The position numbers and the translations under genes are program-made. From the UHGV virus genome UHGV-0466892: a DNA stretch of 41,858 nucleotides; one strand, written 5' to 3'. Shown one piece after another: positions 1 through 41,858 of this stretch. The notes beneath the pieces were generated by a model. The model saw only the letters and a list, made by a program, of their open reading frames with translations. It ran no database searches and had not been told where the DNA came from. Numbering within the stretch: position 1 is the first letter of the stretch; each line of letters begins with the position of its first letter. This stretch comes from a virus.

Positions 1-361
1 GATAATCCAGCCACAAATTATATTGCGCCAGTTCCTCACCTTTCAGACGACCAATCGCCGCTTTACCAGGCCATTGCTTACTGTTTATGTATTCGTTGAC
101 CTGATTAATCAATTGCTGCTTTTCCAATTCGGCTGCGGCAATTTGTTCCTCATGAGTTGGCGGTGGAATATCAATCCATGCAGGCATTCTGTCGATGACA
201 CCTCTGTATTTTCCTTCTGGTGCTTCCTTCATAAATTCGGCGGCAACAGTGTCGTCAATTTCGATTCCATCATCTGGCCATTCGCCGGATTCCTGATAAG
301 CGATTTTAAGCTCCACAGGGAAAAACGCATTTTTATTGGCACTGAAAATATATTTCTGCAT
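1..361 (-). CDS. tail fiber assembly protein (Tfa), 5' part; the ORF runs off the window start and continues at 41858..41779
   Basis: Not in the ORF track because it has no stop inside the window. ATG at 361-359; translation MQKYIFSANKNAFFPVELKIAYQESGEWPDDGIEIDD...GRLKGEELAQYNLWLDY is typical of the lambda Tfa / Mu U family; lies 2 nt downstream of the fiber gene stop. Confidence 0.8.
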   Translation of the reverse strand, partial: MQKYIFSANKNAFFPVELKIAYQESGEWPDDGIEIDDTVAAEFMKEAPEGKYRGVIDRMPAWIDIPPPTHEEQIAAAELEKQQLINQVNEYINSKQWPGKAAIGRLKGEELAQYNLWLDY

Positions 362-363
362 TT

Positions 364-1170
364 CTACCGTCCTATCGAAATATAACTGAATCTGTATTGC
401 TGTGAGATATCACTGGTTGCCACACGCCACGCTGAATTACTGATATGTTCAAAATTTACAGACAAAACCTGCGGGGCAGGATTCGACGGGTCTGACTGAA
501 CGGCATCAGACATAACACTGACTGAAACCATCGGCTGATTAGGGAATGGTATAGGGAAGTGTCCACTGATAAAGCGGGTCGTGTTTCCTGAAAAAGTGCC
601 AAACTGAACAATATATCCACCTGGTAGCCTGAACCATCCCGAACCAGAAGCGAATGCTCCCATATCCGGTATCTGATTTTCCCCCGTCCCGACATTCCTT
701 TTCGATGCCGTTCCCAAACCAAGGTATGTGAGAATGTCAGCAATAGTATTTTTCCCAATAATGTCACGGCCAACAGAAGTTAAATCAGTCTGCGCTGCTG
801 TATCATTTCCAGTGAAATATGGGAGTTTATTTGCACCTGTTGCGAGCCCAGCTAATGCCGACAGCGTGGCATCAAGCGCCTGGAAATCTTTCCCGAAAGC
901 GGTCCCCATTTTGGATATAAACCCGTTCAGGTCTCCATCATCAAGCACATCCAGCCTGCTTTTGTTGGCGGTGTACTGCGCCAACGCTGCCGCGATAAAG
1001 CTGGCTTGCCGAATAGCTTTGTTGACCTGTGCGCTGGATGCTTTACCTGCCGTAAACCCTGAAAGCAGAGCCGGAAGTGCTTCCCAGTCAGCTTGTGAGG
1101 TGACGTTAGCGTTCGGATCAAGCGCGAAAGGTTTAAAGTTGTTTATTGCCATTAGAGTATTGTCCCCCAT
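364..1170 (-). CDS. tail fiber protein (gpH-like); constant N-terminal part about residues 1-153, variable C-terminal part after a GLG motif
   Basis: 268-aa ORF positioned after baseplate J and gpI-like genes and before Tfa; the internal gix-like site at 709-734 divides constant and variable parts. Confidence 0.75.
   Translation of the reverse strand: MGDNTLMAINNFKPFALDPNANVTSQADWEALPALLSGFTAGKASSAQVNKAIRQASFIAAALAQYTANKSRLDVLDDGDLNGFISKMGTAFGKDFQALDATLSALAGLATGANKLPYFTGNDTAAQTDLTSVGRDIIGKNTIADILTYLGLGTASKRNVGTGENQIPDMGAFASGSGWFRLPGGYIVQFGTFSGNTTRFISGHFPIPFPNQPMVSVSVMSDAVQSDPSNPAPQVLSVNFEHISNSAWRVATSDISQQYRFSYISIGR
709..734. other. gix/hix-like inversion crossover site inside the tail fiber gene
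   Basis: Plus strand cgttcccaaacc aa ggtatgtgagaa; falls exactly at the GLG codons (fiber residues 151-153) that also occur at the head of the start-less fiber cassette. Confidence 0.6.
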
Positions 1171-1832
1171 GCTCCAACATCGAACCCGCCGATGTATTCG
1201 TTATCCATATCAAACCCAAAGAATTTAGAGCCCTCGGATGGTGCTTCTACCGAAGGCGTTTCAACATCACCGGCCCATACGCCAGCTGCTTTAACGGTGA
1301 GATAGCCCTGTTTGATAGCGGCAATCAGTTCAAGAGACACATCAGAAATATCAGTCTCGGGGAATACCCAAACCGATATCGTCATGTCCTGGTTGTCGAC
1401 AATTTGCATCCTCAGGCCTGAGCCTTCAGTCGCAGCGTCAAGGATGGGAGGCAGAGAGTCGTTCCGACCGTCCCAGTTGTTGATAGCGATTTTCGCTTTC
1501 AGAATGATGCGGTACGTCTCATCGCTTAGCGTCGTATAGCCAGAATCAGGATCATATGGCCCTTGCCAGATGCCCTGGTCATACCCAAGCCCGTCAGTGT
1601 CCCAGCTGAAATAAACTCCGCTAATTGGCTGGCTGACTATGCGACTGCGTCCGATCCACAGACCGAGGATGTCGAGCTGTACACCGACAGCAGTATCAAT
1701 ATCGAAGGCTGTTATAAGCCCTGACATAGTGCTGGACACATCAATCAGCGGGCGGGTGCTCAGATCTATATGGTCAAAAAAGAGTGGCTTGGTAGCGTGG
1801 TAGTTAGTGATCAGTTCGGTGTATTTGCTCAT
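1152..1832 (-). CDS. baseplate/tail protein, P2 gpI-like
   Basis: 226-aa ORF between baseplate J-like gene and tail fiber, matching the P2 V-W-J-I-H-G gene order; family assignment by position and size only. Confidence 0.55.
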   Translation of the reverse strand: MSKYTELITNYHATKPLFFDHIDLSTRPLIDVSSTMSGLITAFDIDTAVGVQLDILGLWIGRSRIVSQPISGVYFSWDTDGLGYDQGIWQGPYDPDSGYTTLSDETYRIILKAKIAINNWDGRNDSLPPILDAATEGSGLRMQIVDNQDMTISVWVFPETDISDVSLELIAAIKQGYLTVKAAGVWAGDVETPSVEAPSEGSKFFGFDMDNEYIGGFDVGAWGTIL

Positions 1833-3028
1833 GAGGTCACCGTGATACTGATATTCGCGGTGCTACAGGACGCAGAAGCATCATAGGCAATATCAATGTT
1901 TGATGCCGATACGCTGCCAGACGACTTACCGATCAGCAGGTCGGTAATATCGTAATAGCGGGCATTCCCGCCGCTCACAACGCCGAGGTTTGCCGGGGAA
2001 TAAATACGGCTCAGCAGAACGTCGTCGCCAATTGTTAGGCCATTTATATAATCGGCAACAGCCTGTTTAATCTGCTCGCCGATTTGAGAGGTATAGCCGG
2101 TAAAAACTTTCAGGGTAATGGCTACGAAAATTGGCACATCGGTAGAGCGCGAAAAACTGATGACGTGTGGATTACCGTAAGTATCCGGCACCGTGACAGA
2201 AGTTTTACCGTAAGTTGCGGTTCCCTGCCCTTTACTCCCCCGGATTGTTTGGGCTATCTCGGTAACATCCCCTCCATCGACGATGGCGGAAATAGAGTGT
2301 GGCGGCAGCCCGTTGCTGTCGGTTGCCCCAGTGTCGTTCTCATATAGTTTGTGACGTGTCACGCCAGCAACATTAGCGATAGCACCGTCGACACCTTCAA
2401 ACGGTGTGATCGATGGTAGCGCGACGCTTTGCCCCTGCCGAATGCGCAGCTCTGCGTCGGTTTCGGCTGGTGAACCGACAGTAGCCGCAACTGGATTGGT
2501 TACCGACACCCAACCTCGGGTCGGGGTGTTGATAGTGGTAATAGTCCCGGCCAGCGCCGCAACCGAACCGCTATTCGCACATGTGGCCGTCACCAGCACA
2601 GTACCATCAACGCCGATCGCTACACTTGCGGGAAAATTCCAGATAATGCCGTTTTTATCCCGTGCGGAGCCATTCGTGATAGTCGTGCCTGCCGTACCGG
2701 TTAACAGAAGGTCAGCAGTAGAGTTTGTCGCTACTTTTCGCGTGATCCCGTTAATTTTCACATTGCTGCTAAGCGCTGCGGCCTGCGCTGTCGTCGGTGA
2801 AAAAGAGTTGTAGATCCCGATAGCGGTGTTGTTAGCGTCATGCACGGCAAGAGCCACCAGCGCGACCATCTGCCCGTCTTTGCTGTCTGGTTCGAGGTAG
2901 GCATCACTACCGTAAATCTGCCTGAAATAGCTGGTCAGTGTATCTAGGATTGTCTGGTAATCAGGCGCACTAATCCCCTGGGCGGTTACCGTTGCCGATA
3001 GCCCCAGCGTGTCGAGGTTCAAAGCCAT
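1829..3028 (-). CDS. baseplate J-like protein (P2 gpJ / Mu gp47 family)
   Basis: 399-aa ORF, overlapping stop/start with neighbours; position in baseplate module; sequence character of baseplate J proteins. Confidence 0.75.
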   Translation of the reverse strand: MALNLDTLGLSATVTAQGISAPDYQTILDTLTSYFRQIYGSDAYLEPDSKDGQMVALVALAVHDANNTAIGIYNSFSPTTAQAAALSSNVKINGITRKVATNSTADLLLTGTAGTTITNGSARDKNGIIWNFPASVAIGVDGTVLVTATCANSGSVAALAGTITTINTPTRGWVSVTNPVAATVGSPAETDAELRIRQGQSVALPSITPFEGVDGAIANVAGVTRHKLYENDTGATDSNGLPPHSISAIVDGGDVTEIAQTIRGSKGQGTATYGKTSVTVPDTYGNPHVISFSRSTDVPIFVAITLKVFTGYTSQIGEQIKQAVADYINGLTIGDDVLLSRIYSPANLGVVSGGNARYYDITDLLIGKSSGSVSASNIDIAYDASASCSTANISITVTS

Positions 3029-3382
3029 TTATGCCTCGCTTGTTACAGTCGTCTGGCCGTAGATTGTGTCAATGGAGGAAGTGAAGGTGACGCGACGGCT
3101 GGTGCCGTCATAATTGGTATCGAAGGAAAGAATCGACAGAACGCCCGGTGTATCCTGTATGCGTTCGCGTATAGCCAGGATGTAGACATCTGATCGCTGC
3201 TTCCCAAGCACTGACTGAACATACGGCGTGCCTTCCGTCAGATCGAGAAACCACTGACCGCGCCACAGCTCGAAACGGGTTTTTACGGCCTGGGCGACAC
3301 ATTCCGGACTGTCGATAAGGAAAGTATCGTCACCCTGGCCGAAAGTGTAATCGCCTTCAGTATCTTCGCGACGGTATCGCAT
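3029..3382 (-). CDS. baseplate wedge protein (gpW / gp25-like)
   Basis: 117-aa ORF between spike and baseplate J genes; size and position typical of gpW/gp25. Confidence 0.55.
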   Translation of the reverse strand: MRYRREDTEGDYTFGQGDDTFLIDSPECVAQAVKTRFELWRGQWFLDLTEGTPYVQSVLGKQRSDVYILAIRERIQDTPGVLSILSFDTNYDGTSRRVTFTSSIDTIYGQTTVTSEA

Positions 3383-4122
3383 TATTGCGGCCCTCCGGTA
3401 GTTCCCCCGCCAGTCTGTACTCCGCCATGTTTATGCGTGGCGACACTGATACCAGAAGCTGTTACGTCATTCGTTACCGTCACCGGCCCAAGCATCGTCG
3501 CAGTACCGCCGCTTTCGCCCATTCCCTGAGACAAGTTGCCATTAATCGTTACGTTGCCGTTCAGCGTGATAGTCGGGGATGTGATTGTCGTTCCACCTTC
3601 AGCCGTAGCTGTAAGCTGGCCCGGTGTTTTAATGGTGATGTTATGTCCTGCGGCGACTTCTACAAACGCCGCACCATCATCGGTTCGCAGCTGCGCGGCG
3701 CTGGTACTGATACCGCTGATTTTCCGTGCTTGCGACTGCGGGCCAACGATGGCGAACGCATCAGATAAGTCATGCTGGCGCGGGTCGACGGTCTCCTGAA
3801 CGCCGCCGCTCTGCCACCAAAAATCGATGCAACGGTCAGCAAAAATCAGGAGGCACTCGTCGCCTTCTTTTACCGGAAAGGTCAGCGTGCAACCGCCGCC
3901 GCGCGGGAAGATGACCGGCACATCCACCAGCGGTTTTAATTCGGTGGATCCATCGCCAACAATACCGCGTAGCGCCACCTCTACTGTGCAGGTAACAGTC
4001 TCAGGATCGAACGACTGAATGATGCCGGGCATCGCTACGCGCATCTGGGTCGACACCGAATCGGCAATGGCCTGCGCGGTCTGCTGCTCACCGCCGATCT
4101 GTGATTGAGTTGGAATTGGCAT
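3382..4122 (-). CDS. baseplate spike / puncturing protein (gpV / gp5-like)
   Basis: 246-aa ORF; Gly/Thr-rich beta-helix-like C-terminus (NITIKTPGQLTATAEGGTTITSPTITLNGNVTINGN) typical of tail spikes; ATG at 4122-4120 preceded by a G-rich Shine-Dalgarno. Confidence 0.7.
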   Translation of the reverse strand: MPIPTQSQIGGEQQTAQAIADSVSTQMRVAMPGIIQSFDPETVTCTVEVALRGIVGDGSTELKPLVDVPVIFPRGGGCTLTFPVKEGDECLLIFADRCIDFWWQSGGVQETVDPRQHDLSDAFAIVGPQSQARKISGISTSAAQLRTDDGAAFVEVAAGHNITIKTPGQLTATAEGGTTITSPTITLNGNVTINGNLSQGMGESGGTATMLGPVTVTNDVTASGISVATHKHGGVQTGGGTTGGPQ

Positions 4123-4137
4123 AAAACCCCCATAAAA

Positions 4138-4157
4138 AAACCAGCCGAAGCTGGTTT
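4138..4157 (-). terminator. rho-independent terminator hairpin (minus strand) directly upstream of the spike gene
   Basis: Stem aaaccagc / gctggttt with 4-nt loop; on the minus strand it is followed by a T-run (complement of 4134-4137). Confidence 0.5.
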
Positions 4158-4344
4158 GGTATCAATTATCTCTTAGTAACTAAGCTACATCAGTGTGAAG
4201 TAAGGCTTTTCCGCTGCAATGGCACACATTCACAAGGTGTATTAGGATATGTTTGCAACAAGTAAGCATTGAAAATCAATTTCAGCCATGAAGCCGCCAT
4301 AGAGTGGACCTGCACCATCGCATTATTGACTACAGGAGTAACAA

Positions 4345-4635
4345 ATGGGATTTAGATTTCGTAAAAGAATCCGGATTGCGCCCGGACTCGCGATCAACAT
4401 TAGTAAAAGCGGAGTAAGCACTTCAATTGGTGGTAAAGGTTCCACCATTAACATCGGGAAAAAAGGCGTAAAGATGACAAATGGCCTTCCCGGCACGGGG
4501 CTGTCGCATACCACTAACCTTTACTCTCCCGGGAAATCGACAGAAAAAAAACAACTTACTCATAAGCAAAAAATAATTAGAAACATCCTGTTCGTAATTA
4601 TTGTGTTTATTATAATTAAAGCTCAATATTTTTGA
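4345..4635 (+). CDS. DUF4236-like small protein with C-terminal transmembrane helix (cargo gene)
   Basis: ATG at 4345 with AGGAG 7 nt upstream; N-terminus MGFRFRKRIRIAPGLAINISKSGVSTSIGGKG matches the DUF4236 signature as recalled; hydrophobic C-terminus ILFVIIVFIII; opposite strand to the tail operon; followed by a terminator. Confidence 0.65.
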   Translation: MGFRFRKRIRIAPGLAINISKSGVSTSIGGKGSTINIGKKGVKMTNGLPGTGLSHTTNLYSPGKSTEKKQLTHKQKIIRNILFVIIVFIIIKAQYF

Positions 4636-4640
4636 CGCAT

Positions 4641-4670
4641 GCCCGCCTATCTGGCGGGCTATTTTACTTT
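4641..4670 (+). terminator. rho-independent terminator after the DUF4236 gene
   Basis: gcccgcc tatct ggcgggc stem-loop followed by tattttactttt. Confidence 0.65.
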
Positions 4671-5003
4671 TCGGCAGTCGTATGTTGCATACTGACGCGG
4701 CGAATCCATGCTGGCTTGCAACCACTGTGCGTTGAGAATGGCTTTGCCGTTTCGATTGATGTACTCAAGACCAACCCATCTTCCAGGCTGATCGGTAGCC
4801 ATACGCCAATCCATCTTGATATTGTTATAATCGCCTTTGTTTTTCAGGAAGGTGATTTTTTGCATTTCTGGCTTTGCGCCATTGATTCTGGCTAAGCCAT
4901 CATCTGCCCAATGGATTTTAAAATCACCACATTGCTGATCCGCAAAAGCGGGTGCTGATATAAGCACCGCGAACACGGTAACAGTGCAAAGTAAATGTCT
5001 CAC
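4659..5003 (-). CDS. small secreted protein with cleavable signal peptide (cargo gene)
   Basis: GTG start at 5003 with GAGGTGG Shine-Dalgarno; N-terminus MRHLLCTVTVFAVLISAPAFA|DQQ is a classic Sec signal; two Cys in the mature part; unrelated to tail proteins. Confidence 0.55.
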   Translation of the reverse strand: MRHLLCTVTVFAVLISAPAFADQQCGDFKIHWADDGLARINGAKPEMQKITFLKNKGDYNNIKMDWRMATDQPGRWVGLEYINRNGKAILNAQWLQASMDSPRQYATYDCRKVK

Positions 5004-5015
5004 GGCCCCACCTCA

Positions 5016-6080
5016 CTAATTCGTCGTCCCTTGCATTGCTTTCGGGCTATAAAGATCACGAGCGCCACGCGCAAAACACATCAAATCCATGTACCACGCC
5101 TGACCTCTGGTGTCGCCAGTATAGTCGATAGCTTTGACGATATAAACGCCATCCGTCGCAATGCTGGCAGCCTGTGACGTCGTGCCGGTCAGCACACGGT
5201 TGCCGTTCTCTTCTGTTTCGGTGATACGCCCGGGCGACTGTGCTATTTCGCTATTGCCGAGCGTGGCGCGGTACACCGAAGCCTGATCGAGCTGGATAAG
5301 ACCATTAATACGGATGTTTGGGTTTATCAGGCACCGCACGTTTACTCCGCCGCCCATCGTTTGTTGCGGCATACCGATCAGGCCAGTATTGGCATTCAAC
5401 ACAATGGCTTCGTGAATATATTTATCCTCCGGCACCATCTGGACCTGACCATCCACCAGTTGCCATGTCGCTTTGCACTGCGCAGCAATATTATCCATCA
5501 CGTTGCGGCTGGATGAGTAAATCGCGCGGCCACGAGGAAACACGGTATCAGGAAAATCGCCGGTAATGCCCTGTGTCACGCCGAACGCGTTGAAATCCTG
5601 CATCGTCGCCCGGTGCAGATCCGCAACGGTATAGCCAGCGGCAAGCGTGGTGATGGTAGTCGCGTAGAGGAACGCTTCGTGGTTACTGATGGCCTGAATC
5701 AGCACCCAGGAATCGGTGATGTTGTCCTTCCCGGTGACGGTGAAGCGAATATCACCGTCAAATATCAGGCCGTAGTTCTGACCGTTCACCTGCCCTACCT
5801 GGTCTGGTGAAATCTCCCGGGCGACACCAACCTGGCTCGCATCAACATCCGGCGCAATACCGTCATACCCGGCAATGATGCGAATTTTTGCAAACTCCTG
5901 CCCCAGTATCTTGTTCGTGGTATCGGTCGAAAGGTTGTAAATTTTCACGTTTGCCACGCGCGGCCAGCGTGTATCTGCCCACTCGATCTGGAACGTGACC
6001 TTAAAATCAGACAGGGAAATACCCTGCCCGTTCTGGTCCAACAGCTGCAACTCAAAATGGCGCATCCAGTTAAGAGACAT
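5016..6080 (-). CDS. baseplate hub / tail protein (gpD / gp27-like)
   Basis: 354-aa ORF between tape measure-proximal genes and the spike; assignment by position and size. Confidence 0.5.
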   Translation of the reverse strand: MSLNWMRHFELQLLDQNGQGISLSDFKVTFQIEWADTRWPRVANVKIYNLSTDTTNKILGQEFAKIRIIAGYDGIAPDVDASQVGVAREISPDQVGQVNGQNYGLIFDGDIRFTVTGKDNITDSWVLIQAISNHEAFLYATTITTLAAGYTVADLHRATMQDFNAFGVTQGITGDFPDTVFPRGRAIYSSSRNVMDNIAAQCKATWQLVDGQVQMVPEDKYIHEAIVLNANTGLIGMPQQTMGGGVNVRCLINPNIRINGLIQLDQASVYRATLGNSEIAQSPGRITETEENGNRVLTGTTSQAASIATDGVYIVKAIDYTGDTRGQAWYMDLMCFARGARDLYSPKAMQGTTN

Positions 6081-6082
6081 TT

Positions 6083-6388
6083 CTACTCCTGCACGAAAAT
6101 GAGGTGGCTGTATGTGCCGAGGTTGGTTTTGGTGGGCTCGTCTGGTGCGCCCTTATCGGTCGCCACCACCAGCGCACCATCAATGCCAAGCTGTGGAAAT
6201 TGTCGTAAAAGGTTCACGCCGGTCAGTAGAGGTACGCCAGAGAGAAGCGCGGCACCGCCGCTATCCATCACGTCCATAATCCAACCAGCCGCATCGCGCC
6301 AGATGATCCTGAGCGTATACGTAGTATTGCCCAGCAAAACGCGGAACTGCTGATTGTCAGGAGAAAGCGGTATTTCGTTAAACTGCAT
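6083..6388 (-). CDS. tail/baseplate assembly protein (hypothetical)
   Basis: 101-aa ORF tightly packed in the tail operon. Confidence 0.45.
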   Translation of the reverse strand: MQFNEIPLSPDNQQFRVLLGNTTYTLRIIWRDAAGWIMDVMDSGGAALLSGVPLLTGVNLLRQFPQLGIDGALVVATDKGAPDEPTKTNLGTYSHLIFVQE

Positions 6389-6389
6389 A

Positions 6390-6992
6390 TCATCCCCCGA
6401 ATGCTGATGTAACGCTTCCGCCCAGCTGGCTCAGCAAAGATTCGTTTGGCGGTGTAGTGGATTTCGTCCCGGAATTTTGCACCGCCGATGTGCTGACGCC
6501 ATCCTGCATATCTGATTTATCAGCAACGCTAACGCTCTGCGTTTGCGACATGATCACTTCACGCAGGGTAAGCGTGCAGTTCAGCACGTTCTCGCTGGTT
6601 TTGTCCGTTGTCACCTCGATGGCTCTCACCAGCATATTGCTGTACACCCGCTTCCCGGTCACCACATCGAACGGCACCCGGGAGGACTGGAGATCCAGCA
6701 GTTGCTGATAGGTCTCTTTCGGGCTCAGTCCGGCGCTGAGGCCGATTGAAGATGTATCAATGAAGTCCAGCAACGAACCGCCCCCAGCGAAGCCGCATTC
6801 CATTGTGACTTCGCTGGGGCGCTTATACGCATGATCGGCGATGAAACCCGAGGCGCTATTCGTTGTTGGCTTCTCCACCGGGTGCTCAGTAATTTCGAGC
6901 GCATCAGAATGCTTTTCGGAAACGACCACGCTGGGGATCAGCAGGCCAATTCGCCGTGATTGCTGGCGAAAAATCGCTGATAAAATATCCAT
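6390..6992 (-). CDS. tail protein downstream of tape measure (hypothetical)
   Basis: 200-aa ORF; its start overlaps the tape measure stop at 6992. Confidence 0.45.
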   Translation of the reverse strand: MDILSAIFRQQSRRIGLLIPSVVVSEKHSDALEITEHPVEKPTTNSASGFIADHAYKRPSEVTMECGFAGGGSLLDFIDTSSIGLSAGLSPKETYQQLLDLQSSRVPFDVVTGKRVYSNMLVRAIEVTTDKTSENVLNCTLTLREVIMSQTQSVSVADKSDMQDGVSTSAVQNSGTKSTTPPNESLLSQLGGSVTSAFGG

Positions 6993-9259
6993 TATCTCGG
7001 TCCTGCGGGGAGTTGCTGGGTTAACTGTGAATTCACACCCTTTTGACGGTCAACAGTCAAACGGGCAGCTTCGCGAGGATCGGAAACGCCGTGGATGTTA
7101 ATGTTCGTTTCCTGCTGAATCACCGGGGCGCTGGTGGGCATATTGCTCATTACTTTCGGAATGTAATTGCGCGTTTCCTGCGGCATTAGCCCCATTCCAT
7201 AACGTTGAACGTTCCCGATTCCCCAGTTATATGATGCAAGTGCTTTGCTAAGGTCTCCGCCGTTCTGCCGCAATAGCTGGCTAAGGTACTTAGCGGCTGC
7301 CTGAGCTGACTTTTCCGGGTCGAACACATCGTTACCACGCAGGCCCATGTCTCGCGCCGTGCCATCCATGAACTGGAACAGCCCCTTTGCACCCGCGCCG
7401 GACATGGCGAACTGGTTACCACCTGACTCGGTTATCGCCACACTTTTCAATAGACCAGCTGGAAGTTGATAAAGCGACTCAAGTTTATTGAACATTGGCC
7501 CCATCCAGTCGAGCAATACTTTGCCCTGGGCTGTGGCCTGTGGACGTTTGACTGATTGCGCAAACTGGGAGGGGTCACCCGATATATTTGGAGAGATTTC
7601 AGCAGCTCCAGCCGGGGAGAAAAATAAATTACCGATTTTGGCAATCCCGTCTGAGATTTTTTCAAGATAACCATTAGCAGCCTGCTGACGGTTTTTTATT
7701 TCATCTCTTTCATGCGGGGCAATTTCATTACTACGAACATGCTGTTCCGCCCCGGGAATGTCAGGCTGAACATTATCGCCATAAACGACGCCATTGCTTT
7801 GCGCCTGACGAATAATCTTACCTGGGCCACCATGCAGCCAATCCATCCATGCGGGCCATTCTCTTACCTCGCTAACATCTTTTCGCCCAAGGTCGGTTTT
7901 GATGCCAACCGTAGCAAGAGCATCACCAATGTTCCTTTTGGTATAGTCCAAAGATGATTTAGCACTGGCTTTTATGTTTTCACGATCTGAAACCAGGTAA
8001 CCAGCATACGCTCCCCATAATTTAAGCCATGGAGGTATCGGAAGACCGGATATTTTTGCGAATGCTCCCAATACTTTTGTTACCCATACCCCAGCGATGA
8101 AAGTAGCCAAAATTTCCAGCGAGTTCTGCCATCCACCAACAGAATCTTTCAGCCCCAGAAGCTTATCGCGCAGCCAGAGAATTGCCTTTTTCGCCTTTTC
8201 TATTGCAGGCTCCCACTTGGACCAGTCAATCAGGCTTTTACCGCCTTCTTTCCACGTCTGATAATCGTCATAGAGTAATCCGATCGCCAGAATCAGCGTG
8301 GTGATAATTCCAATCGGGGATTTCAGGAACGCAGAATTAAGCAGACGCCATGCGACAAGTAGAGCACCGAATATTTTCAGCAGATTTTTACTGCCATCGT
8401 CAAGACGCTTCCACCAGTCAATGACAGAGCCAGCGCCCTGTATGAGCCGCCACGCCATTCGCGTGAAGGCGTTCGCAAGCCAGATCACGCCTTTAATAAC
8501 TCTGGTCAGCGTCTCTTCAATCTTCGGGAAGTTGTCGAGGATGCGCCGCCGCAGGCTGTCCAGCGAACCAGCAAGACCACCAGCGAGGTTTGAGCCGATC
8601 TTGTCCCGCATAATGCCGAACAGCGACGTAAGCCCGCGCATGGACGTCATGAATTTATTGGACTGCACAGCCGCCTTATCAGCGTTGAACCCAGTCTTTT
8701 GCAGCATAGACTGGTAATCGGCGGTAAAGCCATTCATGCCGCGCCGCATCGCCATCAGCGTGTTTTCATCGATGCCAAGCATCTGCGCGTATTGCTTCGC
8801 GCGGTAATACGGCATGTTGTTGAGCTTTTGCCCAACGCCAGTAAAGATGGCCGCAGTATCACGCATCTTTCCGCTGGCATCTCGGGTCTGGACACCAAGA
8901 CGGTTCAGGAAGCCTTCCGCCCCCGGATTGCTACGCATGAAACCGGCCAGCCCTTCGAGGGAGGACATGGCCGACTCGGCGCTGGCACCGGTTTGCGACG
9001 CGGCATAGCCCAGCGCTTTGATGCCCTGGACGCTGGCCCCCGTCCGTTGGGATGCCCAGTAAATTTTATCCAGACCATTCGCGATCTGGGTGGTAAATCC
9101 GACAATGCTCAGCGCTGCGCCTTCCACCACCGCGCCGACCTTCAGAACGTTTGCGGTAACGCCTTTCAGCACGGCTTCAAACTTATTAGCGCCAGCCTGA
9201 TCGATATCGAATCCCAGCGAAACAAGGAAGTCTTTAATCGTATCTGCGTTACCGCTCAT
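6992..9259 (-). CDS. tail tape measure protein with C-terminal lytic transglycosylase domain
   Basis: 755-aa ORF after the chaperone gene; membrane-like central region; C-terminal motifs ITESGGN, GLFQFMDGTARDMG, ASYNWG typical of SLT-type lytic transglycosylases. Confidence 0.85.
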   Translation of the reverse strand: MSGNADTIKDFLVSLGFDIDQAGANKFEAVLKGVTANVLKVGAVVEGAALSIVGFTTQIANGLDKIYWASQRTGASVQGIKALGYAASQTGASAESAMSSLEGLAGFMRSNPGAEGFLNRLGVQTRDASGKMRDTAAIFTGVGQKLNNMPYYRAKQYAQMLGIDENTLMAMRRGMNGFTADYQSMLQKTGFNADKAAVQSNKFMTSMRGLTSLFGIMRDKIGSNLAGGLAGSLDSLRRRILDNFPKIEETLTRVIKGVIWLANAFTRMAWRLIQGAGSVIDWWKRLDDGSKNLLKIFGALLVAWRLLNSAFLKSPIGIITTLILAIGLLYDDYQTWKEGGKSLIDWSKWEPAIEKAKKAILWLRDKLLGLKDSVGGWQNSLEILATFIAGVWVTKVLGAFAKISGLPIPPWLKLWGAYAGYLVSDRENIKASAKSSLDYTKRNIGDALATVGIKTDLGRKDVSEVREWPAWMDWLHGGPGKIIRQAQSNGVVYGDNVQPDIPGAEQHVRSNEIAPHERDEIKNRQQAANGYLEKISDGIAKIGNLFFSPAGAAEISPNISGDPSQFAQSVKRPQATAQGKVLLDWMGPMFNKLESLYQLPAGLLKSVAITESGGNQFAMSGAGAKGLFQFMDGTARDMGLRGNDVFDPEKSAQAAAKYLSQLLRQNGGDLSKALASYNWGIGNVQRYGMGLMPQETRNYIPKVMSNMPTSAPVIQQETNINIHGVSDPREAARLTVDRQKGVNSQLTQQLPAGPR

Positions 9260-9488
9260 TGGCCGCTCTCCATTTATCTACCCGGGCGTCGTTATCCTCG
9301 CGCATGTCGAGGTAGTCATTGAGAAGCGCGATACGGCAGAGGTCTACCGCACCGCTGTTAAGGTCTTTCTGGTCAATATGGAAGGCAAGCGCCGGACGAA
9401 GAATAAAGTCTTCACCGCCCGGCAGGCTGTTGAAGGTTATTCCGCTGGCGGGGTGGGCGTCTCGCTGGTAGGGAGTCCTTGCAAAAAA
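9249..9488 (-). CDS. putative -1 frameshift extension of the tail assembly chaperone (gpG-T-like)
   Basis: Slippery heptamer T_TTT_TTG on the minus strand (plus coords 9482-9488) near the chaperone 3' end; the -1 frame is open from there to a TAA at 9251-9249, just inside the tape measure start. Confidence 0.45.
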   Translation of the reverse strand, partial: FFARTPYQRDAHPASGITFNSLPGGEDFILRPALAFHIDQKDLNSGAVDLCRIALLNDYLDMREDNDARVDKWRAANER

Positions 9489-9862
9489 TTTCCCAGCGAG
9501 TCGGCGACCACCCGCGCCACCAGTTGCAGCATGGTCAGCAGGTCGATATCGTCAAACGCCATTTCGCCATGCTGGCAGACCGGCACCCAGCCTTTCATGT
9601 GCTCGCGTGAAACAACGGAAAGGCAGGGGAACAGGATAGCGTCAACGTCGCCATCGCTCAGATCGGACACAGCATTGGCAATCTTTGGCAGGATGGTAGC
9701 CATCGCGCCTTCGGTGTCTTTGCTGCTGATCTTCTCCTGAACGCTCCGGAAGTCAGAAACCATCCCGGCCAGCACCGGCAACAGCTTTCGGGACACCTTC
9801 AGCTGTTCGAAAACGCTGAGCTTTGCGGTGCGATATTTCACGCCTTTAATTTCGAATTCCAT
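9437..9862 (-). CDS. tail assembly chaperone
   Basis: 141-aa acidic protein between tail tube and tape measure genes. Confidence 0.6.
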   Translation of the reverse strand: MEFEIKGVKYRTAKLSVFEQLKVSRKLLPVLAGMVSDFRSVQEKISSKDTEGAMATILPKIANAVSDLSDGDVDAILFPCLSVVSREHMKGWVPVCQHGEMAFDDIDLLTMLQLVARVVADSLGNFLQGLPTSETPTPPAE

Positions 9863-9865
9863 GCG

Positions 9866-10306
9866 TTAAAACTCCCCGAGCAGCTGGTCAATCTTGCCGC
9901 AATCGAATACCCAGGCTACGGTTCCGCCCTCTTTGGCGTTATTGAAATCAGGCTGTTTCTGGAATGCACACGAACGCGCAGTAGAAATATCACCCGATGC
10001 CGTGTTGCGAATGACGATCACGTTATTTCCCCAGGTGGCAGAGGACTGGCTTTGCGCGTTATACGCCAGAGACAGCTTCTTGTTCACCGGGGAGGTTTTC
10101 AGCAGCGTCACCGTAATGGTGCCTGACTTATCGGCGTGCAGGCTGTGCATCACTTCGCCATCGGCACCGATGGTCATGGTGTTCTTGTTGCCGCCCATAG
10201 TCTGGGTGATACCTTCCTCAGAGTTCGCAGAACCCTGACCAAGATCGATAACTCCGGTCGGCCCGGTGAGCGACGCGGTTACATCGAGAAAAGAATAAGT
10301 TGCCAT
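9866..10306 (-). CDS. tail tube protein (DUF3277-like)
   Basis: 146-aa ORF immediately downstream of the sheath gene. Confidence 0.65.
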   Translation of the reverse strand: MATYSFLDVTASLTGPTGVIDLGQGSANSEEGITQTMGGNKNTMTIGADGEVMHSLHADKSGTITVTLLKTSPVNKKLSLAYNAQSQSSATWGNNVIVIRNTASGDISTARSCAFQKQPDFNNAKEGGTVAWVFDCGKIDQLLGEF

Positions 10307-10316
10307 TTATCGCTCC

Positions 10317-11477
10317 TTAGCGAACCACGTTGATCTGCACATCGGCAGAATGAACTGCGCCAGCCAGCTTACAGGCCACCTGGATTAACGGTGCTTTGCG
10401 CGCTTCGCGGTCGGCCTGCGCCTGTTCGGACAGCGGTTGCGCATACACGTAATAGCCTTTGGTCAGCGTATCGCCGGAATTCAGCTGTCCGATAGGGCCA
10501 CCATTCCACACGCCAGCCGCTACCAGACCATTCGTGACGGACTGATCCATGGACTGTTCAACGTTGGAAAGCAGACGGGTCACACCGGCATCAGTCTGCG
10601 GAATTTTGGTGGTGCTGGTGTAAAGCAGGTTATAGAGGTTGGTCTGAACGTAGTTCTGCAACCAGTCGAGCCCGTGGCGCTCGTCGAAGAAGTCACCGTT
10701 CGCCATGACACCCTGTTGCAGGATCGCCGTGTCGTTGGCGTAGTACACGAACACGTTCGCATTCTTCGCATCCACAGCCGCCGCCTGTCCTACCGTCAGC
10801 GTTTCGTAGGTTACGCTCGGTTCCTGTTTGAATTTCAGGGTAATGGTAGTATTGCTGCCGTTGAAATTGACAGTAAACGCGCGACCGAAAGCTGAAACCG
10901 CCGCATAAGGGCTGCTGGTGGAATATTGAATAAAGGTACGGGTATACTTACCGGCCTTTAATTTAGACGCAACATCGGTCGTCGAAGTCGTGCTGATGAT
11001 CTCAGCGTCGGCTGACGTTACCCCGAAAATGCGGCTCAGGCTGGACGCTTCGATGAGTTTAGCAACCTCAATCACGTCGTCAGCATCAAGCACATCATCG
11101 CCATCAGCAACATCATCAGCGACAACCAGCCCATACCAGTTGGTATACTGCAGGCAGGCATTAACAGCTTGCACGATGGTTTCCACGCTTCCACCTTCGG
11201 AAGAGGTCAGCGTCTTCGCCCAGCGGCCAACATAAACCTGCGTCGGCTTCGGCGACTGGCTGAAGAAAACCTGCGCCGCTTCATATTCCGGGCTGTCGAC
11301 TCCGAAGTCCTCGCCAATGTCCTCAACGGACGCATAAAGGCGAACGCGCTCCTGCACCGGAATGACAGTGGAAGAACCGAGGATCAGCAGCGCGCCGAAG
11401 TTACGACCAGTAGCCGCTTTCGGCGAGATGATCACATCAACGTTTACAACGTTGGATACAGGTAAGCCCTGCGTCAT
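10317..11477 (-). CDS. tail sheath protein (DUF3383-like)
   Basis: 386-aa ORF preceding the tube, chaperone and tape measure genes. Confidence 0.65.
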
Positions 11478-11480
11478 AGT

Positions 11481-12086
11481 TTATTCTCCAAAAAAGGTGA
11501 CTGGCGCTTCCACCAGCGATTTAATGCCGTACTCGCGCACGACCTTCCGGCGCAGGCGCACCGTCATGTCGTAGCGGCGAACCCATTGCTGGTTGATAAG
11601 TTCGGGGAAAGGGGTCAGACCGGTATAGTCGCCCAGAGACAAACCAAGCGCGTTCAGCTCAGCATTGTTTTGCGGGACAGATATGCCATCGCGAAAACGG
11701 GACGCATAAGACATACCAGCCGGGCCATAGAACGACGCCATGCACTCGAACGTTTCATGCCGCCAGAGCTGAGCGCCCTCGTCGGTCTGATTGGTGAATG
11801 CAGGGTTGTTATCAATGAGCAACCCGGTAACGCCAAACGCGCACCAGTTCGTTTCAACGGGTGGCTGTGGCGGCTGATTTTTCTGCCAGCGCGGACGAAC
11901 CATTCCAGACGGCAAGCCGGAAACATTGCGCATCCACTGGCTTAGCAGCCTGTCGAGCGCTTCGTCATAATCCGGATCGCCACTGGTTGGTATCAGCCAG
12001 CCGCGCTCTGTGCTGGTGTTATTGCTCAATGGGAGTTCCCCCATCAAACGGCAGTAATTCACAATGAGCCTGGACGAAGCCAGCAC
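11481..12086 (-). CDS. virion structural protein (tail completion / neck); start uncertain
   Basis: 201-aa ORF between connector genes and sheath; overlaps the upstream gene, so the true start may be the internal Met near 12044. Confidence 0.4.
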   Translation of the reverse strand: MLASSRLIVNYCRLMGELPLSNNTSTERGWLIPTSGDPDYDEALDRLLSQWMRNVSGLPSGMVRPRWQKNQPPQPPVETNWCAFGVTGLLIDNNPAFTNQTDEGAQLWRHETFECMASFYGPAGMSYASRFRDGISVPQNNAELNALGLSLGDYTGLTPFPELINQQWVRRYDMTVRLRRKVVREYGIKSLVEAPVTFFGE

Positions 12087-12408
12087 CGTAAGCCGTATAC
12101 GGGTCGACGAATGTCACGCGATAATCACGGTTCTGATACGTCACGATATCGGCATCACGGCCAGTCTGCCCCTGCGTCAGCCGCTCAGTTGTCACGATGA
12201 GAATCGCGCCGCTGATAACCTGCCCGGCCTGCATGCGGCGGTTTTCCAGGGAGCGGTCAACAGTAACAACCCCGGCAAACTGCGTTTTAACTTCGCTGTC
12301 GCTGCCGATCCCGTCATCGTCCACCGTTTGCGCGCGACGCGTTACCCACAGGTTGAAGTCGCAAAAATCGGGGTCAAAAAGCACGTCTGTTACATCAAGA
12401 GTCGGCAT
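12019..12408 (-). CDS. head-tail joining protein (hypothetical)
   Basis: 129-aa ORF in the connector region. Confidence 0.4.
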   Translation of the reverse strand: MPTLDVTDVLFDPDFCDFNLWVTRRAQTVDDDGIGSDSEVKTQFAGVVTVDRSLENRRMQAGQVISGAILIVTTERLTQGQTGRDADIVTYQNRDYRVTFVDPYTAYGAGFVQAHCELLPFDGGTPIEQ

Positions 12409-12949
12409 CTTTATCCCTCACAATATGGGTAATAGCTCTGCGATATTGCCCGGTGTCGATTAGCGGTTTCACCAGATCGGTTCCAGGAGACTCACCAGCA
12501 GCGCGCCGCGCAAGTTCCTCTTTTGCCCCTTTGCGCCCACGGCGTGCGCGTGCTTCAACGGTGCTATCAGCAAGCGGTGTAAAGCCGGTAATGGTCATGT
12601 AACGCCTGACACCATTCGCGGCCAGCGTTCCGGCGCGGTTAAGCGCTCTTTCCGCACCCGCCGCATTTCCATCAAGCGCAGCCTGCGCCGCTGCTTTGAG
12701 CTGCGGCACCGTCTGTTCCTCTACGGATTTAACGCCGGGGATCAGGTGCGGGCGTGGGGGTATGTTTTGCGCTGGTGAGCCGTATTCGTTGACGTAACCG
12801 ATCCCGGCATTACCAAACGGAACATCCTCACGCTCGCTGTCTTCTTCCGGGATGCCCACCAGCACATCCTTTTTGGTTAGCGACCGGAGCGCATCCAGAA
12901 TGGCCTGAGCGTTATCAACCCTCGTTGTTACACCACTTTTGAAACTCAT
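12395..12949 (-). CDS. virion morphogenesis / head completion protein (hypothetical)
   Basis: 184-aa ORF in the connector region; Ala/Arg-rich. Confidence 0.4.
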
Positions 12950-13356
12950 AGCTGGCGACCGCCCGCACCGAACATCGTGATCAGCTGATAAAATTCAGCG
13001 CCATATCGGGTGTTATTCCAGAAGCCTGCGTCAGGGTTTAGCGTCGCGCTGGTGTCATAGCTGACGCTTACCTTGTCAACGGACTTGGAGGACTGAACAC
13101 CATTGGTTGAGCCACCCGGGCCGCCGACGAGCATTGCCCGGCTATCTGCCGCCCAGAGCGTCATGTAGTGAGCCACGAACAACTCGACAAAGTACGGAAA
13201 CAACTCTTTGCCGGTGACGTTTTCGCTCAGCAGCACATCAGCCAGATTCAGACGAAACTGGATTTGTGCTTCGGGATATTTGGCAGGGTCAGCAAACTGT
13301 GGAAAGTCGCGCCGAAAATCACTTACTGTTGGCAGGCTTTGATTCTTTGGCATCTT
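12946..13356 (-). CDS. DUF4054-like head-tail connector protein (start trimmed to an internal Met)
   Basis: ORF 12946..13452; the first ~30 codons are Cys/Arg-rich and overlap the upstream gene, so the likely start is [10 protein letters not shown]. Confidence 0.45.
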
Positions 13357-13708
13357 TCGCCCCATTACCGCCAGTCTGGGCGGCAGCAATCTGCGCTTGC
13401 AGGCTGTCGTTCTGCTCTTGCAGCTTGAGCAGCGCTTCTCGCAGATCGGCAATCAACTGATCTTTATCGATAATCTGCTTATCTTTGTCGGCAATCTGAG
13501 CTTGCAGGCTGTCGATAATGGGTTGCAGATCATCGGTGTCGCTAATCACGCTTTCGGAAAGCTCGGAGTGCGCCTGGGTGAACCAGTGCGACGCGACCTC
13601 TTCCGGTACGTTATGCCGTCCCCGGCCAAACTCCCTTTTTGACTGATCGCCGAGCGTCAGCGTAAACGGGGTGTGAACATGGATGGTAACCAGCTTTTCT
13701 TTCGCCAT
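13319..13708 (-). CDS. coiled-coil head protein (hypothetical)
   Basis: 129 aa; heptad-like segment [42 protein letters not shown]; lies just downstream of the major capsid gene. Confidence 0.45.
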
Positions 13709-13749
13709 TTTCAGTTCCCTTCTGGCCCCTTTCGGGGCCGTTCTGGTTA

Positions 13750-14691
13750 TCAGATACCGTCCACGTAGGACAGGGTTTCTTTGTACACTGGCTCAACCGC
13801 ACCGAGCTTGCCGTAGTAGGTCGCAATCTGATACAGACCGCGATACTGGACAGGAACGCTCTGCAACGGCACCAGCGGATAGCGCACGTATTTCTTGTCG
13901 TTGGTGTAGGCGATCATACGGTCTTTACCGCCAACCCCACGCCCTTTCAGCCATTTGACCGCTTTGATTTCAAGCGGAACGCCGTTCTGGTGGAAAGCGA
14001 TAGTGTTCACAGCCAGATAGGTCAGCAGTGACTGGTTACCCGCTTCGGAAACCTTACGGCTCGCCAGCAGTGAATACTGCTCTGGCGGAATGCGCAGATC
14101 AGAAGGCACGATGGAATAACCGGATGCTGCCCAGGCATTAGACAGAATGCTGTTCACGCTATCGAGGATCTCGTCGTTGGTTGAGTTCGCCCAGGTCTTC
14201 GGCGCGTTGTTCAGCGTCACACCGACGAGGTTTGCCAGACCTTTCAGGCCGAGTGCGTCATCACCGATGTAAACCTGCTCGTCGTTGTCCATCTGCCATT
14301 TGAGCTGCATCCCGTCGTACTTCTGGGTATCAATCGGGCGGCCTACCTGCTGAGCAGCTGCCAGCTCTACAACGGTCCAGCCCAGTTCCATACCCCAGAG
14401 GTTCAGTGGATTGCCGTCTTTGCTGATATCCACGTTCACGCCAGCAATAGCGGTGGAGTCTTTGCCTACCCAGTTTTTACCATTCGGATTTGCACCAGTA
14501 CCCGCAGCGGCGAAGCTGGTATTCGTCCAGCTGGAAATGTCATCTGCGATAGACACGTCTTCACGCAGTTGAATATCTCGGGTCCAGGTGTACCCCACCA
14601 GAGGCAGGTTCAGCGTCTGGTCGAGTCGCTCCAGCTCCCCGATGAGAAAGGCACCGGAGCTATCTACGGTTGCCTGATCAAAAGTAATCAT
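13750..14691 (-). CDS. major capsid protein (DUF2184-like)
   Basis: 313-aa ORF after scaffold and decoration-like genes. Confidence 0.7.
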   Translation of the reverse strand: MITFDQATVDSSGAFLIGELERLDQTLNLPLVGYTWTRDIQLREDVSIADDISSWTNTSFAAAGTGANPNGKNWVGKDSTAIAGVNVDISKDGNPLNLWGMELGWTVVELAAAQQVGRPIDTQKYDGMQLKWQMDNDEQVYIGDDALGLKGLANLVGVTLNNAPKTWANSTNDEILDSVNSILSNAWAASGYSIVPSDLRIPPEQYSLLASRKVSEAGNQSLLTYLAVNTIAFHQNGVPLEIKAVKWLKGRGVGGKDRMIAYTNDKKYVRYPLVPLQSVPVQYRGLYQIATYYGKLGAVEPVYKETLSYVDGI

Positions 14692-14702
14692 TTGTCTGTT
14701 CC

Positions 14703-15206
14703 TTAAATCTTCCAGGAGATTTCTACATTGCCGTTAGCGTCACCGGCCCCTGTGAATTCGGCGTTGGTCAGCGCCACGTTTTTGCCACTGACGGACGTGG
14801 ACATGAAGCCGCCCAGCGGCACTTTTATGGATTCATCAGTGGAGACGACAACGTATACCGGGTCGCCTTTTTTGATGGTGCTGGCATCAAAATCAGAACC
14901 GAGATTAACGGTCATGTAGCCACGCTTCATGGCGTCACCCGGGAAGTTCTTATCCGTCCCCACCTGGCGAACCATGTCTGGCTGCGATGTGGTCGGATAC
15001 GGACGAACGTAGATCCCCTTCACCTTGTCGGCGGTGTCACCGTCCGCCAGCGGCACGAAAAAGCCGTCAGCGTCATATTTGCCAGCCAGACCATAGGCAG
15101 CGAAGGCGTTAGCGGATTTAAGGATCACCGGTTCGACGGTTAAGTCCTGCGGGCGAGAGATAGCCCCGGCAATGCCAACAGGCATCCGGTACAGATATGC
15201 AGTCAT
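14703..15206 (-). CDS. capsid-associated protein (head decoration / DUF2190-like)
   Basis: 167-aa ORF between scaffold and major capsid genes. Confidence 0.45.
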   Translation of the reverse strand: MTAYLYRMPVGIAGAISRPQDLTVEPVILKSANAFAAYGLAGKYDADGFFVPLADGDTADKVKGIYVRPYPTTSQPDMVRQVGTDKNFPGDAMKRGYMTVNLGSDFDASTIKKGDPVYVVVSTDESIKVPLGGFMSTSVSGKNVALTNAEFTGAGDANGNVEISWKI

Positions 15207-15210
15207 TGGA

Positions 15211-16443
15211 TTATCCTTTGCGGTTAGACCAGAAGTCGGCGTTTTGTTTGTTCAGGGAAGCGATGCTGGTCATGCCCATATTTGGACGTTGTGCATCGCC
15301 CGTGGTGCTGCGGGTGTTTCGCCCTTTGGCAATCTCTGACACGGCGTTAAACGCCATATCTACCGATTGCTTGGGCAATTTGCGGATATCCGCATCACCG
15401 ACAACCTGGCGAACCAGTGTTTTGTCAGCGGCAGCCAGCACATCACGTTTGAACGCGGTCGGTTTCACCTTACGGCTCAGATCGATACCCGGGACGATAA
15501 CCTCGGCACGATAGGCAGAGTCACCGGTAATCGTGGTTTCCTCTTCGTCGTCCTCGCCGTCGCCGGTCGGATCTTTTTTGTCTTTTTCGTCAGGCTTATT
15601 GTCGTTATCGCCCGTCGCAGTTCCTTCGAGCTTAGCCAGCAGGGCTTTGAGCAAGGTTTTGATATCGTCCTCGCCGTCGCCGGTTGGATCTCCGCCCATT
15701 TCCGGCTTTTTGTCCGGCAATGGTTGCTGCGGTGAAAGGTTAATGTTGAGGTTAACGCCGCTCGGCAGATCCCCTTCGTCACCCGTTACCGCCGCTGGCG
15801 CAGAGTCCAGCAGTTCGTTCATGGTGTCAGCGTCACCCGTTTTGATGGCCGTGCGCATGCGGGTCCACCAGCTTTTCTTTTGATTTGCCATTGTGTCTCT
15901 GTCTCCAATTGCACAACGATTTCCGGCTCTGCCTTTAGGGACAAGAGCCACATGGTTTCCGGTAATATCGACCTGCTCGGCTTTACCTGGCTCGGTCTGC
16001 TCGTACTCCGCGTCATAGCCGCACGACACTTCGCGCAGACCATCTTCGATAAGCTGAATGGCGCTTTCGTCTTTGACGATAAGGTCTGCCAGCATCAAAT
16101 CAGACTGGTCACCAGTCCCGCGCCGAACGTTCTGAAGATGCCCGACCGCAAGCTCTTTCCAGTTCTCGGGATTTACCAGCCGCACATTCCCGTTTTCATC
16201 TTCAGGATGCAGGATCGTGATGCTCATCCCTTCGAATGAGGCGAGCGTGGCCGGATGGAATACCTGCTCAGGAGAACGCGTTACGACTATCTCACCGAGC
16301 TTGTCGGGTTTGAGGTTTGGCAGATCGGCAGCGCCGTAGAGCTGCTTACCCGTTCGACCTATCGGCACGTCTTTACACAACAGCGAGCCGTCAGCCAGCT
16401 GATAGCGGGTTTCCCCCAGCCGGGTATTGAAAAAATATTTCAT
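15211..16443 (-). CDS. head scaffold / maturation protein (DUF2213-like) with acidic repeat linker
   Basis: 410-aa ORF after the Mu F-like gene; acidic central region containing an in-frame 26-bp duplication. Confidence 0.6.
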   Translation of the reverse strand: MKYFFNTRLGETRYQLADGSLLCKDVPIGRTGKQLYGAADLPNLKPDKLGEIVVTRSPEQVFHPATLASFEGMSITILHPEDENGNVRLVNPENWKELAVGHLQNVRRGTGDQSDLMLADLIVKDESAIQLIEDGLREVSCGYDAEYEQTEPGKAEQVDITGNHVALVPKGRAGNRCAIGDRDTMANQKKSWWTRMRTAIKTGDADTMNELLDSAPAAVTGDEGDLPSGVNLNINLSPQQPLPDKKPEMGGDPTGDGEDDIKTLLKALLAKLEGTATGDNDNKPDEKDKKDPTGDGEDDEEETTITGDSAYRAEVIVPGIDLSRKVKPTAFKRDVLAAADKTLVRQVVGDADIRKLPKQSVDMAFNAVSEIAKGRNTRSTTGDAQRPNMGMTSIASLNKQNADFWSNRKG

Positions 16444-16457
16444 GGTTTACCTGCGAT

Positions 16458-17231
16458 TCAGGCGAGATAAGAATGAGGGTTGGGGAAGACGATTTCTTTG
16501 TAACAGCGGCAGTTCGGCAGCTCACCAGCGTGACCGGTCATACCGTCAAGCGTTGGAGGTCGGCCCCATTCGACAAACTTACCTTCCATCTCCCGATGAG
16601 AATGCCGGACGTCGCCATCTTCGGCTGTACGCCAGATATAACCATTCGAGCCGATTGACAGCGCACGCGCCTGATCCAATGCACCGGTTGCGCGCCCAAG
16701 CTCAGTCCGGGCGATAAGGTTCGCTCGTGAGCGTGACACGTCACCGGAAGCAGCTATCTCTTTCGCGAATGGCTCAGCGCGGCCACCAGTTACTACAGCC
16801 TCGATGGCCTTGTTCTGAATGTCATACACCCGATCGGCGGCCTCAAGAGGCAGAGATTTGATGTACTTAATTTGCTCGGCGACGATGGATTTCATCACCT
16901 GGCCTACCGGGGCGCGGTCGACCATGTTGCGTAGTTCTGCGCTGATGTTCCGACTGTGCTGACGCCACTGCTTTTCATTCTGGCGCGCAATGTCGGCGGT
17001 GAAGCTCTCAGCAACCTTAGTCGCCCAGGGGGTGATGATTTCGCTGTAGCGCTCCAGCGCATCCATTATTTCGGTGACGCTATCGTTTGAACCATCGTAG
17101 CGACCATTTACGATATCCCCGACCGCCCGCGCTATCTGCCGTAGACTCGTTCGATATCGGATCTCCGCCTGGCGGCTCTGGCGGTTTGTCGCCAAGTTCG
17201 CCGATGCCTGGCGGCGCTTCGTCTTCGGCAT
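16458..17231 (-). CDS. head morphogenesis protein, Mu F / SPP1 gp7 family
   Basis: 257-aa ORF downstream of portal; its first ~50 codons overlap the portal 3' end in another frame; alternative start at Met56 near 17066. Confidence 0.7.
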   Translation of the reverse strand: MPKTKRRQASANLATNRQSRQAEIRYRTSLRQIARAVGDIVNGRYDGSNDSVTEIMDALERYSEIITPWATKVAESFTADIARQNEKQWRQHSRNISAELRNMVDRAPVGQVMKSIVAEQIKYIKSLPLEAADRVYDIQNKAIEAVVTGGRAEPFAKEIAASGDVSRSRANLIARTELGRATGALDQARALSIGSNGYIWRTAEDGDVRHSHREMEGKFVEWGRPPTLDGMTGHAGELPNCRCYKEIVFPNPHSYLA

Positions 17232-18549
17232 TCTCGATATCCTCGTCGGTAATGGATGCCCCGATGCCGGTGACGTCAGAGTTTTCGCGCAGGTCGGTCA
17301 TCGCCGCCTTACGCGTCATCAATCCGTCGCCCAGCGCGGTACTGATCGCGTTGGTGGTGTTTACGGCCACCGTTGATCGGTCAACGTCTGACATTTGCCA
17401 TAGCGGGTTAAACTCAAACGTGAAATCGTCCGGCAGCGGCTTTCCGAGTTCCGAGCGGTGCATAATGTCCAGTATCCGGCGCATCGGCAGCCGTAAGCGG
17501 CGCTCCTGCAATGAGCTCACCCGGTCGTAATAGTTGGCGAGGTCTGCATCACCAGTAGAGAAGCCTTTCGGGGATTGACCGAACAGGCGTACCAGCGGGA
17601 TACCAACGGCACCGCTGATCTGCTCAGCAAACTGCGAAAGAATGTCATCCAGACCACTAAAGCTGTACTGGTGGGTTTCGAACTTATCCCGCGAGTCCAT
17701 GAGCGTCATACCTTCATTGCTCTGGAACTGGCGGATCAGGTCGATGTTCTTCAGCAACGCTTCGAACGCCGGGCCTCCAAGCGCGATAAGCTCGCGCAAC
17801 TTCTCCACGCTATAGGTACGCAGATGCGCTTTATAGACCAGCTGCGCCGCGCCGACAGTAGCGCTATCGAACGCAGTAAGCCGATCCCAGATACGCTCTA
17901 CAACCGACATTCCCCATTCGTTTTCGGTCATCTTCTGCTGGAATGGCAGCGTCACCCCGTCGAAGCGAATCAGGCGGCTGTGATGGATGCGCCAGGCCGG
18001 GATGCCCGTTGCAGTGGTCACCACGTCGTAAAACTCAGGCTTGCCGAGGTCCGGCCCCATATCTTTAATGCGGCGGGTCAGCACCGGGTTAATCATCCAG
18101 CGGTCGAGCGGGAGAATGCCCTTAAACTTGCCTTCTCCAATGGTTTCGAGCCGCAACGGGGTCATTGGTGCCTGCCCCTCAATCATGATGAAGCCCACCG
18201 CGCCGCCGTAGAGACGCGACCATTTCAGCACGTCGTTCAGCGCATCCCAGATCTGCAACTCATCCAGCTGCGCTTCCAGGGTGCCACGGTCTTTGGCGTC
18301 AATCTCCGAAGTGATGCGAATGCCTTTCCGGGTCATATCGTCCGGGATAGCGTCGACCGCTTCGCCGATAACCCACGATCCGCGATATGACCATTCCACC
18401 AGCATGCGGTTGCGGCTGGTGAAGTTCGCCCGGTAGGTCGATGCTGAATGCTGGTTAGGCGTCTGCATCCCCACGCGGGCGACAAAGTTTTCATAGCCAT
18501 CAGCGGTGGCCTGCGCCGTTCGCTGAGAGGCTTGCTTGTTTCGTGCCAT
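17080..18549 (-). CDS. portal protein
   Basis: 489-aa ORF immediately after the large terminase gene; acidic C-terminus. Confidence 0.8.
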   Translation of the reverse strand: MARNKQASQRTAQATADGYENFVARVGMQTPNQHSASTYRANFTSRNRMLVEWSYRGSWVIGEAVDAIPDDMTRKGIRITSEIDAKDRGTLEAQLDELQIWDALNDVLKWSRLYGGAVGFIMIEGQAPMTPLRLETIGEGKFKGILPLDRWMINPVLTRRIKDMGPDLGKPEFYDVVTTATGIPAWRIHHSRLIRFDGVTLPFQQKMTENEWGMSVVERIWDRLTAFDSATVGAAQLVYKAHLRTYSVEKLRELIALGGPAFEALLKNIDLIRQFQSNEGMTLMDSRDKFETHQYSFSGLDDILSQFAEQISGAVGIPLVRLFGQSPKGFSTGDADLANYYDRVSSLQERRLRLPMRRILDIMHRSELGKPLPDDFTFEFNPLWQMSDVDRSTVAVNTTNAISTALGDGLMTRKAAMTDLRENSDVTGIGASITDEDIENAEDEAPPGIGELGDKPPEPPGGDPISNESTADSAGGRGYRKWSLRWFKR

Positions 18550-20177
18550 CAGGCCTGTCTCCCTAGCAGCTCCCAGATGTTCAGGGCTGAATTCATTGGC
18601 GCGTAGCTGATCATCACCGAGTCGGCGAGGTTCGGCGACTTGGTGCCGTCAGGCTGTTTATCAACAACGATTTTCCCCACACCGTTAATGGAATAGGTCG
18701 GTTGCGACAGCTCGATGATGAGTTTGTCTTTGCTCGCCATGGCGCTGCTGATTGAGATAATTTCGTCCGGGTTGTAGGCCATTCCCTCAACCACGGCGCG
18801 CCAGGTGTTCTGGAAAAGCTTGCGTAATTGCCACCAGCTCTGGGCCTTGGCGTTAGCAAAGAAGTCCTTGTTCAGGCGGGCGGCCTGTCCGTTGTCGCCG
18901 CGCACCGCTTCGTCGTCCGGATCAAACACCGCGCCGCTACCGCGAAACGGTGTGGCGAGTATTGACGGTCGGCGCGCAGCGTTACGCAGTTCGTTGATGG
19001 CGCGTGCATCGCCGCGAACGCCAGCGCCCAGGCCGTCCTCGTCGAAGCGAAATTCTTCGAGGTTGTCCTGTTCGCAAAAGCCGAAGACCTTCTCAACGGA
19101 CTGGTAAATGTCGCTGCCCACGCCGGACCATTCCCGCACGTTCTCCAGGAGGAAGCCGTGACGGGTCGAAAAGGCGTTTTTGTCCCGGCCTTCGTCGGCG
19201 ACGTCCATCGCGCCCAGTCGCTTGCCCGTTGGCTGAATACCAAGTTTGATATGCGCGTCGACGGCAGCCTGTACCCAGTCGGACGGGATCAGGACGCCTT
19301 CCGCAGATGCGCTGTAGTTCAGGTCAAGTTCCTGCGCCACCACCACCGGATTGTCGATTTTCTCGCACTCCCTGCGATACCACTCTTCATCCTTGCGCGG
19401 GTCATCTCGCCAGTGGAACGTGAATACTGGTATTTTTCCGCCGTGGCGCTTCTGCGCGAACGGGTTCGCCATGCCATTAACCGAGCTCAGGTCAATACGG
19501 CAACGGGTGGTTTGCGACAGCGCCGCATCAATCAACAGAGGACGCTGGAGGAATGCAGCTTCATCCACCAGGTAGAGCGTGGTACGGTCACCACGTCCGA
19601 TATTGTCGCCAGCCTCGCCTTTGATAACCGCGCCAGTATCGGGAAACTCAACGCGCATGTACGGCGCGTGCTTCTTCTCGTCCCACGAACCGCGAAACTC
19701 GACGGGCAGCGTTTCCACGAACTTGCGCGCCTTCCAGAACAGCGCCTTCGGGTCTCCGGTGCTGTCGACGTATTCCTCTTTACGGGAGCCGAAGCCGATG
19801 ACCATTTCTTTGTTGAAGAGGCAGAGCGAACAGGCCAGCCCGATCGCCGTCCAGCTGAGCCCCATTTCGCGGCTCTTTTCGGTGATGCCGTTCTCCAGCC
19901 GTTCGCGCCGCTCCATGATCCAGTGAATCCACTCTTCCTGTTTCGGAAACAGCAGAAAAGGGATGGTGACCGGCAGGCCATAATCGATGTTACGCGGGTC
20001 AGTAGTCATCCCCCAGTCGATGATGAACTGTGCCGGGTTGGTGCGGTAAAACTGCTTTAGCGCTGGCAGCATTTCAGGGTTCTGGCGAATGCGCTGTAAG
20101 CGCTCCATCCGCCATTCAAAAACCATCTGGTAATCAGGGTTTCTGAAATCGAATTCAAACGGGAGAGGCATGATCAC
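18549..20177 (-). CDS. terminase large subunit
   Basis: 542-aa ORF; position after the small subunit; Walker-like and nuclease-domain character; GTG start overlapping the TerS stop. Confidence 0.85.
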
Positions 20178-20647
20178 CCCATCATCTTGCGGTAAATCTC
20201 TGCGGCCTGATCTGCAGTGAGATTGGTCGTCTCGGTCTTGATCGGGCCGCCATCCTTGCCGGTGCTCTCAACCTTCAGCTTATTGGTGTAAGCGTCGCCA
20301 ACCTCTTTCGCGGCCTGTTCAATCAGCTGCGCCGTCAGGGAGAAGTTTTTCATCCCCTCGGTTTTGGTTGCCATGCGGTCAAGCACGCGGAGGCGATAGG
20401 ATTTGTTCGCGATCGGAATGTCGCTGGTTTCGGTCAGGAACCGTTCGCGCGTCGCGTGGAACATCTCGATCCACTTTTTGGCGAGCGTCTTACCGCTGGC
20501 CTTCGTGGGGTCGTGAGATTCAGCCTGCTGGCGGGTGATCTTGATCCCAAATTCTTTTTGGACAGCCTCGACCACCTGCGATGGCGTGTCATAGCACGCA
20601 AGCGACTGAATGATGAAGGCTTTCACATCAGGTTTTAATGCAGCCAT
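20174..20647 (-). CDS. terminase small subunit (putative)
   Basis: 157-aa ORF immediately upstream of TerL. Confidence 0.6.
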
Positions 20648-20678
20648 AAATCACCATTCGTCTTATACAGTCCAGTAT

Positions 20679-21299
20679 TTAAGCCAGTCGCAGCATGCAC
20701 GTCCCGCACGCTCTGGCAATATCGAGATGAGCAACCTCCGCTGGCTGATTCGCCGCATCAATCATTTCCTGCACGTCCCGGCTTGCACCGTAACGGCGAA
20801 CCACGCCCACAAACTCTTCCACGTCATGACCGCGCAGCTTCAGCTTTGGCTGCCCTTCCTGCGTGAACTTCGGCGCGCCAAATTCATCTGTCGCCTGGCA
20901 GATGTGATAAAGCTCGTGCTCTATCAGCGCGCAGAACTCCAGATCGGAACATTGCGAACAGTAATCGGCGGCGAGCGTGATGATGAAATGCGGCACCCTG
21001 CCGAACCATTCATACATCTGCTGCTCCATCCGCGCTTTCTGCCAGCCTCCGGCACGCATTGCCACTTCTTCCGCCTGCCCCAGCACGGAACGCCCTTTCT
21101 TCTCGAAAGCGTTCGACGCCCAGAGAAAGCACAGATCCGCTTCAAGCAAATGCTGGTGGTCAGGGTTGTAGAGGTCACCCTCATCGCTCAGGATGTGCTG
21201 ATTCAGCCACTCGCCAACGTCATTAGCGGGCATAATGCTGATGTACGGCTTCGGGTCAGGTGGCATCGTAAAATGCGCTGGTGGGTGTGGTCTGTTCAT
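20679..21299 (-). CDS. putative zinc metallopeptidase (HExxH)
   Basis: 206 aa; motif IEHELYHICQ contains HExxH; lies between the lysis cassette and terminase. Confidence 0.55.
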   Translation of the reverse strand: MNRPHPPAHFTMPPDPKPYISIMPANDVGEWLNQHILSDEGDLYNPDHQHLLEADLCFLWASNAFEKKGRSVLGQAEEVAMRAGGWQKARMEQQMYEWFGRVPHFIITLAADYCSQCSDLEFCALIEHELYHICQATDEFGAPKFTQEGQPKLKLRGHDVEEFVGVVRRYGASRDVQEMIDAANQPAEVAHLDIARACGTCMLRLA

Positions 21300-21353
21300 G
21301 AATAATTCCAGTGCTCCATTATCGAAGCCCCTCAGTGAAGGGCTTCTGTAATG

Positions 21354-21539
21354 TCAGTCCCGGACGAACGTAACCTTTGTGGTTATCATTCGCCGCACAA
21401 GGCGCGCCACTTCGCGTTGCATTTCATCAATTACTTTTGGCGTCAGTGGTTGATGCGCATATTTACGCTCAATCTCTGCAAAAATCCCGTTCAGCGCCTC
21501 GCTGCTTGGCGGGATAACTTCAACGTTTAATCGTGCCAT
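21354..21539 (-). CDS. small hypothetical protein
   Basis: 61-aa ORF downstream of the spanin genes; no recognisable motif. Confidence 0.3.
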   Translation of the reverse strand: MARLNVEVIPPSSEALNGIFAEIERKYAHQPLTPKVIDEMQREVARLVRRMITTKVTFVRD

Positions 21540-21798
21540 CGGTTTGTCCTGCCCTGTTGTTCTCGAAAGTCCTGATATCAGCCTTATCCCTGTTGCACTG
21601 TGCTAACGCTGACAACAACGCAACATTCAGGTTAAGGCTTGCTCCCCACGTAAACGGATCGGGTAAATCTGGCTGGGGTGTTTCAGCCGTCAGGTTGGCT
21701 GGTAACGGAACCACCGGAACTGGAACGTAGACCGTTCGCGTAGTCGTGCAGCCGCTTAACTGCGCCAGAAGGCACAAAACGAACAGCACAATCATCAT
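21520..21798 (-). CDS. o-spanin (Rz1-like outer-membrane lipoprotein), start at the internal MM
   Basis: Lipobox LAQLSGC after a hydrophobic leader (MMIVLFVLCLLAQLSGC), proline-rich body; begins inside the Rz gene in a different frame. Confidence 0.65.
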   Translation of the reverse strand: MMIVLFVLCLLAQLSGCTTTRTVYVPVPVVPLPANLTAETPQPDLPDPFTWGASLNLNVALLSALAQCNRDKADIRTFENNRAGQTDGTIKR

Positions 21799-22075
21799 CC
21801 GCAACAGCCACTTTGATATCTTCCTCGGTTCTCTGTGACTCCAGTGCGATCTGCTGCCTGGCATATTGATTTGTCTCCAGAATGATGTTCGTTATTGCTA
21901 CGGTGCGCAGGACATTCGCGGTGATGGTCTCAAAGGAATCAGCGCGCTGTTCTGCATCGTCAGCGCGCCGCTGTTCCTCCAGAAACTTTCCATGGTAATG
22001 ATTCGCTGACCAGACAAGACCACCAGCAATACAAGCAATAAACGTTAAAATGAGCGCCCAATAACTCATCTTCAT
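21683..22075 (-). CDS. i-spanin (Rz-like)
   Basis: 130 aa; N-terminal transmembrane helix then charged coiled-coil region; ATGA overlap with the endolysin stop. Confidence 0.7.
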   Translation of the reverse strand: MKMSYWALILTFIACIAGGLVWSANHYHGKFLEEQRRADDAEQRADSFETITANVLRTVAITNIILETNQYARQQIALESQRTEEDIKVAVADDDCAVRFVPSGAVKRLHDYANGLRSSSGGSVTSQPDG

Positions 22076-22686
22076 ACCAGCAGCGCCGCCCGCGCCTTGT
22101 TGTATCGGACCTTACGATCCTCAATACCGTTCAGACCGCCGTTAATGATGCGAGTAACACGATTAATATCGGCACCGTAGATCATGCAGCCTTTAGAGGT
22201 GTAGAACCATGCAGCTGAGCGCGCAGCCTGTAGTTCCTGTTCCAGTTGTTCAGGTGAAGTCACCAAATCTAACTTCAGAGCAGCCCCGCAGGTGCGATAA
22301 TTGTCGAGGCCAGTGATTTGAATTAACCCTCTGCCGCGATATTTCCAGCCGTCGCCGGGCGCTTTGTTACCCAGGCGGTTGCTATACACCAGATTGGCAA
22401 TAGCATCCTGACGAGCTGCATGTCCGGATGTTCTGCCAAGGGCATCAGCCTGCTGCTGTGTGATCCTCTTTCCGAACGTCGCCACCAGCGCAGATGGTGT
22501 GTAGTTCAAATTTTCAACTACAGCGCTAAAGCCACCAGACTCATGACCTACCTGAGCGATGAACATGGCCTGATCCGCGGGTGCTGTAATGCCGAATTCT
22601 TTCATCGCTGCATCTACTGGTTGAAACCAGCGCACAGCCAGTCCGGCGCTGATACCAGCCGCCTTTTGAAATAATTGTTGGTTCAT
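22072..22686 (-). CDS. endolysin, glycoside hydrolase family 19 (chitinase-like lysozyme)
   Basis: 204 aa; motif WKYRGRGLIQITGLDNYRTCG typical of GH19 phage endolysins; follows the holin genes. Confidence 0.85.
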   Translation of the reverse strand: MNQQLFQKAAGISAGLAVRWFQPVDAAMKEFGITAPADQAMFIAQVGHESGGFSAVVENLNYTPSALVATFGKRITQQQADALGRTSGHAARQDAIANLVYSNRLGNKAPGDGWKYRGRGLIQITGLDNYRTCGAALKLDLVTSPEQLEQELQAARSAAWFYTSKGCMIYGADINRVTRIINGGLNGIEDRKVRYNKARAALLV

Positions 22687-22967
22687 TAGTGCCTCAGATG
22701 ATCAACCAGGCGTGCAACGTTGCCTCTGACGGCCACCAGCACGGAAAGAAAAATAGTATTCGCCACGATAATGGGCCATGAGGAATGGGGATAAATCCCA
22801 CAGAGATAGGCCAACGGAACAGCACTGTATGTAACAGTAATCAGCCAGGCTAAACGTGAAACCCAAGGACGATGCCGCGAATCACCACGACGATAAAACA
22901 TCAGAGTAATAACAACACAAGCACATAACAGCGCGTTTATAGTTGCTGTCGGGTCATTTAGCTCCAC
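22686..22967 (-). CDS. holin/antiholin-like membrane protein
   Basis: 93 aa with 2-3 hydrophobic helices, between the first holin and the endolysin. Confidence 0.55.
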   Translation of the reverse strand: MELNDPTATINALLCACVVITLMFYRRGDSRHRPWVSRLAWLITVTYSAVPLAYLCGIYPHSSWPIIVANTIFLSVLVAVRGNVARLVDHLRH

Positions 22968-23340
22968 CTGAACCTCCCCGGCGCGTTATGAGCGCCACCA
23001 GCGACCCGATATCCTGATTATTCAGGAACGTCAGGATCTTAACGGCTAAAGCAGATACGATTACGGCACCAATGGCATCCAGAGGTTTATCACTGTATCC
23101 GGTCAAGCTTGCCAGCTTGGAGCCAACCAACCCAGAGCAAAGGATCCCGGCAATATACGACACGATAAAATATGCCAGTCGGCGCGATGCGCTCAGATCC
23201 GCTGCTGTTGCTATGTAGAATACAGTCCCTGCAAATGCGCCAAATACAACGCCGTAATCAGTTCCGGTCAGCAGTCCATAAACACTGGCACCCGTCAGGG
23301 CACCACCAGCCAGCCCAGTACCGGAAATTGGATCGGACAT
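22954..23340 (-). CDS. holin
   Basis: 128 aa, glycine-rich with multiple transmembrane segments; first gene of the lysis cassette. Confidence 0.6.
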   Translation of the reverse strand: MSDPISGTGLAGGALTGASVYGLLTGTDYGVVFGAFAGTVFYIATAADLSASRRLAYFIVSYIAGILCSGLVGSKLASLTGYSDKPLDAIGAVIVSALAVKILTFLNNQDIGSLVALITRRGGSGGAK

Positions 23341-23451
23341 TTAGCCCCCTCTTAATTGCTGTGAGTCCTCTCAGGTATGAGGGGAAATAGGCTCAGGCTT
23401 CACGGGTTGGATTTATCAACAAAGCACGTAGCGGATGATTACCGTGAGCCG

Positions 23452-23483
23452 GAAATAAAAAAGCCCCAGCGGGTGCCGGGGCG
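23452..23483 (-). terminator. rho-independent terminator (minus strand)
   Basis: GC stem around 23463-23482 followed on the minus strand by a T-run (complement of aaataaaaaa at 23452-23461). Confidence 0.5.
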
Positions 23484-23574
23484 AGTTATAGATAAGTGCA
23501 TGCTCTAGCAGCAAATCACTGTATTTGATATCGTTAAATCGCCAAAAATAACCCTATCAAACATGGAGAATTAT

Positions 23575-23724
23575 ATGAGTGAATCAAACAAACCATCTGG
23601 AGAAAATAAGCCTCAACCCGCACCACAGCCTAAACCGGCTCCACAGCCAGCCGAAAGAAATCTGAGGACAGGTTATACCTTTGTTGCCGATTCTGCTGAA
23701 AACATCAGAAAAAAAGGTAAGTAA
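23575..23724 (+). CDS. candidate small proline-rich protein (49 aa), uncertain
   Basis: ATG at 23575 with GGAG 7 nt upstream; MSESNKPSGENKPQPAPQPKPAPQPAERNLRTGYTFVADSAENIRKKGK; 3' end overlaps the convergent minus-strand gene by 20 nt. Confidence 0.25.
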   Translation: MSESNKPSGENKPQPAPQPKPAPQPAERNLRTGYTFVADSAENIRKKGK

Positions 23725-24274
23725 GTACTGAGATTACAAGTGCACAAACAGGGGTGAGGATTGTAGCGATCCTTACCCTTTCTAGTTCTCGGCCTATTCT
23801 GGCATTCTCTTTTTTACTCATTTCAGCCATTCTGGTTAAATCCGCAAGCCGGTAGCGCCGCAAGACGTTCAATGTTGAACGCTTTCCTGAAAATCCTTTC
23901 GACTCAAAACCAGTGTAATCATCTTCAGTAAACCCTTTATAGTCATCATGGTAAAGCGCATAGGGTGTCGATGACACGAGAGCTCGTGACCTTACAACGA
24001 GGACGCAGCGAACAAGATAAGCCGCACACATTGCCCAGTAGACTAAAAAAACAGACATTCCAGCGGTGAGGTAATCAAAACCTGTACGTTGCGTTAATAA
24101 CAAAAATGACGAGCCCACGCCAGCAATGAGTATACTCAATAACTTCTGGCCATTTTCTTTGTTTAGTGCGTTGGACTGGTGAATTTCGCGTATACAATCC
24201 TCGCCCTGCTTCTCCAGAAAAGCAACGAGTTCGTCGTCCGCATCCAAAAAGTAATCATCGGGTAGATTATTCAT
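23705..24274 (-). CDS. membrane protein of unknown function (cargo gene between Q and the lysis cassette)
   Basis: 189 aa; acidic N-terminal segment, two central transmembrane helices and a C-terminal hydrophobic anchor; ATG at 24274; flanked by terminator-like hairpins. Confidence 0.6.
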   Translation of the reverse strand: MNNLPDDYFLDADDELVAFLEKQGEDCIREIHQSNALNKENGQKLLSILIAGVGSSFLLLTQRTGFDYLTAGMSVFLVYWAMCAAYLVRCVLVVRSRALVSSTPYALYHDDYKGFTEDDYTGFESKGFSGKRSTLNVLRRYRLADLTRMAEMSKKENARIGRELERVRIATILTPVCALVISVLTYLFF

Positions 24275-24350
24275 TCCCCAACCTCACATCCTGTAATGCA
24301 TCAATTTTACCTGAATGTCTCGAACCTTGGTATTGCTGTCTCCAGAAACG

Positions 24351-24379
24351 CAAAAAACCCCACGGTGTTATCCGCAGGG
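24351..24379 (-). terminator. tR'-like terminator downstream of the late promoter
   Basis: On the minus-strand transcript CCCTGCGG-ataacac-CCGTGGGG forms an 8-bp stem (two G-U pairs) followed by TTTTTTG; the plus-strand version has mismatches. Confidence 0.5.
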
Positions 24380-24478
24380 CTTGAAACGAAGGCATTAACC
24401 CATCGTTGGGACAAAATTAACACAGATTCGGGAAAAGTAAATAGCCCAAGACAAAATCATAGGCTATCGCTATAGGCG
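24380..24478 (-). promoter_or_regulatory. probable late promoter / Q-utilisation region (pR'-like)
   Basis: About 100-bp AT-rich non-coding stretch immediately downstream of Q with weak -35/-10-like hexamers (TTTACT ... TAATTT), followed by the terminator. Confidence 0.35.
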
Positions 24479-25261
24479 TTACCGCGTTATCTGCTTAAGC
24501 TGTTTTTCGGCCCAGGACTCTTCGATATCAAATTTCGTGATCAGCAGGTCGTAGAATGGCTTAACAGACTTTTTCCAGGTGTCCAGGCTAATGGCGTCAG
24601 TAATCTGGCATACAGCAGCATAGGCTTCAGTCGACGGAAGTCGTTCATACCCACGCCCTCCGCAGCGCTTACAGTCAGCCAGAACAGGAACGCCCTGTTT
24701 CTCAGTAAGAGCCTGGTTCACTGCCTTGCCGCGCCCATGGCAATCACTGCAAGAAGCACTAACCACACCAGAGCCATTACACTTTTTGCATAGCACTTTG
24801 ATGGATTCTTTGACCTTCACCATCCCGGACACGGTCATTTTCCCTTCTGGCTTACGGAATTTATTGGTAAACACGTCAGCCTCAATGAAGCCCTGACCGT
24901 CACAACAATCGCACTGCTTCACGCTGGCAGCGCTGCGGGAATAGTCCTCAAAAGCGAAGGTGGCCAACTGGTGCATCACCTGAGGTTTAACCGCGGCACC
25001 GAGCTTACGCAGTGCGGCAACCTTGTCGCATTTTGTCATCGCGTACTCAGCCAGCAGACCGATCGCCCGATCCCGGTCGTTATTGCTTATGCCCATCTTG
25101 CCGAGGAAGGCGCTGTAACCCATTGCGGCGCGTTCCTGCGTCATGCCCATGGCAGCCATTATGTCGGTACCGGTCAGTGAATCGGAGGCGGTAGCGCGCG
25201 GAGAATCGCTAATCAGTGTGGATTTAGCGAAGTGGTATTTCACTGTGTTTTCAAGGTTCAT
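24479..25261 (-). CDS. Q: late-gene antitermination protein Q
   Basis: 260 aa; Cys-rich zinc-binding region (CDCCDGQG ... CKKCNGSG ... CSDCHGRG ... CKRCGGRG); located between RusA and the lysis genes as in lambdoid phages. Confidence 0.8.
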   Translation of the reverse strand: MNLENTVKYHFAKSTLISDSPRATASDSLTGTDIMAAMGMTQERAAMGYSAFLGKMGISNNDRDRAIGLLAEYAMTKCDKVAALRKLGAAVKPQVMHQLATFAFEDYSRSAASVKQCDCCDGQGFIEADVFTNKFRKPEGKMTVSGMVKVKESIKVLCKKCNGSGVVSASCSDCHGRGKAVNQALTEKQGVPVLADCKRCGGRGYERLPSTEAYAAVCQITDAISLDTWKKSVKPFYDLLITKFDIEESWAEKQLKQITR

Positions 25262-25394
25262 AGCGCTTCTCCAGCATAAGTTTTCACGTAATTCTTCAGT
25301 ATCCGGTAGTCCGTTAGCACAGAGCCGGGAAAGTGGTATAAGCGAAGCCGCTGCCAGCGAACGCGGAGGTGATCGGAAAAACAGGATTCAAATG

Positions 25395-25757
25395 TCATAC
25401 GGCCTCCAGCCCGGTGATTGTCAGTTCCAGCTTTCCACCTTTGGTAACGGGCATCTTCACAACGCGATAATCAACGACCTGAGCATCGTCCAGCCAGAAA
25501 CCTGCTTTGGTGAGTGCGTCAAAAGCGGCCTTTTGCAGATTATCCAGGTCACGGCGACGGCGATCCGGCATGTGGCACTCAATGCGGATTTTCACAGGCA
25601 TAGCCAGACCGATATCCAGCATTGCGTTTTTAATGATTCGGGCGACGTTATCGCGGTATGCCTGCCCTTCTGCGCTGATGTGCGTGCGCCCGCGATTATG
25701 GCGGTAGTAGCGGTTATTGCTCGGCGGCCAGGGCAATGTGATGTTGTAAGTATTCAC
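25395..25757 (-). CDS. rusA: Holliday junction resolvase RusA
   Basis: N-terminus (V)[22 protein letters not shown] matches the RusA family; GTG start overlaps the stop of the upstream gene (GTGA). Confidence 0.9.
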
Positions 25758-26044
25758 GCCTTGATTACCCCCTCTTTCAGCCAGATAACCTGCGTTCTCG
25801 CCATACCTTCCAGCGCGCATTCTTTAGCATACTCAGCATCGACAAAATGTGTACGGCGGTCGATCTCGTCGTGACAGGCAGAGCATGCAATGGTGGCAAT
25901 CAGATCAGGCGGTTTGATTCCGGTGCCACATAACCCGGCCAGGCGAATGTGCGCCAGTACAGACGTTTCCGGGTTACCGTTGCAGACGCCGGGAATTCGA
26001 ACCTGACAATCACGACCACGAGCCTCTTTGCGTAAATTTGCCAT
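25754..26044 (-). CDS. ybcO: YbcO-like protein (DUF1364, putative nuclease)
   Basis: [42 protein letters not shown]... closely resembles E. coli DLP12 YbcO as recalled; start trimmed to the internal Met; precedes rusA as in DLP12. Confidence 0.75.
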
Positions 26045-26046
26045 GC

Positions 26047-26256
26047 TCACCCCCACGCCTTGCTTTGCCATACCCGGCTCGGGCGAGGCGCGTTGTCGCC
26101 TTCCGGCAATTGCGCGCTGACGGTCCAGGTGATGTTGTCGCGATTCAGGCTGCGCTCTGTCTTTACACCGCGCGCCCGGTATTTCTCCACCAGCTCGTCG
26201 GCCTGTTCGGTGGTGCATTCGTGATGGTGGAACCAGGAAAATTTCATCGCCATCAC
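26047..26256 (-). CDS. small nin-region protein (hypothetical)
   Basis: 69-aa ORF, tightly coupled to both neighbours. Confidence 0.4.
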   Translation of the reverse strand: MMAMKFSWFHHHECTTEQADELVEKYRARGVKTERSLNRDNITWTVSAQLPEGDNAPRPSRVWQSKAWG

Positions 26257-26852
26257 CCCGCAAAGCTCATCAGCTGGGCGGCGGCGTTTTCTGCCTCTTC
26301 ACAACTGCGAAATGATCGGGAGAGTATCCATCGCCACAGAACATCGAGCGCGGCTTTGTACAGCTGCTGGAACTCGGTTTCGTCCATGTTAGCGAAGGCA
26401 ATACTGCGGGGATGTTTGCGAAGTGTTCCGTCAGGAAGCTGAATAGCGTCATAGTGACCAGACTCGACGATCACCCAGGCGCGATAAGCATCATAGGATT
26501 TGCAGATGCTGATGCTACCGGCGCGCTTATCGGCGATGCGGTCCAGATATTGCTCGGCAGCATCCAGCAGTGCGCCTTCGTTTCCACCAAATGCCGCGAG
26601 GAATTTAGCATAACCATTTACGAGCTTACGCTCATTGCTGGATATCGCCCCTCCAGTAGGTTCCCAGTATTCAAACCCGAGATTCAGGAGCGCAAAAAAA
26701 CGGCGATGGAATGCGGGATTCCTCACCTGGCGAAATTCGGCTACCAGCACGGCGCCGAGTTTGATTTTTGATTGCAGAATATCGCTGGTCTCCGGCGTCG
26801 CGGGGATCAGGATTCCTGATGACTGCTTGATGAGTTGTAGTTCGTGCGCCAT
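26253..26852 (-). CDS. nin-region protein (DUF1367-like)
   Basis: 199-aa ORF in the nin-like region. Confidence 0.5.
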   Translation of the reverse strand: MAHELQLIKQSSGILIPATPETSDILQSKIKLGAVLVAEFRQVRNPAFHRRFFALLNLGFEYWEPTGGAISSNERKLVNGYAKFLAAFGGNEGALLDAAEQYLDRIADKRAGSISICKSYDAYRAWVIVESGHYDAIQLPDGTLRKHPRSIAFANMDETEFQQLYKAALDVLWRWILSRSFRSCEEAENAAAQLMSFAG

Positions 26853-26886
26853 GGTTTCTCTCCGTGGCGCAGTAGGTTACGGTTGT

Positions 26887-27135
26887 TCAGACCGTTGATT
26901 TCATATTATCAGAAGGTGGGGTTACCCGGTAGCCGAGACGGTGAATAAACTGCATAAAACCATTAGGAGTAAAGACCTCTTCATCATCCAGCAAAGGCCG
27001 CATAGAAACCATGCCATTGACGCGATAAATTAGATGCCTGCCCGATGAAGGAAAGCTAAACACCACGCAGCCGTCAGACCTTCTTACAATGTCATACCAG
27101 TTGTCATCTGACGTTTGCAAAGCTGAATCACTCAC
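26887..27135 (-). CDS. hypothetical protein
   Basis: 82-aa ORF; no motif recognised. Confidence 0.35.
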   Translation of the reverse strand: MSDSALQTSDDNWYDIVRRSDGCVVFSFPSSGRHLIYRVNGMVSMRPLLDDEEVFTPNGFMQFIHRLGYRVTPPSDNMKSTV

Positions 27136-27288
27136 ATTTATGTTCTCCCTTCGAGCGACTAACAGACGCGATTAAAGATTGTCGGCAGCAGCATCAGAGG
27201 GTTACGCAAATTGCGGTATTCTGATAAATGCGCGCCAGCCTTAAGCGCAATTCTAATAAAACCAGTCGTCAGCGCTTTCCCAGGTTTC

Positions 27289-27486
27289 CTAGAGGATGGA
27301 TTCGATTTTCTTTTTATCGTCCTTGTCTCCACCGAAAACACTTAACCCATCGGACCCGGCACGGCGGATTGTGAGCCTGCAATTGTCATAGTGATCATTC
27401 AGGCGCTTAAGCAATTCTTTCTCCAGTGCTGGTACCGCGCCTTTAGGAAGTTCTTTCATGCGATCAATGGTTAATTCAACTTTCAT
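27289..27486 (-). CDS. dinI: DinI-like SOS-regulated protein
   Basis: MKVELTIDRMKELPKGAVPALEKELLKRLNDHY... resembles DinI; start set at the second ATG, which has a GGAGG Shine-Dalgarno; LexA box just upstream. Confidence 0.7.
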   Translation of the reverse strand: MKVELTIDRMKELPKGAVPALEKELLKRLNDHYDNCRLTIRRAGSDGLSVFGGDKDDKKKIESIL

Positions 27487-27504
27487 AATGGCCTCCATTG
27501 CATG

Positions 27505-27524
27505 TACTGTGTTTTTATACAGTA
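27505..27524. promoter_or_regulatory. LexA (SOS) box TACTGTGTTTTTATACAGTA
   Basis: Perfect CTGT-N8-ACAG palindrome with flanking TA, located just upstream of the dinI-like start. Confidence 0.7.
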
Positions 27525-27582
27525 TACCTATGCACGGAAATGATCAACGTTTTAAGAGCACAAATTGTTAATTTTCTGTCAG

Positions 27583-27614
27583 TAGTAAAAAAAGAAAACC
27601 CGCCGTAGCGGGTT
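27583..27614 (-). terminator. rho-independent terminator (minus strand)
   Basis: aacccgc cgta gcgggtt stem-loop followed on the minus strand by ttcttttttt. Confidence 0.6.
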
Positions 27615-27817
27615 GAATTAGCAATGTTTTATTAAGCCGCTATTTGTTTCTGCTGACAAAGCTCTGGCAAATTTGCACGCACCAGTGCTTCAGCAAACAT
27701 CGCTGGCTCCGCCGTGAAATCGCGGGATTCTGTTTTGTATCTGCTAATTATGAACCAGCAGAAACTTTACTAAGATATGAAAATTAGCCTGCTTAAACAG
27801 CCTTTATGAAAGGTTAG

Positions 27818-28285
27818 TTAATCTTCAAAAAGCTTAAAAGCCAAGTAAGCAACACTTGCGACTGCTGCGACAGGTGCCACCGCTGTGATTATTGCCCCGG
27901 CGGCCATTCCTCCTCCAACAACCGAACCAACGGCTGCCATTCCGGATGAGATCGACGCAGCCCCTGCCGTTCCTGCTGCGCCTGCTAAAGATGCAACACT
28001 GGCTCCAACTGTTCCAGCTGTTGCAGACATTATAGTAGCAGCTGACCCACCAGTAACGGCCGAAGCTGTAGTGGCTGCAACGCCAGCAGTTCCGATCAAT
28101 CCACCAGCACCGACAATTGTTGAAGATTTTATTTCTGAATTTGAATCAAGCACAGTTTTTCCAGGCGACCGAGAGTTCGAATCTTCTATAGTGTTCTCCC
28201 TAACGGCTTGTTCAAGGGCCTCGGCAAATACTCTCACTGCCTGCTGGGGTGATGAATGTTGCACAACTTCATTCTTAGTATCCAT
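27818..28285 (-). CDS. Gly/Ala-rich glycine-zipper membrane protein (cargo gene)
   Basis: 155 aa; polar ~60-aa N-terminus, then about 90 aa of G/A/S/T/V-rich hydrophobic sequence with repeated small-xxx-small spacing; own upstream AT-rich region and downstream terminator. Confidence 0.55.
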   Translation of the reverse strand: MDTKNEVVQHSSPQQAVRVFAEALEQAVRENTIEDSNSRSPGKTVLDSNSEIKSSTIVGAGGLIGTAGVAATTASAVTGGSAATIMSATAGTVGASVASLAGAAGTAGAASISSGMAAVGSVVGGGMAAGAIITAVAPVAAVASVAYLAFKLFED

Positions 28286-28413
28286 TATCGCTCTCCGGGT
28301 ATAATTTCATTGCTGTCCATTATCATAAACTAAGATTTACACTCTCAGTAATGTCCATCTCACAATGCATAATCAAATACACTCGAAACATTATTCATTG
28401 TTGCTACGGTGAG

Positions 28414-28893
28414 TCAGCTAAAATCAATACGCTCATGATTCATTCTGTCATGTACACATGGCTCACCGTCTTTCGGCTCAGGCCATTTGCGCTGTTTGTT
28501 AATCGCCAACTTCTCTACCATCGCTTGGGTAATCTGTTCATCACTGATACCGGCACGACGCTGCGTATCCCATAACAGGAATTGCATGTCAGCCCATTCG
28601 CTAAGGTCGCCAGGTTCAGCAGCAGCCTCGAGCGCTTCTTTAGAAAGGTGCTTCAGAGGACCAACTGGACCGACATCGCCGAAAGTAGCCTGTGACCATG
28701 TAGCATGCTCACGGCGTACTTGCTCACGGGCCATCGACTCCAGAACTCCATTGATCACCTTCACAGCATCAGCCATCGCATAGCCGACATTACCGCCGTC
28801 GCTTTGTGCTGCTGCTTTGCTGAGTATTTCACGTATCTGGTGCAGGCGATCGAGTGATACAGGACCGTGCGCCGGGTGGTTGTTAGTTGTCAT
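28414..28893 (-). CDS. DUF550-like protein (putative dATP/dGTP pyrophosphohydrolase domain)
   Basis: 159-aa ORF; family assignment from memory of prophage DUF550 proteins, not verified. Confidence 0.45.
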   Translation of the reverse strand: MTTNNHPAHGPVSLDRLHQIREILSKAAAQSDGGNVGYAMADAVKVINGVLESMAREQVRREHATWSQATFGDVGPVGPLKHLSKEALEAAAEPGDLSEWADMQFLLWDTQRRAGISDEQITQAMVEKLAINKQRKWPEPKDGEPCVHDRMNHERIDFS

Positions 28894-29261
28894 GCTGACG
28901 CTCCTTCTTGATATTTTTCGAACCAGAACACCACTGGGTCAGATTTCATTTCAACCAATCCCATACGAACCAGCGCTTTGCCTTTCCCGGACACAAGGAA
29001 TTCACGACGACCATCACCGATAATTCGCCGGTAATCTTCCAGGCTACTGCAATGCTTGTGCAGATTGCATGGGTGGCATGCTGGAACCATGTTTGATATA
29101 TCGTCACGTTCCTGGTGAAGCATATTTCCATCAAAACGAATGACCGGTTTTACATGGTCAGCATGCCCGCCTTTCTCTGGTAGTTCGCATCCACAATAAG
29201 CACAGCGACCGCCAAACTTCATGCGTAGCTCTGCGCGTTGCTTTTTGGTAATAGTTGTCAT
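28890..29261 (-). CDS. HNH endonuclease
   Basis: 123 aa; CAYCGC ... HADHVKP ... CHPCNLHKH is a classic HNH / zinc-finger nuclease motif. Confidence 0.85.
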   Translation of the reverse strand: MTTITKKQRAELRMKFGGRCAYCGCELPEKGGHADHVKPVIRFDGNMLHQERDDISNMVPACHPCNLHKHCSSLEDYRRIIGDGRREFLVSGKGKALVRMGLVEMKSDPVVFWFEKYQEGASA

Positions 29262-29464
29262 GGGTTAGTCCTCGAAATCTTGTGACCTGGCGCGAACGCT
29301 CGCGTTCTATCCTTGCTGATACGCCAGCCATGTGGCCGCGCCTCTTTAGCGCAGCCAGACCATGAATTTCCAATGTACTCGGCAAAATCTGGGCTTCCCC
29401 ATTGCTTACCGGTGCACTCATCGCAGTCGCAGTAGAGATTGACTATGTAGTTTGCAGCAATCAT
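29258..29464 (-). CDS. small Cys-containing protein (hypothetical)
   Basis: 68 aa with CDCDEC and a second Cys cluster. Confidence 0.35.
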   Translation of the reverse strand: MIAANYIVNLYCDCDECTGKQWGSPDFAEYIGNSWSGCAKEARPHGWRISKDRTRAFAPGHKISRTNP

Positions 29465-29465
29465 C

Positions 29466-29660
29466 TCAATCCCCCTTCACGCCAATGCCAGCAGTAAATC
29501 GCGACGGTGACCAATCGCAATATGTGTTCGACTCCGTGTGTCCAAAAATTGCTTTACAACGATGGATATGGTGGCAATTACCACATGTTATGCCAGCCGG
29601 TAATCGCATCTTGTCGGGATCGGCTGGGTCATAATTCAACGCCAGTTTTTCGGTTGTCAT
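29466..29660 (-). CDS. small Cys/His-rich protein (hypothetical zinc-binding)
   Basis: 64 aa; CGNCHHIHRC ... C. Confidence 0.35.
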   Translation of the reverse strand: MTTEKLALNYDPADPDKMRLPAGITCGNCHHIHRCKAIFGHTESNTYCDWSPSRFTAGIGVKGD

Positions 29661-29995
29661 GCTGGCATCCTCCCCACGATATCTATAACCCGACGCATAA
29701 CCGCACTTCCCCGAAAATCTGCTGGTAACTCAATCAGAGGCTTACTCGAACCGTATGAGAATCGTTGGAGATCGAAATCAATTACAGCCTTTGGGTCCCT
29801 GAACAAACCTAGACGACCGTAACGAATGAGTTCGCCGCGTTCGGCTGCTACGCGGAAATACTTCTCAGCAGTCTGACGATGCAGCGACAACATCTGTGAT
29901 GCCTCGCTAACGGTTAAGCGTCCACGGATTTTCACCTCTTCGATGATCACCCGGATAAGTGCCGCCTGCTCTTCTGGTGTATTTGGTCTTGGCAT
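29657..29995 (-). CDS. replication-associated protein (hypothetical, HTH-like), in the lambda P position
   Basis: 112-aa ORF immediately downstream of the O-like gene; function not recognisable. Confidence 0.4.
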   Translation of the reverse strand: MPRPNTPEEQAALIRVIIEEVKIRGRLTVSEASQMLSLHRQTAEKYFRVAAERGELIRYGRLGLFRDPKAVIDFDLQRFSYGSSKPLIELPADFRGSAVMRRVIDIVGRMPA

Positions 29996-29997
29996 GC

Positions 29998-30909
29998 TTA
30001 CCCCCTGAATCCGGGTGGGATTGTTTTGTCTGGCTCAGAAATGCGGTTCACATCCCTGCCCGTTTTGCGAGCGTTGAGAGCGAACTTCGGTTTAAACAGT
30101 CCCTGGTACCCGTTGGCGATACTGGTGTTGATCACATCAACGGGGTCATGCCCAGCGTCCAGGCAAGCCTTGAGCAACTTGAATGCTTTGGTGACCGTCA
30201 TTTCGGTCTTGATGGCTTTGCCAGACTGTTGGCGGTAGGCCACCCACTCACTCCAGGACACAGAATCAAGCCACTCAGGAACGGGAATCGTCAGCGGGTC
30301 AAACTTACCCTTCCCCTTTGGGGGATTAGAGGGGGTTAGATCTGTATTTATATTTGTATTTGGAAGAATGTCTTTGGTGTTCCCTGTTTTCAGGGATACC
30401 TCTCCCTGTTTTTGGGGATGGTTATCCCCGTTTTCAGGGATGATTGAAGGGGTAAAATTGCTATCCCTGAATTCAGGGATGGTAATAACCCATGTGACAA
30501 CTTCAGCAGCAGGAAACACCGCTGGACACTTCATGCAATTTGGCTTGGTATACGCCCATTTATCCAGGCTGGTATTAATCCCTATGTATCTGGTTTGCCC
30601 AATGCGGCGCAGGATGATGATGTTCCGATAGGCAAGGCTCAACACGGCTTCAGAGACGTGTTTCACCTTCAGCGTCGTTTTATCTGCAATGAGGCTATTG
30701 GCGATGCGGTCAGAACTCTTAGACCAGCCATAGGTCAGACGAACGATAGCATTCAGCACCCGGAACTCGCGCCCGGATAGTTCGACGATACACAGGGCAT
30801 CCTGAATCTGGTTGGCCAGGCGCAAATAGCCTTTCTCCAGTTCAGCCATGCTGCTCTCCTGTTTCCCCTGCTGTGTGGGGAATTTGAATATTTCAGCGGT
30901 ATTTGACAT
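29998..30909 (-). CDS. replication initiation protein O-like
   Basis: Start set at MSNTAEIFKF (ATG 30909 with GGAG); N-terminal region resembles lambda O (...YGWSKSSDRI...); ori iterons lie inside the gene. Confidence 0.8.
   Translation of the reverse strand: MSNTAEIFKFPTQQGKQESSMAELEKGYLRLANQIQDALCIVELSGREFRVLNAIVRLTYGWSKSSDRIANSLIADKTTLKVKHVSEAVLSLAYRNIIILRRIGQTRYIGINTSLDKWAYTKPNCMKCPAVFPAAEVVTWVITIPEFRDSNFTPSIIPENGDNHPQKQGEVSLKTGNTKDILPNTNINTDLTPSNPPKGKGKFDPLTIPVPEWLDSVSWSEWVAYRQQSGKAIKTEMTVTKAFKLLKACLDAGHDPVDVINTSIANGYQGLFKPKFALNARKTGRDVNRISEPDKTIPPGFRG
30341..30479. repeat. phage replication origin: four palindromic iterons TCCCTG-N4-CAGGGA plus adjacent AT-rich tract
   Basis: Iterons at 30381-30396, 30403-30418, 30425-30440 and 30464-30479 (the first three at 22-bp spacing); AT-rich tctgtatttatatttgtattt at 30341-30361; layout matches the lambda ori inside O. 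Confidence 0.75.
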
Positions 30910-30993
30910 ACTGTTCTCCGCAATTACGCACAGTTTTTGCACCTGAAAGCCGTTGGTGTTCGAGCACCGCGGCTTTCGCCATTTCTGAGCCCG

Positions 30994-31551
30994 TCATAGC
31001 GCACCACCCAGCATCGTTGTAACCATCGCCATAATGGGCGCCACAGAATCAGGTCCGTCCAGGTAGAGCTTGGCTACGATGCTCTCGCTGATTTCCTTCA
31101 TCCGTTCGTGTCTGGGGGCTTTGAGGACGACAGCCTGTATCGCCTCAGCGTCTTCTTTCACCGACCTGGCGACACGAACCGCAAAGCAGTCGTGCTTAAT
31201 CACGCGATCCCGGTACGCCAGCGGCAGAACCGAAATTATTACCGGCGCCAGCTGCTCGACGTTCGCCCGGTAGGCCGGTGATTTCTCGTGGTTGTCCAGC
31301 CAGCGAAACAGCTTCACGTTCCACACATCGGCGCTGCCGGTCATGTCAATGCTGTCAAGCTCGGCCTGTTCGGCAGCCTCTTTAATCGCCAGAGCGACCG
31401 CCACGCGGCCCTCTGCCGCCGCCCAGGCGCGGACGGCAGAACAGATAGCCCGGTGATCGACCGGCTGGCCTTCAGCCTCACTGTGTTGATACTGGAATTT
31501 CAGGTGCTCTGATGGCGCTCTGTTATTCTGTTGAAAAGAAAGTGTTTGCAT
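30994..31551 (-). CDS. YdaT-like protein (Rac prophage-type putative toxin/regulator), uncertain
   Basis: 185-aa ORF directly downstream of the Cro/YdaS-like gene, as ydaS-ydaT in Rac. Confidence 0.4.
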   Translation of the reverse strand: MQTLSFQQNNRAPSEHLKFQYQHSEAEGQPVDHRAICSAVRAWAAAEGRVAVALAIKEAAEQAELDSIDMTGSADVWNVKLFRWLDNHEKSPAYRANVEQLAPVIISVLPLAYRDRVIKHDCFAVRVARSVKEDAEAIQAVVLKAPRHERMKEISESIVAKLYLDGPDSVAPIMAMVTTMLGGAL

Positions 31552-31562
31552 TGTCAGTGCTC

Positions 31563-31781
31563 CTACTTTGGTAATCCGTCAGTGGGATTTGGATAGAGAT
31601 CAGGGCGCAGCTCGTGGGGGGTTACGCCTGTCATTTTGAAAATCGGGAAGATATAGCTTGGCGGGACGATCCCTTGGTCACGATTCTTCCAATGACTTAC
31701 AGACATACTCGTCACACCAAGCGCGATGCTGAGCTTTCTGGCAGAGCCAGCGGCTTTAATTGCTTTATCGAGTGCGGACAT
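31563..31781 (-). CDS. cro: Cro-like HTH regulator (YdaS family)
   Basis: 72 aa; KLSIALGVTSMSVSHWKNRDQGIVP ... ELRPDLYP matches the YdaS/Cro-like HTH pattern; AGGAG Shine-Dalgarno; divergent from the repressor. Confidence 0.7.
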   Translation of the reverse strand: MSALDKAIKAAGSARKLSIALGVTSMSVSHWKNRDQGIVPPSYIFPIFKMTGVTPHELRPDLYPNPTDGLPK

Positions 31782-31810
31782 GTGCTTCTCCTGCTTATTG
31801 ATAGCAGAAG

Positions 31811-31875
31811 TAAACCACAGATTTATACTTCATGCAAACTTTGGATTTATTGCGTGCATAAACCAAATATTTACA
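31811..31875. promoter_or_regulatory. OR-like operator cluster with divergent promoters
   Basis: Three related 15-17-bp sites: TAAACCACAGATTTATA (31811-31827), AAACTTTGGATTTATT (31836-31851), TAAACCAAATATTTACA (31859-31875), about 24 bp apart, between the cro and cI starts. Confidence 0.6.
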
Positions 31876-31883
31876 ATGACCAT

Positions 31884-32273
31884 ATGAGAAAAGAAGAACC
31901 CAACCTCGTTCTGGTGGAGCGCCTTACTGAGATCACTGATCGCGGCGTTACCAAAGCAGACATGGCAAGAATAGCTGGAGTCACCCCTCAGGCCGTAAAC
32001 GGCTGGTTCAAAAAAGGCGTGATTAGTAAGAAATCGGCACTGGCCATAGCCGACGCTGTTGGTATTTCTGTCGCCTGGCTACTCGGTGAAGACGTTGGGG
32101 AGAAAGACGGTCTCAAACCGGACGAACAGCGTTTGCTCGAGCTCTACCGCCAGTTACCGGAAGAAGAGCAGCAGAACATGCTCCGCATTTTTGCGCTTCG
32201 CCTGAAAGAGTTAGATGAGCTGTACGAGAAGTACATGAAGGGTCGGATTCGATCGCAAGGTGAGCAAACCTAA
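31884..32273 (+). CDS. cI: CI-like repressor (XRE-family HTH)
   Basis: Start set at ATG 31884 (MRKEEPNLVLVERL...); HTH segment GVTKADMARIAGVTPQAVNGWFKKG; divergent from cro across the operators. Confidence 0.7.
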   Translation: MRKEEPNLVLVERLTEITDRGVTKADMARIAGVTPQAVNGWFKKGVISKKSALAIADAVGISVAWLLGEDVGEKDGLKPDEQRLLELYRQLPEEEQQNMLRIFALRLKELDELYEKYMKGRIRSQGEQT

Positions 32274-32337
32274 ACCAGTAGTATCTAATTCCATGTAATA
32301 AAAATATTTCAAGATTTAATATCTTCTGGAGGATTCG

Positions 32338-32619
32338 GTGTCTAAAGAAACAACCGTCGAACTTATGCATCTTAATGATGTAATCGAAGCGAAAAATTTC
32401 ATCGAGACCAATGCTGACGGTGTCGTAACAATCGGCACACAAAATGCCGGTTACGAAGTTTACAATTTTGTGTTCCTGAATAGCAGCCCGATCATCGGTA
32501 CGGATAATGCGGATATAGTCGTCAAGGGCATGCAGCGAACCAAAGTTGTGTCTGTGACTTTAAGCAAACAAAAGGCTTATGATTTTTATCAATCCTTAAA
32601 AAGTATGTTTGAGGAATAA
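32338..32619 (+). CDS. hypothetical protein co-transcribed with cI
   Basis: 93 aa; GTG start with GGAGG Shine-Dalgarno; no recognisable motif. Confidence 0.5.
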   Translation: MSKETTVELMHLNDVIEAKNFIETNADGVVTIGTQNAGYEVYNFVFLNSSPIIGTDNADIVVKGMQRTKVVSVTLSKQKAYDFYQSLKSMFEE

Positions 32620-32622
32620 TAA

Positions 32623-33147
32623 TTGATGGATGCGGCTCAATCATCTCTTGGTGAAGGGAAGTTATTGATTGCATATTCAGACCATAGCGGAGCTACAGTA
32701 GGCTTAGAGTTTTCATCAGTAGCTTCGAGCCAAGCAACCTTCCTTATGGGTGCTTGTAGTTTTGCCGCTTCGGATAAACAAAAACGGATTGTCACATCAG
32801 TTGCTATGGATGATACTGAAATCATTCATACGTCAACTGAAGATGGAGGTGACGACATGGAAAAGAGATTGGCTATTCTTGAGGTTGAAGTTGCCCACAT
32901 CAAGAAAGATGTTGCCGAGATAAAAAACACAGTTTCAAAAGTTGATACGACAGTGAATTCACTGGACAAAAATATGGCTGTAGTTTTGGAGAGGCTGTCT
33001 AGTATCAAAGAGTCTGTAGACAAAAAGCCCTCATCAGACACAGTGGACAAGAAAATCTCTGATGCTAAATTGGCGATTCTCTTAGGTGTCCCTGCGATTA
33101 TCGCCATTGGTACAGGGCTGTACAAAGCTTTTATGCACTTCTTTTAG
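32623..33147 (+). CDS. tail-anchored coiled-coil membrane protein (XhlA-like C-terminal half)
   Basis: 174 aa; N-terminal ~75-aa domain, then coiled coil (MEKRLAILEVEVAHIKKDVAEIKNTVSKVDTTVNSLDKNM...), then C-terminal transmembrane helix LAILLGVPAIIAIGTGLYKAF. Confidence 0.5.
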   Translation: MMDAAQSSLGEGKLLIAYSDHSGATVGLEFSSVASSQATFLMGACSFAASDKQKRIVTSVAMDDTEIIHTSTEDGGDDMEKRLAILEVEVAHIKKDVAEIKNTVSKVDTTVNSLDKNMAVVLERLSSIKESVDKKPSSDTVDKKISDAKLAILLGVPAIIAIGTGLYKAFMHFF

Positions 33148-33220
33148 TCAGATTTGGTCAATACGCCTGAGTTATAAGGCTCTCAGCTACTAACTCTGTC
33201 GCCTTCCCCGAACCTTCTCA

Positions 33221-33246
33221 TCCCGACCACGCGTCGGGATTTTTTT
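33221..33246 (+). terminator. rho-independent terminator ending the cI operon
   Basis: cccgac cacgc gtcggg followed by a run of eight T. Confidence 0.8.
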
Positions 33247-33285
33247 TGCCTGCGATTCTGCAGACGTGTCACAAAACCCAGCCAC

Positions 33286-33349
33286 ATAAACCTCAGATTT
33301 ACAATTAACACTAACCTTAAGTTGACATGTATATAAACCAGTGATTTAA
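33286..33349 (+). promoter_or_regulatory. pL-like promoter with OL operators
   Basis: TTGACA (33321-33326), 17-bp spacer, TTTAAT (33344-33349); operator-like sites TAAACCTCAGATTTA (33286-33300) and TAAACCAGTGATTTA (33333-33347) share the OR consensus. Confidence 0.6.
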
Positions 33350-33602
33350 TCTAACTCACCAAGACGCACCACGAACCACCCAGGCATGGAGCCCACGAAG
33401 TAGCCGTCCGGGGCATACGAAAACCGGAATGAGGTGGTGATATTAACGCGCAGTAGGTTTGAAACGTTCCGCCAGCCTGGCGACAAGGGCAAACACAGAA
33501 GTGAGCTTCGCGGTGGTGAATTGCAGAGTTAAAACGCTCAACTGTGAAGATCAGCGTCACGGCACCACCAGCGAAGTTCACTCAGCAATAGTGGAGAACA
33601 TC

Positions 33603-33809
33603 ATGGTTCATCAGCACTACGGTACACAGACAGTAAACCGCGGCGCAGTTCAGCCGGGGATGCTTGTAAAACACAAAGACTCAACCTGGACCGCATCTGC
33701 TAACGCACGCGGTCGCCTGTATCTTCACCGTGGCATCGAACGTACCTACACCAAAGATTTGCTGGTTGAGGTTTATCTAAACGGTTTAGGACATGGCCTT
33801 AGCCATTAA
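33603..33809 (+). CDS. small early protein (hypothetical)
   Basis: ATG 33603 with GGAGA Shine-Dalgarno; 68 aa; first ORF after the pL leader. Confidence 0.4.
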   Translation: MVHQHYGTQTVNRGAVQPGMLVKHKDSTWTASANARGRLYLHRGIERTYTKDLLVEVYLNGLGHGLSH

Positions 33810-33820
33810 CGGAGTGAGTT

Positions 33821-33982
33821 ATGCAGGAGAAAAAATGCGCGTACTGCCGCAAGCCGATCAAGCAAGGGAAGGAAGTTAAAAACGAACTGCTCTTTATCCA
33901 CGGCACGCAGTTGAAACGCGAGCAACGTGATTACTGTTCAGTACGTTGCGCTTCGTTCGACCAGATGGCCCACGAAGCATAA
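33821..33982 (+). CDS. small zinc-ribbon protein (53 aa)
   Basis: Not in the ORF track (under 60 aa). ATG 33821 with GGAGTGAG Shine-Dalgarno; MQEKKCAYCRKPIKQGK...DYCSVRCASF contains CxxC ... CxxxC. Confidence 0.4.
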   Translation: MQEKKCAYCRKPIKQGKEVKNELLFIHGTQLKREQRDYCSVRCASFDQMAHEA

Positions 33983-34120
33983 CGAAAACCCCGCGCAAGG
34001 CGGGATTCACGTCCGGTGCCACCGACCAAAGTTACACCGGAATTTATACCAAACCAAAAAACATCCAATGGGCGCTATCTCTGGCCCGGGGATTCTAACA
34101 CTCAAAAAAGAGGATCTCAC

Positions 34121-36955
34121 ATGGAATTTTTCCATCTGATAAAAGCCAGTCAGAAGTCTGGCAAGAAAGATGCAGTGATTTGGTTCACTGCGAAAAGTGT
34201 AGCGCGCGCCAATCTCCAACTCGATGTGGCACTGGAAGAAGCCGGAATTGAAGAAACTGGCCGCGGTAAAGATTATGCCAAACCAATCCGCACCGATTTC
34301 CCGGTATATGACGACCTGCCGGAAGAAGGCGCAGTGGATTACACCTGGTGCAAACGCTACGAACTGCAGAACGATGACCGCACCTGGCTGCCAAAAGTCA
34401 CAGCTGAAAACTCTGACGAGAAAACGGCTCAGACCGTTGATAGTCACATAACTACTGAGTCAACGCTGCCAGAAACCGCTGGCATCACGCTGGACGAACA
34501 CGACGACGACTCAACCCTCTACCCGGTAGTGCAGATGCCGTTTCGTAAGCAACTGCTTTCCCAGTTCACCGCCGACGAACTGCGCCACCACGTAACCCGC
34601 GAAGAGTACGAAGCTATCGGCGCGCTGGAGATGGACACTGATAACAGTTACGTCCAGAACTTGCTGTTAGCTGCTGAGAACTGCCCGGAAGTGAAGGGTT
34701 ACGACACCAAAGACCTGTGGCGCTACACCGATGCCATTCGCAAAGTGTTCAGCCAGGACAAGCGTCACGAACTCGCGCTGGTACTCCGTTTCACCAGAAT
34801 GTGGGCGGCGACTGATTACATTGACCGTGGCATCCTGGCGCGTGAATGGGCTGCCGGTAATCACATCAGTAGTGTTCAGCGCACTGACGCAGGTACCAAT
34901 GCCGATGGTGGATATGTCACCGACCGCGGCGAAGGTGCGCATCACACGCTGGACACACTGGATCTGGAGATCGCCTGTGCCCTGCTGCCGATGGATTTCA
35001 ACCACCTTGAGATCCCGGGCAGCATTCACCGTCGCGCCAAAGAAATCGTGGCGAAAAAAGAAGAGCCCTGGAAATCATGGAGCGCCCTTCTGCGTAACCA
35101 GCCTGGCGTTCTGTCGGTAAACCGTGCGGCCATTTTCAACCTGGTACGGATCGCACCGGAAAACATTCATCGTACGCCGGCGGCCCATCTGGAGTTCGTT
35201 AACCAGACCATGACCGCTGAGTTTAACGCCGCAACTGAACTGATGCCCCTGCGCGCGTCCGCGGTTCAGACGCAAGTAGAGGTTGAGGAACCAACAGCTC
35301 AGCCGCAGGTCGCGAACCTCGGCGGTGGCATGTTCTCCATCAATGGCCTGTTGAGTGGAAATACTAACCCGGTCATCAATATTCCCTCAAATGAAGCAGA
35401 AAAACCGGAAACCGTAGTGGAGACCACCAGCGATGTGCAGATGGAAGCGACTCAGCCAGAGAAAGACAAAACTGTTGATACGGTACCACCAGGCGAAAGC
35501 GCTGATGCAACTGATCCGCAAACAGATACCCTGAACCCGGCTGAGGTGCTCTCCGCCGCGGCGCCGGAGCTGGCGAACGCCACTACGCAGGAATTGACCA
35601 CCGAAGCATCAGAGGAGAAAGCGAGCGCGCCGGAAGAGCAACCTTCACAACCGGTCCCGGAATACCCGGCGTACTTCGAACCGGGCCGCTATGAAGGCGT
35701 GCCGAATGACGTTTATCACGCGGCGAACGGGATCAGTTCCACCCAGGTGAAGGATGCCAGGGTCAGCCTGATGTACTTCAACGCGCGCCACGTCGCCAAA
35801 ACTATCCCGCGGGCCCCTTCCAAGGTGCTGGACATGGGTAATCTGGTTCACGCCCTGGCGCTGCAGCCTGAAAACCTTGAGGCAGAGTTCAGCGTGGAGC
35901 CGGAGATCCCGGAAGATGCTTTTACTACCACCGCCACCCTGCGCGAGTTCATCGATTCGCACAACGCCACCCTGCCGGCACTGCTGAGCACTGACGATAT
36001 CAAAGCGCTGCTTGAAGAGCACAACGCCACCCTGCCCGCGCAGCTGCCGCTGGGCGCCAGCCTGGAGGAAACGGCCCAGAGCTATATGGCTTTGCCGGCA
36101 GAGTACCAGCGCATCGAGCCAGACCAGAAGCAGACCGCAGCAGCTATGAAAGCCTGCATCAAAGAGTACAACGCCACCCTGCCCGCGCCGGTTAAAACCA
36201 GCGGCAGCCGCGATGCGCTGCTTGAACAGCTGGCAATCATCAACCCTGACCTGGTGGAGCAGGAAGCCCAGAAGCCGGCACCGCTTAAGGTGTCCGGCAG
36301 CAAAGCGGAAATGATCCAAGCGATTAAGTCGGTTAAACCCGATGCCGTATTCGCCGACGAGCTGCTGGACGCCTGGCGAGAAAATCCGGGCGACAAGATT
36401 CTGGTGACGCGCCAGCAGCTGGTGACCGCCCAGGCCATCCAGTCGGCCCTGCTGGCACACCCGACCGCAGGCATGCTGCTAACCCACCCGAGCCGCGCCG
36501 TTGAGGTGAGCTACTTTGGCTTTGACGAGGAGACGGGACTGGAAGTTCGTGTGCGCCCTGACCTTGAGATCGACCTAGACGGCGTGCGTATCGGTGCTGA
36601 CCTGAAAACCATCAGCATGTGGAATGTTAAGCAGGAAAGCCTGCGCGCCAGGCTACACCGGGAAATTATTGAACGTGATTATCACCTGAGCGCGGCTATG
36701 TACTGCGAAACCGCAGCGCTGGATCAGTTCTTCTGGATTTTCGTCAACAAAGACGAGAACTACCACTGGATCGCCATCATCGAGGCATCCGCTGAACTAC
36801 TGGAGCTGGGTATGCTCGAGTACCGCAAAGCGATGCGCAATATCGCAACCGGATTCGACACAGGTGAATGGCCAGCGCCAATCACTGCTGACTACACCGA
36901 CGAACTGAACGACTTCGACCTGCGCCGCCTTGAAGCGCTGCGTACTCAGGCATAA
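34121..36955 (+). CDS. RecE-like 5'-3' exonuclease (exodeoxyribonuclease VIII-like, C-terminal PD-(D/E)xK domain)
   Basis: Start set at ATG 34121 (AGAGGA Shine-Dalgarno); ~944 aa; acidic low-complexity middle with repeats; C-terminal VRPDLEIDLDGVRIGADLKT fits PD-(D/E)xK; immediately followed by an annealing-protein gene. Confidence 0.55.
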   Translation: MEFFHLIKASQKSGKKDAVIWFTAKSVARANLQLDVALEEAGIEETGRGKDYAKPIRTDFPVYDDLPEEGAVDYTWCKRYELQNDDRTWLPKVTAENSDEKTAQTVDSHITTESTLPETAGITLDEHDDDSTLYPVVQMPFRKQLLSQFTADELRHHVTREEYEAIGALEMDTDNSYVQNLLLAAENCPEVKGYDTKDLWRYTDAIRKVFSQDKRHELALVLRFTRMWAATDYIDRGILAREWAAGNHISSVQRTDAGTNADGGYVTDRGEGAHHTLDTLDLEIACALLPMDFNHLEIPGSIHRRAKEIVAKKEEPWKSWSALLRNQPGVLSVNRAAIFNLVRIAPENIHRTPAAHLEFVNQTMTAEFNAATELMPLRASAVQTQVEVEEPTAQPQVANLGGGMFSINGLLSGNTNPVINIPSNEAEKPETVVETTSDVQMEATQPEKDKTVDTVPPGESADATDPQTDTLNPAEVLSAAAPELANATTQELTTEASEEKASAPEEQPSQPVPEYPAYFEPGRYEGVPNDVYHAANGISSTQVKDARVSLMYFNARHVAKTIPRAPSKVLDMGNLVHALALQPENLEAEFSVEPEIPEDAFTTTATLREFIDSHNATLPALLSTDDIKALLEEHNATLPAQLPLGASLEETAQSYMALPAEYQRIEPDQKQTAAAMKACIKEYNATLPAPVKTSGSRDALLEQLAIINPDLVEQEAQKPAPLKVSGSKAEMIQAIKSVKPDAVFADELLDAWRENPGDKILVTRQQLVTAQAIQSALLAHPTAGMLLTHPSRAVEVSYFGFDEETGLEVRVRPDLEIDLDGVRIGADLKTISMWNVKQESLRARLHREIIERDYHLSAAMYCETAALDQFFWIFVNKDENYHWIAIIEASAELLELGMLEYRKAMRNIATGFDTGEWPAPITADYTDELNDFDLRRLEALRTQA

Positions 36956-36960
36956 GGGGA

Positions 36961-38079
36961 ATGATGATGGAAAACACGAATATCGTAACCGCTGAACAGC
37001 AGACTCCAAACACGATCTCAGCCAGCAATGCCATTTTCAACGTGCAGGCTTTAACCCAGCTTCAGTCTGTCGCCGGGTTGATGGCACAGGCAGCCGTAAC
37101 GGTGCCTGAGCACCTCCGCGGCAATCCGGCAGACTGCATGGCCATCATCATGCAGGCGATGCAGTGGGGTATGAACCCTTACGCCGTGGCGCAAAAGACG
37201 CACCTGGTTAACGGTGTCCTGGGATACGAAGCGCAACTGGTTAATGCGGTGATCTCCAGCTCAAACGCCATCGTTGGCCGCTTTCACTATGAGTACGAGG
37301 GCGACTGGTCGAAATGTGCCAGCAGCCGCGAGATAACCGTTAAAAAGCCTGCGAAAGGTGGCGGGACGTACGACAAGAAAGAAATGGTACGCGGTTGGGA
37401 AAGTGCTGATGAACAAGGACTGTCGGTACGGGTAGGTGCCGTTATTCGCGGTGAAAGTGATATCACCTGGGGAGAGCCTGTTTTCCTCTCCAGCGTAATC
37501 ACACGTAATTCTCCACTTTGGGTATCAAACCCGAAACAGCAGATCGCTTATCTGGCACTCAAATACTGGGCGCGCCTGTATTGCCCTGCAGTTGTTCTTG
37601 GTGTGTACACCCCTGATGAGATTGAACAGCGCACAGAAAAAGAGATCAACCCAACGCCGCAACGCGTTAGCCTGGCTGATATCTCAGGTGACACCGTCAC
37701 AACCACGCAAAGCGCACAGGAATCGTCGGTAAATGTCGGCTCTCTTGCCGATGATTTCCGCGAACGCATCGAATCTGCTCAGGACGTGGATAGCGCCAAA
37801 TCGCTGCGTGCCGACATTGAAACGGCGAAAGCTACGCTGGGATCCGCACTATTCACCGAGCTGAAAAACAAAGCCGTAAAGCGTTATTACCTAGTGGATG
37901 CACGCAACAAGGTTGAGGAGGCTATTAAATCCCTGCCCCAGCCCGACGAGCCGCATGCAGCCGAACGGTTCGCTGAAGCCGAGCGCATGCTTGCATCTTC
38001 AAAGCGTCACTTAGGCGATGAACTGCACGATCAATTCAGCATCACCCTGGCGGATATGAAACCGGAATACGTGGCCTGA
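36961..38079 (+). CDS. single-strand annealing recombinase, RecT/Red-beta superfamily
   Basis: 372 aa; segment ADCMAIIMQAMQWGMNPYAV ... GVLGYEAQL resembles the conserved core of Red-beta/RecT proteins. Confidence 0.7.
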   Translation: MMMENTNIVTAEQQTPNTISASNAIFNVQALTQLQSVAGLMAQAAVTVPEHLRGNPADCMAIIMQAMQWGMNPYAVAQKTHLVNGVLGYEAQLVNAVISSSNAIVGRFHYEYEGDWSKCASSREITVKKPAKGGGTYDKKEMVRGWESADEQGLSVRVGAVIRGESDITWGEPVFLSSVITRNSPLWVSNPKQQIAYLALKYWARLYCPAVVLGVYTPDEIEQRTEKEINPTPQRVSLADISGDTVTTTQSAQESSVNVGSLADDFRERIESAQDVDSAKSLRADIETAKATLGSALFTELKNKAVKRYYLVDARNKVEEAIKSLPQPDEPHAAERFAEAERMLASSKRHLGDELHDQFSITLADMKPEYVA

Positions 38080-38117
38080 CGAGACCGGGAGGGGTAACCC
38101 TCCCTCAAGGAGATTAT

Positions 38118-38360
38118 ATGCGACTGATCAATCGAGGAAGTAAGCAATCACCTTTAGCTCGCCAAGCATGCGACATCGCGCTGGCAGCTCACTTGCAAAC
38201 ATATGGCGACTATGGGCGAAGCAAGATGAAAGAGACTTATACGGTGAAGGTTGAAGGCGTGAAAGTCTGGGTGGAGGTGGTGAACCGAAAGGCGAGCTAC
38301 GTGGCCACAGCGATGACCGGCATGCGCCGTCTCCGCTCCCTGCCCGGGCAGGTTGGTTGA
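38118..38360 (+). CDS. small hypothetical protein
   Basis: 80 aa; ATG with AGGAG Shine-Dalgarno, preceded by a GC hairpin gggaggg-gtaa-ccctccc. Confidence 0.4.
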   Translation: MRLINRGSKQSPLARQACDIALAAHLQTYGDYGRSKMKETYTVKVEGVKVWVEVVNRKASYVATAMTGMRRLRSLPGQVG

Positions 38361-38401
38361 AAAAGATTTTGAATGGCCCGAACGGGCAACTGGAGAGAGC
38401 T

Positions 38402-38599
38402 ATGGATGATATTTTGGTAACGTCAGACCTGACCAGTCGCTACAAAATTTCACGCAAAACCCTTTGGTCATGGCAAAGTGCAGACACAATGCCTCGGGGC
38501 TTCGTATGCCCGTTCCCACCCCCTGACTGGCCCGGCAACCCTAACCGCTGGCGCTCTGAGTCAATCAAAGAGTGGGAGGATAAAAAGAAGATAAATTAA
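38402..38599 (+). CDS. xis: excisionase / AlpA-family DNA-binding protein
   Basis: Start set at ATG 38402 ([25 protein letters not shown]...FPPPDW...WRSESIKEW) matching the AlpA/Xis HTH pattern; 3' end abuts the integrase 3' end. Confidence 0.6.
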
Positions 38600-39789
38600 C
38601 TGAAGGGCTCTCCGATGATCTCTTCAAGATGGCTCTGCCAAACGCGGAGCCAGTGTTTCTGATCATCGATATAGTCATGAAGGTTGTAATGCGCCATAAC
38701 CCCCACCATCTGATGCCCGAGCAGCTTTTCAATTACGTGCGGCGGGCAACCTAACTCAGAGAGATTTGTGGCTATCGTCCGCCTCATATCATGAAGCGAC
38801 CACTCTGCCATACCTGTTCCATTCCAAATAGAACGGGCGTAATTGGATGCCACAGGTGAATGAACGGGCGAATCTTTGATCCCGCCATCAATTTTACGTT
38901 GTGAAGTCACCAGGTGATTGGTGTTTATTTTCTTGAGGTGATTTCTGACCAAGTTAACGGCGGCGTCTGAGAGCCCCCTTCTAATATGTACCCGAGTTTT
39001 ATAACTGCCCGCAGGCACGACCCACTCATTATCATCCAATCGAAACCATGATCTCTCACTAAGTCGAATCTCAGCCGTACGGCATCCGGTAAGCATAATA
39101 AATTTCACCAGGAAAACGGACTCTATCGACATATGGCTTTTCAACCACTGATAGATTTTGCGCAGATCGTCATCGTCCATCCTGCGAGTTCTCTTTTTAG
39201 GCTTTTGCCCGACATCAGATGGCAGTAATCCCTCGAGTGGGTTTGAGGCGATCACACTTCTGTTAACGCAGAACCTAAACGCCCGTTTGCACAGCGAAAG
39301 CATGTAATGAGCCATCACCCTGCTTTCTATAGAATCGAAGACGTTGATCCAGTGCATTTTCGCTGTGTTATCGACTTTGACATTCTTCATCGGTTCGGCG
39401 ATATGTTTCTCAAACACCTGGCGATAGTAATCGACTTTAACTAGCCCGTTAGCGATACAGTGCCTTTCAATCCAGTAATTGAACGCTTCGGCAACGGACA
39501 TCGCTTCCTGTCGGGTCTGCTTATCCAGCTTCACCTGCTCTCGCGGATCCAGTCCCTCAGTTAACCAGTTTCTGAATTGTTGGCGACGCTCTCTTGCCTG
39601 GGTGATACTCATTGCAGGATAATCACCAACATTGAGTTTTACCGCTTTACCGGCCCAGCGATACCGATAGAAAAATGATATTTTTCCGGCCTGGCTGATT
39701 CTGGCGTTGAGCCCGTGCGAATCAGAAATAATCTCGATATCATCTCTTTTCTTGCCGAGCGCCTTCCTGAGCTTTGTGTCGGTGATCAT
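38596..39789 (-). CDS. int: tyrosine site-specific integrase (P4-like family)
   Basis: Start set at the Met of [14 protein letters not shown]...[10 protein letters not shown] (typical N-terminus); C-terminal HDMRRT ... LGH ... AHY region carries the catalytic R/H/Y motifs; the track start at 39846 is a GTG through upstream repeats. Confidence 0.85.
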
Positions 39790-39794
39790 TGAAT

Positions 39795-39835
39795 GGGTAC
39801 ACATTTTTGTTTTTGGGTACACAAAAGTGTACACA
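39795..39835. repeat. three direct repeats G(G/T)GTACACA upstream of int (candidate regulator or arm-type sites)
   Basis: gggtacaca at 39795-39803 and 39815-39823, gtgtacaca at 39827-39835. Confidence 0.45.
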
Positions 39836-40060
39836 AAGTTGCCCACTCAAAGCTACACGCAATGTAACACTAGTTCGCAGAGTGTTATGGTTTACATCCT
39901 TGAAAGCCTGCTGGATAAGGGTTTAGCGTAACAGAACGTTTTTACGCGGAATTGTTCGTAATATGCCAAATGACAATTTAAGAAAGTGTTCTAATTTATT
40001 AGAAATTTGCACTTAAATCAAAAAGTTACGGACAATTCAACCACCAGTCAATAAATTAAA

Positions 40061-40092
40061 GGGCACATTAAAGTACACAATATTTGTGCCCT
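40061..40092 (-). terminator. terminator-like hairpin downstream of the invertase gene
   Basis: gggcaca ... tgtgccc 7-bp stem with an 18-nt loop, flanked by A/T-rich sequence on both sides. Confidence 0.4.
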
Positions 40093-40112
40093 TCTCTGTT
40101 TCTTTCCCGTTA

Positions 40113-40661
40113 TCAGCTAGCTGGAAACTTTTTATACAGAGTTGAGAGCCCTACTCCATACGTTTTTGATACGCTTTGTCGTGATTCACCGGTTGCCATC
40201 CGCTCCCCCATTTCCCGCCATTGCTCATCCGTGAACTTAGGCCTGCGACCACCAACTCGCCCTTTTGCCCTGGCTACGGCCAGCCCTGCTAAGGTACGTT
40301 CGCTATTAAGATCAGATTCATATTGTGCTGCGGAAAGGATGTTACGAAAGTTATAGCGGCCGCTGGCTGTTTTGAGATCCACGCCATCGGTAATACTGCG
40401 GAAGTTGATACCCTTTTCCTGTAACTGCTGGAACATCAACAGCGCATGCAGAACGTTGCGGCCTATCCTGTCCAGCTTCCAGACCACCAGTTCATCCCCC
40501 GGCTGCATAGTGGCGATCAGCCGTTTTAGAACCGGCCGATTCGATTTCCTCCCGCTGGCATGCTCTTCAAAAATTTTCTCACAACCCGCTGACTTGAGCG
40601 CCGTTAGTTGCAATTCAGTGTCCTGGTGGTTTGTTGATACTCGGGCATAACCGTAAATCAT
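40113..40661 (-). CDS. serine recombinase, DNA invertase of the Hin/Gin/Cin/Pin family
   Basis: Start set at MIYGYARVSTNHQDTELQ (catalytic Ser-containing N-terminus); C-terminal HTH; GGAGA Shine-Dalgarno; lies adjacent to an invertible fiber segment. Confidence 0.9.
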   Translation of the reverse strand: MIYGYARVSTNHQDTELQLTALKSAGCEKIFEEHASGRKSNRPVLKRLIATMQPGDELVVWKLDRIGRNVLHALLMFQQLQEKGINFRSITDGVDLKTASGRYNFRNILSAAQYESDLNSERTLAGLAVARAKGRVGGRRPKFTDEQWREMGERMATGESRQSVSKTYGVGLSTLYKKFPAS

Positions 40662-40665
40662 GGGA

Positions 40666-40692
40666 TTTCTCCTGTTATGAAAACAGGAGAAA
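40666..40692. repeat. perfect 11-bp inverted repeat tttctcctgtt / aacaggagaaa spanning the invertase ribosome-binding site
   Basis: Arms at 40666-40676 and 40682-40692 with a 5-nt spacer; the left arm supplies the invertase Shine-Dalgarno on the minus strand. Confidence 0.5.
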
Positions 40693-40713
40693 CGGCGAAG
40701 CATCACCAGATTT

Positions 40714-41205
40714 TTGATGGTTATAAAAAAGGTTGGTTTGGGAGAAGGCTCAGCGTTACCCGTTGGTGTACCTGTTCCGTGGCCTTCAGCCACTCCTCCA
40801 ACAGGCTGGCTGAAATGCAATGGTGCGCCTTTTTCTGCCGCACAATATCCGAAGTTGGCACTGGCTTATCCTAGTCTGGCATTGCCGAATTTACGCGGTG
40901 AGTTCATCCGTGGCTGGGATGACGGGCGCGGTATTGACGCGGGGCGCGAAATTCTGTCTGCTCAGGGTGACGCCATTCGAAATATCGTTGGACACATCTC
41001 ATGCGTGCGTCGTGGGAGTGGATTTTCAGACCTTAAAGATGGCGCGTTTAGATACGATAGCAACTGGTCTACAAAAATTAAAGGGGATGGGGTCGAAGAC
41101 GACTGGGGGAGCGTAGTCTCATTTGATGCCAGTCGCGTAGTTCCAACTGCACCAGAAAACCGTCCACGCAGTATCGCATTTAACTTCATCGTGAGGGCCG
41201 CATAA
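40714..41205 (+). CDS. alternative tail fiber C-terminal (receptor-binding) cassette, start-less; expressed only after inversion
   Basis: Frame open from 40681 with no proper ATG or Shine-Dalgarno; KKVGLGEGSALPVGVPVPWPSATPPTGWLKCNGAPFSAAQYP...LRGEFIRGWDDGRGID is a typical variable fiber C-terminus. Confidence 0.7.
   Translation: MMVIKKVGLGEGSALPVGVPVPWPSATPPTGWLKCNGAPFSAAQYPKLALAYPSLALPNLRGEFIRGWDDGRGIDAGREILSAQGDAIRNIVGHISCVRRGSGFSDLKDGAFRYDSNWSTKIKGDGVEDDWGSVVSFDASRVVPTAPENRPRSIAFNFIVRAA
40721..40746. other. gix/hix-like inversion crossover site (partner of 709-734)
   Basis: TTATAAAAAAGG TT GGTTTGGGAGAA; the right half and TT core match the reverse complement of the site inside the fiber gene (TTCTCACATACC TT GGTTTGGGAACG). 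Confidence 0.6.
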
Positions 41206-41807
41206 TGACACAGGCAAAATTAAACAGTGAATTTATTGCCACAGTAGCGGGTGATATTACCGTCTATAACTATGACAACACGACACGGGAATACATTTCA
41301 TCATCAACAGAATATCTTGCCGTTGGCGTCGGTATCCCGGCATGTTCTTGTTTAGATGCGCCAGTTACACATAAAGCTGGTTATGCAATCTGCCGTTCTG
41401 CAGATTTTAACTCATGGGAATATGTGCCAGACCATCGCGGTGAAATCATCTATAGCACCGAAACAGGAGAATCGAAAGAAATCACAGCTCTGGGTGATTA
41501 CCCTGAAAATACAACCACTATCGCCCCGTTAACGCCATATGATAAATGGGATGGTGAGAAATGGGTGACGGATACTGAGGCACAGCATAGCGCCGCAGTA
41601 GAAGCGGCAGAAGCACAGCGCCAGTCACTGATTGATGCAGCAATGGCTTCCATTAGTCTGATTCAGCTGAAATTACAGGCCGGACGTAAACTTACGCAGG
41701 CAGAAACAACCAGGCTTAACGCTGTGCTGGATTACATTGACGCGGTGACGGCAACAGATACCAGCACCGCGCCGGATGTCATCTGGCCTGAACTGCCGGA
41801 GGTGTAG
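41205..41807 (+). CDS. tail fiber assembly protein (alternative Tfa)
   Basis: 200 aa; C-terminus ...TDTSTAPDVIWPELPEV is a typical Tfa ending; ATGA-coupled to the fiber cassette. Confidence 0.85.
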   Translation: MTQAKLNSEFIATVAGDITVYNYDNTTREYISSSTEYLAVGVGIPACSCLDAPVTHKAGYAICRSADFNSWEYVPDHRGEIIYSTETGESKEITALGDYPENTTTIAPLTPYDKWDGEKWVTDTEAQHSAAVEAAEAQRQSLIDAAMASISLIQLKLQAGRKLTQAETTRLNAVLDYIDAVTATDTSTAPDVIWPELPEV

Positions 41808-41858
41808 GCCATTCAATATCTGGCGCACCGGAAGTATCGACCAGTTCCAGTGTGTCCA
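41779..41858 (-). CDS. 3' end of the Tfa gene that begins at 361 (continuation across the window junction)
   Basis: Reading the minus strand from position 1 into 41858 keeps the frame: ...NLWLDY-LDTLELVDTSGAPDIEWPTPPAVQAR-stop at 41781-41779, a typical Tfa C-terminus. Confidence 0.6.
   Translation of the reverse strand, partial: DTLELVDTSGAPDIEWPTPPAVQAR

Follow-up and report, generated by a model that had tools for sequence, protein, structure and literature searches.

Temperate phage immunity switches close to the one described here have been characterized in two enterobacterial systems. In the Gifsy-1/Gifsy-3 system of Salmonella ATCC14028, GfoR and GfhR serve as repressors and GfoA and GfhA as antirepressors (Lemire, Figueroa-Bossi & Bossi 2011, PMC3121763). 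According to that paper, Gifsy-1 and Gifsy-3 are experimentally heteroimmune, GfoR, GfhR and GtgR are not cleaved upon induction but are inactivated by antirepressor binding, and the gfhR promoter maps between two gfhR AUGs; the sections consulted do not define the Gifsy operators at the sequence level. In the PaaR2/YdaS/YdaT switch of prophage CP-933P of E. coli O157:H7, the promoters PR, PRM and PL, the leaderless repressor mRNA (5'RACE of paaR2), OR and OL footprints and reporter fusions have been shown experimentally (Jurenas et al. 2021, PMC8630535).

The stretch of DNA analysed here, referred to as the window, comprises the 41,858 nucleotides of the virus genome UHGV-0466892. Judged by its sequence, it very probably carries a lambdoid prophage immunity switch of the Gifsy/Rac-like kind, in which a set of operators, a repressor of the GfoR/GfhR family and induction by an antirepressor are combined. 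The locus is like the Gifsy system in its short, presumably non-cleavable repressor, in the OR/OL/PL layout, in the LexA box-dinI-antirepressor operon and in having recE/recT and kil downstream of PL; it differs in its two cargo ORFs, where Gifsy has parA, and in its E. coli-like host. With CP-933P it shares a short repressor gene divergent from that of a YdaS-type Cro (with 102 bp between the genes here and 97 bp in CP-933P), a YdaT/CII-like gene after cro, cargo after the repressor, a downstream PL with matching operators and, as read from the sequence, the geometry of a leaderless repressor mRNA. However, the repressor and PaaR2 are no more than 19% identical over 81 residues (pairwise E = 5e-4), and CP-933P has other operator repeats (GTTTAGTAA) and the -10 TAAACT. 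By analogy, the switch would work like that of CP-933P, yet it is not a close member of that group.

Phage lambda offers the more distant comparison. In both, the cro and repressor genes diverge from a region that holds three operators spaced by 23-24 bp, with OR1/OR2 over PR and OR3 over PRM, and the repressor operon has accessory genes and ends before an OL/PL of the same direction; the repressor mRNA, leaderless in lambda, is predicted to be so here. The present repressor differs in being without the S24 autocleavage/oligomerisation domain; its operators are unrelated in sequence to those of lambda, PL is not followed by an N gene, and induction is probably brought about by an antirepressor.

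Predicted operators and promoters of the immunity region

The motif TAAAC-N5-ATTTA is found exactly, always on the + strand, at OR1, OR3, OL3 and OL1 (table 1), and once more at 41221, within an ORF located past the end of the prophage, a match taken as chance. The middle OR site reads CAAAC-N5-ATTTA, with one mismatch, so that, of the five sites of this form originally predicted, four are exact at OR and OL and the fifth (31835) is a near-match. These four and the near-match fall inside 1.6 kb; by chance, 0.05 occurrences of the motif are expected in the whole 42 kb window, and none of 100 shuffled windows contained five matches.

Table 1. Positions of the features of the immunity region and of the induction module in the window.
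Feature	Position	Strand	Description
Antirepressor gene, GfoA homologue	26887-27135	-	82 aa, GTG start; downstream of dinI homologue
dinI homologue	27289-27498		PHROG 189
LexA box	27505-27524	-	TACTGTATAAAAACACAGTA; upstream of dinI-antirepressor operon
cro-like gene	31563-31781	-	72 aa, YdaS family HTH; Pfam YdaS_toxin, E = 1.4e-13
PR (predicted)	31809-31837	-	TTGCAT (31837-31832), 17-bp spacer with TGG end, TTTACT (31814-31809); read from sequence
OR1	31811-31825	+	TAAACCACAGATTTA; exact motif
OR1 17-mer	31810-31826		GTAAACCACAGATTTAT
OR2	31835-31849	+	CAAACTTTGGATTTA; one mismatch
PRM (predicted)	31850-31884	+	TTGCGT (31850-55), 16-bp spacer, TACAAT (31872-77); read from sequence
OR3	31859-31873	+	TAAACCAAATATTTA; exact motif
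Prophage repressor gene	31884-32273	+	129 aa; Pfam HTH_3 only
Cargo ORF 1	32338-32619	+	93 aa
Cargo ORF 2	32626-33147	+	173 aa; coiled coil and C-terminal membrane helix
Intrinsic terminator, repressor operon	33220-33247	+	8-bp stem (33220-33240), 5 GC pairs, then T7 run
OL3 (distal)	33287-33301	+	TAAACCTCAGATTTA; exact motif
OL2 (degenerate)	33311-33325	+	CTAACCTTAAGTTGA; right half is PL -35
PL (predicted)	33322-33358	+	TTGACA (33322-27), 17-bp spacer with TGA end (extended -10), TTTAAT (33345-50)
OL1	33334-33348	+	TAAACCAGTGATTTA; exact motif; within spacer and -10 of PL

The three similar sites of OR lie between the divergent cro (ATG 31781, -) and repressor (ATG 31884) genes, and their spacing, anticipated at about 24 bp, measures exactly 24 and 24 bp. 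The two further sites that had been placed around a TTGACA-N17-TTTAAT promoter 3' of the repressor-operon terminator are equally borne out, at 33287 and 33334, the latter reaching, as expected of a site over the -10, from the PL spacer into TTTAAT, of which it covers the first four bases. Both are exact, but the count of two is probably too low: a degenerate site of the same consensus, OL2 (33311), follows OL3 by 24 bp and precedes OL1 by 23 bp, and OL would then have three sites around this distant early promoter. OL2 is weak here (4 mismatches at the 10 specified positions); conservation extends to its left half xAAyC, and some relatives carry a version only one mismatch off consensus (e.g. 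TAAACCCATCATTGA). The central reading, that of an immunity region with a lambda-like layout in which OR and a distant OL/PL have one repressor/Cro operator consensus in common, is strongly supported by the comparison with related loci.

All six operators point the same way and are asymmetric in the same manner, with a left half-site TAAACC and a right half-site TAAAT, a uniformity that is not explained by a simple symmetric-dimer model. This polarity might reflect function, e.g. a differing use of the half-sites by repressor and Cro.

The consensus promoter scan lists neither PR nor PRM nor PL, and the three assignments therefore rest on position and conservation. OR1 falls on the spacer and the -10 of the leftward PR. 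OR2 covers part of the -35 of PR and adjoins that of PRM, and the right half of OR3 extends into the PRM -10. Transcription from PR is predicted to start near 31802, a Shine-Dalgarno sequence (AGGAG) precedes the cro ATG, and GfoR-type relatives have the same PR layout, with TTGACA-N17-TTTAAT. The -10 hexamers of both PR (TTTACT) and PL (TTTAAT) carry T at -11; in the case of PL, this T in place of the canonical A accounts for the absence from the scan, and it is partly offset by the TG of an extended -10 and by a consensus -35. Of the ‘strong promoter’ originally predicted, TTGACA, the 17-bp spacer and TTTAAT exist; its strength is putative, given the T at -11 and the missing scan call. The PL start is predicted near 33357/8, and conservation across immunity types restarts at CACCAAGACG, that is, at this predicted +1.

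PRM agrees with the -35 consensus at only 3 of 6 positions. Only 6 nt separate its TACAAT from A31884, where the repressor ATG begins, and no Shine-Dalgarno sequence is present; therefore, if the PRM start is right, the repressor mRNA would be leaderless. A -10-like hexamer lies 6-7 nt 5' of the repressor ATG in all five immunity types (the 7-nt gap being that of type E), and CP-933P has the identical 6-nt geometry (GATAAT, 6 nt, ATG). The start codons of these putatively leaderless repressor genes are likely to be systematically mis-annotated.

Repressor, neighbouring genes and predicted induction module

No S24 peptidase domain is detected by Pfam in the 129-aa repressor. In AF2 modelling of homologues of the repressor (mean pLDDT 83.9), five helices make up the N-terminal HTH domain, and a linker connects it to a C-terminal domain of two helices; from the model and the fold matches, the recognition helix corresponds to residues 35-44. 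The modelled N-terminal fold resembles the DNA-binding domains of P22 c2 and of 434 repressor and 434 Cro (PDB 2r1j, 3jxb, 2or1, 2cro; TM 0.74-0.79, target-normalised; rmsd ~2 Å over 60-64 residues), proteins with which the system also shares pseudo-palindromic operators whose half-sites are about one helical turn apart, and from which it differs in sequence (22-25% identity), in operator sequences and in the C-terminal domain. A sequence search of the PDB gave only spurious polyubiquitin repeats (i-Evalue ~250 per stretch) and no PaaR2-like structure.

With the reference gfoR and gfhR loci, retrieved by means of the published primers, the relationship is much closer: identity over 117 aa is 62% to GfoR (E = 2e-54) and 74% to GfhR (E = 2e-66), and in the C-terminal half it is ~75% and ~90%, respectively. 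By these sequence comparisons, the repressor is a member of the short GfoR/GfhR (Gifsy) family and is not lambda-CI-like. The expected resemblance to lambda OR1-3/OL thus extends to the layout and to the consensus common to OR and OL, but not to the repressor, which is without the S24 domain.

On the other side of OR, 3' of PR, a CII-like protein of the YdaT family is encoded (Pfam YdaT_toxin, E = 1.5e-17; PHROG 163, CII-like activator), and profile matches also identified the gene of an O protein. The YdaT site of CP-933P, TTGATT-N6-AATCAA, is absent or not enriched in the window. The two cargo ORFs, which match PHROG 12039 and 12602 with no function assigned and gave only weak coiled-coil matches and nothing credible in PADLOC, appear to share a transcript with the repressor and occupy the slot of lambda rexAB. 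Rfam yields no matches in the whole window at the gathering threshold and, at E <= 1 in the region 31500-33900, only a sub-threshold match on the terminator of this operon.

Outside the immunity region lies a LexA-controlled dinI-antirepressor operon. Its LexA box has one mismatch to the search pattern, with a chance expectation of 0.11, and the gfoR-carrying prophage L118 has the same LexA box-dinI-antirepressor arrangement. The antirepressor shares 90% identity with the GfoA-type ORF of L118, and its termini match the gfoA primers given in PMC3121763. The dinI homologue had been sought, by analogy with strain AR_0119, at 28250-29100, where it is not found; it was located via the LexA box. 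Because a peptidase domain is missing and LexA box, dinI and GfoA-type antirepressor are all in place, induction probably occurs by antirepression rather than by autocleavage.

Covariation among related loci and alternative readings

The comparison set consists of 87 related loci, in which OR is represented by 72 distinct sequences and OL by 77. In the motif search proposed for related prophages, OR and OL sites are nearly invariant in the 87 loci while the spacer DNA drifts. Within the immunity type of the window (the 72 distinct OR sequences), OR1 and OR3 are essentially invariant, OR1 being represented by only 6 distinct 17-mers, and the inter-operator spacers show 1.0-1.7 bits of entropy; in OR2, all relatives keep GCAAA in the left half and TTTATTG in the right, and the centre is variable. 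Among the 77 distinct OL regions, TAAACC-N3-GATTTAC at OL3 is kept in most, OL1 is represented by six distinct 17-mers, and the TTGACA and TGnTTTAAT of PL are nearly invariant. OL1 is present (<=3/17 mismatches) in 83 of the 87 loci, the other four ending <1.5 kb from the repressor gene, and in those 83 the OL1-like site and TTGACA lie 998-2514 bp beyond the repressor, with differing cargo. Repressors at least 85% identical are found in Escherichia, Salmonella (>1000 contigs for one variant), Klebsiella, Enterobacter and Citrobacter. The cultivable phage PHB10 (MK524177) has immunity of type A.

When the five immunity types are compared, changes at OR go with changes at OL and track the N-terminal domains of repressor and Cro (the Cro HTH covarying with operator type), whereas the C-terminal parts of both proteins are constant. 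Rows ignored here are those of L007 and L019, in which the -35 is not TTGAC[AC] and the OL finder failed, and of L029, with a mis-chosen start codon and the OR register off. In type E, both half-sites of nearly all OR/OL sites have TAAGC in place of TAAAC (G in 22 of the 24 half-sites of the four strong sites), and the DNA-binding domain carries nine substitutions, including A37S in the recognition helix. GfoR operators read TAAAC-N5-GTTTA and GfhR operators GTAAAG-N5-WTTTAC, with the core TAAA-N7-TTTA common to both and to the present sites, and it is by one or two inner base pairs in each half-site that the types are told apart. The repressor specificity, which the original prediction held to be readable directly from the DNA, is therefore only partly so, since heteroimmune relatives share the core.

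This likeness of operators leads to the alternative that survives best, namely that the repressor recognizes essentially the sites of GfoR (Gifsy-1, ATCC14028) or of another family member and confers no distinct immunity. All family members have the core, the half-sites of type A (TAAACC / TAAATC) depart from those of the GfoR-type (TAAACA) chiefly at the two inner positions, and some individual sites of the two types are identical: the OR3 of one relative, TAAACCAAATGTTTA, equals a GfoR-type site, so that a separate specificity is putative. We nonetheless regard shared immunity as unlikely, because the recognition helices are unlike (TPQAVNGWFKKG in type A, S[SA]QSVNNWFVRG in the GfoR-type), the inner positions are conserved per type in dozens of distinct sequences, at OR and OL alike, and GfoR and GfhR operators differ about as subtly and yet belong to heteroimmune phages (PMC3121763).

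A 129-aa HTH protein encoded with two genes lacking assigned function could instead be a local regulator of these cargo genes, the repeats being autoregulatory or mainly Cro sites, and PaaR2 itself was first described as a toxin-antitoxin regulator, in the three-gene module PaaR2-PaaA2-ParE2 (PMC8630535). This is very improbable, since unrelated genes (HicAB, ParA, DUF6932 and others) replace the cargo among relatives while repressor, OR and OL stay, since sites are also found on PL and PR, the promoters of early lytic genes, and since genetic work has defined GfoR and GfhR as immunity repressors (PMC3121763). Still less credit is due to the idea that the repeats are promoter or UP-element sequence, or AT-rich chance repeats: several sites do overlap -10 or -35 elements, and both TTTAAT and TACAAT are formed in part by the right half ATTTA, but OL3 and the right half of OR1 are conserved though outside the promoter hexamers, the half-site changes are symmetric, immunity-type-specific and track HTH domains at all sites, and chance would supply only the 0.05 sites given above. 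Finally, induction by RecA-stimulated autocleavage of the repressor in the strict lambda style, which the lambda-like operator/promoter layout might evoke, deserves practically no credence for a 129-aa protein without an S24 domain, whose C-terminal part is modelled as two helices, whose relatives GfoR, GfhR and GtgR remain uncleaved on induction (PMC3121763) and which is accompanied by a LexA-controlled antirepressor.

Proposed switch and its significance

For the preferred reading, a Gifsy-like switch governed by antirepression, we infer that a dimer of the 129-aa repressor, by way of its P22-c2/434-type HTH domain, would bind pseudo-palindromes of 15-17 bp, (R)TAAACC-N3-(G/T)ATTTA(Y). Occupancy of OR1 and OR2 would repress PR and, with it, cro, ydaT (cII-like), O and P. 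With OR2 abutting the weak PRM -35 and OR3 overlapping the PRM -10, the repressor would exert positive and then negative autoregulation, and its putatively leaderless mRNA would also carry the two cargo genes and stop at the 33220 terminator. About 1.5 kb from OR, OL1, the weak OL2 (on the -35) and OL3 would repress the rightward PL, which is expected to drive kil (33603-33809), ydaE, recE and recT; the YdaS-like Cro presumably acts at the same operators. Upon DNA damage, LexA would leave the 27505-27524 box, the dinI-antirepressor operon would be expressed, and the predicted binding of the GfoA-like protein to the repressor would free the latter from DNA.

The switch is of an ordinary, well-understood type and reveals no new mechanism. 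What the analysis offers is a sequence-level definition of the operators of a very common enterobacterial prophage immunity type, for which no description of this operator sequence was found in the literature (a search with GfoR returned mostly unrelated matches), and the placement of this type in the Gifsy family of antirepressor-controlled switches. Furthermore, it has been published that GfoA and GfhA inactivate heteroimmune repressors, and a structural explanation for such cross-inactivation can be proposed, in that these repressors have the same C-terminal domain and differ only in the part that binds DNA. A more tentative possibility, which we hold to be doubtful but worth stating, is that GfoR/GfhR immunity is combinatorial: one cassette (repressor N-domain, Cro HTH, OR and OL), with a specificity of 1-2 bp per half-site, and another (the antirepressor-sensitive C-domain) would recombine independently at a conserved joint, WLLGEDVGEKDGLKPDEQ. 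If this were true, immunity groups would be predictable from sequence.

Layout of the operators and promoters

The original prediction was of a lambda-like immunity region with five TAAAC-N5-ATTTA sites, three between cro and the repressor gene at about 24-bp spacing and two around a TTGACA-N17-TTTAAT promoter after the terminator of the repressor operon, one of them overlapping its -10. This layout is borne out (table), with spacing at OR of exactly 24 + 24 bp and with the last site covering the spacer and -10 of PL, whereas the count needs correction, in that four sites in the interval are exact and the middle OR site is a near-match. Exact copies of the motif occur five times across the 41,858-bp window, where 0.05 would be expected, and no shuffle gave as many as five. 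The remaining one lies within an ORF outside the prophage, lacks the extended TAAACC form and is probably due to chance; homology to the AR_0119 prophage of Escherichia coli ends near 39996.

Features of the immunity region and the induction module (promoters inferred)
Feature	Position	Strand	Details
Candidate antirepressor ORF	26887-27135		82 aa, GTG start; downstream of dinI homologue
dinI homologue	27289-27498	-	preceded by LexA box
LexA box	27505-27524	-	TACTGTATAAAAACACAGTA; expectation 0.11; upstream of dinI homologue
Replication O protein			third gene listed leftward of OR
YdaT/CII-like protein	30994-31551		185 aa; leftward of OR
Cro, YdaS family	31563-31781		72 aa; leftward of OR; Pfam E = 1.4e-13
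PR (cro side)		-	TTGCAT, 17-bp spacer with TGG at end, TTTACT
OR1	31811-31825	+	exact
OR2	31835-31849		CAAAC-N5-ATTTA, one mismatch
OR3	31859-31873	+	exact
PRM (repressor promoter)			TTGCGT, 16-bp spacer, TACAAT; -10 ends 6 nt ahead of ATG 31884
Repressor, HTH_3	31884-32273		129 aa; rightward of OR
Cargo ORF 1	32338-32619		PHROG 12039
Cargo ORF 2	32626-33147		PHROG 12602; coiled coil, C-terminal membrane helix
Intrinsic terminator	33220-33240		plus T-run; past cargo ORFs, ahead of PL
OL3	33287-33301	+	exact
OL2	33311-33325		degenerate
PL (rightward)	33322-27, 33345-50		TTGACA, 17-bp spacer with TGA at end, TTTAAT
OL1	33334-33348	+	exact
PL leader	33357-33602		about 250 nt, ORF-free
kil	33603-33809		downstream of PL, then ydaE, recE, recT
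Remaining exact match	41221-41235		TAAACAGTGAATTTA

All six operators (31810-31874 and 33286-33349) point the same way and share one asymmetry, with TAAACC on the left and TAAAT, read as its reverse complement, on the right. Since PR and PL face opposite ways, promoter direction does not account for this polarity. The GfoR-type operators, unlike these, are symmetric, and a comparable mixture of direct-repeat and inverted-repeat character has been noted in CP-933P (PMC8630535).

OR1 lies within the spacer and -10 of PR, as OL1 does in PL, and OR2 lies over the PR -35. Both promoters have a TG extended -10, a non-canonical -10 element and T at -11, the last explaining why a consensus promoter scan did not list them. 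No Shine-Dalgarno sequence precedes the repressor ATG, which, together with the TACAAT hexamer and the 6-nt gap, suggests a leaderless gene starting at 31884. The arrangement recurs in all five immunity types distinguished below (gap of 6 nt in four, 7 nt in type E) and in CP-933P, also with 6 nt, where the paaR2 mRNA was found to be leaderless by 5'RACE and N-terminal sequencing (PMC8630535). The RefSeq start (GTG 31854, within OR3) and the 137-161-aa versions in other databases are probably a systematic mis-annotation. The PL leader is conserved between immunity types, conservation restarting exactly at the predicted PL +1 (CACCAAGACG), and is 96% identical to that of phage mEp237; Rfam holds no family for it, and its fold z-score is only -1.96.

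The immunity region has 100% identity with the AR_0119 prophage, and from cro through OR to the repressor it matches the isolated phage PHB10 at 87% identity. The window exceeds the AR_0119 prophage, 99.6% identical otherwise, by 1,429 bp in the stretch that separates the dinI operon from the replication genes (about 27600-29700), where the prophage has a methyltransferase pseudogene; a local replacement or insertion in a nin-like region is suggested. The YdaT site of CP-933P (TTGATT-N6-AATCAA) is absent from the whole window, despite the encoded YdaT/CII-like protein.

Conservation and covariation of operators and repressors

Conservation of the sites at OR and OL was assessed in 87 loci selected for a repressor with the same recognition helix and drawn from E. 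coli genomes, a set with one genome per species, IMG/VR and Salmonella. In 72 distinct OR sequences OR1 (GTAAACCA[C/T]AGATTTA) and OR3 (TAAACCAAATATTTACAAT) are essentially invariant and OR2 keeps GCAAA at the left and TTTATTG at the right, while the entropy of the spacers reaches 1.0-1.7 bits. An OL1-like site (TAAACCAGTGATTTAAT, at most 3 mismatches of 17) is found in 83 loci, 998-2514 bp beyond the repressor stop; the other four end 337-1462 bp past the repressor gene. TTGACA and OL1 hardly vary in 77 distinct OL regions, and OL3 mostly reads TAAACC-N3-GATTTAC. The middle site, weak in the window (CTAACCTTAAGTTGA), conserves its left half (xAAyC), its right half being the PL -35, and is one mismatch from consensus in several relatives, so that OL is probably tripartite, with 24 + 23-bp spacing.

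The slot between repressor and OL/PL, 998-2514 bp long, carries different cargo in each relative (loci L002-L005 and L033-L036), namely HicAB, ParA, DUF6932 together with a further ORF, or additional HTH genes. It resembles a moron or defence hotspot, at the position that rexAB occupies in lambda; the two cargo ORFs of the window have no known function, and PADLOC assigned no family to either.

In the AlphaFold2 model of the repressor (mean pLDDT 83.9), five N-terminal helices, of which residues 35-44 (PQAVNGWFKK) form the recognition helix, are followed by a lower-confidence linker (68-78) and C-terminal helices (79-89 and 93-127). Foldseek aligns the N-domain with the DNA-binding domains of P22 c2, 434 repressor and 434 Cro at about 2 Å rmsd, with weak E-values, as expected from a 60-residue domain. 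Such a fold would suit a dimer that reads two half-sites separated by about one helical turn.

Related repressors, 60-86% identical, sort into types with an almost constant C-terminal half (WLLGEDVGEKDGLKPDEQRLLELYRQLPEEEQQNMLRIF…KELDELYEKYMKGRIR) and a type-specific HTH domain. Half-sites are TAAACC / TAAAT(C/A) in type A (the window) and TAAG(C/T)C on both sides in type E, a symmetric A-to-G change at ±4 accompanied by nine substitutions in the DNA-binding domain, A37S among them; operators are GTAAAG-N5-WTTTAC in type B and TAAAC-N5-GTTTA in type C. The Cro HTH likewise covaries with operator type, its C-terminus (TGVTPHELRPDLYPNPTDGLPK) being constant. Operators at OR and OL change together and track the repressor HTH domain across 1-2.5 kb of DNA unrelated between loci, which would be hard to explain unless both were read by proteins of the cassette. 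The core of the original prediction, shared operators at OR and OL, holds. Type-D repressors (loci L024-L028) combine the recognition helix of the window and type-A-like operators with a diverged C-domain, so that DNA specificity appears to assort independently of the domain presumed to bind the antirepressor.

Induction and characterized relatives

Lambda-style autocleavage is ruled out by domain content, the repressor having no S24 peptidase domain. The candidate antirepressor ORF is 90% identical to a GfoA-type ORF that a prophage with gfoR has at the same position, and its termini match the gfoA primers given in PMC3121763. With the LexA box and dinI, it makes induction through a LexA-controlled antirepressor the best-supported model on sequence grounds. 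The dinI homologue itself stops at an in-frame TAG (…KKIESIL*ETWESADDWFY*) at a point where intact relatives have …SILQETWESADDWFY, apparently through a nonsense change from CAG to TAG located 13 codons ahead of the usual stop. The antirepressor gene that follows it is intact.

Authentic gfoR and gfhR loci, retrieved by using the primers for these genes from Lemire et al. (PMC3121763) as exact DNA patterns, share the OR/PRM/OL/PL layout of the window. GfoR (62% identical to the window repressor) is of type C, and the short form of GfhR (74%) is type B-like; in the long gfhR ORF the upstream AUG sits on OR1, in keeping with the promoter that the paper places between the two AUGs. Type-A immunity is likely distinct from the GfoR type, with operators close to those of GfoR. 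PaaR2 is related only distantly (19% over 81 aa) and is, therefore, a functional analogue, one for which footprints at OR and OL and reporters for PR, PRM and PL have been published (PMC8630535).

No description of the operator variant of the window was found in the literature searched, and the switch itself would belong to an already known kind: as read from its sequence, it is a lambdoid immunity region of the Gifsy family, under the control of an antirepressor. According to Lemire et al. (PMC3121763), Gifsy-1 and Gifsy-3 are heteroimmune by experiment, and GfoR and GfhR are both inactivated by GfoA and by GfhA, neither being cleaved. A common C-domain joined to divergent N-domains would provide a simple rationale for antirepressors acting on heteroimmune repressors.

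Follow-up and report, generated by a model that had tools for sequence, protein, structure and literature searches.

The window analyzed here is the whole 41,858-nt stretch of DNA from the virus genome UHGV-0466892. Two open reading frames, designated A and B, lie directly behind a repressor gene on the plus strand. Gene A (32338-32619) starts with GTG and encodes an acidic (pI 4.9), soluble protein of 93 aa, and gene B, in its long form (32626-33147), encodes a membrane protein of 173 aa when read from its ATG, as delimited by the ORF, PHROG profiles, alignment, hydropathy and AF2. The gap between the stop codon of A and gene B is 3-6 nt. Both frames lie where the first-pass annotation had placed the pair, and its size for A is correct; its 174 aa for B count from the TTG at 32623 and not from the ATG at 32626. 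The repressor gene (31884-32273, plus strand) encodes a prophage maintenance repressor of 129 aa, which matched Pfam HTH_3 (1.5e-6) and Phage_CI_repr (8.6e-4), as well as the DicA subfamily of NCBIfam (1.9e-8, under the cutoff of that model); PGAP annotates a 140-aa form starting at GTG 31854. The earlier label 'CI-like' fits this protein in position and role but not in type, as it is a short, DicA/RacR-like HTH protein without the S24 peptidase domain or any LexA-like cleavage domain.

A pattern search of the window with TAAACCNNNNATTTA yielded four exact matches (starting at 31811, 31859, 33287 and 33334), compared with 0.55 expected by chance. The first two (31811-31825, TAAACCACAGATTTA; 31859-31873, TAAACCAAATATTTA) form an OR-like operator pair that separates the repressor gene from a divergent ydaS/cro-like gene. 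The other two form an OL-like pair (33287-33301 and 33334-33348), which flanks and overlaps a pL-like promoter (TTGACA at 33322-33327, 17 nt, TTTAAT at 33345-33350; 33287-33350 in total, plus strand). The four operator-like sites thus bracket a unit consisting of the repressor gene, A and B. This unit is ended by an intrinsic terminator (33220-33248, plus strand) with an 8-bp stem containing five GC pairs (33220-33240) followed by T8, which bears out its earlier description as strong. The AT-rich stretch of 64 nt that separates A from the repressor gene (32274-32337, plus strand) contains the Shine-Dalgarno (SD) sequence of A, and a promoter and terminator scan of this stretch found neither a terminator-like nor a promoter-like site. 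The GC content of A and B is about 0.40, versus 0.50-0.62 on both sides. The gene structure and this regulatory setting are directly established. With no terminator before the two genes, one right after them and a low GC content, they form a two-gene, moron-like cargo cassette of the immunity region, as the first-pass annotation had proposed. The interval between the repressor gene and N has been described as a mosaic moron site and home of rexAB and bstA (PMC7067206).

From this arrangement we infer that A and B form the tail of the repressor transcript and would be expressed in the lysogen. In the VT1-Sakai sequence, a 'terminator for pRM transcript' is annotated just past the B homologue. 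Expression in lysogens, as claimed earlier, gains some support from the A homologue ECs2991 of Sp15, the Stx1 prophage of O157 Sakai, which was detected by proteomics in O157 after growth in rumen fluid (PMC3936929); the protein detected is 75% identical to A and belongs to another prophage, and the design of that study was not meant to exclude spontaneous induction.

Gene A is preceded by GGAGG (32328-32332), 5 nt before the GTG start. The PGAP version of A (85 aa, from ATG 32365) was rejected as too short, since it drops the first eight residues; these are kept in homologues whose ATG or GTG start is at the corresponding position, so that 93 aa is taken as the true length. The fold is predicted to be a three-stranded beta meander followed by a C-terminal helix, and hydropathy analysis revealed neither a transmembrane (TM) segment nor a signal peptide in A.

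Protein B consists of an N-terminal domain (residues 1 to about 50), a linker up to residue 77 that ends in DGGDD, a coiled coil (78 to about 131) with canonical a/d heptads from residue 78 onward, a KKPS hinge (133-136) and a TM segment (147-165), in agreement with the architecture proposed earlier for the pair. The TM segment (AKLAILLGVPAIIAIGTGL; codons at 33064-33120, plus strand) is the only hydrophobic segment of B, has a Kyte-Doolittle 19-residue mean of 1.96, is rich in small residues and ends eight residues short of the C-terminus; within this region, LLGVPAIIAIGT is invariant across the alignment of type-I modules. A low-confidence AF2 secondary structure likewise suggests a long helix (78-131), a break at KKPS and a second helix that contains the TM segment. 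The Gly-rich linker, coiled coil, hinge and terminal membrane helix constitute a C-terminal module that is common to several cassette types and is carried by about 50-60 clusters at 50% identity. Contact between A and B was probed with a paired-alignment AF2 model of a fused A-(GGGGS)6-B protein, and the resulting pLDDT of 39.5 gives such a contact no structural backing.

Regarding database searches, A, B and the module matched, over their full length, the families phrog_12039 (1.6e-47), phrog_12602 (2.7e-54) and phrog_3556 (3.6e-28), respectively, the last of which matches module variants at up to 1.9e-58. All three families are annotated as 'unknown function' and say nothing on mechanism; the profile and structure searches proposed in the first-pass annotation thus lead to phage families of unknown function only. 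Neither A nor B could be assigned to a real family in Pfam, NCBIfam 2026 or PADLOC-DB 2.0.0 (2023), consistent with the earlier remark that neither protein matches a nameable defense family, and no sequence or fold match to known defense proteins was found in these three collections, the PDB or BFVD. In PADLOC-DB 2.0.0, A had zero matches and B only coiled-coil noise of 12-16 bits (LmuB, DruC, JetA), and sequence searches of the PDB returned nothing for A and generic coiled coils for the module. Matches of B to SlyX, FlaC, Lpp, LmuB and IcmG were discarded as noise of the same kind; the label SlyX (PF04102), which some sources give to B, corresponds to 24.5 bits, below the gathering threshold of 30 bits. 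The literature on HK544, ECs2991/2992 and defense in the cI-N slot yielded no functional study and one proteome listing. The Tai system, from a paper using HK544, was set aside because HK544 serves there only as a challenge phage. Four WP_ accessions, including the RefSeq identifiers of A and B, were searched for in the DefensePredictor supplements and are absent from them.

The similarity to XhlA hemolysins noted in the first-pass annotation is real as a resemblance and below threshold as a score. B resembles XhlA (PF10779; PHROGs 937 and 1193, 'hemolysin'; PBSX lysis cassette) in that its coiled coil precedes a TM segment at the C-terminus; unlike XhlA, it has an extra N-terminal domain and a partner gene. 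B matched PHROG 937 at 1.4e-5, and the best PF10779 score among distant members of the module was 25.0 bits, below the gathering threshold of 34.7 bits; XhlA is absent from the Pfam list of the B protein of the window (E <= 1). Coiled coils attract spurious matches, a caveat that applies to this similarity too. These scores would fit an accessory role in the lytic cycle of the prophage itself, comparable to that of XhlA for the PBSX holin. However, the cassette is encoded on the repressor strand with OR on one side and OL on the other, a position that is silent after induction, the lysis genes of the prophage (lysozyme, lysis protein) are about 12 kb away, and no holin or endolysin gene was adjacent in any context examined. 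We regard such a role as highly improbable, and membership in a lysis cassette was rejected on position.

Gene B contains a second candidate translation start. GGAGG (32845-32849, plus strand) is followed, after a spacer of 7 nt, by ATG 32857-32859, codon 78 of B and the first codon of the module. An SD core (GGAGG, GGGAG or GGGGG) precedes the start codon of the module in all 24 unique upstream contexts, and in 21 of them the last such core ends 7 nt ahead of it. The start codon is an invariant ATG except in one lineage, the only one without Met, which has GTG. The core is written in the glycine codons of the linker, variants with Gly-Ser in this place still keep GGGAG, and GGA is the first codon in just 21% of the Gly-Gly pairs of the same genomes. 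Because Gly-Gly codons are inherently G-rich, 3-29% of synonymous recodings per sequence pair equally well with the anti-SD; the signal is therefore convincing only across lineages, which are not independent of one another. The invariant Met also occupies a core position of the coiled coil, and this was counted against the explanation preferred below. It is directly established that the signals of this internal start are conserved at the nucleotide level, and the start probably gives rise to a short isoform of B (32857-33147, plus strand; 96 aa, pI 8.9) comprising the coiled coil and TM segment only. Gene callers picked this 96-aa form (P0092) on 280 contigs, and the internal start accounts for their disagreement on B (96, 113, 133, 143 or 173 aa). 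If the start is used, a protein linker would double as a ribosome-binding site.

Across Enterobacterales, A and B are found as a pair directly after several kinds of unrelated repressor; examples come from HK544 (with lambda's own cI), from Sp15, from Cronobacter and Erwiniaceae, and from metagenomic contigs. Of 15 unique viral-contig contexts, 13 are directly downstream of an S24 CI, short HTH or Mnt-like repressor, and a specific partnership with one repressor was consequently rejected. Among complete E. coli genomes, about 5-6% carry a member of the cassette family. Some family members reside outside repressor slots, as morons in tail regions or in chromosomal contexts, which likewise counts against the preferred explanation.

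Synteny with the repressor, recombination at the linker and co-divergence of A with the N-terminal domain of B are directly established. The divergence of A correlates with that of the N-terminal domain of B (r = 0.93) and not with that of the C-terminal module (r = -0.09). The same N-terminal domain is joined to three different C-terminal ends, and the same module is found with four unrelated partner types; by recombination at the linker, the module has become joined to different N-termini and partner genes. By these sequence relationships, B is mosaic, with an N-terminal domain linked to A and a widely shared C-terminal module. The mosaic structure, the conserved internal start and the missing cleavage domain of the repressor are new with respect to the first-pass annotation.

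The co-divergence of A and the N-terminal domain could also reflect a toxin-antitoxin-like addiction module or switch, in which A neutralizes a membrane-toxic B and shutoff of the repressor promoter, by induction or loss, frees the toxin; such a pair would stabilize the prophage or aid the switch from lysogeny to lysis, as proposed for RexAB. The small, acidic A is tightly coupled to B, with gaps of 3-6 nt or overlapping stop and start codons, and of 13 E. coli carriers, one has B disrupted by an IS3, which is compatible with a cost of carriage. The unrelated repressors (S24 CI, short HTH, Mnt), however, imply that the cassette is not tied to one switch, and no homology to known toxin-antitoxin families was found. 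We consider this reading quite improbable; moreover, it overlaps the preferred explanation, as many toxin-antitoxin-like pairs act by abortive infection anyway.

A lysogenic conversion function that has nothing to do with phages, in which the tail-anchored coiled-coil protein B alters membrane or stress physiology of the host or acts as a scaffold and A is a cofactor, would agree with the detection of the A homologue in rumen-fluid-grown O157 and with the non-phage chromosomal contexts of distant module relatives. A cytoplasmic coiled coil with a C-terminal anchor is also found in the host stress proteins of the ElaB/YqjD/YgaM class. No sequence match to the ElaB/YqjD/YgaM families was obtained, and the swapping of partners and N-termini together with residence in exclusion slots is the pattern of an arms-race gene, which makes this function unlikely.

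In the P22-like Salmonella phage UPF_BP1, a B-type cassette is located between mnt and gene 16, where P22 has orf59a and sieA, and the protein encoded with it shares 95% identity with the partner that follows cI in prophages of E. coli; lambda's rexAB slot and P22's sieA slot are thereby shown to draw on one pool of cassettes. This exact replacement of sieA argues for envelope exclusion of a non-abortive kind, in which A and B at the inner membrane block the entry of phage genomes and the cell survives, as with P22 SieA, HK97 gp15 and T4 Imm. B would be expressed from the immunity region and reside in the inner membrane, and other copies of the cassette are morons in tail-gene regions, as is HK97 gp15. 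With only about eight residues beyond its TM segment, B nevertheless has almost nothing exposed in the periplasm, the compartment in which ejection proteins act, A has neither a signal peptide nor a TM segment, and the dual-start design and XhlA-like module better fit a controlled membrane lesion. Exclusion of this kind is hence judged to be rather unlikely.

The explanation that we prefer, and to which we give an about even chance of being correct, is that A and B constitute a mobile, lysogen-expressed exclusion or abortive-infection cassette composed of a specificity part that can be swapped and a membrane effector of the holin/XhlA-like kind. The exclusion role is suggested by analogy, from the position in the rexAB slot and in the sieA slot of a P22-like phage and from the architecture. 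B would be a tail-anchored inner-membrane protein with its bulk on the cytoplasmic side. Its C-terminal module, with the coiled coil, KKPS hinge and TM segment, would oligomerize and act as a holin/XhlA-like effector able to damage or depolarize the membrane. This module would be made twice, as the long form with the variable N-terminal domain and as the 96-aa short form from the internal SD and ATG. A would bind the N-terminal domain of long B, the two jointly serving as the swappable specificity or control part. In the uninfected lysogen, mixed oligomers of long and short B with bound A would stay inert; the product of an incoming phage would act on A or on the N-terminal domain, releasing the membrane activity of the module, and the infection would be aborted. 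Abortion would proceed as in lambda RexA/RexB, and control by two products would resemble that of P22 SieB/Esc or lambda S107/S105. Contact between A and B, the two isoforms, the membrane damage and the effect on phages are the parts of this scheme that we infer.

A broader version is put forward more tentatively, as a possibility that we would not expect to hold in full. The cassettes may make up a large and as yet unnamed family of modular immunity systems of prophages, in which a swappable sensor (the partner and the matching N-terminus of B) is combined with a universal tail-anchored coiled-coil effector that is also translated alone from a ribosome-binding site in the Gly-Gly linker. The balance of the isoforms would arm an abortive membrane lesion, and the family would serve both the rexAB slot of lambdoid and the sieA slot of P22-like phages. 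If the cassette excludes phages, it would be a new defense family of common E. coli, Salmonella, Klebsiella, Enterobacter and Cronobacter prophages, and one that is easily testable, with HK544 available as a laboratory phage and Sp15 as a well-studied Stx1 prophage. Its plug-in design, with a variable sensor and a constant membrane effector, could then show how phages exchange specificity.

Among known systems, the mycobacteriophage Sbash pair gp30/gp31 consists of a cytoplasmic and a membrane protein, is repressor-adjacent and lysogen-expressed, and has been proposed to be Rex-like; similar two-gene defenses occur in other prophages. The hosts differ, and the cassette is not known to share homology with the pair. 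P22 SieA is also an inner-membrane protein, and its position (mnt to gene 16) is the one filled by the B-type cassette in UPF_BP1; it differs in showing no sequence similarity and in being one gene, compared with the two of the cassette. According to the P22 annotation, the internal, in-frame esc product of sieB gives protection from self-exclusion. The single frame of B similarly appears to yield a long and a short membrane protein, as do sieB/esc and lambda S107/S105. There is no homology of B to either system, the second product of B is predicted from sequence signals only (SD and ATG/GTG), and the two starts lie 77 codons apart in B and 24 in sieB/esc, versus 2 codons in lambda S. In lambda, RexB spans the membrane with four TM helices, and RexA is a protein of about 279 aa. 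B, unlike the polytopic, channel-like RexB, has a single TM segment, terminal and preceded by a long coiled coil, and probably contains an internal start, and its partner has 93 aa; no Rex family is among the Pfam, PHROG and PADLOC matches of A or B. The cassette shares other features with lambda RexA/RexB. Both are pairs of a soluble and an inner-membrane protein, proposed to be expressed with the repressor in lysogens, and both are encoded on the repressor strand in the slot after the repressor gene and before the terminator and pL. The first-pass annotation had assigned A and B to the rexAB slot, and HK544, which has lambda's cI, holds the same pair in exactly that slot.

Two open reading frames follow the repressor gene on the plus strand, as described in the first-pass annotation. 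Gene A (32338-32619) starts with GTG, 5 nt after GGAGG. Because its first eight residues are conserved in homologues from eight other sources, whose ATG or GTG starts align with this one, the previously given length of 93 aa is right and the RefSeq call of 85 aa is short. The product lacks a hydrophobic segment, in line with its description as soluble, and AF2 models it (pLDDT 75) as a three-strand meander followed by a C-terminal helix. On the same strand, 6 nt after the stop codon of A, ATG 32626 opens gene B, which encodes 173 aa instead of the 174 first reported. Its single C-terminal transmembrane segment (TM) stands, the sole hydrophobic segment being residues 147-165, eight residues before the end. 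The long coiled coil is likewise borne out: hydrophobic positions follow a 4-3-4-3 heptad spacing from residue 78, and the AF2 secondary structure (low confidence) has helices at 78-131 and 138-172 with a break at KKPS. With lysines ahead of the TM and only a short tail behind it, B would be tail-anchored and have its bulk in the cytoplasm, where A also resides.

Neither protein had an above-threshold match in Pfam, PADLOC 2.0.0 or NCBIfam 20.0, in agreement with the earlier remark that no defence family could be named. A falls in phrog_12039 and B in phrog_12602, the C-terminal half of B also matching phrog_3556 (all annotated 'unknown function'). Labels in public sources are 'hypothetical', 'putative membrane protein' or 'SlyX'. 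A SlyX identity was rejected for B (24.5 bits against a cutoff of 30), which attracts only coiled-coil noise.

An alignment of 21 relatives of B was used to define a C-terminal module, which comprises a Gly-rich linker, the motif M-x-x-R-(L/I/V)-A-x-L-E-x-(D/E)-V-x-H-I-K, a coiled coil, an invariant K-P-S and the terminal TM; the N-termini are unrelated. Module variants matched phrog_3556 strongly, and XhlA and 'hemolysin' PHROGs only below threshold. Among 1.84 billion representatives the module profile found the same layout in about 50-60 true single-stretch clusters whose members measure 90-185 aa (the many multi-stretch coiled-coil giants are left out of this count). A change of the N-terminus goes with a change of the upstream gene, the other partner families measuring 87-91 aa (E. 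coli, Salmonella), 139-156 aa (Klebsiella and others) and 119 aa (with two CxxC pairs); A shows no similarity to the 87-aa partner. Regarding 13 A+B pairs, pairwise identity of A correlated with that of the N-terminal domain of B (r = 0.93) and not with that of the module (r = -0.09), and one N-terminal domain occurs with three different C-terminal ends. On these grounds A and the N-terminal domain are read as one evolutionary unit and the module as another, joined at the Gly-rich linker.

The 139-156-aa partners (retrieved loci L008 3565-3999, L049 3469-3897, L054 3444-3863 and L057 1622-2092) carry the motifs ...Y.L.V.V.F.G..VL... and PG.Y(D/E)(I/V)..., match no Pfam family except for a weak cupredoxin-like match, and are paired with B proteins whose N-terminal part is just a short, Gly-rich tail. 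In locus L065 (4001-4294) the module stands alone, as a 97-aa protein that lacks a partner and has hardly any N-terminal extension; it is encoded on the opposite strand between the P2-like tail genes gpD and gpX/gpU, near a gene with a weak 'Imm_superinfect' Pfam match.

The module begins with Met, or with Val (GTG) in one lineage only. In the window, GAT GGA GGT GAC GAC precedes this ATG, giving GGAGG, 7 nt, ATG (32845-32859). All 24 unique contexts with DNA (20 distinct peptides) have GGAGG, GGGAG or GGGGG upstream of the module start codon, the last core found ending 7 nt before it in 21. Gly-Ser peptide variants keep GGGAG at the nucleotide level, and the GTG lineage also has GGGAG 7 nt upstream; across 339 long ORFs of these loci, just 21% of Gly-Gly pairs have GGA as their first codon. 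Per single sequence, 3-29% of synonymous recodings pair equally well with the anti-SD, so the argument rests on consistency across lineages, which are not independent of one another. The Met lies in the core of the coiled coil and is constant, whereas L, I and V replace one another at the other core positions. Gene callers often pick the internal start (96-aa call on 280 contigs), with which the recombination joint of B coincides. A 96-aa form (coiled coil and TM, pI 8.9) is probably made alongside the 173-aa form.

Twelve complete E. coli chromosomes are 100% identical to the window around A and B. The copy in ECCWS199 lies in a Rac-like lambdoid prophage, integrated beside kch, with an integrase, RecE/RecT, YdaE, a KilR-like gene, O/P-type replication genes and a distant lysis cassette, and with YdaS/YdaT in the cro/cII positions. 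The position of the A+B cassette, with no holin or endolysin gene beside it, makes an accessory role in lysis unlikely. Two tRNA genes of the prophage are annotated by RefSeq: a tRNA-Thr (window about 22966-23040) and a 'tRNA-Ile' of unusual length, 92 nt (about 27240-27331); both positions come from the annotation of locus L003 (offset +12279).

The gene upstream of A (31884-32273, plus strand) does encode a repressor (129 aa, HTH_3), of the short DicA/RacR kind, 'CI-like' applying only to its position and role. As it lacks an S24/LexA-like cleavage domain, induction cannot proceed by RecA-stimulated autocleavage of this repressor. Its start is ambiguous (ATG 31884 or PGAP's GTG 31854, the latter overlapping an operator-like site), and other short repressors preceding B-type cassettes (L032, L057, L060) share its C-terminal stretch GLKPDEQRLLELYRQLPEEEQ. 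TTGCGT-16 nt-TACAAT (31850-31884), absent from the promoter-scan list, ends 6 nt before ATG 31884, so the repressor mRNA could be leaderless; the lambda pRM transcript is leaderless.

A scan for promoters and terminators found nothing resembling either in the 64 nt between the repressor gene and A; the strong terminator reported after the pair is clear at 33220-33248. A pattern search located exact copies of TAAACCNNNNATTTA at 31811, 31859, 33287 and 33334 (0.55 expected by chance), the first two in the divergent promoter region and the others flanking and overlapping TTGACA-17 nt-TTTAAT (33322-33350), which places the repressor-A-B-terminator unit between OR-like and OL-like operators. A fifth copy with one mismatch (TAAACAGTGAATTTA, 41221-41235) is remote from the immunity region and probably matches by chance. 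GC is about 0.40 in the cassette versus 0.50-0.62 around it. The pL-like promoter is followed by genes for a KilR-like FtsZ-inhibitor homologue (33603-33809; its 62 bits fall short of the NCBIfam cutoff), a YdaE-family protein (33821-33982) and a 979-aa RecE-family exonuclease (34016-36955), with no N-like antiterminator gene in between.

A and B also follow the repressor, at 74-75% and 55% protein identity, in HK544, the Stx1 prophage VT1-Sakai/Sp15 (ECs2991/ECs2992) and phiSTEC801-Stx1a. The repressor, PRM and PL of HK544 are annotated as those of lambda, and the VT1-Sakai annotation has a 'terminator for pRM transcript' directly after the B homologue. Cronobacter, metagenomic contigs and an Erwiniaceae genome carry more divergent pairs (A down to 31-33% identity) between an S24-type CI gene and N, and no repressor is evident beside two further copies. 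In a review of lysogen transcriptomes the interval from repressor to N is portrayed as a mosaic site that hosts accessory genes, such as rexAB and bstA (PMC7067206). ECs2991 was among the proteins detected in O157 grown in rumen fluid (PMC3936929), which is indirect support for expression in the lysogen; lysogenic conversion unrelated to phages is a rival explanation of such a cassette. The window allele is present in 13 of 5,426 complete E. coli genomes, the HK544/Sp15 allele in 93 and the 87-aa-partner cassette in 205; all are annotated 'hypothetical protein'. No functional study of the cassette was found in the literature; an earlier screen may have recovered it, Brenes & Laub 2025 being outside the search.

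One of the 13 genomes with the window allele, E. coli KL53 (L069, NZ_CP030919), has an IS3-family element (3347-4931) in gene B, equivalent to about window 32982, which leaves a 119-aa product without TM, a natural knock-out. In an Enterobacter-type prophage (L032, 3096-3424), two extra small ORFs, one encoding a 63-aa hydrophobic protein, lie between the short repressor and A.

In 13 of 15 unique viral-contig contexts the cassette is directly downstream of a maintenance repressor (several kinds of S24 CI, short HTH or Mnt-like ribbon-helix-helix); the remaining two are in a tail-gene region. The P22-like Salmonella phage UPF_BP1 (L024, NC_047875) has a B-type cassette (2975-3947; 94 aa + 149 aa) between mnt and gene 16, the position of orf59a and sieA in P22. 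Its partner protein shares 95% identity with the partner that follows cI in E. coli prophages, so the same pool of cassettes feeds the rexAB and sieA slots; the B proteins share the N-terminus and differ in their C-terminal ends. SieA-like blocking of entry is a rival explanation. In the UPF_BP1 record the mnt homologue is named 'partition protein ATPase', apparently an annotation mistake inherited from the P22 entry.

Taken from sequence and context, these features suggest a cassette expressed in the lysogen for exclusion or abortive infection; A and the N-terminal domain would sense or gate, and the module would act on the membrane. This reading draws on the classical exclusion slots, on expression apparently tied to the repressor (a toxin-antitoxin or switch-modulating role is a rival here), on a varying, co-diverging 'specificity' part beside a constant membrane module, on the XhlA/holin-like architecture and on the probable dual-product design. 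The predicted long and short forms of B resemble the annotated dual-product gene sieB/esc of P22, and cI-rexA-rexB of lambda is likewise placed between operators.

Follow-up and report, generated by a model that had tools for sequence, protein, structure and literature searches.

The window is the whole stretch of DNA that was analysed, the UHGV virus genome UHGV-0466892 of 41,858 nucleotides, and three of its genes frame the region considered here. The first, xis (38402-38599, plus strand), is an open reading frame for a 65-residue excisionase of the phi80 Xis type; the gene is annotated as xis or excisionase in phi80, HK225 and entry X04051, and the product matches PHROG 1553, 'excisionase', at 7e-34. 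The second, int (38596-39789, minus strand), encodes a tyrosine integrase of 397 residues with an N-terminal arm-binding domain, assigned from Pfam and from amino acid identity within the phi80 clade. The third, pin (40113-40661, minus strand), encodes a serine DNA invertase of 182 residues, matching Pfam Resolvase at 3.9e-39 together with HTH_7 and annotated as DNA invertase or pinL in phi80 and HK225. The xis and int genes converge and share 4 bp at their 3′ ends. A non-coding gap of 323 bp (39790-40112) extends from the int ATG (39789) to the stop codon of pin (40113), which marks its right-hand border; its GC content is 36.2%, compared to 52.4% for the window. A preliminary description of the region had reported the convergent genes and the AT-rich gap between the 5′ end of int and the invertase, and both observations hold; the length of 270 bp given there for the gap is incorrect.

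The attP and Int of phi80 have been available as sequences since 1985-86, and the int-xis-attP module of that phage was reportedly the subject of Leong et al. in 1985 (J Biol Chem 260:4468). The module in the window is very similar. Comparison of positions 38300-40750 with the xis-int-attP-pin regions of phi80, HK225 and mEp237 reveals nucleotide identities of 98.2-99.8% over 2.4 kb, the lowest value being that for phi80 and the highest that for HK225, and mEpX1 matches with 99.4% identity over 87% of the same query. The Int sequences of phi80, HK225 and mEp237 are 100% identical to that encoded here. Within the gap only two substitutions in 323 bp separate the window from phi80 and HK225, and both fall outside the core and the repeats discussed below. 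The phi80 GenBank record JX871397 annotates an attP core, a site for IHF and a 'possible' int promoter, pI, in the gap, and the attP core annotated in the HK225 record maps to window positions 39976-39992.

The excisionase had been labelled AlpA-like. We find that the 65-residue Xis does not match Pfam Phage_AlpA, even at E ≤ 10, and the label is unsupported in that sense. An alignment of phi80 Xis with AlpA, Vis and the e14 Xis has been published on the basis of limited similarity (PMC2603039). The convergent arrangement of xis and int recurs in the sapC clade, where the Xis homologues are 49-50% identical. Small genes also converge with int in Pm34 and SEN34; they display no significant similarity to phi80 Xis.

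Does the gap contain attP, as had been proposed, and what is the target for integration? Lysogen junctions provide the answer. We find the region in 178 out of a sample of 5426 complete E. coli genomes, and in every one it is split at the core, with no match spanning that sequence. The junctions thus lie inside the gap, noting that the lysogens examined carry the module and are not necessarily lysogens of this exact phage. The int-side piece, at attL, extends to about position 39995, where it abuts kch (strain ECCWS199); that on the pin side, at attR, has its first base at 39973 or 39976, in the last codons of yciI (strain ECCRA-119). The attP common core is the 17-bp sequence ATTTAAGAAAGTGTTCT at 39976-39992, as delimited by the HK225 annotation and by comparison of attL, attR and attB, and the crossover falls within it. 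It is found as a perfect 17-bp match in attL, in attR and in an attB rebuilt from the joined host flanks, the last being uninterrupted in 5269 of the 5426 genomes. Because these 17 bp also form the end of yciI, integration, between tonB-yciI and kch, leaves yciI intact; the TGA stop codon of the host gene is replaced by a TAA supplied by the phage bases 3′ of the core. An independent paper places the phi80 attB in the 3′ end of yciI (PMC13449921). The junctions, together with the public annotations, place attP in the int-invertase gap, and its identity with the published phi80 site is settled. The end and the start of the window adjoin in real genomes and attP is uninterrupted, so the window represents a circularly permuted, phage-form genome, and such a circular genome would lysogenise at yciI.

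No tRNA or tmRNA 3′ end is duplicated in this attP; the core corresponds to the 3′ end of a protein gene, yciI. The earlier remark that no tRNA-like segment is evident was therefore correct. The search for such genes that had been recommended was carried out; ARAGORN identifies no tRNA and no tmRNA in the whole window, and an Rfam scan of positions 39600-40300 returns no family at the gathering score. Rfam matches to a TMV pseudoknot and to mir-54 were both below the gathering score and are ascribed to chance. No convincing pair of inverted repeats, such as would mark core-type Int sites around the overlap region, could be defined from the sequence.

The gap also contains a set of GTAC-centred 9-mers. 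Three direct repeats of the form G(G/T)GTACACA had been described close to the int start and they are present as reported. Repeats 1 and 2 (39795-39803 and 39815-39823) are both GGGTACACA, or TGTGTACCC in the int sense, and repeat 3 (39827-39835) is GTGTACACA, or TGTGTACAC in the int sense; the GGGTACACA and GTGTACACA forms all read on the plus strand. The GTAC tetramers lie at −11, −31 and −43 relative to the int ATG. On the far side of the core, towards pin, there is a further good copy, TGTGTACTT in the int sense, at 40071-40079 in plus-strand coordinates (GTAC at −287), and 12 bp from it a degenerate copy, TGTGCCCTT, at 40059-40067. All five are assigned to the minus strand, that of int, as candidate arm-type Int sites. 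The distal arm of phi80 likewise has a single good copy only. Cloned attL and attR fragments of phi80 are known to support excision by Int and Xis (PMC2532685). The attL fragment used in that study extends from primer P2, which corresponds to window positions 39785-39809, out to the host flank, and so none of the three proximal repeats is missing from it. The attR fragment extends inside pin, to approximately 40290-40313 on our own reading of primer P3. Such fragments show sufficiency, not necessity.

Are the repeats simply a product of base composition? AT-rich DNA easily yields short repeats, the gap contains several others of 7-10 bp, and an unbiased count of 5-mers gives no significant result. 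The 6-mer version of that count has GTGTAC as the top repeated 6-mer, and 24 of 1000 shuffled sequences reach the observed value, which is moderately significant. The 9-mer G[GT]GTACACA occurs four times in the window where 0.34 occurrences are expected, a count reached in none of 100 shuffles, and four of the eight copies of the heptamer GTACACA in the 41.8 kb window fall inside the 323-bp gap (binomial P = 2.4e-7). The arrangement GTAC-N8-GTAC is confined, within the whole window, to the gap. A functionless cluster, arising by chance or duplication in AT-rich intergenic DNA, is extremely unlikely on these figures and, as described below, comparison with relatives effectively refutes it.

The domain structure of Int bears on the nature of the repeats. 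The protein combines an N-terminal Arm-DNA-bind_3 domain (Pfam, 1.5e-18) with a Phage_integrase catalytic domain (8e-17) and, since it has the arm-binding and tyrosine-recombinase parts of a two-domain integrase, arm-type sites are to be expected. Arm-type sites are usually asymmetric, and the motif in the gap is partly palindromic (GnGTACnC). Taking the repeat sequences and their distribution on both arms of attP together, we consider that they are probably the arm-type sites of Int. Outside the original papers (Leong 1985, 1986; Rotman 2012), a search of the literature yielded no report of phi80 Int bound to the repeats and no mention of TGTGTAC as an arm-type integrase site.

Comparison with relatives also supports that assignment. 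In the following, positions refer to the start of GTAC, in the int sense, relative to the int start. The values of −287 for the distal arm and −43, −31 and −11 for the proximal arm of the window compare with −276 and −42, −30 and −11 in Klebsiella phage Kp4864-1, where Int is 77% identical. Proximal sites are present at −42, −30 and −11 in lineage L072 (Int 79%) and, in two sets of IMG/VR sequences, at −40, −28 (degenerate) and −9 (L075/76, Int 60%) and at −35 and −23 (L083/84, Int 54%). In the sapC-side Stx2a-converting and Klebsiella phages (Int 52%) the sites are at −38, −26 (as GTAT) and −7. Salmonella phage Oslo (Int 34%) has −275 and −263 on the distal arm with −44 and −32 on the proximal, Proteus phage Pm34 (Int 35%) has −269 and −257 with −36, −24 and −6, and SEN34 (Int 34%), in which the motif is the variant AGTACA, has −302 and −290 with −50, −39 and −15. 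The proximal layout is conserved, in the same orientation, across at least 10 integrase lineages with Int identity as low as 34%, and the distal layout across five (the window, Kp4864-1, Oslo, Pm34 and SEN34). Typically there is a pair spaced by 12 bp at the int start, usually accompanied by a third copy; an equivalent of repeat 1 is present at −6 to −15 in most lineages. The distal pair, some 230-250 bp upstream, is visible only in those lineages for which the distal arm was available. Many IMG/VR prophage contigs end exactly at the int start, giving no upstream sequence, and for the sapC clade the proximal arm alone was available; the Stx2a_2499 record has no att direct repeats at its ends and seems to end in other DNA.

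Closer relatives show the same selective retention. In five Kluyvera and Citrobacter prophages (Int 81-87%), which occupy variants of the same core that differ by species, the three proximal copies are retained amid neighbouring sequence that has diverged. Repeat 1 is invariant in all five, and at the position of repeat 2 the relatives carry TGCGTACTC, 12 bp from repeat 3. The Kp4864-1 record starts at its core and joining its ends restores attP; the distal arm so recovered keeps TGTGTACTT and, 12 bp on, a degenerate TGTGTCCTT, although the surrounding DNA has diverged. Full 12-bp-spaced distal pairs are present in Oslo, Pm34 and SEN34. The upstream regions of these three phages align with that of the window no better than shuffled sequence, so the recurrence of the motif is not residual homology. 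Such invariance of the repeats beside diverged sequence, and the recurrence of the layout in at least 10 lineages, is not the behaviour of a chance cluster. Between the Int proteins of phi80 and the sapC clade the N-terminal domain is 70-73% identical and the rest of the protein 46-47%, which fits a shared arm motif used with a different core.

An alternative is that the repeats are conserved as protein, being coding sequence of an N-terminally extended integrase of 416 residues, starting at a GTG at 39846, or of 402 residues, starting at an ATG at 39804. The frame is open from 39846, X04051 gives the 416-residue 'longest form' and JX871397 the 402-residue form. The alternative ATG (39804-39802), inside repeat 1, which itself ends 6 bp ahead of the main int ATG, is in frame and is kept so in the phi80-clade relatives, and the sapC clade also has an upstream in-frame ATG inside its first repeat. 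The longer form is not conserved, however, because in all five Kluyvera and Citrobacter relatives an indel of 1 nt, located between repeat 2 and repeat 1, shifts the GTG out of frame. The repeats occupy different reading frames in different lineages, and in Pm34 the upstream ATG meets a stop codon. The variable reading frame and the indel indicate that the repeats are elements at the level of DNA and not codons. In addition, the distal copies are in non-coding DNA, and the match to the Pfam arm-binding domain starts only at residue 7 in the 402-residue form, equivalent to residue 2 in the 397-residue form. We therefore judge it very unlikely that coding accounts for the repeats. An extension of int by five codons from the ATG at 39804 is possible, and would be compatible with a role of the repeats as arm sites.

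Several other elements in the gap can be placed relative to the core and the repeats. A 13-bp sequence, AATCAAAAAGTTA, at 40016-40028 on the plus strand corresponds to the protein_bind feature for IHF in JX871397. It is an exact match to the IHF consensus WATCAANNNNTTR, one of only two in the window, and is a predicted site. The inverted repeat aacact-N9-agtgtt noted previously is present at 39865-39887, and its arms extend to 7 bp (TAACACT-N9-AGTGTTA, 100% complementary). Only the int-proximal half, AGTGTTACATTG in the int sense with TGTTAC at −80, is kept in every phi80-clade relative; the left half is absent in Kp4864-1. A second copy of TGTTAC, at −144, is held within a 34-bp block at 39925-39958, CGAACAATTCCGCGTAAAAACGTTCTGTTACGCT in the int sense, between the core and the possible int promoter. 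This block is nearly invariant across six sequences whose flanks have diverged and is recognizable in Kp4864-1; candidates for the protein that binds it are Xis or a bending protein. In both the window and the Kluyvera sequences the motif TGTT(A/T)C is found close to −144 and −80, with similar positions in Oslo and Pm34. Near pin, on the minus strand at 40059-40093, a hairpin of composition AAGGGCACA-N17-TGTGCCCTT, with a 9- to 10-bp stem and the distal repeat in its loop, is followed by a T-rich run. Its predicted fold has an energy of −16.3 kcal/mol (z = −1.78), and it is probably the terminator of pin. The terminator scan missed it because the loop exceeds 8 nt.

The position of the proximal repeats relative to the start of int raises the matter of a promoter. 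The gap had also been proposed to hold the int promoter. The phi80 record places pI there, with a −10 element, TACACT, inside repeat 3 and a spacer of 21 bp, under the label 'possible'. A consensus scan of 39700-40200 for promoters and terminators gave no matches, with no sigma-70-like promoter, a result consistent with a weak or activator-dependent int promoter. The overlap of repeats and promoter is consequently on weak ground, as the scan finds none and the annotated pI is itself only 'possible' with a 21-bp spacer. The predicted fold of the int leader is not better than that of shuffled sequences (z = −0.4).

These same features could be read differently, with the GTACACA repeats serving as operators for a transcription factor at the int promoter, whether a CII-like activator, a phage repressor or a dimeric host regulator; attP would in that case need nothing beyond the core, the IHF site and further sites not recognized here. 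The GTAC-centred partial palindrome would suit such a protein, and repeat 2 lies within a 16-bp near-palindrome, TTTTGnGTACnCAAAA. The repeats coincide with the annotated −10 element and the leader, and failure to detect a sigma-70-like promoter suggests dependence on an activator. Operators are nevertheless difficult to reconcile with the further copies located 230-250 bp away, beyond the core, where that of the window is inside the loop of the pin terminator and no int promoter is expected. The two-arm layout is found also in Kp4864-1, Oslo, Pm34 and SEN34, and the motif tracks the integrase across siphoviruses and myoviruses of different backbones, changing where Int is most diverged (SEN34, AGTACA). 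All copies share a single orientation, as expected for arm sites. On balance an operator function in place of Int binding appears improbable.

If the GTAC 9-mers are taken as arm-type sites, the components of the gap can be assembled into a proposed intasome. In Int, a heterobivalent protein, the catalytic, core-binding part works at the core, with crossover within the 17-bp ATTTAAGAAAGTGTTCT (39976-39992), and the Arm-DNA-bind_3 domain would bind the 9-mers centred on GTAC (int-sense TG[T/C]GTACnn). The int-side arm would be provided by three such sites (39795-39835), and the pin-side arm by one good plus one degenerate copy (40059-40079). IHF bound at 40016-40028 would bend the DNA to allow the intasome to form. 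In such a model a weak promoter within the arm would serve int alone, and the convergent xis would be expressed from the early leftward operon.

A regulatory consequence may follow. The annotated −10, the leader and the start codon of int all fall under the three proximal sites, hence Int bound at those sites should repress int. A precedent is the int promoter of KplE1, which lies inside attL with an arm-type site over its −10; both IntS and the excisionase repress it (PMC2951348). By analogy we infer autoregulation of int by Int at the proximal arm sites.

How general is this organization? The comparisons lead us to favour, somewhat guardedly, the proposal that a broad clade of Arm-DNA-bind_3 integrases, represented here by phi80, the sapC-side Stx2a and Klebsiella phages, Oslo, Pm34, SEN34 and several IMG/VR lineages, shares a single arm-site grammar. 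Each arm would carry a 12-bp-spaced pair of GTAC 9-mers, a further copy would abut or overlap the int start codon, the core would be positioned about 190 bp upstream of int, and TGTT(A/T)C would occur at about −80 and −140. If this is true then the start region of int doubles as an arm, Int occupancy directly gates synthesis of the protein, and core specificity (yciI, the sapC side and others) can be swapped leaving the arm code untouched. We find no description of such a clade-wide grammar in the searchable literature.

On the basis of the observations as a whole, we have little doubt that positions 39790-40112 constitute the attP and int control region of a phi80-type site-specific recombination module, in which the GTAC 9-mers are the candidate arm sites. 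The preliminary interpretation was essentially right, yet the arrangement is the published one of phi80 and so already known. CRIM-type plasmids routinely employ the Int and attP of phi80 to insert DNA in single copy into the E. coli chromosome (PMC2532685, PMC4111918). The feature being the long-known phi80 region, the analysis contributes little to discovery. What it adds, modestly, is only the comparative evidence that the GTACACA repeats form part of a conserved arrangement of probable Int arm sites on two arms. A map of these GTAC repeats could help in designing a minimal attP, or in swapping specificity, for a widely used integrase.

Comparisons with other recombination systems help to place the module. 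The lambda attP (POP′, with P1, P2, P′1-3, IHF and Xis) likewise serves a two-domain tyrosine integrase and is an AT-rich region of about 300 bp, in which direct-repeat arm-type sites, here candidates, flank a short core, in company with an IHF consensus and a small winged-helix-type excisionase. In lambda, attP is downstream of int, and int and xis overlap and are co-transcribed. This is not the case here, where attP is upstream, the predicted int promoter is in the arm and xis is convergent. Retroregulation of the sib type is accordingly not possible. The lambda arm consensus is unrelated to the TGTGTAC of the window, and the N-terminal domain of the window Int differs from that of lambda in being of the Pfam Arm-DNA-bind_3, P4-like type.

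The P4-type integrases of satellite phages and islands, for example the CP4-57 IntA with AlpA, have Arm-DNA-bind_3 in common with the window Int and attP or attL upstream of the 5′ end of int. As in those systems, the excisionase here is a small HTH protein; its similarity to AlpA and Vis is limited (PMC2603039). They differ in that the module in the window has no tRNA or tmRNA target, an Xis outside the Pfam AlpA model and a complete temperate phage, not an island, around it. KplE1 (CPS-53), with IntS and TorI, is similar in the orientation of the int 5′ end towards att, in a promoter, for the window a predicted one, within the arm and over arm-type sites (candidates in the window) near −10, and in the expression of the excisionase apart from int. 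The KplE1 target is a tRNA gene, argW, whereas here it is a protein gene, and autoregulation by IntS is demonstrated where that of the window Int is one that we infer.

The closest counterpart is of course the phi80 module itself (GenBank X04051 and JX871397; also in HK225, mEp237 and mEpX1), with the same 17-bp core, IHF site and repeats, the same target at the 3′ end of yciI and the same convergent xis and int. Apart from the two substitutions in the gap, the differences involve what surrounds it. Downstream of pin, phi80 has pseudogene fragments and the window an apparently intact invertible tail-fibre cassette. A search for inverted repeats seeded with 11 nt missed the second crossover site of the invertase, which visual inspection revealed as a match of 11 bp. 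With respect to the backbone, phi80 is a siphovirus, whereas the structural half of the window is that of a myovirus, 96% identical to Citrobacter phage Omnitron. The locus is thus an example of modularity, the recombination module of phi80 having been transferred whole to the backbone of an unrelated myovirus.

The structural genes of the window, encoding a myovirus tail, portal and terminase, match Citrobacter phage Omnitron with 96% identity over 76% of positions 1-24000. The recombination module (38300-40750), carrying the integrase gene int, xis and the serine DNA invertase gene pin, is that of phi80. The genome is a mosaic, and the combination of Omnitron-like structural genes with the phi80 module implies that the phi80 int/attP cassette has been transferred between unrelated phage backbones.

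The window is a circular permutation. When its end and start are joined, a tail fibre assembly gene forms a single reading frame across the 41858/1 junction, and the 800-bp sequence made by this joining occurs without interruption in E. coli genomes (coverage 100%, identity 99.6%); one instance is a P2-like prophage of strain KMi029. Since the window is permuted in this way and the attachment site attP is intact, it represents a phage-form genome rather than an integrated prophage.

Just upstream of xis and a DUF4060 gene (38118-38360), positions 34016-38079 encode a RecE-like exonuclease of 979 amino acids and a RecT-like annealing protein of 372 amino acids. The same RecE-like, RecT-like, DUF4060 and xis arrangement is present in HK225 and in E. 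coli lysogens. Among the E. coli genomes carrying phi80-type DNA, the laboratory strains DH5alpha, DH10B, TOP10, NEB 5-alpha and HST04 display the int-side junction only, which is left over from the phi80 lacZ-deltaM15 prophage. In certain natural isolates phi80-type DNA occurs at up to four places, which suggests tandem or multiple elements.

Adjacent to pin is an invertible tail-fibre cassette resembling the Mu G segment (40721-41858 joined to 1-1170). The plus strand carries an alternative, Collar-domain fibre tip (40714-41205) along with its assembly gene (41205-41807). On the minus strand are the expressed tail fibre (364-1170) and a further, convergent assembly gene; this gene spans the window end, running from 361 to 1 and continuing at 41858. 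A hix/gix-like 26-mer is located at 40721-40746, and 11 bp of it, TTGGTTTGGGA, recur inverted in the fibre gene (40733-40743 on the plus strand versus 722-712 on the minus strand). The positions of these copies would imply an invertible segment of about 1.85 kb.

Between the attP core and the int promoter a 34-bp block (39925-39958) is nearly invariant among relatives. Another motif, TGTT(A/T)C, is repeated at approximately -144 and -80 from int, in 39925-39958 and 39859-39871, and at equivalent positions Salmonella phage Oslo and Proteus phage Pm34 carry tandem copies with 10-bp spacing. The block and the motif copies are possibly excisionase or activator sites.

Integrases of the Klebsiella ST11-VIM1phi8.2 and Stx2a-converting phages (lineages L014 and L015) are 52% identical to phi80 Int and adjoin the start of sapC. 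There seem to be two candidates for their start codon, a TTG abutting the third of the GTAC-centred repeats and an in-frame ATG within the first; with the ATG start the candidate arm-type repeats would fall within the first 14 codons.

Oslo and Pm34 are distantly related phages whose hosts belong to different genera; both have exactly the same 19-mer, ATGTGATCTTGCGTATAAG, at about -196 to -176 and -190 to -170 from int, respectively. It is probably an att core common to both phages and situated in a conserved host gene; its distance upstream of int is that of the phi80 core.

Follow-up and report, generated by a model that had tools for sequence, protein, structure and literature searches.

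The presence of a DNA invertase gene beside a tail fibre cassette that has no start codon raises the question of whether this locus is an invertible host-range switch, as the original prediction had proposed. The window, that is the whole 41,858 bp of UHGV virus genome UHGV-0466892, was analysed with this question in mind. Judged from sequence, the locus is very probably a two-state site-specific inversion switch of the Hin/Gin/Cin/Pin type, choosing the receptor-binding end of the phage tail fibre. All structural elements of a switch of the Mu G, P1 C or e14 P type are present. The mechanism is already well known, and the switch in the window is a new example of it.

Genome context and circular junction

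The window is the circularly permuted genome of a temperate enterobacterial phage and its two ends are therefore truly adjacent. The open frame of the expressed fibre assembly protein runs unbroken through the 1|41858 junction. Positions 41155-41858 and 1-740 are joined in Klebsiella phages, for example Kp4845-2 (record positions 25633|25634), and both window ends are likewise contiguous in Citrobacter phage Omnitron. The junction-crossing frame and the contiguity in other phage records discount an assembly or window artefact at the ends, and uphold the suggestion that the start-less cassette faces an expressed fibre and Tfa pair (1-1170) across the junction. The phage genome is apparently complete, with head, tail, lysis, replication and integration modules all present. 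Upstream of the fibre lie genes for a DUF2612 baseplate protein (1152-1832) and a Baseplate_J protein (1829-3028), the fibre gene being the last in an intact baseplate operon.

Fibre cassettes and assembly proteins

The expressed fibre gene (1170->364, minus strand) encodes a protein of 268 amino acids. Its constant N-terminus, residues 1-150 (723-1170, minus strand), follows the baseplate genes and is not part of the invertible segment; it is 100% identical in many prophages of E. coli, with a match that stops no more than approximately 10-13 nt from the core of crossover site A, within that site. The variable C-terminus, residues 151-268 and the stop codon (364-720, minus strand), carries a Pfam Gp53-like_C domain at residues 181-268 (E 2.5e-8); a comparison of this cassette with solved structures yielded no match at the sequence level. 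The expressed assembly protein has 146 amino acids in all (Pfam Caudo_TAP, E 9.5e-34). The 5' part of its gene occupies 1-361 (minus strand, ATG at 361-359), and the frame continues from 361->1 over the circular junction to a 3' end at 41779-41858 (minus strand, TGA at 41781-41779).

The silent fibre C-terminal cassette (40735-41205, plus strand) consists of 156 codons and a stop and carries a Pfam Collar domain (E 1.1e-14). The description of the block at 40714-41807 as a start-less fibre cassette followed by a second Tfa was borne out. The sole start in the cassette frame (40714-41205, plus strand) is a mechanical TTG, no Shine-Dalgarno sequence was found at a usable distance from it, and a promoter scan found none reading into the cassette. 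Among solved structures, the cassette matches by sequence a short tail fiber (9cuy, E 1.9e-30) and T4 gp37 (2xgf, E 3e-16). It is followed by the gene of a silent, TfaE-like assembly protein of 200 amino acids (41205-41807, plus strand; Pfam Caudo_TAP, E 8e-33), and both frames are fully open. Each of the two C-terminal cassettes is thus followed by its own assembly protein gene, and the two sets are convergent, the assembly protein genes overlapping by 29 nt. The cassette domains, Gp53-like_C and Collar in Pfam, are unrelated, which is consistent with different receptors for the two forms. NCBIfam yielded no specific family for any part of the switch.

Crossover sites and reading frame

Two inverted 26-bp sites with a TT core had been proposed at 709-734 and 40721-40746, together with a comparison to known sites as a check. 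A site matrix was constructed from the half-sites of Mu gix, P1 cix and e14 pix, taken directly from the Mu, P1 and e14 sequences. The two proposed sites ranked first and second among the approximately 42,000 positions of the window, scoring 20.2 bits each, with the next best position at 7.0 bits and the best score in 30 shuffles at 13.1 bits. Site A, within the fibre gene (709-734), reads CGTTCCCAAACC AA GGTATGTGAGAA with its core at 721-722 in codon L150, and the invertase-proximal site B (40721-40746) reads TTATAAAAAAGG TT GGTTTGGGAGAA with its core at 40733-40734. With the plus strand reading AA at the core of site A and TT at that of site B, the sites are inverted relative to each other and share the same core. 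As is usual in such systems, each site has two 12-bp halves of imperfect symmetry flanking the 2-bp core. The perfect repeat between them is 11 nt. The invertible segment between the cores (40735-41858 plus 1-720) measures 1,844 bp, a slight refinement of the predicted length of approximately 1.85 kb. Additional crossover sites, as in a Min-like multi-inversion system, were sought with the matrix across the whole window and none scored above background, indicating a simple two-state switch and not a multi-inversion shuffler.

The outer, invertase-proximal half-site of site B, CCTTTTTTATAA, is weak at 4.0 bits and has CC where GG or CG is canonical. Both the CC-type half-site and its spacing are kept in divergent members of the clade, so that it looks like a clade feature and not decay. 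Site B includes the 16-mer TTGGTTTGGGAGAAGG, the inverted repeat of e14 as published (PMC12529663), and the homology of the window to phages HK225 and phi80 stops inside this site.

Each core forms the last two bases of the codon immediately before GGT TTG GGA (G-L-G) in a shared L/V-G-L-G motif, in line with the claim that both sites fall on GLG codons. Given the same codon phase at both cores, inversion would bring the silent Collar cassette into frame behind fibre residues 1-150. The fibre fusion produced by flipping the segment in silico is open through to its stop (...ILTYLGLGEGSALPVGVPVPWPS... ending in NFIVRAA) and the Collar cassette brings its own chaperone, as expected from the prediction that inversion fuses an alternative domain to the fibre and swaps the Tfa. 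The crossover codon is L150. Residues 151-153 (GLG) are common to both forms, which makes the earlier assignment of residues 1-153 to the constant part acceptable.

The invertase and its leader

The serine DNA invertase gene (40113-40661, minus strand; 182 amino acids and a stop) is of the PinL type and reads away from the invertible segment. Its placement in the Hin/Gin/Pin family is confirmed by Pfam Resolvase (E 3.6e-39) and HTH_7 domains and by identities of 52, 52 and 55% to Gin, Cin and PinE, respectively. Enzymes of the family have approximately 180-195 amino acids, with a serine nucleophile in an N-terminal catalytic domain and a helix-turn-helix at the C-terminal end, a plan to which the window protein conforms. 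An alignment with these enzymes, the check suggested for the catalytic serine, showed S9 to be present and R7, D64, R65 and R68 to be conserved. Along the 172 residues of phi80 PinL the protein is 100% identical to it. The best solved structures are those of Gin (3uj3 and 4m6f, E 1e-56), against about 1e-25 for resolvases (gamma-delta resolvase, 4e-25). The enzyme is full length, and 100% identical copies occur in many contigs.

A fixed spacer (40662-40720, minus strand) between site B and the invertase start forms a hairpin with a 12-bp stem over the invertase Shine-Dalgarno sequence (AGGAG). RNA folding of 40650-40720 (minus strand) gave -23.1 kcal/mol (z = -5.1), a stability reached by 0 of 200 shuffles, and the hairpin is annotated as IR3 in the phi80 record. 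Counted from coordinates, the far end of site B lies 85 nt from the start codon (ATG) of the invertase in the window and 85-86 nt from it in relatives from Salmonella and Morganella. A consensus promoter scan of the minus strand upstream of the invertase found none; a weak TATAAC, which overlaps the outer half-site, is no more than a guess at one. Typical of the family is a recombinational enhancer that acts in cis, holds two Fis sites and usually lies toward the 5' end of the invertase gene. The 5'-most 150 nt of the window gene can be aligned with gin, cin and pinE. Among the G-N13-C 15-mers in common, centred at nt 29, 78 and 101, those at 29 and 101 are present in the window and that at 78 is absent, a pattern inseparable from coding constraint. 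Alignment and a simple G-N13-C scan of the invertase 5' part identified no recombinational enhancer with confidence.

Comparison with known inversion systems

The original prediction described the switch as Mu G-segment-like. This holds with regard to every structural element of the type, but the e14 P segment is a closer analogue, as the 16-mer in site B and the TfaE-like protein indicate. The e14 P segment with PinE is the closest known system, sharing with the window the order of constant fibre part, Gp53-like cassette, assembly protein, convergent TfaE-type protein, Collar cassette, site and outward-reading invertase. The same 29-nt convergent overlap is found between tfaP and tfaE of e14, the crossover has the same LGLGE-coding motif, and the segments are of similar size (1,844 bp in the window, 1,797 bp in e14). 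At the DNA level the window matches the tfaE and 3' tfaP region of e14 with 87.9% identity over 782 bp, and the silent assembly protein is very similar to TfaE. In culture, inversion of this homologous segment of e14 has been observed (PMC4272514, PMC12529663). Differences lie in the invertase, just 55% identical to PinE, in the proximal outer half-site (CCTTTTTTATAA in the window, CGTTTATGAAAA in e14), and in the constant part of the fibre and the two receptor-binding domains. Furthermore, e14 is a defective remnant whereas the element in the window looks like a complete phage.

The G segment of Mu works in the same way and has its genes in the same order (Sc, Sv, U, then U', S'v, then gin), with 26-bp sites, a 2-bp core and an outward-reading invertase downstream of the segment. 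Mu differs in its segment of approximately 3 kb, its 34-bp perfect repeats and its TC/GA core, compared with an 11-nt perfect repeat and an AA/TT core in the window; the window invertase is 52% identical to Gin and the cassettes have no DNA similarity to those of Mu. The AA/TT core is shared with the C segment of P1, and the outer half-site GGTATGTGAGAA resembles the cixR half GGTATTGGATAA. Constant fibre DNA by site A (716-882) also aligns with the P1 S gene (Sc) directly beside cixR (68.9% over 167 bp). In P1, unlike the window, cin lies on the opposite side, oriented toward the segment, cixL overlaps the 3' end of cin, and the segment is 4.2 kb. Min of p15B and other multi-site shufflers belong to the same enzyme family and serve the same purpose, tail-fibre diversification, whereas the window has two sites only.

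Phages phi80, HK225 and mEp237 have the same invertase gene, within a block of attP, invertase and site B that is 95-99.6% identical to window DNA; at its C-terminus, phi80 PinL stops 10 residues short of the window invertase. These siphoviruses have one site and a Collar pseudogene fragment, so that the invertase there is an orphan, whereas the window holds a full two-site, two-cassette substrate. A natural substrate for the 'orphan' PinL invertase of phi80 and HK225 is thereby found elsewhere.

Arrangements in related phages

Both arrangements exist among relatives in which the invertase and the constant region are the same. At the fibre-side junction, seven loci are arranged as in the window and eight are flipped; in loci L098 and L129 the window-type Collar cassette is joined to the window-type constant region, which is the flipped joint. 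The invertase-side junction is identical in 29 IMG/VR loci, the silent cassette being Collar-type in approximately 10 and Gp53-type in approximately 12. Contig L021 aligns with the in-silico flipped window over 1,811 bp at 97.5% identity, over the flipped invertase-side junction. A 97% identical copy of the Gp53-like cassette adjoins the invertase there in opposite orientation, the block of cassette and assembly protein being inverted in place beside the same invertase. Relatives from Salmonella and Morganella (79-85% identical) retain the same order of fibre, assembly protein, convergent assembly protein, cassette and invertase, with the same site spacing.

A search of complete E. coli genomes with the current and the flipped window junctions matched neither at ≥80% coverage and returned just the constant part (100%) with related cassettes, hence no same-strain orientation pair was obtained. 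A contig scan with a constant-side 24-mer yielded one Citrobacter contig, cut at the site so that its orientation is not readable. The exact junction 26-mer of the Gp53-like cassette (varA) had three matches in IMG/VR, all on other constant regions and none (0/3) beside an invertase.

Across 48 IMG/VR loci, similarity breaks sharply and exactly at the core of site A, the outer half and the constant side being conserved and many unrelated sequences following past the inner half. At least 15 different cassettes are found behind the same constant region. In a variety of phage backgrounds, one and the same 29-nt Collar cassette end meets no fewer than 15 different partners at the core. Cassette exchange between phages might account for part of the orientation differences among relatives.

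Proposed mechanism and alternative explanations

In the proposed switch, transcription of the minus-strand late operon would proceed from the baseplate genes through the fibre to the assembly protein, with only the first 150 codons of the fibre fixed. The PinL-type invertase would bind at 709-734 and 40721-40746, cut at the identical 2-bp cores and rotate the 1,844-bp segment by 180 degrees. The present orientation would yield a fibre with a Gp53-like end followed by the 146-amino acid assembly protein, and the flipped orientation a fibre with a Collar-type end (approximately 306 amino acids in total) followed by the 200-amino acid TfaE-like protein. By analogy with Mu, P1 and e14, a population of lysogens would be expected to release mixed particles with two receptor specificities. 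The sequence parts, the in-frame geometry, the statistical specificity of the sites, the persistence of the module in divergent relatives and the natural occurrence of both arrangements are shown directly; inversion in this particular phage, with its rate, its cofactors and the receptors recognised, is inferred.

Weighing against a working switch are the 4.0-bit proximal half-site, the lack of a confident enhancer, the Fis-hallmark residues missing from the invertase (see below) and possible cassette exchange. The low-scoring outer half-site and the enhancer result would also fit a frozen or decaying switch, in which the parts are still recognisable and inversion has ceased, through a weak half-site, the loss of an enhancer or a poor invertase, leaving the second cassette as a silent relic. 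There is a precedent in phi80 and HK225, where the same invertase gene accompanies one site and a fragmentary Collar pseudogene, which shows that the module decays in some phages. However, the silent cassette and its 200-amino acid assembly protein are fully open in the window, the invertase is full length with 100% identical copies in many contigs, divergent clade members retain the CC-type half-site with its spacing, and both arrangements are about equally common in relatives; a frozen switch is accordingly regarded as improbable.

Considerably less probable again is an origin of the arrangements in relatives purely from horizontal cassette exchange, by homologous or illegitimate recombination at the GLG-coding motif with the invertase uninvolved. 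The many partners of the Collar end and the many cassettes on one constant region do mark the joint as a hot spot of mosaicism, but the break falls exactly at the 2-bp recombinase core and not elsewhere in the shared repeat of approximately 11 nt, the invertase gene invariably lies next to it at a constant distance, and in contig L021 the block of cassette and assembly protein is inverted in place beside the same invertase. Exchange through these sites would itself be most simply invertase-mediated. Inversion might alternatively benefit chiefly the lysogenic host, with chimeric fibre fragments blocking the adsorption of other phages, as has been reported of PinQ acting on the e14 P segment. 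StfE2, made after inversion of that segment, blocks adsorption of T2 (PMC12529663), and the e14 inverted-repeat 16-mer recurs in site B. This explanation is nevertheless very unlikely here: the switch resides in a seemingly complete phage genome, the fibre gene closes an intact baseplate operon, and in both orientations the fusion on the invertase side lacks a start codon, so that a second chimeric protein is not expected.

An inversion switch of phage tail fibre specificity, the preferred explanation, would bring a complete, apparently functional host-range switch to a widespread group of temperate myoviruses of enterobacteria, relatives of Citrobacter phage Omnitron. Two receptor specificities may be mixed in their lysates, which matters for host-range assays and phage engineering, and a 1.8-kb inversion between assemblies of these prophages can be real and not an error.

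The PinL clade and Fis dependence

Residues reported as uniquely conserved among Fis/enhancer-dependent invertases are, in Hin numbering, K47, K/R48 and K/R51 of helix B and Q151, R154 and L155 of helix 1 of the DNA-binding domain (PMC3798978). The window invertase has K46, R47 and A50, and E150, E153 and R154, at these positions and so lacks the full set. Within the PinL clade, A, S, G or T is found at position 50, and residues vary at the three positions of helix 1. In helix E, the Phe-Phe-Phe switch and hydrophobic ratchet of Hin comprise F104, F105, F106, M109 and L112 (PMC4513852). The window invertase departs from this pattern with Y103, N104, F105, I108 and A111, invariant across the PinL clade, and of these Phe positions just one, the equivalent of the essential Hin F106, is kept as Phe. 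Substitution F105N in Hin results in Fis-independent activity.

The absence from PinL-type enzymes of the Hin Fis-contact residues Q151, R154 and L155 and of one of the three basic helix-B residues, the Asn at the position of Hin Phe105, and the conserved invertase-proximal half-site of CC and not GG type all point to a Fis-independent subclass. It is conceivable, if rather doubtful, that PinL-type invertases form a natural subclass independent of Fis and enhancer, or otherwise regulated. Their expression may be limited instead by the conserved hairpin over the ribosome-binding site. The departure of this large clade from residues supposed to confer Fis/enhancer control is the only potentially new point of the analysis and, if confirmed, might offer naturally deregulated small invertases as tools. 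The putative subclass spans prophages of Escherichia, Citrobacter, Klebsiella, Enterobacter, Salmonella, Serratia and Morganella.

Organisation of the invertible segment

The window behaves like a circularly permuted genome of a temperate phage. Its two ends are contiguous in the circular genome of Citrobacter phage Omnitron (41,923 bp), and positions 41155-41858 and 1-740 are contiguous in Klebsiella phages such as Kp4845-2. The junction between the window ends is therefore genuine, and the two fibre gene pairs do face one another across it, as the original prediction had proposed. The tail fibre gene (1170 to 364, minus strand), preceded by genes encoding a DUF2612 baseplate protein and a Baseplate_J protein (Pfam), specifies 268 amino acids with a C-terminal Gp53-like_C domain (Pfam). 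The expressed tail-fibre assembly gene (Caudo_TAP, Pfam) runs on the same strand from 361 through position 1 into 41858, reaching a TGA at 41781-41779 with no internal stop. A silent cassette and a second assembly gene face this pair from the opposite strand. The former is a 156-codon open frame extending from 40735 to a stop at 41205 that carries a Phage Tail Collar domain (Pfam) and has no credible start, while the latter (41205-41807, plus strand) again encodes a Caudo_TAP protein (Pfam); the start-less fibre cassette and second Tfa of the original prediction are both present. The convergent assembly-protein genes share a 29-nt 3' overlap (41779-41807), exactly as do e14 tfaP and tfaE. Each strand of the overlap in the window specifies, for one of the two proteins, the conserved C-terminal motif ...D(T/V)S.APDI.WP....

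Crossover sites

Reference sites were taken directly from Mu (gix), P1 (cix, as annotated) and e14 (pix), and a matrix built from their eight distinct half-sites was used to score all 26-mers of the window. Site A, within the fibre gene (709-734; CGTTCCCAAACC AA GGTATGTGAGAA), and site B, proximal to the invertase (40721-40746; TTATAAAAAAGG TT GGTTTGGGAGAA), took the top two places with 20.2 bits apiece; the third-ranked 26-mer reached 7.0 bits and the best of 30 shuffles 13.1 bits. These are the two 26-bp sites originally proposed, mutually inverted and identical in core. The 16-mer TTGGTTTGGGAGAAGG, which has been published as the inverted repeat of the e14 P segment (PMC12529663), lies within site B. 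The core occupies codon positions 2-3 just before GGT TTG GGA in both sites, and exchange there therefore preserves the reading frame. Inversion in silico of the segment, 1,844 bp from core to core, joined fibre residues 1-150 to GLGEGSALPVGVPVPWPS...NFIVRAA*, followed by a TfaE-like assembly protein. The anticipated fusion of the constant fibre N-terminus to an alternative domain, with exchange of the Tfa, accordingly remains in frame.

Orientation among related phages

Evidence for orientation was obtained at the population level, across different loci. A 24-mer from the constant side was matched to 48 loci in IMG/VR, throughout which the constant DNA and outer half-site were conserved and the inner half-site was mostly TTCTCCCAAACC. 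Beyond the inner half-site at least 15 unrelated cassettes were found, which places the break exactly at the core. The inner half-site of a subgroup of relatives (L007, L012, L023 and L045) was TTCTCCCAATTG rather than TTCTCCCAAACC, with the four core-adjoining bases altered and the constant side retained.

A 23-mer from the invertase side identified 29 loci in which the silent position was occupied by a Collar-type cassette, as in the window (approximately 10), a Gp53-type cassette homologous to that expressed in the window (approximately 12) or something else (7). Alignments spanning the junction on the invertase side placed 8 loci in the arrangement of the window and 11 in the flipped arrangement, and those on the fibre side 7 and 8, respectively. 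The closest case, locus L021, aligned continuously with the flipped window over 1,811 bp at 97.5%, a stretch that begins at attP, takes in the invertase and site B and reaches the Gp53-like cassette and its assembly gene.

Metagenomes and IMG/VR were also searched with a 29-mer from the end of the window Collar cassette, which was found fused, precisely at the AA core, to no fewer than 15 different partners (L081-L131). These included e14-type invertase-proximal sites, the invertase-proximal sequence of the window itself (L078), many unrelated fibre constant regions and, in L098 and L129, window-type constant regions, which constitute the flipped joint. The crossover site thus acts as a universal joint in the mosaicism of tail fibres among enterobacterial phages. 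No pair of orientations from the same clone was found among the relatives searched, and neither of this exact phage's junctions was recovered from 5,426 complete genomes of E. coli. The observation is borne out and its interpretation supported: the inversion switch is real and very probably functional.

Comparison with known systems

The switch is of the Mu G, P1 C and e14 P type both mechanistically and in layout, adding a further example to a well-known kind of system. Its closest relative is e14, for which inversion has been demonstrated experimentally (PMC4272514, PMC12529663). The e14 P segment (1,797 bp) likewise holds Gp53-like and Collar cassettes, its tfaE/3' tfaP region shares 87.9% DNA identity with the window, and the 200-aa assembly proteins are closely similar. 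Phages phi80 and HK225 possess the same invertase, but as an orphan with a single site and a Collar pseudogene beside it. The block comprising attP, invertase and site B is 95-99.6% identical in phi80 (L003, 4244-5030), HK225 and mEp237, whereas only a fragment of the Collar cassette is present and homology stops inside site B (40744-40747).

The invertase and its regulation

The recombinase gene (40661 to 40113, minus strand) encodes 182 amino acids with Resolvase and HTH_7 domains (Pfam), in keeping with its original designation as an invertase. The best relatives of solved structure were those of Gin (E 1e-56, compared with 4e-25 for gamma-delta resolvase), and identity to Gin, Cin and PinE was 52%, 52% and 55%, respectively. 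The enzyme is 100% identical to PinL of phi80 across the 172 residues of the latter; as annotated, PinL stops 10 residues earlier at its C-terminal end, which costs it part of the final helix in the DNA-binding domain. Alignment confirmed conservation of the nucleophile S9, together with R7, D64, R65 and R68. Proteins of at least 79% identity are common in Escherichia, Citrobacter, Klebsiella, Enterobacter, Salmonella, Serratia, Morganella and other genera. Those of Salmonella and Morganella (79-85% identity) adjoin the same layout of fibre, assembly protein, convergent assembly protein and Gp53-like cassette. They have one site inside the fibre gene and another, proximal to the invertase, that takes the form xxxxxxxAAACC AA CCTTT....TAA. 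The far end of the proximal site lies 85-86 nt from the invertase ATG, as in the window, counted from coordinates.

In Hin, residues K47, K/R48 and K/R51 of helix B and Q151, R154 and L155 of the DNA-binding domain are reported to be uniquely conserved among Fis/enhancer-dependent invertases (PMC3798978), and Phe104-Phe105-Phe106 of helix E are described as forming a switch with M109 and L112, F105N being one of the substitutions that yield Fis-independent activity (PMC4513852). At these positions, aligned without gaps and flanked by invariant residues, the window enzyme has K46, R47 and A50; E150, E153 and R154; Y103, N104 and F105; and I108 and A111. The invertases of the PinL clade, to which the window enzyme belongs, are without the Fis-contact and helix-B residues reported to be conserved in Hin, Gin and Cin. 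Within the clade the Fis-contact positions are variable and the helix-E residues invariant, Y-N-F replacing F-F-F in Escherichia, Citrobacter, Salmonella, Serratia, Morganella and Yokenella members. A strong hairpin (-23.1 kcal/mol, z = -5.1) covers the invertase ribosome-binding site and may limit invertase translation or block read-through from the late operon. Its 12-bp stem (UUUCUCCUGUUuucauAACAGGAGAAA; 40662-40692, minus-strand transcript), named IR3 in the phi80 annotation, sequesters the Shine-Dalgarno sequence. The residue changes and the hairpin would allow, but do not show, that regulation of the clade departs from that of Hin and Gin; its possible Fis-independence is the single lead deserving specialist attention.

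Integration and genome context

Similarity to integrated E. coli prophages extends no further than 39995, coinciding with the phi80 attP core, which on transfer of the annotation lies at approximately 39973-39989. Integration would therefore place the invertase and switch at one prophage end, opposite the integrase (38596-39846). The attP region occupies 39847-40112, between integrase and invertase; that of HK225 is recorded as similar to the host yciI gene. The genome as a whole (1200-39846) is a hybrid in which a lambdoid early and lysis region (RecE/RecT, replication protein P, Q, RusA and Rz-type lysis genes) adjoins a tail and baseplate module of myovirus type (Baseplate_J, DUF2612). The structural region shares 96% identity with Omnitron over 73%. 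This unannotated phage is the closest genome relative, followed by Hafnia phage yong1; the architecture and orientation of Omnitron are those of the window, but the expressed cassette differs.
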